A DNA stretch of 26,154 nucleotides from a virus (taxonomy: Duplodnaviria > Caudoviricetes): the IMG/VR virus record IMGVR_UViG_3300028586_000768, positions 1 through 26,154 of that record. One strand, written 5' to 3'. Both the position numbers and the translations under genes were made by a program. Within the stretch, counting starts at the first letter, position 1, and each line of letters starts with the position of its first letter. Positions 1 through 26,154 of this stretch are shown piece by piece. Under the pieces are notes generated by a model. That model ran no database searches and had not been told where the DNA came from. It worked only from the letters and a program-made list of their open reading frames with translations.

Positions 1-42
1 TTAGCGCAACCGGTTGACCAGCTGCGCGACTATGCTCACCCG

Positions 43-204
43 ATGATAAAGCGACGAGACAAGCTTACGGCCATCTACGTCAATCTGGCCATCAACATGC
101 TGGATCGATTCGGCGCGGCGCCGGCAGCCCGGTTCCTGTTTGAACAGGGTGTGAATTTCGAAGTCGCCCATCGTGTTTTGCTCAGGCCCGCTATGCGCCG
201 CTAA
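43..204 (+). CDS. Small hypothetical protein (53 aa, MIKRRDKLTAIYVNLAINMLDRFG...RVLLRPAMRR)
   Basis: Hand-translated ORF, ATG 43 to TAA 204, below the ORF-track cutoff; a -10-like TATGCT at 31-36 lies 6 nt upstream (possibly leaderless); overlaps the convergent 191..481 gene by 14 nt. Confidence 0.55.
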   Translation: MIKRRDKLTAIYVNLAINMLDRFGAAPAARFLFEQGVNFEVAHRVLLRPAMRR

Positions 205-481
205 TCTGCACTGCCCACTCCTGGGCCCATTCTGCCCCGTCGCTGCCGCGCTCCAGCCCCTTGAACAGCATTCGACTCGAACCAAGTGTCGTGAGCTGGG
301 CCTCGAAGAGTTTCGGGATCATCGGCTGCATCGTCGAATCGTTGCGATCGGTAAGCTGCAGCTCGTAGATGCCACCGACGTTCGCGAGCGTCAAAACCCC
401 TGCAGCGCCGGAATCCGCCTGGATGTCCCGCGAATGTCTACGCTTGCCCCGCTCCCGCAATCTCTTAACAATACTGTACAT
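191..481 (-). CDS. Hypothetical protein (96 aa), probably SOS-regulated
   Basis: ORF with protein-like composition; ATG lies inside a LexA box just downstream of a TATACT -10. Confidence 0.7.
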   Translation of the reverse strand: MYSIVKRLRERGKRRHSRDIQADSGAAGVLTLANVGGIYELQLTDRNDSTMQPMIPKLFEAQLTTLGSSRMLFKGLERGSDGAEWAQEWAVQISGA

Positions 482-491
482 CCATACAGTA
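472..491. promoter_or_regulatory. LexA (SOS) box
   Basis: TACTGTACATCCATACAGTA = taCTGT-N8-ACAGta, the beta/gammaproteobacterial LexA consensus. Confidence 0.85.
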
Positions 492-518
492 TATCGCTGT
501 ATAGTATTAACTTGTCAA
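488..518 (-). promoter_or_regulatory. Sigma70-type promoter for the 191..481 gene
   Basis: - strand TTGACA (518-513) and TATACT (493-488); the 19-nt spacer is longer than optimal; the -10 overlaps the LexA box. Confidence 0.5.
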
Positions 519-550
519 ATGTCATTCCAACAGGTGCGAGGACACTACAG

Positions 551-850
551 ATGAGTTACATGGATGAGTTATTGGATATGGATGAGGCGCTCCGTGAGGC
601 GGCACCAGAAGCAGTGGGCCGGTACCGCGAGCGCGGGATTTTGACATGGTCTCTGCTCCACCAGATCGAGGACGAGATCCTTGACGCATTGGCCGCGACC
701 GGAGAGTACAGCGATACTGCACTTCGGATGATCCGCTCAGCGGCCGTGATGAACTATCCGAAGGACGAGCGCCCGGTATCGTTTGGAGGTGCAGAGCTCA
801 TCCCGGTCGTCTTTAGCGAAATTGAGCGCGCCTGGAAGCGCGTTCACTAG
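551..850 (+). CDS. Hypothetical protein, DUF2471-like (99 aa)
   Basis: ATG 551 with GAGGA RBS at 538-542; GRYRERGILTWSLLHQIE...YPKDERPVSF resembles my recollection of DUF2471. The ORF-track extension to 173 overlaps the opposite gene and is unlikely. Confidence 0.65.
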   Translation: MSYMDELLDMDEALREAAPEAVGRYRERGILTWSLLHQIEDEILDALAATGEYSDTALRMIRSAAVMNYPKDERPVSFGGAELIPVVFSEIERAWKRVH

Positions 851-857
851 TACCTGC

Positions 858-2027
858 TCAGCCGAGCATGGCGACGTCGCAGCGGTGTCGCTCGACTTCG
901 CCGTGCTCCCGGTGCAACACGATCAGCCGCATGTCGCGGCCCGCGCGGTAACCCTGCCCTGCGTGCCATGCATCGCGCGCCGCCAGGGTGCGGAAGTATT
1001 CGACAACGCCACCCCGATATTCCTTCACGTCCTGGTGATGGACGTGACCGACGTAGACGTAACGGTGCGCCGTGGCGCCCCAGTCTTCGGGCCGATCGGC
1101 TGCCATCACCGGGATCATGTCCGCGCCTTTGACGGTGTCACCATGCGTTGAACCGATCAGCACCTTGCCGAAGCGGCAGTACCACATCGTTGCCGGCGAG
1201 AGGTCGACCTCGATGCGTGGCTCGTTGTGGAAGTAGCAGGACAACATGAGGGCCAGAGCATAGGACGAGTGCCCGTCATGGTTGCCGCGGTTGATCCGCA
1301 CAATCACGCGCTCATGCCGCTCGAGCAGACGGCGGGCGCAGTGAATCATCGCTCGCAGGCCGACCCGCTGCACCTTCGACCAACGTCCATCGACGTCGAG
1401 TTGGTGACCAGACTGGCTCTGATTTTTCTGATTATCGGCGTGGAACATGTCACCGAGGTTCAGCAACAGCGCAGTGTGCGCCGCCGGCGCGCTGGCCACC
1501 AACCGGTCGACGGCGCCACAGGTCAGCGCCTCCGCCTTCTTCAGGTCGAAATCCTCGCCCGCGTCCTGCCACCAGGCGTGCATGCCGAAGTGCGGGTCAC
1601 CCATGGGATACACGCACATCAGGTCTTCATTGCAGCGAGCGGGCGGATCCGTCATGGGTGCGAGGCCTTTCACCTCCTCCGCCAGGCCGGCGGCGAACTC
1701 GCGCAGCAGCTCGGCCTGTCGCTCGGCGTCAGGAGTCCCGATCACCCACTGTTGCCCGATGGAGCCATCCGCCTTGTAGTTCGTACTGACCCGCGCGAGC
1801 TTGAAGCCGTCTGGAACGGTGCGAGTCATCGCATGATCTGGCGAATAGCCCCGTGCCGCCGCCGAGGCCTTCAACCGCGACATCGACTCTTGCACGGCAT
1901 TTTTTGCTACGCCGAGCTTCTTGGCCGCGGCGCGCATGCTACCGGCCGAGTTGATTGCGTCAATGTACTCAAGCTGACGGACGGTGGCGAACTCGGTCAG
2001 GCGCGTGTCAATTTGGGTTTTGCTCAT
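858..2027 (-). CDS. Calcineurin-like metallophosphoesterase with N-terminal HTH
   Basis: Motifs GDPHFG, LGDMFH, GNHD, THGD, GHVHH; N-terminal GSMRAAAKKLGVAKNAVQ is HTH-like; TAAGGA RBS before ATG 2027. Confidence 0.85.
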   Translation of the reverse strand: MSKTQIDTRLTEFATVRQLEYIDAINSAGSMRAAAKKLGVAKNAVQESMSRLKASAAARGYSPDHAMTRTVPDGFKLARVSTNYKADGSIGQQWVIGTPDAERQAELLREFAAGLAEEVKGLAPMTDPPARCNEDLMCVYPMGDPHFGMHAWWQDAGEDFDLKKAEALTCGAVDRLVASAPAAHTALLLNLGDMFHADNQKNQSQSGHQLDVDGRWSKVQRVGLRAMIHCARRLLERHERVIVRINRGNHDGHSSYALALMLSCYFHNEPRIEVDLSPATMWYCRFGKVLIGSTHGDTVKGADMIPVMAADRPEDWGATAHRYVYVGHVHHQDVKEYRGGVVEYFRTLAARDAWHAGQGYRAGRDMRLIVLHREHGEVERHRCDVAMLG

Positions 2028-2035
2028 GCGATTCC

Positions 2036-2278
2036 TTACTTGGGCCAGGCTTGTACTGTCTTGGAATGGCGGGCGGCACATTCGGCGTATTGGCGGAGCA
2101 GCTCAATTACCCAGGCTTGCCAAGCGTCGTAGTCCGCTGCAGTCGGTCGCTCCACCGGAGCGCACGGTGCCGCCAGGGCGCTATCGAGGGATGCCCTGAT
2201 TGGCGGCGTCGATGGCGGCGTCGAGGTTGCGCACCCGGACAACATCAGGGCGACAATCAGCAGGGAGAGGCTTCGCAT
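2036..2278 (-). CDS. Outer-membrane spanin (Rz1-like lipoprotein)
   Basis: Signal peptide with lipobox LSGC, Pro-rich; overlaps the 3' end of the i-spanin in another frame. Confidence 0.8.
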   Translation of the reverse strand: MRSLSLLIVALMLSGCATSTPPSTPPIRASLDSALAAPCAPVERPTAADYDAWQAWVIELLRQYAECAARHSKTVQAWPK

Positions 2279-2567
2279 TTCGTAGTTCCTTGGTCAGCGC
2301 CGTCATCTTTGGCGCCAGGGTGGATTGGATGGCGCCGAACTCGGTCGCCGCCTTATGGATCGCGGCGGCGTCGGCCTGCAGCATGGTGAGTGCAGCGCGT
2401 GCCTGGTCAGCGCGCTCCTGAGCGTGCGCGCGCTGCAGCTCCGCGATCACGGCATCTTTCCGCCAGCCGTTGAAGAACCAGCCTGCGGCACCTGATCCGG
2501 CTAGGCCCAGTGCGATGATTACGGCACCGGCTAAGAATCGTGTGGGGGACGGGATAACGTCAATCAT
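2181..2567 (-). CDS. Inner-membrane spanin (Rz-like)
   Basis: N-terminal TM segment, Ala-rich helical periplasmic part, C-terminal Cys; directly after the endolysin with ATGA overlap. Confidence 0.8.
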   Translation of the reverse strand: MIDVIPSPTRFLAGAVIIALGLAGSGAAGWFFNGWRKDAVIAELQRAHAQERADQARAALTMLQADAAAIHKAATEFGAIQSTLAPKMTALTKELRNAKPLPADCRPDVVRVRNLDAAIDAANQGIPR

Positions 2568-3052
2568 GGGAGTCCTTTCAGGCAGATTTCACGCTCAGCC
2601 TGGCGGCGTCGCGTCAGGCCGCGCACTTCTTTGCCGCCTACCTTGTTCCACATGAGCAGCGCATCGCAGGATCCTCGCATGTCGCCGGCATTCGCCCGGC
2701 GGGCCATGCTCGAGCCGCAGAATGCGGACACGCCAATGTTGTAGGCCGCGTCTACGAAGGCCACCTTCTGGCCATCGGAGAGGCGCGCCATCGGTACGCA
2801 CATGGCGATGCCGGCAGCGTGCCGCTCCAGGTCGCGGTCGAGCTGTGCGTCGCACTCCGCAGCGGTATAGCGCTTGCCCCACATCGCGTTCTCCGTGGCG
2901 CCGTCGCAGTACGTCAGGACGCCGCCGATGTCGCGGTAGGTGACCAGCTCGCGCCCTTCCCATGCGGGAGTCGTGGCGAACAGCGCCGCGGCCGCCAGAG
3001 CTCCAACGATGCCAACCAGGCCGTGCCGTTGGGTTGTTGCGCCGTTACCCAT
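2564..3052 (-). CDS. Endolysin, GH24 lysozyme, probable SAR type
   Basis: E-X8-D-X5-T triad (WEGRELVTYRDIGGVLT), AYNIG, GLTRRRQAE; Gly/Ala-rich hydrophobic N-terminus. Confidence 0.93.
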   Translation of the reverse strand: MGNGATTQRHGLVGIVGALAAAALFATTPAWEGRELVTYRDIGGVLTYCDGATENAMWGKRYTAAECDAQLDRDLERHAAGIAMCVPMARLSDGQKVAFVDAAYNIGVSAFCGSSMARRANAGDMRGSCDALLMWNKVGGKEVRGLTRRRQAEREICLKGLP

Positions 3053-3257
3053 TGCCGGTCACCGATGGTTGCGCCACGACGCGCGCGATCGCGGCGCCAA
3101 GCGATGTCATGCCAGCGGCGATCACCAGTATGGGCGCGGTGCCACTGGCGTACAGGTGCATCCCCGCCTCGACCGCCGAGGCGATGGCTGCCAGCAGGGC
3201 AAAGCGTACCGACCAGAGTTTCGGGAACTGCGCACGTGCATCTTCGATGAATTTCAC
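3045..3257 (-). CDS. Putative holin (70 aa, 2 TM)
   Basis: Two hydrophobic segments, KLWSVR N-terminal motif, overlaps the endolysin start. Confidence 0.75.
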   Translation of the reverse strand: MKFIEDARAQFPKLWSVRFALLAAIASAVEAGMHLYASGTAPILVIAAGMTSLGAAIARVVAQPSVTGNG

Positions 3258-3333
3258 GGTGTGTCCTTTCAGGTTAGGCGCCGGCGCGCGGCCGGCGCAT
3301 ACACGATGGCCATGTGGAGTAAGCAGAGCGGGC

Positions 3334-3678
3334 TTATTTGTTCACTGTCGTCACGAAGGCCTGCCACAGGGCGACGCCCAGCCACCCAAATGCCGCCAGC
3401 ATGCCGGCCTGAGCAACCTTCATCAGCGCCTCGCGCACCATCTTGTTGCGCAGCTCGCGCCATTCGATTACCGACTCGTGATACCTGCGGTGGCCGTCAA
3501 CGTCGTCTGCAGGGAAGCCGGACAGCAGGCGCTTGTTGGTCGCCTCGAGGTGCGCAACCTTGACGTTCAGCGCTTCGAAGTTCGCCATCAGGTCCAGCTG
3601 GTTGTCGCGCACTTCGCTGAGCAGCTGCACGAGCGACGGGCCGCCCAGGCGGGCGGCGTCTTGTTGCCATGAGTTCAT
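3334..3678 (-). CDS. Phage membrane protein (coiled coil plus C-terminal TM), possible holin/antiholin
   Basis: AAGGAA RBS; C-terminal hydrophobic AGMLAAFGWLGVALWQAF; first gene of the lysis cassette. Confidence 0.65.
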   Translation of the reverse strand: MNSWQQDAARLGGPSLVQLLSEVRDNQLDLMANFEALNVKVAHLEATNKRLLSGFPADDVDGHRRYHESVIEWRELRNKMVREALMKVAQAGMLAAFGWLGVALWQAFVTTVNK

Positions 3679-3699
3679 GGAGTTCCTTGGGTTGAGGCG

Positions 3700-3723
3700 A
3701 AAAAATGCCCGCTCGAGGCGGGC
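3700..3723 (-). terminator. Intrinsic terminator between tail and lysis genes
   Basis: - strand GCCCGC-CTCGA-GCGGGC-ATTTTTT. Confidence 0.7.
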
Positions 3724-3747
3724 TGTCTGGGTGAATGGAGGGCGCGG

Positions 3748-4374
3748 TCAGGCGGCGAACCGGCCTGAGTAGTCAAGGCCGATCTGCGGCATCTCGGCTA
3801 CGAGCTCTGCGACGGTCGGCTGGGCGCGCTCGCCGGCCTTCACCGCATCGCGGATCTCCTCGCCCTTGGCATAGCACAGCGAGCGCCACTCCAGGGCGGC
3901 CTGGCCCTCGGTTCGGTAGCGCGCCACCGTCGCCGAGGCGCTCTCCGCCATCGAACTGGCGTAGCTGCACATCGTGACGATGCTGTCGTAGCCGTACGAC
4001 TTGGCCGTCGTGTTTAGTAGCTGGTCGATGCCGGCAATGCCAGCGGCGATGATTTCCATCTCGGTCGGCTCGCGAACGACTGGCGTGACTTCGCGCACCG
4101 TGCCGATCGCGATGTGCGGCATACCGGTGTCCACGTTCGGGTCGCGCGCGGCGTGCATCGCCGCGAACCACTCAATCGGGCATGCCCGCATGATCAGCTC
4201 GTGCAGCGCGTCGCCGGCGGGAATCGGAACCGGTAGCGAGATCGCGTAATCAGTCCTTGCGCGGCCGACGTCGACCATGAGCTCCGATTCAGGCAGTTTG
4301 TCGCTGAAGAAGCGCACGCTGATCTGCAGGTCGCTCGGGTCGCTTTCGATGATCTTGTAGAAGATTTTGGTCAT
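3748..4374 (-). CDS. Tail fibre assembly-like protein (208 aa)
   Basis: Start MTKIFYK with ATGA overlap and AGGGAG RBS; C-terminal AKSYGYDSI..CSYA..EGQAALEWRS..PTVAELVAEMP resembles fibre-associated chaperones; position after fibre genes. Confidence 0.65.
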   Translation of the reverse strand: MTKIFYKIIESDPSDLQISVRFFSDKLPESELMVDVGRARTDYAISLPVPIPAGDALHELIMRACPIEWFAAMHAARDPNVDTGMPHIAIGTVREVTPVVREPTEMEIIAAGIAGIDQLLNTTAKSYGYDSIVTMCSYASSMAESASATVARYRTEGQAALEWRSLCYAKGEEIRDAVKAGERAQPTVAELVAEMPQIGLDYSGRFAA

Positions 4375-5267
4375 ACAGTGCTCCCTACGATGGTGCCAGT
4401 TTGAACAAATTTGATATTGGCCGTACCGTTCACGGCGTAGCCGCGCGTGCCTGCCGAGCCGTCGCTGCCGTAGCGGGTCGTGCCACGACTGCCGTTTGGC
4501 CCGCCGGCGCCGCCGCTCCAATTCGTCGCGTTTTGGCCTGACGGAGGAACCACGCCGCCCGGTTGCTGGCCGGCAGTGCCTGAGCCTTGATAAATGCCGC
4601 CGTCACCGCCCTTGCTGCCGGACGGACCGGTGGTGCCAAACGTGCGACTGCCATTTCGACCGGCACCCCACCCGCCATCACCTCCGTTTTGCGTGCTGAT
4701 ATAGGCGTTGCTTACCGAGTCGCGGAAACTCCTACCGCCGCCCCCGCCGCCGCCGCCGCCACCGCCCGAGCCGCCGCTGCCAACGCCGCCCAGCCCAGCC
4801 GCGCCTCCGTCGCCACCCGAAATCGTGCCTTCGTTCTTCACAATGATTTTTGAGGTGGCGTCGAGTGCTGGTCCGCCTGGCGTGCCGCTTCCTCCATCTG
4901 TCGCACTGCCCGCGCCACCGGTCCCGCCGCTACTGCCGCTCTGGCCAGACGGCGTGCCTCCCGATCCACCCGCACCGCCAGCGCCGCTTGTACCGGAGTT
5001 GCCGCTACTGCCGGTCCCATGCACACCGGAGATACCCACGCCACCCTTTACGGTTCCCTTGTTGAGAAGATGAAGAAGCGACCCTGGCGCCCAGCCGGCA
5101 CCAGTAGTCAGCGCCGGCGTCGCAGTGCTGTTCGAGCTGACGGTGCCCTCGACCAGGCAGCGCAACCACACCGGCCCGCGGATGTTGCCGGCGGCGGTGC
5201 GCATGTTGTAGTTGCTCGTCGTACCCGGCCTGAGCGTGACGGGGCGCGGCAGGACGATCGGGATCAT
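4371..5267 (-). CDS. Glycine-rich tail fibre/tip protein
   Basis: Long GGxG and poly-Gly tracts; coupled to both neighbours; in the tail module. Confidence 0.7.
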   Translation of the reverse strand: MIPIVLPRPVTLRPGTTSNYNMRTAAGNIRGPVWLRCLVEGTVSSNSTATPALTTGAGWAPGSLLHLLNKGTVKGGVGISGVHGTGSSGNSGTSGAGGAGGSGGTPSGQSGSSGGTGGAGSATDGGSGTPGGPALDATSKIIVKNEGTISGGDGGAAGLGGVGSGGSGGGGGGGGGGGRSFRDSVSNAYISTQNGGDGGWGAGRNGSRTFGTTGPSGSKGGDGGIYQGSGTAGQQPGGVVPPSGQNATNWSGGAGGPNGSRGTTRYGSDGSAGTRGYAVNGTANIKFVQTGTIVGSTV

Positions 5268-5971
5268 CGCGTGTACCCCGGGAGGTAGGAGGCGAACAAG
5301 TTGGTGCCGTCGCAGATGAACGAAAACATAGTGCGGCGGTTAGCACCCAGGTCGATCTGTGGCTGGATGTCGTCGGGGAAGACGAAGACCGGGTTGAAGT
5401 CCAGCGTCCGGCTACCTGTCGCATCCTGCTTCACGAACATGACGTAGTTGCCCGGAGTGAGGTTGCTTGGCGCGCCCATGGTGCGATTTCCCACCAAAGT
5501 CAGCGTCGGGACTTGGGTCACGCTGGCATCCCACGCGATCGGCGTCGCCGACGAGCCGGTGTCAACCAGGTTGCCGGCCGCCGGCGGGACAACCGAGATG
5601 TTCTTCCAGTTTGTGGTATCCAGCTCTGGTCGCGTGGTACTGGTACTTGCCGCCGTCCGTTTCCGGTAGGTATAAAGCGAGATCGGGTCGACAACTGGGG
5701 CACCCAGGGCATAGGACTGCCCTGACACCCACAGCGCGGCGCCCGCAGCCTGCGCCGCGCTGGCGGCAGCGGCGGCCGACTGATTGGCCGCCAGTGCCAG
5801 GGCATTCACGTCCACGGCCAGCGCGTTGGCCTGGTCGGAGAATTCGTCGATGCTGACCTGCAAGGGCTGCATCTTGCCCATCATGTCATCGGCCTGATCT
5901 TCGAAGTTCGGGTCGTCGCGGCTCGGCGACACACCCAGCTTCGGGAGTACTACGGTAATTTGTGCTGGCAT
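5264..5971 (-). CDS. Minor tail/fibre protein (235 aa)
   Basis: Coupled ORF; N-terminal PSRDDPNF, Ala-rich helix, WVSGQSYALG motif and C-terminal VKQDATGSRTL beta domain typical of fibre proteins. Confidence 0.7.
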   Translation of the reverse strand: MPAQITVVLPKLGVSPSRDDPNFEDQADDMMGKMQPLQVSIDEFSDQANALAVDVNALALAANQSAAAAASAAQAAGAALWVSGQSYALGAPVVDPISLYTYRKRTAASTSTTRPELDTTNWKNISVVPPAAGNLVDTGSSATPIAWDASVTQVPTLTLVGNRTMGAPSNLTPGNYVMFVKQDATGSRTLDFNPVFVFPDDIQPQIDLGANRRTMFSFICDGTNLFASYLPGYTR

Positions 5972-6888
5972 CAGGTCAGCTCCTGAATTTGAAGATTGAG
6001 GAACGAGCCGCCGGGCCCGCTTATGACGATTTGGAAGTCTTGGACGAACCCGAAGAGGTTGAGCACACCGAACTTCGGACTACCGAGCCATGCTCGAGGT
6101 GACGACTTAGCCAGCGTCAGCAGCCGGAGAACCTCTTCGATCTGGTCATTCCGGACGAAGAGGTCACACTCGACCACCCGCACCGCACGGCGCGGGACAA
6201 ATTGGATGGTCCCCCACTGGTCTGGCTCGACGCTCGAATAGTCGATGGTGCGCACGCTCGGCTTCCACTGCATGAGGCCAAGGAAATTGGCACGGCCGAT
6301 TTGCAACTCGCCCACCCTCGGGATGTTTCGAGGCCAAGAGACGATGACCTCGATCACGGCATTCCGGTATGTGGGTAGGCCGGTGAACGAAACATCGCGC
6401 CGGAACGAAACGGCCTTCGTGAACCACTCGGTCCAGCTGCGGCAGTTGCGCAGCCGCAGATTCTGCGTCACGTCGTACTTCACCACGCCGTTGACCGTCA
6501 CCCGAACCCGCACACTGGATGCGAAGACAGCGAACAGCGCCACCGAGTCCACGCGCGTTCCTGGGGTAAAGGTCCATGACATCACCTCCCCGCTCGCGAC
6601 GCTGGCCGTGTTCATCACGGAGTCGAACGCCGCGTGCAGGTTGGTCGGCCGCACCAAGAACCACTTCGCCCCAGTACCGGCCAGATTGTTTTCCGGATAG
6701 TCGGCTGCTGCAGAACTCGCCGTGTGCGCGGTGACGCACTCGTAGATCCTATGGTTCGGTCGGCGGACGCGCTGGCCCTTCGCCTGCGCGCCAGCAGCCC
6801 AGAGCGGTGCGTCGCCGCTGTCGGTTTCGGACAGGGACGACGCCGTCAGGATCGCGTCAGTGATGGGAATTGGCGCGATCTCATTCAT
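5971..6888 (-). CDS. Tail-tip protein following the tape measure (distal-tail-like, 305 aa)
   Basis: ATGA overlap with the TMP stop; beta-rich; assignment is positional. Confidence 0.65.
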   Translation of the reverse strand: MNEIAPIPITDAILTASSLSETDSGDAPLWAAGAQAKGQRVRRPNHRIYECVTAHTASSAAADYPENNLAGTGAKWFLVRPTNLHAAFDSVMNTASVASGEVMSWTFTPGTRVDSVALFAVFASSVRVRVTVNGVVKYDVTQNLRLRNCRSWTEWFTKAVSFRRDVSFTGLPTYRNAVIEVIVSWPRNIPRVGELQIGRANFLGLMQWKPSVRTIDYSSVEPDQWGTIQFVPRRAVRVVECDLFVRNDQIEEVLRLLTLAKSSPRAWLGSPKFGVLNLFGFVQDFQIVISGPGGSFLNLQIQELT

Positions 6889-9800
6889 GCATTTACCTCC
6901 TCTCTTCGGTCCATCTTTTCTAGGCTGTTCGCGCCGCGGCCGGTGTTCTTGGCTACTTGATACAGCACGGGGAACAGGCCGCCGAATGCGGTGCGCAGAA
7001 CGCGCACCTCCGCCAGCAGAGCCGCATAGTCCTCCGAGGGACGCGCCATGCGGGCAAGCATGCCGCTGGTCTCTGAGGCGTTGAAGATCCGCGCCGGTCC
7101 CGTTGTTTCCAACTCAGGACCGTTCTCGCCGACGACCCGGTACCCGCCACCGAAGAAGCCGCCACCAGCGAAACCAGGGATACCCTTGAGCTGCTTGTAT
7201 TCCAGGCTCTGAAGGATGTCGTTCCGGATCTGCTCGAGCGTTACCCCTTCGGCAAGCCGCGCTTTGTAAAACTCCAGACCGCCAGCGTCGGGCGCACGGC
7301 CCAGCAGCTCCCTGTACAGCTTGGTCAAGGTGCCGCCGGCGCTTGCGACTGGATCCGCCTGTGCGGAGCCGAGTACGCGATCGAAGTCACGCATCACGTC
7401 GACCAACGTCAGCATCGTGGTGTCGAGACCCTTGAGGGCGTTGACTTGCTGCTGGGCGTTGGCCAGGATGTCGTCCAGCCGCTTAATCGACTGCTCCTCG
7501 ACGCTGAGCGTTTTATCGGTCAACCCCGCGAGGTCGGCAATATCGCCCTGCGTTGCGTAGAAGTCGCGCAGGTACTCTTCTTGGGTCGAGAACAGGGACG
7601 CGGAGTCCTTGCCCACGATCGAAAGCGCACCTTTCAGGCTGTCGACGTCAGGCAGCGTGCCGCTGGCCTTGGCGATTGCCAGTGCCGCCGCGATTTGCGC
7701 CTGGGCAGCGGAGCGATCTTGCCGCTCTTGTCCGGACACACTCATGCTATCGAGGGTGCCGCGCAGCGCGTCGGCCAGCGCCTTGTGCTTGTTCGCCACG
7801 TCCTGCAGCAGCGCCTTCTCTCGGCCCACCACGCTTTGCAGTGCGGTGAATGCACTCTCGACACCCGTGACCAGCGCGGCTGCGATCGCCTTCACCTGCT
7901 CGACACCTTTGGCGGCCGCCTGCAAACCCCACAGTTGCTCGGTGGCGGTGCGCAGAGCTGGGTCCAACTCCTTCAAGGCGTTTGCATGCTGCTGTGCGAG
8001 GACGGCAGCGGCGCCTGCTTTATCGCCCGTCAGCTCGTAAATCTGAGCCTGAAGGGTGAGCAGCGAGTTCGCCGCCTCCGCAGCGGCTGCCTCATCCTGC
8101 AAGGCGAAGTACCGCTGGCGCAGCGCGCGCAGGGCCGGATCCATTCCTGCCAACTCCAGCTCACGCGTGATGGCCAGCTGACCTGCTTTGTCGCCCAAGA
8201 GGCCAAGGATCTGCGCCTCCAATTGTCGCTTCGAACCGGCCAGTTCCAGGGCTGCAGCCTCGTCTTGCAGACCGTAGACGCGTTCCAGCAGCGCGTGCAG
8301 GGAGCCGTCTGTTTCCGCCAACTCCAGCGCCCTGGTTGCAGCCAAAGCGCTAACCTTGTCGCCGGTGAGCTCCATGATCTGAATTTCCAGATCACGGCGG
8401 CTGCGTGCCAGTTCGACCTGGTCCTCGAACAGCGCAGCGTCGATATCGGCGATCTGTTTGAACGCCGGCATGATCTGCATCAGGGTGGCGAAGTCCTGGG
8501 CGCCAGCGGCCGTTTCCAGGCGCAGGCTTTTGACCACGTCGCGGAACTGGTCCATCGAGTCGTCGGCACCTGTCTGGATCCCGAACTTGTCCAAGGTCGG
8601 CTGGATGCGCGCGCGGAGCGCATCGGCCCGTTCCTTGTCCGTGTAAAAATCGGACATGAACGAATCGGCACTTTCCTTGAACGCGTCCAGGCCACCGGCC
8701 AGGTCGATCAGGCGCTGCCGCGCTGCGATTGAGCCGACGCCGATCGCATTGAACGACATACCCATAGAATCGGCCACGACGGTCACGGTCTGGTACCCGG
8801 TGGCGATCCGGGTGAGCGTCTCGAGGTAGCCCTCCCCGCTCTTCTGGAAGTCCTTCAGCCCATCAAGCGAGTACAGCGCCAGCTGGTCCCCCACCTTCGA
8901 GAACACAGCCTGAATTTCCTTTTCGATCTCCTCTCCGGACAGCCCCTTCAGGCTGACCATGCCGATATCGACGACGAAGCCGTTGAGCTTGTCCGTGAAG
9001 TCCTTGCCGGCCAGGCCCAGCATGCCGCCTGCCGACTCGACCGCGCCATACAGGGACGTCAGGACCAGCGCGATCTGGCGGTTGCCTTCCTCGCCCAGAC
9101 CTTCGATCTGGGTTCGGTATTTGTCGCTGGAGAACCAGCCGCCCGATTTCTTGGTGTCGGCATACTCGTACGAGTCGACCCAGCCGCGGAAGACGTCGGC
9201 GAACGCAATCGGGTTCATCGAAAAGCCGGTGTCCTCGACGGACGTCTTGCCACCGAAGATCGAGTTCCCCAACTTGCCCCAGAAACCACCGCTGCCCGAC
9301 TCCAGGCCATCGGCGAGCGAACCCTTAATGCCGGTGGTCTGCACGACCAGCGTCGAGAAGTTCGTCAGGTTGCTGTCGATGCTGCGCAGCTGCGAGAGCA
9401 TGTCCGTGCTGACCGACAGACCCTGGAACGTGGCGTTCTCGATCATCTCGAGCGACTTGGCGATCGATTCCGACTTCGCGTCGGAACCGAGCACCGTGCC
9501 GGTGCCCTGCGACTTCTGGCGCGACTCGGACACGCTGACGCCACCGCCGCCGCTGAACGCACCGCCCAGCACGGCCGCGACGGCCACAGCCGCCGCTGCC
9601 GCGCCCCAAGGGCCCATCGCGCTCATGAACGACATGAACACGCCTGGCACCTTGGCGACGTTGCGCGCAGCCTCACCAGCCACCACCGCGCCGGTCTCAA
9701 CTGCCTGGCCCGCCGCCGTGCCCGTCGCCTTCGCTCCCGTGACGAATAGGTGCGTGTAGAGCGATTCCATCTGGCTGGCCAGCTCCATGGCGCGGAAAGC

Positions 9801-12737
9801 CCGCTCTGCGCCCTCCAGCAGCTTGTACCCCTTGCTGCCGTCGGAGAAAAACCCCTTGGCGGCGCTGGCCATGTCGCCATAACCTTGCACCCGGTTCTTG
9901 ATCTCGCGCTCGCCAAGCTCGGTAATAGTCTTCAGGTACGCAACTTCGTTGAAGTCCTTCTGGCCTCGGGCCTTTTCAGCATTTTTGCGAGCCTCAGTAA
10001 TTTCAGCCTGACGCTTGCTGTAGCTGTCCATGTTCGCCATCAGCTTCGACAGCGCGTCGCCGCCGGCGCCGAACGCCTCACGCAGCGCTTCGCCGAACGT
10101 CTGGGCCTTGGATGGGTCGAGGAACTTGTTGAGCTCCTCAAGCGCTTTCTTGGAGGTGTCGTCTGCCTCGGCTTTCGTGGCGCCAACCTGCTTGCCCGTC
10201 GCCAGCTTTCGCAACTCGGCTGCTTGCTGACGGTAGACCTCTACCAGCTCGTGTTCAGGCTTGACTGCGGCGATCGATGCAGCCGTCTGTTCCTTCTGTG
10301 CCGCCGCAGCAAGCAACCGCTTCGCAGCGAGATCGGCAACTTCAATCTTGCCCAAACCGATCTCCGCATTCGCCAGCACTTGCGCATCGACCTGGTCTTT
10401 GAGCGATTTAAGCTCGGCCTCAGCGCTCTGGATGCCCTTACGGTGATTGTCTTCATTGTCTTGGAAGCGGCGGAACTGCGCGGTTGCAAGGTCGTTTTCG
10501 AGTTGGGCTGCTCGACTAACTTTTTCGGCCTGGATCTCCGCAAGATCCCTTTCTACTTGAGCTACCTCAGTCTGCCCATCCCTAAGCTTCCGTGCTAACG
10601 CTAGCTGACGTTGTGCCTTTTTCTCCTTCTCATCTAGAAGGCCAAGCTCCCGCTCCGCCGCCGCCCGCAGCGCTTCGTCCTCACCAATCTCACCGAGAGC
10701 TTTGCGGGTAGCGATGCGCCCTAATTCTCGCTGCAGCATCAGATCGGCAACGCCATCAAGCTTGTGTAGGCCGGCGATACTGGCTTCGATTGATTCGTTG
10801 TTCGCTGCAGCGCGTGCAGCGGCGATGCGCTCGTCGATTTCCTTCTGGGCCACCCCAGCAGCCAGGCCCTCGCGAGTGATTCTCGTTACAGTATTCTCAA
10901 GTTTGGCGGCTTTGCTCAGATACTGGTCGGCGCCATCGTTCCAGGTCTGCAGAGTCTTTTGCATCTGCTGTCGAACGGCTTCCTGCTGCGAATCCCACTC
11001 CTCCTTATTGATCTTGTAGACAAGCTCGATTTCTTCCCGCTGCAGTGCTTTTTTGTCCGCCTGGTTTAATGCACGTTGGGTTGCCCCGGAGAAGCCAGAG
11101 CGATCCCCAAGAGCCATGGGTGACGGGGCTTTGTCGGCATCAGCGAGCGCAGCGCGAACTTCTTCCAGCCGCTCTTTTGGCGTTTGAGTGCGACCCACTC
11201 CAAGGAATTCGTCCCATGCTGATTTAGCCGCTCCAGTGGCGCCGCGCCATGCACGTTCGACGAGCCCCAAATTCTCACGCATTTTGCCTGTGCGCTCAGT
11301 GAACGCTGCGACGTATGCCTTCTGCGCCATTTCGCCGGCCTCTTCGGCCCTGCCTTGCTCTTCCAATGCCTTGATCTGCTCGAGCGTAGTCCCGGTCAGG
11401 TAGCGGTATGCATCGTTCAGTCGGCGGCTGGCCTCGACTGGAGAGTTGCCCAACTCAGCCAAATCGCTGACAGTCGTTTCGATGCTCTGGCCGACATCCT
11501 TTTCCATCTGAACTGCCAGGAGTCCGAAATCGCGAAGATTTTTAGCGCCGACTTGCCCACTGCCAGCGAGCGCAGCGACTGCTTCTGAAGCCTTCGCTTG
11601 CGTACCGGTGGTCTTGCTGATTTCCCGAGCGAGGTCTGCTAATTGGTTTCGGCTGGTCCCTGCGACATTGCCGGACAGGATGATGGCACGGTTGTACGCG
11701 TCAGCCTCTCTCGACCCTTGGTAGTAGGCGGCAGTAAGTGCAACCGCCGCCGCGGCAGCAAGGGTGTACGGGTTAATGAGTTTCATCAGCTCGTTACCCA
11801 AGGCTTGCGCAGCCGGCCGGATGCCGCCGAATGTATCCCTCAGTTGTCCGCCTTGCTGGATCAACACTGTGAGCGGATCCATCCCGCCCTGCAGAGAGGT
11901 GATCATATCGGTCACTTGCGCTGGGACTTGGCGCAACGCGTTGGCGGTTTCACCTGCCGACATGCCGGTGTCGTTGAAGGCCGACTCCGTCTCGCGAAGA
12001 CGCTGGATCAAGGGCCCCGCCTGCTCGGAAATCCCTAACTGCGCCGCCTGCATCTCGAGCAGCTGCGAGCGGGTCTTGCCGATCGAATTGACTTGATTCG
12101 TCAGATTCGAAATGAAGTTATCGCGGCCGGCTTGCGCCTGCGCAGCTTCACGTTGAGCCTGAGCTTCAGCGCGTGCGGCATCGGCAATCTGCTCATGAGC
12201 GGCGCGCATGTTCTGGAGCTGCAGGATCAGATGCGATGCTTCTTGAGCGGCGCCTGCCTGGGCAGCACGGTAGCGAAGCACTTCGTCCGTCGACTTCCCA
12301 TACAGAGCAATCTGCTCACGCAGGCTCGCTACGAAAGCCTCCTTAGTCGCTTGTGCTTGGGCCAGCTCGCGCTCTGCGTCTGCTTGCGCGCGCGCTGACT
12401 CGGCAGCCTGATTCTGGGCCACTTCGACTTCGCGTAGTCGATTTAGGTAAGGGGCGAGAGAAGCGGGATCGGCGAGCTTTTGACTTCCGATCTGCTCAAA
12501 ATAAGCGGCCGTGCTGCGCCCCCCAGCCTCCATTGCAGCAGTGGTGCGCTGGATTGCACCGATGATGGTTCGCTGGGCAGCGTCGATCGTACGCCCGGAA
12601 CTGGAGGCCCGCTCCCCAGCCTGAGAAACCGCTTGACCCGCTCGCTGTGCCGCATCAACAGCCGGCCTGAGACCTGCCTCGACGCCGGACGCATCTGCAA
12701 CCACACGGATTGTTGCCTCGTTGACAATTTCGCTCAT
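6885..12737 (-). CDS. Tail tape measure protein (1950 aa)
   Basis: Very long Ala-rich helical ORF; lambda-TMP-like motif RQVPAQVTDMITSLQGGMDPLTVLIQQGGQLRDTFGG; likely start MSEIVNE at 12737. Confidence 0.95.
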   Translation of the reverse strand: MSEIVNEATIRVVADASGVEAGLRPAVDAAQRAGQAVSQAGERASSSGRTIDAAQRTIIGAIQRTTAAMEAGGRSTAAYFEQIGSQKLADPASLAPYLNRLREVEVAQNQAAESARAQADAERELAQAQATKEAFVASLREQIALYGKSTDEVLRYRAAQAGAAQEASHLILQLQNMRAAHEQIADAARAEAQAQREAAQAQAGRDNFISNLTNQVNSIGKTRSQLLEMQAAQLGISEQAGPLIQRLRETESAFNDTGMSAGETANALRQVPAQVTDMITSLQGGMDPLTVLIQQGGQLRDTFGGIRPAAQALGNELMKLINPYTLAAAAAVALTAAYYQGSREADAYNRAIILSGNVAGTSRNQLADLAREISKTTGTQAKASEAVAALAGSGQVGAKNLRDFGLLAVQMEKDVGQSIETTVSDLAELGNSPVEASRRLNDAYRYLTGTTLEQIKALEEQGRAEEAGEMAQKAYVAAFTERTGKMRENLGLVERAWRGATGAAKSAWDEFLGVGRTQTPKERLEEVRAALADADKAPSPMALGDRSGFSGATQRALNQADKKALQREEIELVYKINKEEWDSQQEAVRQQMQKTLQTWNDGADQYLSKAAKLENTVTRITREGLAAGVAQKEIDERIAAARAAANNESIEASIAGLHKLDGVADLMLQRELGRIATRKALGEIGEDEALRAAAERELGLLDEKEKKAQRQLALARKLRDGQTEVAQVERDLAEIQAEKVSRAAQLENDLATAQFRRFQDNEDNHRKGIQSAEAELKSLKDQVDAQVLANAEIGLGKIEVADLAAKRLLAAAAQKEQTAASIAAVKPEHELVEVYRQQAAELRKLATGKQVGATKAEADDTSKKALEELNKFLDPSKAQTFGEALREAFGAGGDALSKLMANMDSYSKRQAEITEARKNAEKARGQKDFNEVAYLKTITELGEREIKNRVQGYGDMASAAKGFFSDGSKGYKLLEGAERAFRAMELASQMESLYTHLFVTGAKATGTAAGQAVETGAVVAGEAARNVAKVPGVFMSFMSAMGPWGAAAAAVAVAAVLGGAFSGGGGVSVSESRQKSQGTGTVLGSDAKSESIAKSLEMIENATFQGLSVSTDMLSQLRSIDSNLTNFSTLVVQTTGIKGSLADGLESGSGGFWGKLGNSIFGGKTSVEDTGFSMNPIAFADVFRGWVDSYEYADTKKSGGWFSSDKYRTQIEGLGEEGNRQIALVLTSLYGAVESAGGMLGLAGKDFTDKLNGFVVDIGMVSLKGLSGEEIEKEIQAVFSKVGDQLALYSLDGLKDFQKSGEGYLETLTRIATGYQTVTVVADSMGMSFNAIGVGSIAARQRLIDLAGGLDAFKESADSFMSDFYTDKERADALRARIQPTLDKFGIQTGADDSMDQFRDVVKSLRLETAAGAQDFATLMQIMPAFKQIADIDAALFEDQVELARSRRDLEIQIMELTGDKVSALAATRALELAETDGSLHALLERVYGLQDEAAALELAGSKRQLEAQILGLLGDKAGQLAITRELELAGMDPALRALRQRYFALQDEAAAAEAANSLLTLQAQIYELTGDKAGAAAVLAQQHANALKELDPALRTATEQLWGLQAAAKGVEQVKAIAAALVTGVESAFTALQSVVGREKALLQDVANKHKALADALRGTLDSMSVSGQERQDRSAAQAQIAAALAIAKASGTLPDVDSLKGALSIVGKDSASLFSTQEEYLRDFYATQGDIADLAGLTDKTLSVEEQSIKRLDDILANAQQQVNALKGLDTTMLTLVDVMRDFDRVLGSAQADPVASAGGTLTKLYRELLGRAPDAGGLEFYKARLAEGVTLEQIRNDILQSLEYKQLKGIPGFAGGGFFGGGYRVVGENGPELETTGPARIFNASETSGMLARMARPSEDYAALLAEVRVLRTAFGGLFPVLYQVAKNTGRGANSLEKMDRREEVNA

Positions 12738-12749
12738 CGTCCGCCCATG

Positions 12750-12802
12750 AAAAAAGCCGCCCGGAGGCGGCTCTAAATGCAAAAGCCAGCTGTACGCTGG
12801 CT
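12750..12802 (-). terminator. Two tandem intrinsic terminators after the moron gene
   Basis: AGCCAGC-GTACA-GCTGGCT-TTT (12802-12781) and AGCCGCC-TCCG-GGCGGCT-TTTTT (12772-12750). Confidence 0.75.
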
Positions 12803-12811
12803 CAGTTGTGT

Positions 12812-13174
12812 CTACTCGCCCTTAACGCATAAGGGATCTGGTTTTGCTTTGAATCTTCGCTGAAGCGCATCCTCATAGGCCCCGGCAGCAGCGATGCAGC
12901 TGCTGATTGCTCGCCCATATGCAGCGACTTGCTCTTGCTGCTTTTCGGTAGAAGCGCCTTGAGCCAGGCTCTTCCGTATGAAATCTCGGGTTACTTGAGA
13001 GTAGCCCTCATTCCGGATGTGCCGCATTCTGGCTGAGCAATAAGCCTTGTCAAGCTCGCGCTTGCCCGCCTCTTTCAACATGAGATATTCCGGCTTGTCG
13101 CAAAAGACCTCATCTCCAGCCAGCACTGGAACGCTGGCGCCTCCGAGGGCCATAGCCAAGAACAGGTATCGCAT
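12812..13174 (-). CDS. Moron: secreted/periplasmic helical protein with 4 Cys (120 aa)
   Basis: GGAGG RBS before ATG 13174; signal peptide MRYLFLAMALGGASVPVLA; own downstream terminators; lower GC. Confidence 0.75.
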   Translation of the reverse strand: MRYLFLAMALGGASVPVLAGDEVFCDKPEYLMLKEAGKRELDKAYCSARMRHIRNEGYSQVTRDFIRKSLAQGASTEKQQEQVAAYGRAISSCIAAAGAYEDALQRRFKAKPDPLCVKGE

Positions 13175-13224
13175 CGCATCCTCCAAGTTTTGAGGGTGCA
13201 ATGGTACACCAGCCCGAAAGAGCA

Positions 13225-13257
13225 ACACGAAAAGCCCCGTTGAGGGGCTTCCCGCGT
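13225..13257 (-). terminator. 14-bp hairpin / intrinsic terminator closing the repeat RNA
   Basis: - strand ACGCGGGAAGCCCC-TCAAC-GGGGCTTTTCGTGT; fully paired with three G.U pairs on this strand only. Confidence 0.75.
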
Positions 13258-13262
13258 ACTAC

Positions 13263-13322
13263 CCATGCCGTGCCAAACCGCAGCACACCTTAGCTCACCC
13301 TGCTCAGCCAAACCAAACGATG
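13263..13322 (-). repeat. Pentamer array 1 (GGY-NN)
   Basis: - strand CGT-TT GGT-TT GGC-TG AGC-AG GGT-GA GCT-AA GGT-GT GCT-GC GGT-TT GGC-AC GGC-AT GGG. Confidence 0.9.
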
Positions 13323-13374
13323 CTTACCGCATCAGACAGCACCCTCGTTGAAGATGCTGGCTGCTGTTGTCAGC

Positions 13375-13434
13375 CCATGTCTTACCTCGCCAAACCCGGC
13401 CTTAGCTCACCAGGCCTTACCCAAGCCCGCCGTC
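13375..13434 (-). repeat. Pentamer array 2 (GGY-NN)
   Basis: - strand GGC-GG GCT-TG GGT-AA GGC-CT GGT-GA GCT-AA GGC-CG GGT-TT GGC-GA GGT-AA GAC-AT GGG. Confidence 0.9.
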
Positions 13435-13499
13435 AAGCGAACGCTCCGCAGGGACTCGATCCCCAAGAAAACCACCAAGAGCTGACTTCTTGATGACCC

Positions 13500-13524
13500 A
13501 TGGGGTAGCGCCCAGCTACCCCAT
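13500..13524. other. Perfect 10-bp inverted repeat
   Basis: ATGGGGTAGC-GCCCA-GCTACCCCAT; no U-tract on either side. Confidence 0.7.
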
Positions 13525-13570
13525 CCTGCCGGTCTACGACACGCAGATGCGCTTGCAATCGTGCTAGCAC

Positions 13571-13599
13571 TTGCAATAGTCCCAAATTGGGACTAAGAT
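13571..13599 (+). promoter_or_regulatory. higBA promoter with overlapping operator palindrome
   Basis: TTGCAA-17 nt-TAAGAT; palindrome TAGTCCCAA-A-TTGGGACTA (13577-13595) fills the spacer, as expected for antitoxin autorepression. Confidence 0.8.
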
Positions 13600-13608
13600 G
13601 TGCGAACC

Positions 13609-13908
13609 ATGCGCGTAATCTCACTCAAAACCATCCGCGAATTCTATGAGCAACATGACTATGCAGACTCGAAAGAGCCGCTGTTGACTTGGTACAGGCA
13701 TGCACTCAACGCTACGTGGCCCACACCAGCAGATATCAAGGCTGATTTTGGCACTGCAAGCATCCTGAAAGAAGGTCGCGTGGTCTTTAACATCCACGGC
13801 AACAAGTACCGTTTAGTTATTTGGTTCAACTATCCGTATGGAATTGCTTATGTGAAGTTTGTTGGGACGCATGAGCAATACGACGCTATCGATGCTCAAA
13901 CCATTTAA
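13609..13908 (+). CDS. higB: HigB family mRNA interferase toxin (type II TA)
   Basis: MRVIS...W.TPADIKADFGTASIL...RVVFNIHGNKYRLV...VKFVGTHEQYD signature; toxin-first order. Confidence 0.93.
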   Translation: MRVISLKTIREFYEQHDYADSKEPLLTWYRHALNATWPTPADIKADFGTASILKEGRVVFNIHGNKYRLVIWFNYPYGIAYVKFVGTHEQYDAIDAQTI

Positions 13909-13918
13909 GGACACAATC

Positions 13919-14290
13919 ATGAACATCAAACCAATACGCACTGAAGCGGACTATCAAGAAATGCTTCGAAGGGTTGAGTCGCTCATGACGGCCGAGTTTG
14001 GCACGCCTGAGGGAGATGAACTAGATATTTTAGCGACACTTGTTCAAGCATACGAATCGAAGCATTATCCCCTAGAAGCTGCAGATCCAATCGAAGCTAT
14101 CAAATTTGAGATGGAGCGAACTGGCCTGACGCCGCGAGACCTTGAGCCAATGATTGGCAGACTAAATCGCGTCTATGAAGTCCTTTCCAGAACTCGTCCG
14201 CTCACACTTCCAATGATTTGGAGACTACACAAAGGACTTGGCATCCCGGCCGAGGCTTTGATTCAGCCCCCACGAGAACTCGTTGCCTGA
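13919..14290 (+). CDS. higA: HigA family antitoxin (HTH)
   Basis: IKPIRTEADY...GDELDILATLVQAYE...DPIEAIKFEME...RPLTLPMIWRLHKGLGIPAEALI; TAAGGA RBS. Confidence 0.93.
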   Translation: MNIKPIRTEADYQEMLRRVESLMTAEFGTPEGDELDILATLVQAYESKHYPLEAADPIEAIKFEMERTGLTPRDLEPMIGRLNRVYEVLSRTRPLTLPMIWRLHKGLGIPAEALIQPPRELVA

Positions 14291-14332
14291 TATTTCTCGC
14301 TGTTGCTAAGGGAGCGGCAATACTCCCTTTTC

Positions 14333-14641
14333 CTATTCCTCATCTCGATCGTTCATCGCACCGATAGCGGACGCCTCCATCACTTGGATGGACTCCTCAA
14401 GATCTTCGTACTCGTCCCGGGTGAGCTGCATGCGGTCCATCTTGTGGTGCAGCGGGGTGTAGTCCAGGCCGATCACGCCCATGCCGGCGCCGCGCCACTG
14501 CGTGCGCATATACGCGAAGAGGTCGTATGCCGGAATGTTTTCCGGCCAGATCTCAACGTCTTCATGCGGGTAATCCTCCGGCTTGAAGCCGCCGGCCTCC
14601 ATCTCCGCCAGGTCCTTCTTCGAAAGACCCGGCTCGTACAT
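14333..14641 (-). CDS. Tail assembly chaperone C-terminal part (gpT-like, DUF1799-like), probably made as a frameshift fusion
   Basis: EIWPEN...MRTQWR...IGLDY motif; in the -1 frame relative to the upstream chaperone. Confidence 0.85.
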   Translation of the reverse strand: MYEPGLSKKDLAEMEAGGFKPEDYPHEDVEIWPENIPAYDLFAYMRTQWRGAGMGVIGLDYTPLHHKMDRMQLTRDEYEDLEESIQVMEASAIGAMNDRDEE

Positions 14642-14658
14642 GGCGCCCGCGATCCGTC

Positions 14659-15111
14659 TTAGTTTCCCAAGCGGCCTTCGTTGATCGCAGCGCGGTAGTC
14701 GTCCTTCATCGCTTCGGCCATCGCAGGGAGGGTGTCGACCAGCTCGGCGACCGCATCCTGGTCGAACTCGGCGTCCAGGTTCCAGCCCTTGACGATCTTC
14801 ATGATGAAGTCGACGGCGACGGCCGACTGACGCTTGACGATTTCGGTCTGCGTGATGGTGAATTCGGGGATCGGGTCACCCGTTTCCTTTGCCTTCTCGA
14901 CGGCAGCCTTGAAGCGCTCGATTTCGACGTTCGCCTCGTCCTTCAGGGTCGCCTGCAGCTGATCGGTCAGTTCGGCCAGCTCGGTGCGCGTGCGGTACTT
15001 GTATTCGACTTCCATCGAGCCGGTCGTGCCGTCCAGCATCGCGGCCTTGATGGTCTTCTTGAAGCTCTCCGGGCGCTTGCCCAGGACGATTTTTTTGACG
15101 GTGTTTGCCAT
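14659..15111 (-). CDS. Tail assembly chaperone (gpG-like)
   Basis: Follows the major tail gene; IVKGWNLD..F motif; ends RLGN on a slippery site. Confidence 0.88.
   Translation of the reverse strand: MANTVKKIVLGKRPESFKKTIKAAMLDGTTGSMEVEYKYRTRTELAELTDQLQATLKDEANVEIERFKAAVEKAKETGDPIPEFTITQTEIVKRQSAVAVDFIMKIVKGWNLDAEFDQDAVAELVDTLPAMAEAMKDDYRAAINEGRLGN
14662..14668 (-). other. -1 programmed ribosomal frameshift heptamer G GGA AAC
   Basis: X XXY YYZ pattern immediately before TAA; the -1 frame (CTA AGA CGG ATC GCG GGC GCC ATG) is open into 14641..14333. Confidence 0.85.
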
Positions 15112-15205
15112 GATTTTTGTCTTTCAGAGGGGTGGGAATAAAAAGACCGCGAGGTGCGACCACGCGGCGGAAAGGCCAGCCCGAAGGGCCAGCCGGCAAA
15201 ACGGA

Positions 15206-15838
15206 TTAGTAGCGGACGACCTTGTTCTGCAGCGAGAAGGTCGCTTTCACGGCCATCACGTTGCCCTTGGACAGGGTCGGCGAAGGGTTGAAGCTGCAGT
15301 AGCCGGCGTAGAGCAGGACGTCACCGCCCGGCATGACCGCCTTCAGGCAGGTCAGCTTCACCCCGTCGGAAATCGCCTGCAGGGCGGCGTGGTGCGGCAG
15401 CGATTTGTCGTCAGCGATGGTCAGGGCGACGCTGGTCGCGCTGAAACCGTCTGGCAGCATCACGGGAGTGTCGCTGTCCAGCAGCTGCACCTCGACTGTT
15501 TTGCCCTCGCCGCCGGAAACGTCCGCCGCGGTGACACCCACGACCGGCACCCAGGTGGTGACCTTGCGCACCGAGCCGATGCCGGCGCCGGCCGGGAACA
15601 GGTTGACGTCGGTGGTGTCCAGTCCTTCCAGCACGAAGTTGGTACCGGTCGGCGACTTCACGCGGAAGACGCGGCCGTTTGCCTTGCTCCAGCCGCCGGT
15701 GTATTCGACGAAGTCGCCGGCGGCGAGGGTGTTGGTCGCGGTGCAGACGGTTTCCGCAGCATTGGTTGCGGCCGTGATCGACACGGCGGTTGCGAAGACG
15801 GACGCGATCGCGAACGCCAGGTTGTTTGGCAGTTTCAT
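15206..15838 (-). CDS. Major tail (tube) protein
   Basis: 210 aa between tail terminator and chaperones; ITAATNAAETV, GDFVEYTGGWSKANGRVFRV, SGGEGK motifs typical of tail tube proteins. Confidence 0.9.
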   Translation of the reverse strand: MKLPNNLAFAIASVFATAVSITAATNAAETVCTATNTLAAGDFVEYTGGWSKANGRVFRVKSPTGTNFVLEGLDTTDVNLFPAGAGIGSVRKVTTWVPVVGVTAADVSGGEGKTVEVQLLDSDTPVMLPDGFSATSVALTIADDKSLPHHAALQAISDGVKLTCLKAVMPGGDVLLYAGYCSFNPSPTLSKGNVMAVKATFSLQNKVVRY

Positions 15839-15878
15839 CAAGGGCCTTTCAGGTAAAGAGCCCGGAAGCCGGGCAAAG

Positions 15879-15908
15879 AAAAAGCCGCCCGGATTTCTCG
15901 GGGCGGCT
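15879..15908 (-). terminator. Intrinsic terminator-like hairpin before the major tail gene
   Basis: - strand AGCCGCCC-CGAGAAATCC-GGGCGGCT-TTTT. Confidence 0.6.
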
Positions 15909-15926
15909 CAGATGGGATTTGCTAGA

Positions 15927-16277
15927 TCAGCAGAACAGATAGAATTCCTGCCTTGATCCTCGGTATTTCGTAGTTGAGTCGTAGTCGTCCACGGCGCCGC
16001 CCACAACCTCAGGCTGCAGCGTTGATGCGGACCGGATGGAGTCGGCGACCTCTTTCCCGACAGCTTCGGCCTCTAGTACGGTCTTGGCCCAGGCGGTCAC
16101 CTGCACGCGGCGGATCTCTTTCTCGGGAATTTCGCCGGTCAGGAAGTTGATTGCTGGGCCACCAACACGCTGTACGACGATATACGGAGTTTCGGCGCCC
16201 TCATCGGCTACCAGCGGGAAGACTCGGCCGCCGGCGAGACCGCTAAGGACTTCCAGAATTTGTGTATAGACGCTCAT
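15927..16277 (-). CDS. Tail terminator / completion protein (DUF3168-like)
   Basis: GRVFPLVA...PYIVVQRVGG...RVQVTAWA; synteny. Confidence 0.85.
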   Translation of the reverse strand: MSVYTQILEVLSGLAGGRVFPLVADEGAETPYIVVQRVGGPAINFLTGEIPEKEIRRVQVTAWAKTVLEAEAVGKEVADSIRSASTLQPEVVGGAVDDYDSTTKYRGSRQEFYLFC

Positions 16278-16792
16278 GAACTGGCGTTCCTTACTAGTTG
16301 CTCGGCGAGGGTTTTCGTCATCACGTCGACCGCCTCATGCTTTTTGCTCTCGTATCCGGGGCGCATGAAGGGGTAGGCCGGCACGCGGGAGTTCCCATAT
16401 TCGAGTTCCGCAGCGCGACGGTGGGCGGCCCAGCCGATTGTTCGACCAGTCTTCGGGCTGACCCGCTTATTTTTCGGTACGAACTTGTGCCCTTCCTCGA
16501 CCCATCGCCAGTAGTAGGCACCTGGGCTCGATGAGGTGCCGCTCCGGACCGTAACGATGTACACCTGCCGCCGGCCGCCATCGGACTCCTCTTCGAGTCG
16601 CTTGACGATGATATTGTCGAACAGCATGCCGGTCTCTTTGTTGGCCAGCGCGTTCTGCTTCACCTGGTCGCGGAAGACCTCGGCGCCGGCGAAGCCGACT
16701 GTACGAAGCATCGACTCATCCACCGAGGCAATCACCTGCTCCGCCGTCTGTTCGATGGTCGCGATGAGGTCAGTAGAGTCGAAATCGATCAT
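16274..16792 (-). CDS. HK97 gp10-like tail morphogenesis protein
   Basis: AYYWRWVEEGH, LEYGNSRVPAYPFMRPGYE; synteny. Confidence 0.85.
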   Translation of the reverse strand: MIDFDSTDLIATIEQTAEQVIASVDESMLRTVGFAGAEVFRDQVKQNALANKETGMLFDNIIVKRLEEESDGGRRQVYIVTVRSGTSSSPGAYYWRWVEEGHKFVPKNKRVSPKTGRTIGWAAHRRAAELEYGNSRVPAYPFMRPGYESKKHEAVDVMTKTLAEQLVRNASS

Positions 16793-17100
16793 TTCACACC
16801 CTCGCAGACCAGAAACGCGAAGTCCCGGTCGTTCGCATCCTCGAGCGGCGGTGACTTGACGTCGTATTCCACGCCTTTGTAGCGCACACGCCAGGAAGCA
16901 TCCACATCACGGCGCGCCCGGATCCGAATCGAGCACTTCACCACCGAAACGTCGGCGCCGGCGCGGAGCACTTCGGCGCCAGACTGCATTTTCACGTTCG
17001 CCCACACCTCCTGCACCGGGTCGAAGCCGTCCACGCGCTCGTTTGCCGCGTTGCGGGTCACGCCAGGCCTGAGCAGAACTACGCGATCGTTCATCTTCAT
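16789..17100 (-). CDS. Head closure / head-tail adaptor
   Basis: VWANVK..SGAE, IRIR.RRDV..SWRV motif; synteny. Confidence 0.85.
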   Translation of the reverse strand: MKMNDRVVLLRPGVTRNAANERVDGFDPVQEVWANVKMQSGAEVLRAGADVSVVKCSIRIRARRDVDASWRVRYKGVEYDVKSPPLEDANDRDFAFLVCEGVK

Positions 17101-17657
17101 GAGTGCACCACCTCCGGCCAGAGCAGCCGCGTCACGTGTGGGTTTTCAGCGTGCTTCCCGGTGGTGAACTGCTCCGCGATCCGAGCCCGGAGAAATCCCT
17201 TAATCGAGTCGGGAACTGCAGTGTCGTCGGAGCCGTAGCCGCAGCGGATCTCGATTTCGACAGCGTCAGCACGCACGGCAGTCGCTGGCCAGCTCCGACC
17301 AGGCGCAGGCATCAAGCGCGCAGGCTGCCCGAATCGGGCCACGAAGTAGTCTTCCGGGGAGAGCGTCCGCTGTACGCCGTCGGTATCGCGATATTTCACG
17401 TGAACGACTTCCAGCAGCGGAGGCCTGGTGAGTTCAATCACGGCCGGGAACCGGGCAAGCATGATTCCCCAGATTTGCTCCATGATCGCGCGGTTGGTTT
17501 CGCCTTCCGCTTCTGAGGTGTAGGTCCGAATCGCGGCTTCGATATCGCCATCGAGTGACGACCTGCCCTGCTCGTCGACATCGACTCGCGCGGCGAGCTG
17601 CGCCTCGGCCAGCGATAGTGCCAGCTCGGTGGGCGGCTTGATTCGCTCCCAACTCAT
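17097..17657 (-). CDS. Head-tail connector (gp6-like, long form)
   Basis: LSLAEAQLAARVD...EAEGETNRAIMEQ...GYG...VPDSIK; synteny. Confidence 0.85.
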   Translation of the reverse strand: MSWERIKPPTELALSLAEAQLAARVDVDEQGRSSLDGDIEAAIRTYTSEAEGETNRAIMEQIWGIMLARFPAVIELTRPPLLEVVHVKYRDTDGVQRTLSPEDYFVARFGQPARLMPAPGRSWPATAVRADAVEIEIRCGYGSDDTAVPDSIKGFLRARIAEQFTTGKHAENPHVTRLLWPEVVHS

Positions 17658-17905
17658 CGCGACCAGCCTCCCTGCTTCAATGCGACTTCGTGGCCGTTTC
17701 CGGCCGGCGCGCGAGCATACTGCGGAGCTGCCGGCGGGCCATCTTGCTCCAGAAGCGCGCGCACCGCTGGGAGGCTCGCAGCCTGCACCATCGAGCCGAC
17801 GTTTTGCGCAGGCGCGGACGCAGCCGCCGCGTCACCGGAGCTACTCGCGCCGGCCTGTTGCTCGACCAGCGCGCGCACCGCGGGGATGTCGTTCACATTG
17901 ATCAT
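17654..17905 (-). CDS. Hypothetical protein (83 aa) with internal PAVRALxEQ duplication
   Basis: Coupled to both neighbours; IPAVRALVEQ and LPAVRALLEQ. Confidence 0.65.
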   Translation of the reverse strand: MINVNDIPAVRALVEQQAGASSSGDAAAASAPAQNVGSMVQAASLPAVRALLEQDGPPAAPQYARAPAGNGHEVALKQGGWSR

Positions 17906-18438
17906 CAGTTTTCCACCCTGTTGAAGTGCATGGTGCGGTCGAAGCGCTCGCCGTTGGCGCAGGTCACGCGCGCCGTCCAGTAATTCTCGCCGCCAGCGCC
18001 AACGTCCATGCCGCCCAGCTTGATCACCACGAAGCTCCCCTGGACCTGCGGCTGGATGAGAATTTCCACGCCTTTGACCACCGGCTCGACGGATACCGCC
18101 GTGGTGCCGCGATCCTGCAGCTCCTTAGTGATGTTCGCCACATAGAAGCTCTGCTCGTCCGGGTCCTTATCGACCCACCACTTGCCGTCCTTGAAGTACG
18201 GCTCAGGCGCGTTTGTCATTTTTTCTCCTTTCATTCGCCCATTCCATGCGACGTCGAATGTGACAACCCGTGTGCCGCCCCCGAAGGTGACGACACGCGA
18301 GCCGCCGCCGAAAACCACCACGCGCGATGCCGGGATGTCGATCACGTCCACCACACCGTCGCCCGGGTCTGGCGGCTGCATGTGGATCGCTGGCATCTCG
18401 CCCAGGGCCAGCTCTCCGTTCGCATACATTCCGAGCAT
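17905..18438 (-). CDS. Putative fibre adaptor protein (KDPDE motif) with RVVxFGGG repeats
   Basis: TGATG coupling at both ends; C-terminal DKDPDEQSFY...VTCANGERFDRT beta-sandwich-like domain; internal RBS plus ATG at 18219. Confidence 0.65.
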   Translation of the reverse strand: MLGMYANGELALGEMPAIHMQPPDPGDGVVDVIDIPASRVVVFGGGSRVVTFGGGTRVVTFDVAWNGRMKGEKMTNAPEPYFKDGKWWVDKDPDEQSFYVANITKELQDRGTTAVSVEPVVKGVEILIQPQVQGSFVVIKLGGMDVGAGGENYWTARVTCANGERFDRTMHFNRVEN

Positions 18439-20096
18439 CAGATCACCTCCAGGGCATCAGGGGTCGGCCAGAATGGCAGGCCGGTGAACTTCGGCTCCGC
18501 ACTTGGGTACTGCGCGCTGTCGTACACCAGATTGCTGACGTCTGGGTGGCAGCTCTGCTGCGTGCCCGGATCGCCGCCGCAGTGCTTCACATACGCCTTC
18601 TTACCGCTGTCGAAAGTGCCGGCCGGGAAGGTCAGCACGATCTTGTTGCCGACGATGGCGGCCGTTACAGCGATCACCGTGCCCTTGAAATCGGCTTGCG
18701 TGTTCGCGTACCAGCCGGTGATGGCCTGGCCTGCTTTGCGCATGGCGAGCGGCCCTTGCGCGTTCGCCACGTCGAACGTGACGACGTTGCCGGCGCGCGC
18801 GTAGGTCGTTACCCTCGGCCCCATGCCGTCGAACGGCGCCAGGCCCATGCTGAACAGCACGGACTGGATCGCACGGCACAGCGCCCATTCCTGGTAACGC
18901 TTGTCGCCCGCACCATCCTGGAAGTGCAACCCATCGCCACCGTCCGACGGATCGAGGTCGATGCAGTTGAACGGCACCACCTTTGCCCAGGCGTTGGCCT
19001 TCGAATAGGCGAGCACATCAAGCGTAGCGCCGCGAATCTTTTCGATCTGCTGCAAACCTTGGTACACACCCAGCACGCCGGGAACGTAGGAAAGCTGGCT
19101 GGGCGCTCGACCATGTGCGGCGACGTGCGCCATGCAACCGTCAACTAACTGCCGCTCTTTCGTCGCGTAGGCGGCGCGCTCGTTGCCGTCGTTTGCCTCG
19201 CCTTGATGCTTCTGCACGATCTCGAAGTCGCCAAGGTTCGGGGTCTTTAGCCCGAAATCCCCGCCGCTTGTACCGCCGCCGGCGAACAGGCCGGCGACCA
19301 CGCCGCCATTTGGCGGTATAAACGACTCGATGTTGGTAGCGTTCATTGAGCAGGGGATGATCGCGACTGGGATGCGGCGACCATGCTTGGCTCGGAGCGC
19401 CTTCGCCAGCACGCGGGGGAACTTGAGGACGCCGCCCCTTGCGATGTTGAACTGGTGCGTTCCGTAATCCGCTCCCGAGCCGCCCAGGCCTTGCGGAACT
19501 ACAGGGCCGAACGTGCCATCAACGCTATGCGCAGCGTCGGGGTCCACGATGTAGTCGTATTCCGATTTTCCGACGCCGGGAACCTGGTCGCCATAACTTC
19601 CAGCGGCAAGCAGGCTAATGTTGTTCGACTGCCCTTTCGAAAGCACCCGCACACCAACGCCCCATTTCACCGTCCCGCCGTAGACGATGGTCGGACGGCT
19701 CGGATCGCGGATTTGCAGGCGATAGTCGCAGCCGCTCGGAACCCCTTCGAATCTTCCTTGACCCTGTTGGCCGGTGATGGTGTTGCCGGACAGGGTCGTC
19801 CAGTCCTTTACGACGGCGCCCGTGGCGAAGTCCACAGCGCGCGCCTGAACGCTGGCCGGGGGCGAACCGACAAAGCCGTACGCGATGATCGGGTCGTAGC
19901 TTCCTGCCTGGCCTGCGATCGTGTCGTCGTAGGTGCCGGCCTTGCGCTGCATGATGAAGCGCGCTTTGCTGTTGCCGAGCTTGAAGGGGTCGGCGGTAAT
20001 CGAGTCAGGCCCGCTGGGCTGGGCTACTGCTGCGTTGGAGAGCAGGAACCCGGCCTCGAGAATGAGCAGCCGAGAGTTGACGATAAGCGGCTTCAT
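18438..20096 (-). CDS. SGNH-type carbohydrate esterase (sialate O-acetylesterase-like), probably virion-associated
   Basis: GQSNN (catalytic Ser block), HQGEAND and DGLH (DxxH) in canonical order. Confidence 0.75.
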   Translation of the reverse strand: MKPLIVNSRLLILEAGFLLSNAAVAQPSGPDSITADPFKLGNSKARFIMQRKAGTYDDTIAGQAGSYDPIIAYGFVGSPPASVQARAVDFATGAVVKDWTTLSGNTITGQQGQGRFEGVPSGCDYRLQIRDPSRPTIVYGGTVKWGVGVRVLSKGQSNNISLLAAGSYGDQVPGVGKSEYDYIVDPDAAHSVDGTFGPVVPQGLGGSGADYGTHQFNIARGGVLKFPRVLAKALRAKHGRRIPVAIIPCSMNATNIESFIPPNGGVVAGLFAGGGTSGGDFGLKTPNLGDFEIVQKHQGEANDGNERAAYATKERQLVDGCMAHVAAHGRAPSQLSYVPGVLGVYQGLQQIEKIRGATLDVLAYSKANAWAKVVPFNCIDLDPSDGGDGLHFQDGAGDKRYQEWALCRAIQSVLFSMGLAPFDGMGPRVTTYARAGNVVTFDVANAQGPLAMRKAGQAITGWYANTQADFKGTVIAVTAAIVGNKIVLTFPAGTFDSGKKAYVKHCGGDPGTQQSCHPDVSNLVYDSAQYPSAEPKFTGLPFWPTPDALEVI

Positions 20097-21550
20097 CAAG
20101 CCACCGCCACCGGCGTTTGCACTGCCTCAGCCGAGCCATCCGGGTACAAAACCCAGAGGTAGTAATTGCCCGGCGAGCCACCGCCGTACACGGTTCCCTG
20201 CACCGAGAACAGGCCGGGGTAGCCGTTCTGGTCGAGGTACACCAGGCCTTGAACGGAGTTCGGGACGGCGCCGCTATTGCCGCCATTTGCGGAGAATGGC
20301 ACTTCTCCCGGCCACGACCCATTGCTAAAGGCGACTGGCGGCGTGGTCGGGCTCTTGCCCCAGCAGCACCGGATCTGGGGCGATTGCGCAGGGTAGTCCG
20401 CACCGTTCTTGATGTAGACGTTGACGAGTTGCGCCCAGTAGCGGTTAGGAGCCGCACCGCCGTCGTACCCGGACGAAGCCGGGAAGTTGACACCCGGCGT
20501 GGCCGCGTAGGTGTCCGCCATCGCAGGCGTGGCATTCAGCATGGTCACACTGTCGCTCAGCACGTTGGAGATCGCGCTGGCCGCGTCGACCGCGCGCACA
20601 CGCAGCTGGTCGGTGCTGCCGGCGGAGCGGCCGGTGACGGTGCGGCTGCCGGCGGCGAACGCATGGTCGGTCCAGGTGCTACCGCCGTCAATGCTGGTTT
20701 GCACCTTGCTGCCGTTGCCGTTCGCGTCGGTCGGCGCGTCCCATGCGAACGTGTATCCGCTCGACGCAATGCTTGTTTTGGCGATGCTGCCGGAAATGAC
20801 CGGCGCCGCATTTCCGCCGGCGGATTGCAGCGTGACCGATAGGGTTGCGGCCGCCGAAACGCTGCCCGAGGTGTCGACAGTCCGCACGCGCACGGTATCG
20901 GTGCTGCCTGCGGTGCGGCCGCTCACCGCAAAGGTGTTGCCGGCGGCGCCACCGCTGACAGGTGTCCAGGTCGACCCGTCAAGGCTCCATTCGCTGCGCG
21001 CCACGGCGACGTTGTCGTTGCCGGGCGTGAAGGTGATGGTGTAGCCAGTTTGGCCGACGTTCGTCGAGGCCAGGTTCGTCGGCGCGCCCGGCGCAGTACT
21101 GTCCGCTGGCGGGGCAGTGCCGCCGATGTATGCCTTCAGCACCGCCGCCGTAACCAGGAATGCTTCATTCGACGGATTCAGGGCCAGCAGGCGTGTCGCG
21201 TCGGCAATGGACTGCACCGGCAGCGCCCCTACCTGGATGCCATTCAGGTATTGCGCCGGCGCTGCGCAGAAGATCTGCTTCAAGCCACCGGGAAACGTCA
21301 CCGCCGCGCCGCCGGTCCAACTGGCCAGCACCTCGAGGCGGGTCAACTGGGTCGGGTTATCGACCCTGTACAGGCTCAGTTCCCACGAAGCGACGCTCTC
21401 GACGCACATTGGCACCTCGTCGCCAATCGCCAGGTCGCCATGGGCGATCGCCTCCGCGATTGTGCGGAAGCCAGTGACGGCGCCGCCCAGGGTAATGGTT
21501 GCAGTGCTGGTGGCGTTGAACGATTGGCGGAGACGGTCGACGACTTTCAT
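20096..21550 (-). CDS. Fibre-like protein with two FN3/Ig-like domains
   Basis: N-terminal DR...TITLGGAVTGFRT...WE...LTR...VTFPGGLKQIF fibre-anchor-like domain; DSTAPGAPTNL and repeated VSGRTAGSTDTVRVR / VTGRSAGSTDQLRVR. Confidence 0.75.
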   Translation of the reverse strand: MKVVDRLRQSFNATSTATITLGGAVTGFRTIAEAIAHGDLAIGDEVPMCVESVASWELSLYRVDNPTQLTRLEVLASWTGGAAVTFPGGLKQIFCAAPAQYLNGIQVGALPVQSIADATRLLALNPSNEAFLVTAAVLKAYIGGTAPPADSTAPGAPTNLASTNVGQTGYTITFTPGNDNVAVARSEWSLDGSTWTPVSGGAAGNTFAVSGRTAGSTDTVRVRTVDTSGSVSAAATLSVTLQSAGGNAAPVISGSIAKTSIASSGYTFAWDAPTDANGNGSKVQTSIDGGSTWTDHAFAAGSRTVTGRSAGSTDQLRVRAVDAASAISNVLSDSVTMLNATPAMADTYAATPGVNFPASSGYDGGAAPNRYWAQLVNVYIKNGADYPAQSPQIRCCWGKSPTTPPVAFSNGSWPGEVPFSANGGNSGAVPNSVQGLVYLDQNGYPGLFSVQGTVYGGGSPGNYYLWVLYPDGSAEAVQTPVAVA

Positions 21551-21732
21551 GCGGAGTGGGCCTTGTTTTCGTTCCCAAGCAGCCCGCGCACGTGGGCGAG
21601 CAGCTCGTCGTCGGACTTGCCGACTATGTCTTCGGGGAGCATGCGCAGCTGGCCTGCGCACACCAGGATGGTGCCGGGCACCTCCGCCTCGGCACGCAGC
21701 TTGGCGAGCCAGGCGGAAGTGTCAGGGCTCAC
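21547..21732 (-). CDS. Hypothetical protein (61 aa)
   Basis: GTG start 2 nt after the upstream stop; ATGA overlap with the next gene. Confidence 0.55.
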   Translation of the reverse strand: MSPDTSAWLAKLRAEAEVPGTILVCAGQLRMLPEDIVGKSDDELLAHVRGLLGNENKAHSA

Positions 21733-21734
21733 GA

Positions 21735-21884
21735 TTACTTCGCAGTTTTGACGGGCTTTTCTTCTGCCTTGACGTCCTTGGCCACGCCACCGTCGACCAG
21801 TCGCTTGGCTTGCTCGGCATCGAAGCCGGCGATGTCGCCTGGACTGTAGATCTTCCAGGGCTTGATGAATTCGACCGATTGCAT
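21735..21884 (-). CDS. Small post-capsid protein (49 aa, MQSVEFIKPWKIYSPGDIAGFDAEQAKRLVDGGVAK...)
   Basis: Hand-translated; AGGAG RBS; Y.PGD.AGF...A.RLV..G.A pattern common right after capsid genes. Confidence 0.75.
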   Translation of the reverse strand: MQSVEFIKPWKIYSPGDIAGFDAEQAKRLVDGGVAKDVKAEEKPVKTAK

Positions 21885-21944
21885 GTGCAACTCCTAACGA
21901 ATAGATGGGCCGACCCGCCTAGGCGGGCCGGAATTCAGGGCTCG

Positions 21945-23276
21945 CTACGCGCCCCAGGTAACGCCGGTCAGGATCGCAACCGATTCCACGTGGCGCGGGC
22001 CGAAGTCGTGTTTCGCGATCACGCGGACCAGGGTCTGGTCACGCTGGAAAGCGCTGACGACGTTGCCGCCTTCGTCCTTGTAGGTCGCCTCTTTCGAGTA
22101 GTCGATCAGCAGGGTCTCGTCTTCGCCGATGAAGCAGTCGTTGAAGTCGACGAAGTAGATTTCCGACGCATTGGAGCCGGCGCCCAGGTTGTTCGGGACC
22201 TGGGTGGTCTTGCCGATCGGGTAGCCCTTCAGGGTCCCGTCTTTCATTTCCGGGTAGGCCTTGTTGCCATTGCCGTCACGCAGGCCTTCCAGATAGCGGA
22301 AGGTGCGCGGCGACATGATCCAGCCCGGCGCGCCCATGTTGGCGTTGACGCCTTCCAGGCACAGGATCAGCTTGTTCAGGTCGTTCTCGATCTTTTGCAG
22401 CGTGTCGCCGGCGGATGCCGTGATCTTGAAGCCTGCCAGCGCCCAGGCCAGCAGGCCTTTCGGGGTTTCGAGGGTTCCGTCGTCGCGAATGAAGGCCTTG
22501 TCTTCGCGCGAGCTCATCGCGCCGGTCAGGTCGTCCACGACGAGCTTGTCGACGTTCGGACTGGTACCGGAGTAAGCCAGCAGGTCATTCGAGATCGGGA
22601 CCAGGCCGGTCAGCTTCTTGGCCGACAGCTTCAGGTTGTCGAAGGTCTGGCCGGTCGCCGGGATGTCAGTGTCGCTGCCGATGTAGCTGACGACTGCGCC
22701 GCCCTTCAGGCGCGGCAGGGTGATGTTTCCGTTGGTGAGCGGCAGGCTGCGCGCGCCCAGGCGGCGGACGACCGACTGCGGACGCCACAATTCAATGACC
22801 TCGCGGGCCATGTTGGCCGGCACCAGGACACCGCCGGCACCAGGGGTCAGCGTGTTCAGCGCCATGGAGACGTCGTCTCCGAAGCCGTTCTCGGCTGCGA
22901 ATTTGGCGGCGACCTGCTGGTTGCCCTGTGCGACGACCAGCGCGCGGACCATACGCGACATGCCGGTACCCGGGAGGTCGTGGCTACGTGGGCGTGCGGG
23001 CATGCTCGGCGCAGCAGCGGCGAAAGGTGGCGCAGCAGGCTGGTGAGCAGCGGCCAGCGCACGGTCGACCGGCACCGCCGCGGCGGCGGCGATGCTTTCG
23101 GCAGACTCCATGCGGGTGATCTGGGCGGTCAGGTCGCCGAATTTGGCTTGCAGATCGGTGAATTCCTTCACCTGCTCCACGGTCAGTTGACCGCCGCCGG
23201 CTTCGATCAGGGCCAGAGCTTGGACGCTGGCGTTGACCTTGGCGCGTTCGCTGCGAAGCTCATTGATGGTTGGCAT
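21945..23276 (-). CDS. Major capsid protein, HK97 fold, with N-terminal delta domain
   Basis: AGGVLVP, LSAKKLTGLVPISNDLL, EDKAFIRDDG, LRDGNG, SAFQRDQTLVR; AGGAGAGG RBS. Confidence 0.95.
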   Translation of the reverse strand: MPTINELRSERAKVNASVQALALIEAGGGQLTVEQVKEFTDLQAKFGDLTAQITRMESAESIAAAAAVPVDRALAAAHQPAAPPFAAAAPSMPARPRSHDLPGTGMSRMVRALVVAQGNQQVAAKFAAENGFGDDVSMALNTLTPGAGGVLVPANMAREVIELWRPQSVVRRLGARSLPLTNGNITLPRLKGGAVVSYIGSDTDIPATGQTFDNLKLSAKKLTGLVPISNDLLAYSGTSPNVDKLVVDDLTGAMSSREDKAFIRDDGTLETPKGLLAWALAGFKITASAGDTLQKIENDLNKLILCLEGVNANMGAPGWIMSPRTFRYLEGLRDGNGNKAYPEMKDGTLKGYPIGKTTQVPNNLGAGSNASEIYFVDFNDCFIGEDETLLIDYSKEATYKDEGGNVVSAFQRDQTLVRVIAKHDFGPRHVESVAILTGVTWGA

Positions 23277-23295
23277 ATTGCCTCTCCTAGAAATG

Positions 23296-23317
23296 AAAAA
23301 GCCGCCTCAAGGGCGGC
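23296..23317 (-). terminator. Terminator-like hairpin between protease and capsid genes
   Basis: - strand GCCGCC-CTTGA-GGCGGC-TTTTT. Confidence 0.6.
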
Positions 23318-23342
23318 CGGGTTGCTGTTTCCGCGAACGCGG

Positions 23343-24305
23343 TCAGGTTTGGACTTCCATCGCCATCGCTTTCGCGCGGGTGGTGACAGACTGATTCTTG
23401 GAACTGCGCGCAGCGCGCGCCTGGCGGGCGTCCGCCGCAACGCGGTCAATTGCGGCTTGCGGCGTCTCGATGCGATCGGCAAAGCCGATGTCGACACCGG
23501 CCTGCCCGAAGAAGACGCCGGCCTCGGTTGCCCGCACTGCGTCGGCGCTGATGCTGCGGTAATTCGCAACAGCGTCCACGAACTGGGTGTAGTAGCCCTG
23601 CACCATGTCAGTCAGGAACTTCATCGACTGTTCGGTGATCGGCTCATGCGGCGACAGATCGTTCTTGTGCGCGCCAGCGGAGACGGTCGTCACCTTGACG
23701 CCCATTTGCTCGTTGCGGGCCGACAGGTCCAGATGCTTCGCGATGACCCCGACCGAGCCGACGCCGGAAGTTCGCGAGACCGACACGTTGCCAACCGCAG
23801 CTGCGATCAGATATGCCGCCGAGAACCCGTTGAAGTGGATGATTGCGGTCATCGGCTTGACTGAGCGCGCTTCGAACAGGAAGTCGGCCAGCTCGTACGC
23901 GCCAGTTGTGCTACCCCCGGGACTGTCGATGTCGAATGCGATCTGCTCGACGGCAGGATCCGCCAGAGCGGCCGCTACCTGCGCGCGCACCTGCTCGTAG
24001 CTGGTCATGGTCTCGCAGGGGTTCATCTGCATGCTGCGACTCACCAGCACGCCGTGCACTGGGATGATTGCAACGCCGGTATCGGCGATCGTCTGACGGC
24101 GGGCCGACTCCGCGCGCATAGCAGCAGTTTCGTACGGACCGTCGTCGTCTTCCATCATCTGCGGCGTGGCGCCGTTGACGCTCAGATTGACGATGTTCAG
24201 GCTCATCTGCTGGTTCGCCCAGGCCGCAGCCTGGTCCAGCATCGATTCGGTCACCATCAGCGGCTGATTGAAGATCATGCCGGCGATGCGGAAGCGGTTT
24301 TTCAT
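23343..24305 (-). CDS. Prohead protease, S49 family
   Basis: DIDSPGG, SAAYLIA, VGSVGVI, AGAHK, GFADRI; start MKNRF overlaps the portal stop. Confidence 0.93.
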   Translation of the reverse strand: MKNRFRIAGMIFNQPLMVTESMLDQAAAWANQQMSLNIVNLSVNGATPQMMEDDDGPYETAAMRAESARRQTIADTGVAIIPVHGVLVSRSMQMNPCETMTSYEQVRAQVAAALADPAVEQIAFDIDSPGGSTTGAYELADFLFEARSVKPMTAIIHFNGFSAAYLIAAAVGNVSVSRTSGVGSVGVIAKHLDLSARNEQMGVKVTTVSAGAHKNDLSPHEPITEQSMKFLTDMVQGYYTQFVDAVANYRSISADAVRATEAGVFFGQAGVDIGFADRIETPQAAIDRVAADARQARAARSSKNQSVTTRAKAMAMEVQT

Positions 24306-25546
24306 GCAAGGATTCCTTCGATCTCGGCGACCGCTTTCGGGTCGGCCTTGGGCATCTGGTCCGGCAGCGGCTTGGCCGCGTCGACCATGTTCAACGGCTG
24401 CAAATAGGTGTCGCCGCCCTTGATCGGCGGCAGATTCTCCAGGCGCCGGATGTCGTTCACCGACAGCCAGCCCCATTGACGGGCGACAGCGTAGGCGTCA
24501 TAGCGCGACTTCTGGTCCCCGCGCAGCAGGCCGGAAACGTTGAATTCGATGTAATACTCGTCACGCTCGCTCGGAAGCAGCAGGTCGCGCATCATTGCCT
24601 GCTCGTGCCGCTTGATCCACGGAAGCAGCGTGTAGATCACAAACTGGATGGCTTGGTGCTCGATGTTCGAGAAGGTCGCCTTGTCCAGTTCGCCGATCAT
24701 GTGCGGCGGCACCTTGTAGATACGAGCGATGTCGAGATTGGTGAGCTTCAGGGCCGGGATCAGCTCCGCATCGACGTTGGTCATCGAGAACGGACGGAAC
24801 GTCATCCCCTCCTGCAGCATTGCTACGCGCTTGGCGTTACCCGTCCCGCCGTACATCTGCTGCCAGCGGTCGGTGATGCGGTCAATGACGCCCTGATCCT
24901 TGATCGGCGCCGACTCGCGCGGGCGCTCAATCACGCCCGACAGGGCAGTCCCGTTCAGGAAAGACTTGCCGGCGTACTGCTGGATCGCCTGGGCATAGCC
25001 GATGCTGTTCGCATGCAGCATGATCGGCGAGACGCCGACGTAGTTATTCAAGCTCCACCAGCGCACGTGGTGCACCATGCGCTGCGGGATAGGCTCTTGG
25101 CCGTCAATCTGGTAGTACGGACGGAGATCAGACCCTTTCATCACGACCACCGACTGGGCCGGAACTGGGTAGAGCCCGGTGACGGTTCCGTCGGAGTCGC
25201 GGCCGATAATGCTGTACGAATTGCCGCGCGCGCCGGCCGACATCTGGCTACCCTCGCGGAACTCCAGCGGCGTCTGCCACTCATTGGGAGCGTATGCCAG
25301 GATCTTGTACAGCGGATGATCCCGCGCTGGCTCTCGCTGGCCATTATCCGTGCGCCGGAACAGCTCAAGCGGTAGCTGGGCGATGCTTTCCGCCAGCAGC
25401 GTCACGCAGTTCTGCAACGCGGTCAGCGACAAAGCTGACTCGACCGTCACCAGCGGACCAGCATCGGATCGAGCGCCTCCCAGGCCCGAGAGCCAGCCGC
25501 CGCCTCCGGTGGCGAGCTGCGAGCTGAAAAACTGTTTGGTGAACAT
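24302..25546 (-). CDS. Portal protein, HK97 family
   Basis: CVTLLAESIAQLPL, PNEWQT, GVSPI, IARIYKVPPHMIG, TFSNIEHQ, GLLRGD, NDIRRLENLPPI. Confidence 0.96.
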   Translation of the reverse strand: MFTKQFFSSQLATGGGGWLSGLGGARSDAGPLVTVESALSLTALQNCVTLLAESIAQLPLELFRRTDNGQREPARDHPLYKILAYAPNEWQTPLEFREGSQMSAGARGNSYSIIGRDSDGTVTGLYPVPAQSVVVMKGSDLRPYYQIDGQEPIPQRMVHHVRWWSLNNYVGVSPIMLHANSIGYAQAIQQYAGKSFLNGTALSGVIERPRESAPIKDQGVIDRITDRWQQMYGGTGNAKRVAMLQEGMTFRPFSMTNVDAELIPALKLTNLDIARIYKVPPHMIGELDKATFSNIEHQAIQFVIYTLLPWIKRHEQAMMRDLLLPSERDEYYIEFNVSGLLRGDQKSRYDAYAVARQWGWLSVNDIRRLENLPPIKGGDTYLQPLNMVDAAKPLPDQMPKADPKAVAEIEGILA

Positions 25547-25549
25547 CCG

Positions 25550-25723
25550 CTATCCTTCTTTGCCAGTACGCGCCATGGCGCGCGAGACGATGTACGACCA
25601 GGACAGCAGGCCGGCGCCGGCGATGATGAAGCCGGCCGGCGGATAGATCATCCAGGCGCCGACGGTGATGAGCGCGAGGCCGAGGATTCCGGCGACGAGG
25701 GTCGCCCAATCGATGAAGCTCAT
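25550..25723 (-). CDS. Small 2-TM membrane protein (57 aa) between terminase and portal
   Basis: Hand-translated MSFIDWATLVAGILGLALITVGAWMIYPPAGFIIAGAGLLSWSYIVSRAMARTGKEG; ATGA overlap with the terminase stop. Confidence 0.8.
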   Translation of the reverse strand: MSFIDWATLVAGILGLALITVGAWMIYPPAGFIIAGAGLLSWSYIVSRAMARTGKEG

Positions 25724-26154
25724 ATCGTTACGCCCTCATCGTAAATTGAAGTGGTCTGGGCCGGCTCAGGGTTCAGCGCCATCAGCTGGACGGCATTGAA
25801 CAGCGCCATCAGCGGGTCGATCTTGCCGGTGCCGGAGGCTTGCTTGGTGATCAGGGCGGCGTTACCGCGCGGCTCGATCTTGGCGTTACTGACGCACCAG
25901 TTCATGAGTGGCTGTCCGCCGTGCAACAGCACGCCCTCGGCCAGCTTTCGCTCGGTGACACTGATCGCGCCGATTAGCTTCCAGCCCTGCGAGATGCCGA
26001 AGCACTTCTTCTCGTCGATTTCAGCATCGATCAGCGCCTGGAACATGACCTTGTGGGTCTTCTCCGGGTCAAGGCCGACTGAAGCGAGCAAGCCGGACTC
26101 GTTCACTTCCTTGACCACAGCTGCGACCGCGGCGACATCGCCAGGGAGCTGCTC
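25720..26154 (-). CDS. Terminase large subunit, C-terminal nuclease part (truncated by window edge)
   Basis: VGLDP, ISQGWKL, LMNWCVSNA, KIDPLMALFNA; frame open to the window end. Confidence 0.93.
   Translation of the reverse strand, partial: EQLPGDVAAVAAVVKEVNESGLLASVGLDPEKTHKVMFQALIDAEIDEKKCFGISQGWKLIGAISVTERKLAEGVLLHGGQPLMNWCVSNAKIEPRGNAALITKQASGTGKIDPLMALFNAVQLMALNPEPAQTTSIYDEGVTI

Follow-up and report, generated by a model that had tools for sequence, protein, structure and literature searches.

The window analysed here, the whole of IMG/VR record IMGVR_UViG_3300028586_000768 (26,154 bases), carries on its minus strand the late operon of a siphophage, with genes for the portal, capsid, tail tube, tail chaperone, a DUF1799 protein, tape measure and lysozyme. 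The record is partial, ending in the terminase region and lacking the early genes. Relatives of the DUF1799 protein (59-72% identity) in three Massilia genomes point to a Massilia-like host. The head genes are interrupted by two large ORFs (18438-21661, minus strand) of 553 aa and about 480-520 aa without a Pfam match, the second of which displays, by eye, repeated fibronectin-like segments. The lysis genes are followed by a 407-aa ORF (858-2081, minus strand) with an N-terminal HTH (PF00126, below cut-off), which presumably carries metallophosphoesterase-like motifs.

A cassette of two guide arrays lies between the DUF1799 and tape measure genes. It is followed on the same strand by a 121-aa ORF with a signal-peptide-like start (12812..13177, minus strand) and preceded by a structured leader (13435..13530, minus strand) with several hairpins, a third CATGGG (13502) and a small T-arm-like hairpin, for which neither a vap remnant nor a homologue was found. 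Beyond the leader stand, on the plus strand, higB (PF09907) and an HTH gene that is higA by position (13609..14290). A palindrome (13577-13595) located inside the spacer of a promoter-like TTGCAA-17-TAAGAT ahead of higB, and also encountered in four other genomes (L042, L044-L046), is likely an antitoxin operator. The slot between DUF1799 and the tape measure spans 60-504 nt in 37/38 related loci where measurable, and none of the 38 has higBA or an array in it; the cassette is therefore regarded as an accessory insertion.

The two minus-strand modules have a period of 112 nt, and each consists of 10-11 YNNGG units followed by CATGGG and a structured tail. Array A (13375..13434, minus strand) comprises 10 variable YNNGG units, one doubtful 5′ unit and a terminal CATGG, with the NN series GG TG AA CT GA AA CG TT GA AA, and array B (13263..13317, minus strand) comprises 10 variable units and a terminal CATGG, with the NN series TT TT TG AG GA AA GT GC TT AC; counting the terminal unit, the totals are 11-12 and 11, respectively. 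A preliminary description of this DNA had proposed two in-register GGY/NN arrays on the minus strand, both ending in CATGGG, and both points hold: GGY units amount to 8/11 and 7/11, the best two scores in the window, against 100 simulated windows in which a maximum of 7 was reached once and 8 never, and CATGGG is found at 13379 and 13267. The regular repeat of the modules stands likewise, with the approximate period of 110 nt replaced by the exact value given above. The GGTGAGCTAAGG scaffold that had been singled out does recur at an equal offset (13411, 13299) and is no special feature, being a GC variant ordinary in the clade (91/725 units). Among the arrays of kin the terminal unit is near-invariant (YATGG in 40/66 arrays) and the NN vary among 62 unique guides.

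As also stated earlier, this is not a CRISPR array: repeat-spacer structure is absent from the sequence and there is no Rfam CRISPR match. No Rfam family reached its gathering score in the window, and two chance matches (E 4-5) came up locally; no tRNA or tmRNA was found in the window, and an INPHARED blastn search with the array region returned no match. A function other than guiding, i.e., a binding track for a TRAP-like ring protein, an attenuator or a short peptide gene, could appeal to the 5-nt periodicity, which resembles that of TRAP sites, and to a 78-aa frame overlapping array B. The peptide alternative, which the preliminary description had itself raised, meets stops in all three minus-strand frames over 13225-13434 and the lack of an NCBIfam family for the 78-aa frame; the absence of an Rfam match, tails that are those of vipr loci and NN that decode to a codon-phased 20/20 target (both set out below) also speak against a function other than guiding. 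This non-guide reading is largely refuted, and its residual probability is negligible.

Both tails are structured, as had been claimed, the first of them forming three abutting hairpins instead of the single one described, and they represent two types, internal and terminal. The internal tail (13319..13374, minus strand) is made of hairpins H1 (13374-13363), H2 (13362-13334) and H3 (13333-13319), and the terminal tail (13215..13262, minus strand) contains a hairpin (13257-13225) that scores as a terminator, in agreement with the proposal that the last hairpin doubles as one. When both strands were folded, the minus strand was favored, again as described (z -3.0 vs. -1.3 and -5.7 vs. -3.3). The three-hairpin model, in which nested helices alone are counted, has 94% of cells paired across 17 internal tails, and its score is reached by no slid control and by none of 500 shuffles, in a shuffle test that is inflated by the relatedness of the sequences. 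Across these tails 10/13 pairs of the middle helix H2 are changed on both sides, and the outer helices H1 and H3 show no two-sided change; in the internal tail of the window itself, one pair of H2 does not form. The TCAACG motif reported at both apices is indeed present (13351-13346 and 13243-13238) and fails as a family signal, since 1/17 internal and 1/7 terminal tails have it, in both cases those of the window itself, and 27 copies occur in the window. A search pattern built on TCAACG as a conserved handle matched 0 viral contigs. The three-hairpin tail with its compensatory changes is useful for finding further cassettes.

The grammar published for the vrRNAs of VIPR systems is 9-16 YNNGG units plus a tail (10.64898/2026.04.26.720920), and both arrays of the window have 9-16 such units with fixed GGY and variable NN, and end in a conserved 3′ tail common to vipr-linked arrays. 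When 301 family genomes were searched at the DNA level, a single strong match emerged, L041, in which two genes are followed by three arrays, then a small ORF and a tape measure gene, and the first protein matches SUSP1 Vipr (PDB 36pp) with an E of 1.6e-45. A search with the tail pattern found 4 viral loci, each with vipr-vap; tails of this kind stand behind vipr-vap in L041, L126, L127, and L128. The order in L128 is DUF1799, arc-like, antirepressor-like, vipr, vap, arrays, ORF and tape measure, that is, the same slot as in the window, where higBA occupies the place of the relatives' arc/antirepressor-vipr-vap. The window's internal tail is 90% identical over 61 nt to the tail behind vipr-vap in L150, its terminal tail is closest to that of VIPR-positive L126, and a homologue of the 121-aa ORF lies behind the arrays of the latter. 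Near-identical tails thus follow vipr-vap in related phages, the conservation beside homologous arrays on which the preliminary description had made its case depend. As separate observations, the vap of L126 (3322-3634 region) is shorter than those of L041 and L128 by an in-frame internal segment of ~16 codons, and the cultured Pseudomonas phage Medea1 (INPHARED MW862109.1:8595-9158), whose Vipr is annotated as hypothetical and is 72% identical to that of L128, is a source of a closer effector.

No vipr or vap was found in the 26,154-base window, the best tblastn match (27.7 bits) being partial and elsewhere, and a complete VIPR system, with vipr and vap beside the array, is absent from it. 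Solo vrRNAs are defined in 10.64898/2026.10.15.759431 as those with no Vipr match either on their contig or up to 20 kb away, a definition that the window fits across a partial record extending about 13 kb either side of the arrays. An improbable alternative is that the vrRNAs are not truly solo, vipr being carried elsewhere in the prophage or host and guide B repressing the phage's own late operon or co-resident kin. It draws on a record that stops in the terminase region, without early genes, and on the existence of a longer contig with identical proteins, L182. Against it, vipr stands directly ahead of the arrays in the closest relatives, type II vipr was not found in 110 Massilia genomes with the query used, bar one weak partial match, and the published VIPR-positive guides are without self-matches (10.64898/2026.04.26.720920).

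Further evidence that the modules are guides comes from the target of array B. Decoded with the published 1-nt-skip rule, leaving out the near-invariant terminal unit, guide B has a predicted target (15222..15250, plus strand) that it matches at 20/20 and that covers the last codons of the tail-tube gene (15206-15841, minus strand; VKATFSLQNK). The skipped bases are codon position 3 and codon positions 1-2 are read, i.e., a natural target of at least 80% under a 1-nt skip with the wobble skipped, as in known vrRNAs. Within 1.02 Mb, skips 0 and 2 gave at most 15/20 and skip 3 matched only the array itself; 0/1000 unit shuffles exceeded 18 in the window, and the chance expectation of the 20/20 match is 6e-9, five guide variants and four skips having been attempted in the decoding. 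The exact matches in IMG/VR (17/17, representing 11 distinct sites, several of them shared with an earlier set) all lie in tail-tube C-termini of proteins 74-98% identical; at the skipped bases they are 69% identical to the window, and no vipr was found in their fetched flanks. Guide B scores at least 18 in 13/36 kin tail tubes, and its site is found at 18/20 in the near-complete VIPR-positive G306. The tail-tube C-termini of 7 VIPR-positive records comprise one that scores 18 and six that score at most 10, the site at up to 3 mismatches occurs in 0/40 further VIPR-positive records, and the tail tube of L126 reaches 10/20; none of the VIPR-positive alleles seen is matched by guide B as well as its own (20). 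We consider it highly probable that the modules of the window are solo type II vrRNAs and that guide B is aimed at the phage's own tail-tube gene. The multi-guide precursor with handles put forward in the preliminary description survives in outline, as a VIPR vrRNA array; that account left the system unnamed, missed the absent effector and the own-gene target, and over-read the TCAACG apex.

A full target of guide A was not found in the window, family genomes, Massilia genomes or viral matches searched. A candidate partial target (14759..14787, minus strand) lies in the tail assembly chaperone gene, at its GWNLDxxFD motif, and is matched at 15/20. On the chaperone motif of kin, 15/20 is reached in 34/38 loci vs. 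0/300 shuffles, with none above 17/20; the 11/27 chaperone matches of a relaxed guide A pattern are not independent support, this pattern having been drawn up after the motif was seen. Other candidates were rejected, namely matches at up to 2 mismatches in 6/401 family genomes, scattered over unrelated genes or frames; matches at 3 mismatches in 5/110 Massilia genomes vs. 9 control matches; 12 exact 16-base viral matches that share no common gene; and a match of 18/24 where the portal gene starts, which is within shuffle range (8/1000).

A metagenome scan returned 4 loci, two of which are VIPR-positive, a third being L182, which agrees fully with the window in all that was compared, namely five proteins and both arrays, and the fourth L183. 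The latter, seen over 10 kb, bears a vipr-less three-guide cassette (4825-5190, minus strand) in the DUF1799-tape-measure slot, with three intact guides on tape-measure motifs, the third parsed by hand. Guide 2 matches its own tape-measure gene at 19/20, and guide 3 has a self-match of 18/20 over the last 10 units, its full length giving 24/30 on self vs. 27/30 on VIPR-positive L126; another guide reaches 19/22 on a kin-type tape measure. As a control, the last 10 units of 43 guides were scored from 26 VIPR-positive records (1.23 Mb), 24 of which have arrays. Self-matches of at least 90% were found for 3/5 solo guides vs. 0/43 VIPR-positive guides (Fisher p 0.0006), or by locus 2/2 vs. 0/24 (Fisher p 0.003), in a small sample where two solo cassettes are set beside controls with parsed arrays, many of them distant or partial, and where guides of one locus do not count as independent. 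The self-avoidance of VIPR-positive guides is graded, not absolute: 7/43 self-match at 80-85%, and 9/43 reach 90% on another record. Neither a pattern nor a covariance model, the latter run without a positive control, revealed further solo cassettes in 110 Massilia genomes, and 38 + 28 vipr-less tail loci contained none; the genus of G010 consists of one genome.

Whether the self-match or the loss of vipr came first is beyond sequence alone to decide, and a relic would predict just such a link between self-match and missing vipr. Recombination would then have joined a VIPR cassette with a targeted tail module, and self-silencing would have selected the loss of vipr-vap, with higBA instead, the guides being left over. 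Capture of this kind would often create a self-match, as guides of VIPR-positive kin often match family structural genes, and L126 is a plausible donor type, given its closest terminal tail, same downstream ORF and non-matching tail tube. The broken H2 pair in the window's tail also fits a relic, as does the array region itself, ahead of which no minus-strand promoter above threshold was found. On the opposite side, all tails and registers are intact in both solo cassettes, which are without a vap remnant, and dropping one 112-nt guide would presumably be a cheaper remedy than the loss of an effector. We regard a relic as a strong rival to the active role described below, though less likely than not.

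The window is itself matched by guides of rival phages. Two sites in its HK97-gp10-like neck gene (16274-16792, minus strand), at 16365 (24/28) and 16479 (27/32) within 16365..16525 on the plus strand, correspond to the terminal guides of VIPR-positive L126 and L128 (86% and 84%), which reach 26/28 and 30/32 on a kin neck allele, L128's own allele giving 22/32. The phage of the window is therefore a predicted victim of armed relatives. L183 is similarly matched by guides of G306 (19/20) and G304 (18/20). Among other VIPR-positive records, guides of G416, G418, G422, G423, G425, G428, and G430 match one another at 18-19/20, which suggests mutual targeting among the armed phages of this set. For a phage so exposed, RNAs that merely titrate a rival's Vipr off its own guides, target identity being secondary, would help, and the solo vrRNAs of satellites send Vipr to decoy targets, according to 10.64898/2026.10.15.759431. 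The comparison in that text was a non-targeting solo vrRNA, and protection tracked many-copy decoy targets, whereas the window's target is present once, within an essential gene. A pure sponge is accordingly a very unlikely reading.

The active alternative, in which the solo guides would load the Vipr of an incoming relative and steer it onto family-shared tail genes, is in our judgement an even bet as a whole mechanism. The lysogen would transcribe the cassette, and the precursor would be cut into two ~110-nt RNAs, by analogy with SUSP1 vrRNAs, which provide the basis for such processing (10.64898/2026.04.26.720920). The type II Vipr of the incoming phage would load these RNAs; as described in 10.64898/2026.04.26.720927, Vipr polymerises on GGY units starting at the tail end and opens DNA while skipping every third base. 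Guide B might then block the tail-tube region of any matching phage, intruder included, whose late operon would be silenced. With the resident's late genes off, a self-match would be cheap, and a Vipr-less phage would therefore be free to target family-conserved codons. The broader proposition that Vipr-less prophages evolve such "turncoat" cassettes against their own family-invariant structural codons is advanced tentatively, at somewhat below even chances. Were it true, this would be an RNA-only superinfection immunity using the attacker's weapon, affordable only to an effector-less dormant genome. Several facts oppose the active model. The array is inside the late operon, such that lytic read-through would yield a self-harming guide if Vipr were present; the missing promoter counts here as well, as does the fit of guide B, which is better on self than on armed alleles. 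The two RNA-run contigs cover higBA only, being contigs unable to show small RNAs. One run contig equals the window over 11500-14465 with zero differences and is possibly the window's own source, hence not independent. Compared with a relative's vipr, the run contigs gave a single 91-nt vipr-like piece at depth 3, the window's contig having depth 55; such missing cover is no proof and is given no weight here.

Cas-less CRISPR loci offer a comparison, since they too yield a multi-guide precursor and tolerate self-targeting spacers without an effector. The window differs from them in its non-contiguous code and in the absence of repeat-spacer structure. The closest known system is type II VIPR, described in 10.64898/2026.04.26.720920 (SUSP1/P. 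fulva clades) and 10.64898/2026.04.26.720927, with which the window has in common YNNGG arrays with a 3′ tail, a 1-nt-skip code, wobble-phased targets, tandem vrRNAs and rival-phage targets, and of which the kin's cognate protein, matching SUSP1 Vipr, is a further sign. However, the window's record is without vipr or vap; the SUSP1 tail is described as a pseudoknot, whereas the window has three abutting hairpins or a terminator-like hairpin (counting nested helices); and the window has a perfect self-target, whereas the discovery paper has none at 80% or above (10.64898/2026.04.26.720920).

Solo (orphan) vrRNAs are known from F5 satellites and VIPR-null Enterobacteriaceae phages, in which Vipr is presumed to be borrowed in trans, as reported in the available text of 10.64898/2026.10.15.759431. 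They resemble the window in that one or more vrRNAs remain where vipr-vap1 was lost. The target scan in that text covered vipr, vrRNA, satellite and MG1655 sequences; it names as target classes REP decoys, vipr, rival vrRNAs and satellites and remarks on self-avoidance, and the carrier's structural genes are not among these classes. VIPR and solo vrRNAs are already published, and self-directed solo guides against structural genes appear to be new, no report having been found in a literature search that covered the available article texts. The self-match in both solo cassettes provides a handle on the loss of vipr and on the limits that autoimmunity sets on guide choice, and bears on whether an RNA cassette of 200 nt can redirect the effector of a rival against that rival. 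In contrast to the published solos, the window's guide is directed at a tail gene that its carrier shares, in a Massilia-type prophage and beside higBA, which extends the VIPR conflict to Massilia-type siphophages, with guides that converge on neck, tail-tube and tape-measure genes.

Follow-up and report, generated by a model that had tools for sequence, protein, structure and literature searches.

The window, by which we mean the whole stretch of DNA analysed (26,154 nt; IMG/VR record IMGVR_UViG_3300028586_000768), is a 26-kb contig holding a provirus fragment, about 46% complete, with an HK97-like late operon on the - strand that runs from terminase through the lysis genes. Among ten loci with the nearest bacterial tail proteins, seven are titled Massilia, with identities of at most 87%. 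After the lysis cassette, the gene at 858-2081 encodes an N-terminal helix-turn-helix and has a strong match to phrog_704, annotated as DNA repair exonuclease. A slot bounded by the DUF1799 gene and the tape measure gene has contents that vary freely among kin; here it carries higB and a likely higA on the + strand, two pentamer arrays on the - strand (array A, 13436-13372; array B, 13319-13260) and a small gene. The features of the slot and of the genes matched by guides are the following:

12812 to 13228, - strand: small gene of unassigned family, 3' of the guides, with a homolog after the guides in the relatives L163/L167 (37% identity)
13225 to 13259, - strand: terminal hairpin, terminator-like (z -4.4), resembling the final tail in the cassettes of L163/L164
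13260 to 13269, - strand: two fixed final units (tail start), with the same ending in array A, SUSP1 and vipr-linked arrays
13270 to 13319, - strand: guide B, made up of ten pentamers, with variable dinucleotides that match the tail-gene site
13314 to 13381, - strand: three-hairpin tail between guides A and B, 93% identical over 72 nt to that of the vipr-positive L164
13382 to 13436, - strand: guide A, eleven units
13500 to 13524, - strand: short hairpin with weak likeness to the left-border hairpin of complete cassettes
13600 to 13908, + strand: HigB toxin gene (PF09907); relatives have an Arc repressor, an antirepressor, vipr and vap in the same slot
13859 to 14290, + strand: likely HigA antitoxin gene, named by position (phrog_1373, transcriptional regulator)
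14759 to 14790, - strand: mismatched counterpart (16/22) of the site likely read by guide A, in the phage's own tail assembly chaperone gene
15206 to 15841, - strand: major tail (tube) protein gene (PF08813, phrog_584)
15222 to 15250, + strand: perfect self site of guide B, 14-42 nt ahead of the tail-gene stop codon
16365 to 16618, + strand: part of the neck (HK97 gp10-like) gene with three matches to L167/L168 guides (24/28, 28/34 and 16/18)

The higB gene and the likely higA share 77-78% identity with a gene pair in the relative L081. A palindrome at 13568-13598 overlaps a plausible higBA promoter and is likely an operator; its counterpart at this position in L081 is 90% identical over 31 nt. 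The left-border-type hairpin is found about 65 nt ahead of guide A, likewise in the orphan array of L249 described below, with higBA lying outside it. Several relatives, whether they have VIPR or not, contain one to four short G-rich/C-rich hairpins with variable loops 3' of the DUF1799 gene (L249:6239-6330, L034:11364-11425, L025:6373-6500, L168:8299-8325, and 13500-13524 in the window). Peptide and DNA searches for an antirepressor remnant 5' of guide A gave nothing convincing.

The initial annotation had read the pentamers as a guide RNA with GGY as scaffold and NN as target reader, and had likened it to a phage system named VIPR. Such a system is described in a preprint (bioRxiv 10.64898/2026.04.26.720920): its guides consist of GGY/NN units and have a structured tail, target reading skips one base at a time, usually the wobble base, and silencing is transcriptional. 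Judged by its sequence, the array is a member of the VIPR vrRNA family in orphan form, and the guide reading is borne out as VIPR-type by the one-base skip rule and by the match of the tail to vipr-linked arrays. A tail model (R1) built only from vipr-linked arrays, the window being left out, finds the tail of the window with 77 bits (E 6e-19), and two vipr loci, L163 and L164, have tails nearly identical to it. Changes on both sides occur in 12 of 22 tail pairs over 19 sequences, a level reached in none of 500 shuffles, in an alignment that contains the window and with a structure drawn from it. The GGY fraction is 0.74, close to the median for vipr-positive loci (0.75), and the 10 target-reading units of guide B and 11 of guide A, each followed by two fixed ones, are within the 9-16 range of VIPR vrRNAs. 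Neither scaffold nor tails show decay. We were not able to find a promoter-like site 5' of guide A on the - strand or a similar array in GenBank phages, and an Rfam search for a hammerhead ribozyme between the guides (12700-14700, E 5) returned only a weak unrelated match. A block of 12 bases is identical in the two guides and falls on the same units in each (13400-13411 and 13288-13299), which may reflect guide copying or recombination.

For array B, the initial annotation had claimed that ten variable dinucleotides match, in order and skipping the wobble base, the phage's own major tail gene at 15250-15221. The pentamers are as it wrote them and the match was reproduced: guide B scores 20/20 with a one-base skip at 15222-15250, which corrects the footprint to 29 nt, and at skips of 0, 2 or 3 bases it reaches at most 13/20 in the window. 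Each skipped base is a third codon position, and the site encodes VKATFSLQNK in the tail-tube gene. The second-best site at the one-base skip scores 13/20, and sites with up to three mismatches number one in the window and none in 100 shuffles of it. The shuffle check on chance that had been proposed also came out in favor of the match, since none of 2000 order-shuffled versions of guide B exceeded 18/20 at the best of four skip rules. Other parts of the original reading also needed adjustment. Ten of the listed units do read the target, while the eleventh and twelfth are the fixed start of the tail, as judged from the same ending in both window arrays, in SUSP1 and in other vipr-linked arrays. 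The first matched unit has no GG and three of the nine others are not GGY, departures that are usual in vipr-linked arrays. The self site is about 1.9 kb from guide B, the guides being downstream of this target in the same direction of transcription, and the guide B RNA would pair with the coding strand of the tail gene.

The tail-gene target is thus the phage's own, as had been claimed, but it is not private to this phage: the exact site was found in 17 other viral contigs, always in the orthologous tail gene. For this reason guide B is probably aimed at kin, and a self-match at a site common to many related phages is no proof that the phage aims at itself. Since a guide stores only two bases per codon, an origin from this phage and an origin from kin are indistinguishable. 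Among 34 loci with a tail protein at least 74% identical, guide B scores 20/20 in 11, and within two mismatches its site is present in 13 of 110 genomes of the likely host genus (6 exact), against 2 for a reversed control. In vipr-positive phages with a cassette in the same slot the site scores 10/20 (L167), 10/20 (L175) and 18/20 (L168); L168 has the same tail sequence as the window. In comparison with the guide-less L018, identity peaks at 96-97% over 15325-15026, across the target, and is about 65% in the neck genes. This peak is a hint of how guide B and its site may have been united in one genome, though it could also be plain conservation. With armed relatives matching the neck gene of the window, and guide B matching the tail gene of an armed relative, the picture is one of reciprocal conflict among HK97-like phages of Massilia-type hosts. 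Guides of two more distant vipr-positive loci, L194 and L196, score 29/34 and 30/34 against the tape measure gene of the window at about 11820-11870, a motif on which many guides converge.

Judging from where its matches fall, guide A likely targets relatives at the GWNLD motif of their tail assembly chaperone genes. This motif is its best match in 39 of 49 kin loci, with a best single score of 17/22. The mean over kin loci is 15.8/22; shuffles average 14.2, and none of 150 equals the mean of guide A. No exact 22-base target was found in viral contigs, none within two mismatches in the 110 genus genomes, and none within three mismatches in 50 related records. An 18-base match in L069 skips codon position 2 and was taken as chance. 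A score of 18/24 at the start codon of the portal gene of the window was also set aside, since it requires a fixed tail unit and drops to 10/22 and 15/22 in the portals of two kin.

No vipr was found on the 26-kb contig: the best tblastn match with the SUSP1 Vipr has an E of 0.94, and a profile of 51 Vipr sequences, which does match in G488 and G489, gives no match at E 10. The SUSP1 Vipr was taken from the annotated record, and the residues that the structure preprint names agree with it. Likewise, tblastn with SUSP1 Vap1 and with the Vap of L164 revealed no vap in the window. Solo vrRNAs are defined by the lack of a Vipr on their contig or less than 20 kb away; no Vipr was found on this contig, which covers about 13 kb on each side of the guides and about 46% of the phage. 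In the likely hosts, vipr is present in 0 of the 110 genus genomes (phrog_4652 and profile A1) and in 1 of 401 family genomes. The genus genomes contain no further orphan arrays by DNA, by pattern or by an RNA model, one that does match in G117. Three extra pattern matches in the family genomes were ordinary coding DNA without arrays.

Complete cassettes, on the other hand, were seen in relatives after the vipr loci had been fetched with the 51-sequence profile. In L167, L168 and L175 a cassette follows the DUF1799 gene and fills the same slot; the first two have the order Arc-like repressor, antirepressor, vipr, vap and guides, and the L175 record stops inside vipr. Guides are missing from the slot in the close relatives L018 and L019. 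A tail-pattern search found 55 viral loci, with vipr adjoining the arrays in 54.

The exception, L285, is one of three orphans in all. At L285:9960-10170, about twelve vipr codons are fused to the end of the first guide, a clean internal deletion of vipr and vap, and the remaining guide scores 29/30 on the tape measure motif of G530 and 18/30 on itself over the whole record. A metagenome scan returned three loci. The first, L248, a 54-kb record, does not differ from the window anywhere in the 2-kb slot or in any of the ten proteins compared, and L250 is the same phage as L168. The third, L249, is a second orphan, its array of three guides lying in the same tail slot (L249:5850-6200). Its guide 2 matches its own tape measure gene at 19/20 (22/24 extended), wobble-aligned, its guide 3 matches the tape measure start of the vipr-positive L167 at 28/32, and one of its guides matches G518 at 22/24.

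Among vipr-positive loci, none of 226 distinct guides scores at least 0.9 on its own locus (maximum 0.85), and 45 do so in other loci. These guides, of 9-18 units, were parsed automatically from 176 vipr-positive loci, some being missed by the parser, and most self tests were made on pieces of 4-20 kb that were not deduplicated; the loci hold 123 distinct Vipr proteins, or 60 clusters at 90% and 33 at 80%, and the set leaves out fifteen SUSP1-like loci and four duplicates. A similar result came from 20 near-whole vipr-positive records of up to 59.9 kb each, with guides parsed in 18: none of 38 guides scores at least 0.9 on its own record, two reach 0.85, and 15 score at least 0.9 on another record. 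The orphans score 1.0 (window), 0.92-0.95 (L249) and 0.60 (L285) on themselves. Fisher's test for self-matching in 2 of 3 orphans against 0 of 33 to 0 of 123 gives p values of 0.005 to 0.0004; the window was chosen for its self-match, and a fair orphan count of 1 of 2 gives about 0.02-0.06 by hand. The distribution of scores suggests that vipr-positive relatives avoid self-matches and that a self-match above 85% is found only where vipr is missing. With three orphans, the link between self-match and missing vipr is suggestive and not established. The last guide of the vipr-positive L165 (L165:11320-11400) is irregular at its 3' end and scores 22/28 on the start of the L165 tape measure gene, no better site being present in the loci compared.

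We suggest that the two guides are an orphan VIPR pair left from a cassette that silenced the tail genes of kin, and that the perfect self-match persists solely because the phage lost vipr, a reading to which we give a probability of about 0.6. Armed phages would use the cassette to silence tail and neck genes of relatives at codon-conserved sites that differ in the owner. Guide B would originally have been aimed at a tail-gene site common among kin, and cassette and site would have been united in one genome by cassette transfer or by tail-gene exchange. With Vipr present, its binding near the end of the tail gene would be expected to block the late operon there, and with it the chaperone, tape measure and lysis genes further downstream, given the repression shown for this system (bioRxiv 10.64898/2026.04.26.720920). 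Such a conflict may have selected for the deletion of vipr and vap, or a prior deletion may have lifted selection against the match, and both orders fit. At present the guides could work only if a co-infecting phage supplied Vipr, and their preserved sequence indicates that they may still be loadable by it; the undecayed scaffold and tails are equally consistent with recent loss and with ongoing use. Against the reading as leftovers, the contig is about 46% complete, the absence of vipr covers this contig only, and there are only three orphans.

It is also conceivable, though rather unlikely, that the guides are maintained as a trap, where those of the lysogen load the Vipr of a superinfecting relative, which then binds the relative's own tail gene. 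The late genes of the prophage being silent, the prophage would lose nothing, and the guide would be free to use a site conserved in the phage and in its kin. The 18/20 of guide B on the tail gene of the vipr-positive L168 is above any self-match in vipr-positive loci, this relative shares the tail sequence of the window and has guides that match its neck gene, and the other orphans also match vipr-positive relatives (L249 with L167 and G518) or another record (L285 with G530). Tails and terminator are intact, and solo guides of satellites redirect Vipr experimentally (bioRxiv 10.64898/2026.10.15.759431). However, the lack of a promoter-like site 5' of guide A leaves lysogenic expression unsupported, Vipr is rare in the likely hosts (genus and family genomes above), matches to vipr-positive records are expected because such records dominate the comparison set, and two other vipr-positive relatives score only 10/20. 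In a tentative extension, to which we give a similarly low probability, temperate phages that lose vipr would keep guides against sites shared with kin as a poison pill, the orphan guide of the lysogen turning the effector of a superinfecting VIPR-armed relative on that relative's tail operon at no cost to the silent prophage; if true, VIPR autoimmunity drives effector loss and is reused as defence. Deliberate self-regulation, in which a vipr encoded by the host or by the half of the phage beyond this contig would use guide B to hold the late operon down, possibly as feedback, seems improbable. The perfect wobble-aligned self-match 1.9 kb from the guide, the incompleteness of the contig, the position of the guides downstream of the target in the same direction, which would allow feedback, and the repression of transcription by VIPR on either strand (bioRxiv 10.64898/2026.04.26.720920) would suit it, but vipr adjoins the arrays in 54 of the 55 loci found by tail, vipr-positive phages avoid self-matches, no genus genome has vipr, and the slot appears deleted rather than redesigned.

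Nor do we think it probable that the pair is an inert passenger, a two-guide fragment recombined from a vipr-positive donor into a lineage that never had vipr, its RNA being unused. Slots without guides in L018 and L019, the variable slot contents among kin and the weak likeness of the left-border hairpin to those of complete cassettes would agree with this; nevertheless, the presence of that hairpin about 65 nt before guide A, as in L249, fits an internal deletion better, and L285 is such a deletion caught. As for a chance match of a simple repeat, the boundaries and the skip rule were picked after the data had been seen, but the results of the 2000 shuffles over four skip rules, the homology of the tail to vipr-linked arrays and the independent publication of the one-base skip rule (bioRxiv 10.64898/2026.04.26.720920) make it hardly credible.

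Within the portions of the sources available, the closest known system to the leftover guide pair is type II VIPR, from SUSP1 and a Pseudomonas fulva prophage (bioRxiv 10.64898/2026.04.26.720920 and 10.64898/2026.04.26.720927). Both have GGY/NN guides of 9-16 units, a structured 3' tail, the wobble skip and prophage targets, and the Vipr of the nearest complete cassette has 43% identity with that of SUSP1. The window array is probably of type II, an assignment made without the published tree. It differs in having no vipr or vap on its contig, in a tail that folds as three hairpins instead of the pseudoknot of SUSP1, and in its self-match of 100%, compared with no self-hit of at least 80% in the P. 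fulva, type III and type V guide sets (bioRxiv 10.64898/2026.04.26.720920). It resembles the solo vrRNAs of F5 satellites and of VIPR-null SUSP1-like phages, which are guides kept after the loss of vipr and vap that would need Vipr in trans (bioRxiv 10.64898/2026.10.15.759431). The solo guides described there belong to phages of Enterobacteriaceae and target REP elements of the host, vipr, satellites or other vrRNAs, those aimed at vrRNAs score lower on themselves, and self-matching was tested only against the guide (vrRNA) locus and not the whole genome. Unlike them, guide B of the window is in an HK97-like prophage and is aimed at a virion gene, with a perfect score on self. The mini-CRISPR arrays of SPV1 and SPV2, which have no cas, are similarly effector-less guides against close relatives, proposed to act in superinfection exclusion; they differ in having contiguous CRISPR spacers and using host Cas proteins, with orthologous self sites mutated against self-targeting (PMC6858448).

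VIPR and orphan (solo) guides are therefore known already, and what is new is the perfect match to an essential virion gene of the carrier, together with a second case and none among armed phages. Self-matching orphan guides were not found in the portions of the VIPR preprint texts available, and the supplementary tables may hold cases. The locus represents a natural perfect self-match to an essential virion gene, set beside preprints that describe guides aimed at rivals and report no self-hits. If the link between self-match and loss of vipr holds, sequence divergence is the only mark of self and non-self in VIPR, autoimmunity shapes the retention of the effector, and the level of mismatch that is tolerated (about 85% vs at least 90%) can be read from nature.

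In four of the loci, the gene directly 5' of vipr is an antirepressor whose domain varies by phage (ORF6N, AntA or Bro-N), with an Arc-like repressor opposite (L164:1466-4030, L163:1120-3988, L168:8324-11033 and L285:7900-10000). With this gene order, a phage entering a lysogen might first induce the prophages there and then shut off the tail genes of those prophages.

Follow-up and report, generated by a model that had tools for sequence, protein, structure and literature searches.

A two-guide VIPR cassette with no vipr in the partial record of a siphovirus related to Massilia prophages, with one guide probably aimed at the tail-chaperone gene of a sibling phage

VIPR guide RNAs and the cassette in the tail module

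VIPR guide RNAs (vrRNAs) consist of 9 to 16 tandem pentamers, each made of a GGY scaffold and an NN dinucleotide. According to the available portions of two preprints (bioRxiv 10.64898/2026.04.26.720920 and 10.64898/2026.04.26.720927), Vipr protomers bind the GGY units and polymerise along them, the NN pairs recognise either strand of double-stranded DNA and pass over every third base, and the outcome is repression of transcription. A third preprint (bioRxiv 10.64898/2026.10.15.759431, hereafter the solo-vrRNA study), as far as its available text goes, describes satellites whose solo guides redirect the Vipr of a helper, and counts 346 VIPR-null phages with one or two solo guides. VIPR, solo guides, and the targeting of DNA on both strands are therefore already published in these sources, and the array described here is not in itself new.

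The window (i.e., the whole stretch of DNA that was analysed, 26,154 nucleotides) belongs to the record IMGVR_UViG_3300028586_000768, a provirus that is 46% complete and leaves ~13 kb on either side of the arrays in a 26-kb contig. By Pfam assignment, it covers the head-tail module of a temperate siphovirus whose structural genes run on the - strand; its nearest named relatives are Massilia prophages (77-78% identity in the tail assembly chaperone). The genes for the tail tube (15206..15841, -; PF08813), the tail assembly chaperone (14659..15111, -; PF08748), and a DUF1799 protein (14333..14641, -; PF08809) are followed by the stretch 12773-14332, which lies between the DUF1799 gene (its left neighbour in gene order) and the tape-measure gene. 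We regard this stretch as an insert because close relatives align up to ~14340 and resume from ~12770. It contains a HigB-family toxin gene on the + strand (13609..13908; PF09907), a likely HigA-type antitoxin gene (13919..14290, +; assigned from its position, with a PHROG transcriptional regulator match and no Pfam match), two pentamer arrays, a terminator-like hairpin, and a 118-aa accessory ORF past the terminator (12812..13168, -; no Pfam or PHROG family). A palindrome seen in the sequence upstream of higB (13577..13595) is likely to be its operator, and similar palindromes occur in several family genomes. The 118-aa ORF is 37% identical to the ORF that follows the array of the related locus L299 and has homologs in 12 further loci; these occupy the same slot with or without arrays, just before the tape-measure genes (at least 13 loci). 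By eye, its start looks signal-peptide-like.

Array 2 (13382..13431, -) comprises ten units with the NN string GG TG AA CT GA AA CG TT GA AA. Read from 13431 to 13382, its letters are ggcGG gctTG ggtAA ggcCT ggtGA gctAA ggcCG ggtTT ggcGA ggtAA, followed by gacAT GGG; eight of the ten scaffolds are GGY and two are GCT. The initial annotation, which had described this array and its NN string, identified a real feature: with a pentamer periodicity score of 9.2, it is the strongest 5-periodic stretch in the window, ahead of array 1 (8.2) and the best stretch elsewhere (6.2). A conserved, structured 3' tail (13320..13381, -; beginning gacATGGG) follows array 2 and leads into array 1, the second guide, also of ten units (13270..13319, -; NN string TT TT TG AG GA AA GT GC TT AC). 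The cassette ends with a further tail start (ggcATGGGTAG) and a terminator-like hairpin (13225..13269, -), a layout shared with the VIPR-encoding relatives L299, L301, and G009. The ATGGG that follows either array marks the start of the conserved tail, which leaves ten informative units per guide. The tail of vrRNA 2 aligns with those of L299, L301, and G009 and is 90% identical to that of L301; in a consensus hairpin over six tails, computed with nested folds only, 4 of 21 pairs have changed on both sides.

Both arrays fit the VIPR RNAs of bioRxiv 10.64898/2026.04.26.720920 in these sequence features. As far as that preprint's available portion describes the type II arrays of SUSP1 and a Pseudomonas fulva prophage, the likeness extends to the GGY/NN units, about ten units per guide, the structured 3' tail, and the wobble skip, whereas the cognate type II cassettes include vipr and a small vap gene, neither of which was found in this record. 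Within the published scheme, and from its sequence, array 2 is a real VIPR guide and apparently a solo one, of the kind already described. No fitting Rfam family exists for the arrays, Tandem Repeats Finder missed them, GenBank phages gave no match, and no promoter-like site driving the array was found. Directly upstream of array 2, at 13440-13545 (-), three consecutive hairpins are predicted (z -2.1; no Rfam match), which could represent a degenerate tail or a processing element.

Contigs of a sequencing run from which this DNA may come, over 12700-14465, 14436-14700, 14671-15233, and 15210-15336 show no differences from the record at depths of 49-72; they agree with the assembly as evidence that is not independent of it, with array and target on no single contig. 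Two short RNA-run contigs match the higBA-type genes (13618-14036) without differences, for which DNA carry-over is possible. The RNA run, consisting of contigs only, covers higBA alone, and its absence over the arrays is evidence neither way.

Matches of the two guides to the tail module

Array 1 serves as a control for the code. Its site near the 3' end of the tail tube gene (15222..15250, +) is matched at 20/20 positions, antisense to the gene and with the third codon base skipped. Nine units score 18/18 against a shuffle maximum of 16 (20/22 when the AT of the tail is counted), and the 18/18 obtained at a skip of one base falls to at most 13/18 at skips of 0, 2, or 3. The site is intact at 20/20 in 12 of 55 related loci, as nine distinct sequences differing at the skipped bases alone. 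Reading the dinucleotides with one base skipped between them, as the initial annotation did, is correct and follows the published VIPR code. Array 1 shows no escape from its self-match.

The partial array-2 site in the chaperone gene (14759..14787, -; encoding GWNLDAEFDQ) was reproduced as initially annotated: 15/20, sense to the gene, in codon register, and with codon position 3 skipped. It lies 435 bp from the array-1 site, close to the ~450 bp first given. The chance rate of 0.2 per window claimed for such a match is too high, at an actual ~0.1. Scores of at least 15/20 arose somewhere in the window in 87 of 1,000 base shuffles and 106 of 1,000 unit-order shuffles of array 2, so that the window match alone is at chance level and not significant. 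At skips of 0, 2, and 3, array 2 reaches at most 14/20.

An exhaustive scan of the window yielded no better site and one equal, at 25515..25543 (+; 15/20), which lies antisense over the opening codons of the portal gene and again skips the third base. Array 2 would then be aimed at the portal start, antisense like its sister guides, and this score rises to 17/22 if the AT of the tail is counted, a level reached by 13 and 7 of 1,000 shuffles. However, that AT belongs to the conserved tail start, and 15/20 is the most that any of 120 portal homologs could offer, most of them less. We consider this reading largely refuted and hardly credible as the target.

The case for the chaperone comes from the family. 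Across 57 related loci (708 kb), array 2 scores 16/20 or more in 22 and 15/20 or more in 45, counts that none of 3,000 shuffles reached. The test is inflated by the make-up of the pool, which was assembled through tail-tube homology, contains the chaperone in excess, and keeps near-duplicates. When the search was restricted to in-phase sites in five tail-module genes, a restriction chosen after the match had been seen and backed by the cognate guides, 7 of 2,000 shuffles reached 15. In 38 distinct sites, the matches at units 1, 2, 4, 5, and 8 hardly ever change, and the two residues that vary most are those read by units 6-7. The phage's own chaperone site matches at 75%, and those of its relatives at 80-85%. 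The best DNA alleles reach 17/20, in L372 (among 72 loci) and in one of five hits in 110 genus genomes; these contain eight full units, short of the 9-10 of 10 units that a database search had been predicted to find in chaperone genes. Even the best possible coding of 305 chaperone proteins would give 18/20, in one protein.

The shortfall lies in units 6-7. None of 300 chaperones has Arg, as unit 7 demands, and 144 have Pro; unit 6 calls for Lys or Asn, of which Lys occurs in two chaperones and Asn in none. Each of the two units is one base off common alleles. The proposal that the true target is a related phage's chaperone allele is supported at the family level, by the recurrence and shuffle tests, but the Lys/Asn-Arg residues predicted for that allele are essentially absent. 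The alternative proposal, escape by this phage, draws on a private Lys-to-Gln change at the tail-proximal unit 10, where the 38 distinct relative sites include Gln in none and Lys in 25. Because structures in the available portion of bioRxiv 10.64898/2026.04.26.720927 indicate that assembly starts near the 3' tail, this mismatch may matter. One private change is weak evidence for an escape, which is at most possible and fits ill with the perfect self-match of array 1.

Guides of cognate systems also point to the tail module. Five of ten guides from VIPR-encoding cassettes with this tail (G009, L299, L300, and L301) match tail-module genes (i.e., an HK97-gp10-like gene or the tail tube gene) beyond 200 shuffles, at 70-91%. 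Of the other guides with this tail, the six that reach significance all lie antisense, and array 2 would be the sole sense one; the one clear sense example, a guide of L239, comes from a more distant Vipr clade and was picked as a top match among 199 guides. No significant target was found in the pool for 5 of 13 guides tested, and none of the 199 unique parsed guides is similar to array 2 (best, 12/20). The inference, made from the opposite orientations of the two matches, that double-stranded DNA rather than mRNA is recognised agrees with what is published for VIPR, but the orientation argument is itself weak here because the array-2 site is imperfect.

Guides of relatives match further sites in this module. 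The HK97-gp10-like gene of the window is matched antisense by guides of L299 (22/26) and L301 (27/32 and 14/16) at 16368-16406, 16479-16525, and 16596-16618, and in sequence terms it looks like a target of these two systems. The window is a better match for the guides of L301 than L301 itself (27 vs 22 of 32 and 14 vs 13 of 16); self-avoidance in L301 is partial, the second guide still having an 81% self-match. Self-scores of the gp10-directed guides of L299 are uninformative, as that gene lies off the L299 contig. Guides of L239 and L096, from the more distant VIPR clade, match in sense orientation the GGQLxDMFG motif of relatives' tape-measure genes (18/20 and 21/24).

Array 2 may instead be aimed at something unrelated that has not been sampled, be it another phage, the absent half of the provirus, or a host decoy, with the chaperone match a coincidence. 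Roughly one in ten shuffles equals the window match, the residues demanded by units 6-7 are lacking in the chaperone family, and no other guide of its clade is sense. In addition, sites with no more than two mismatches (18-19/20) occur in 6 of 401 family genomes and none of the control, though in unrelated places. The exact pattern had no hits in viral contigs and four in metagenomes, all unrelated: three are copies of one eukaryote-like transcript, which we take to be a START-domain gene, and one stands beside insertion-sequence-like ORFs. A relaxed 18-base pattern gave one hit, in an unrelated phage ORF. With up to three mismatches allowed, there were five matches in the 110 genus genomes against nine in the control, and none in 2, 50, and 5 selected phage or host records, the 50 and 5 including vipr-encoding ones. 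Against vipr, vap, or vrRNA loci the best score was 16/20 in ~2 Mb, with none pointing to those genes, and no collection scanned contains a perfect phage site. The empty set of 50 and 5 records, the lack of anything recurrent among the genome and metagenome hits, and the recurrence test and tail-module nulls speak against coincidence, which we judge unlikely while giving it real weight. At the family level the chaperone match is likely to be meaningful and to mark a candidate target, and on these comparisons the chaperone family is probably what array 2 was directed at.

No vipr in the record, and the VIPR-encoding relatives

No match to vipr was obtained in this 46%-complete record at E values up to 10. 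The gene was likewise not found in the records or genomes of 48 tail-tube relatives, of which 4 are at least 90% complete (the positive control was detected), or in 110 genus genomes, given which a helper Vipr may be rare. A 91-base piece at depth 3 in the possible source run resembles the vipr of L301 and is too thin to show a helper. The cassette stands without vipr on its 26-kb contig, as in the same-contig rule of the solo-vrRNA study, with ~13 kb per side against the 20 kb of its other rule. Half of the provirus is missing, and vipr or a better array-2 site could be located there.

Where vipr is present, it sits next to the array. Genome G009 repeats the sequence following array 2 downstream of a gene for a 189-aa protein, which is Vipr (E value of 1.6e-45 to SUSP1 Vipr, PDB 36pp), and four viral contigs also contain that sequence, two of them apparently with the same cassette. 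In L299 and L301 the order is tail tube, chaperone, DUF1799, arc-like, antirepressor-like, vipr, vap, array, terminator, small ORF, and tape measure (gene families checked for L301). The window has the tail and the terminator region in common with both and the small ORF in common with L299, and, by synteny, its higBA-type pair occupies the place where these relatives hold the arc-like, antirepressor-like, vipr, and vap genes. This arrangement bears on the idea that vipr lies elsewhere in the phage and the guides throttle its own tail operon. The perfect self-site of array 1, the partial one of array 2, and the incompleteness of the record would suit such a role, but vipr-vap directly precedes the array in the cognate loci G009, L299, L300/L302, and L301, and the 48 relatives' records yielded no vipr, so we find self-regulation quite improbable.

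Accessory cassettes have a hot spot in the slot before the tape-measure gene. Array calling gave none in the first 56 related loci. In L375 (~5770-5850), and in near-identical form in L376 and L379, the slot contains a five-unit vrRNA remnant and a terminator with other accessory genes upstream and no vipr, an apparent second loss of VIPR. In L007 (8287-10900) it contains an arc-like gene, an antirepressor-like gene, and, by eye, an HNH-like ORF, with neither vipr nor array.

The apparently vipr-less state and what the locus offers

In our preferred reading, which we hold to be probable, array 2 is one guide of a two-guide VIPR cassette that lacks vipr in this record, and it was likely aimed at the chaperone gene of a sibling phage, of which this phage has a partial copy of the site. 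The aim would be the conserved GWNLD..FDK stretch of the sibling lineage's gene. As the origin of the cassette we propose a vipr-vap-array operon of the L299 and L301 type; the guides of those two loci likewise match the tail module of this lineage. The donor would have been a VIPR-encoding relative with guides aimed at these tail genes. The vipr-less form would be the one compatible with a perfect self-site, as the phage would escape autoimmunity without a Vipr of its own, while Vipr from a VIPR-encoding relative would be turned on tail genes (the tail tube gene of L301 matches array 1 at 18/20). The mismatches at units 6-7 may stem from an allele that has not been sampled or from drift of the guide away from an allele of the Glu/Ile/Lys-Pro type.

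Today, the cassette may be inert, a relic, or it may act as a trap, with incoming Vipr turned on the adjacent tail genes. As a relic, it would have arrived when recombination brought a rival's guides into the targeted lineage; the vipr-less form survived, the guides are decaying, and nothing is silenced at present, the target family still being the chaperone. Consistent with this are the higBA-type pair in place of vipr-vap, the five-unit remnant without vipr in the same slot of three loci, the lack of a promoter-like site, the failure to find vipr in the 48 relatives' records or the 110 genus genomes, and units 6-7 being one base from common alleles. Decay fits less well with a tail 90% identical to that of a VIPR-encoding phage, two arrays in register, and an array 1 that is still perfect, and solo guides function in trans in the available text of bioRxiv 10.64898/2026.10.15.759431. 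We regard the relic as a strong contender, a little short of an even chance. More tentatively, and rather improbably, the captured guides may exclude kin by hijacking the Vipr of an incoming VIPR-encoding relative and shutting its tail operon. They would be harmless while the phage is without Vipr and its late genes are off, and the shutdown would act at two adjacent tail genes on opposite strands.

Comparison with the published solo guides, within the available portions of these preprints, would place the locus among them and also sets it apart. The solo vrRNAs of VIPR-null phages and F5 satellites (759431) are one or two guides at the VIPR slot after loss of vipr-vap; this cassette resembles them and would likewise need Vipr in trans. 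Unlike them, it belongs to a siphovirus related to Massilia prophages, its guides match tail genes, and a higBA-type pair fills the gap; the solo guides described in that study are directed at vipr, at other vrRNAs, at satellites, or at host REP decoys, with lower self-matches than here. It also differs from type II VIPR in that its guides point to structural tail genes of the lineage that carries them. Preprint 720920 gives no self-hit of at least 80% for P. fulva-clade, type III, or type V guides, whereas one guide here has a perfect self-match. Perfect self-targets are not reported in the available portions of 720920, 759431, 720927, and 760802, although the supplementary tables of 759431 may list some, and Massilia is not mentioned in those of 759431 or in the 720920 supplement. 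The notable feature of the locus is this perfect self-match of the sister guide in an apparently VIPR-null context.

What the locus contributes is an apparent solo cassette, occurring in nature, whose carrier has a perfect target for it. Its VIPR-encoding relatives have guides that match the same tail module and match those guides less well themselves. The series of chaperone alleles (14-17 of 20) is a ready test of the mismatch tolerance of VIPR. The locus also makes it testable whether self-targeting forces the loss of vipr, and whether solo guides bring phages a gain in fitness, a question left open in the available text of bioRxiv 10.64898/2026.10.15.759431.
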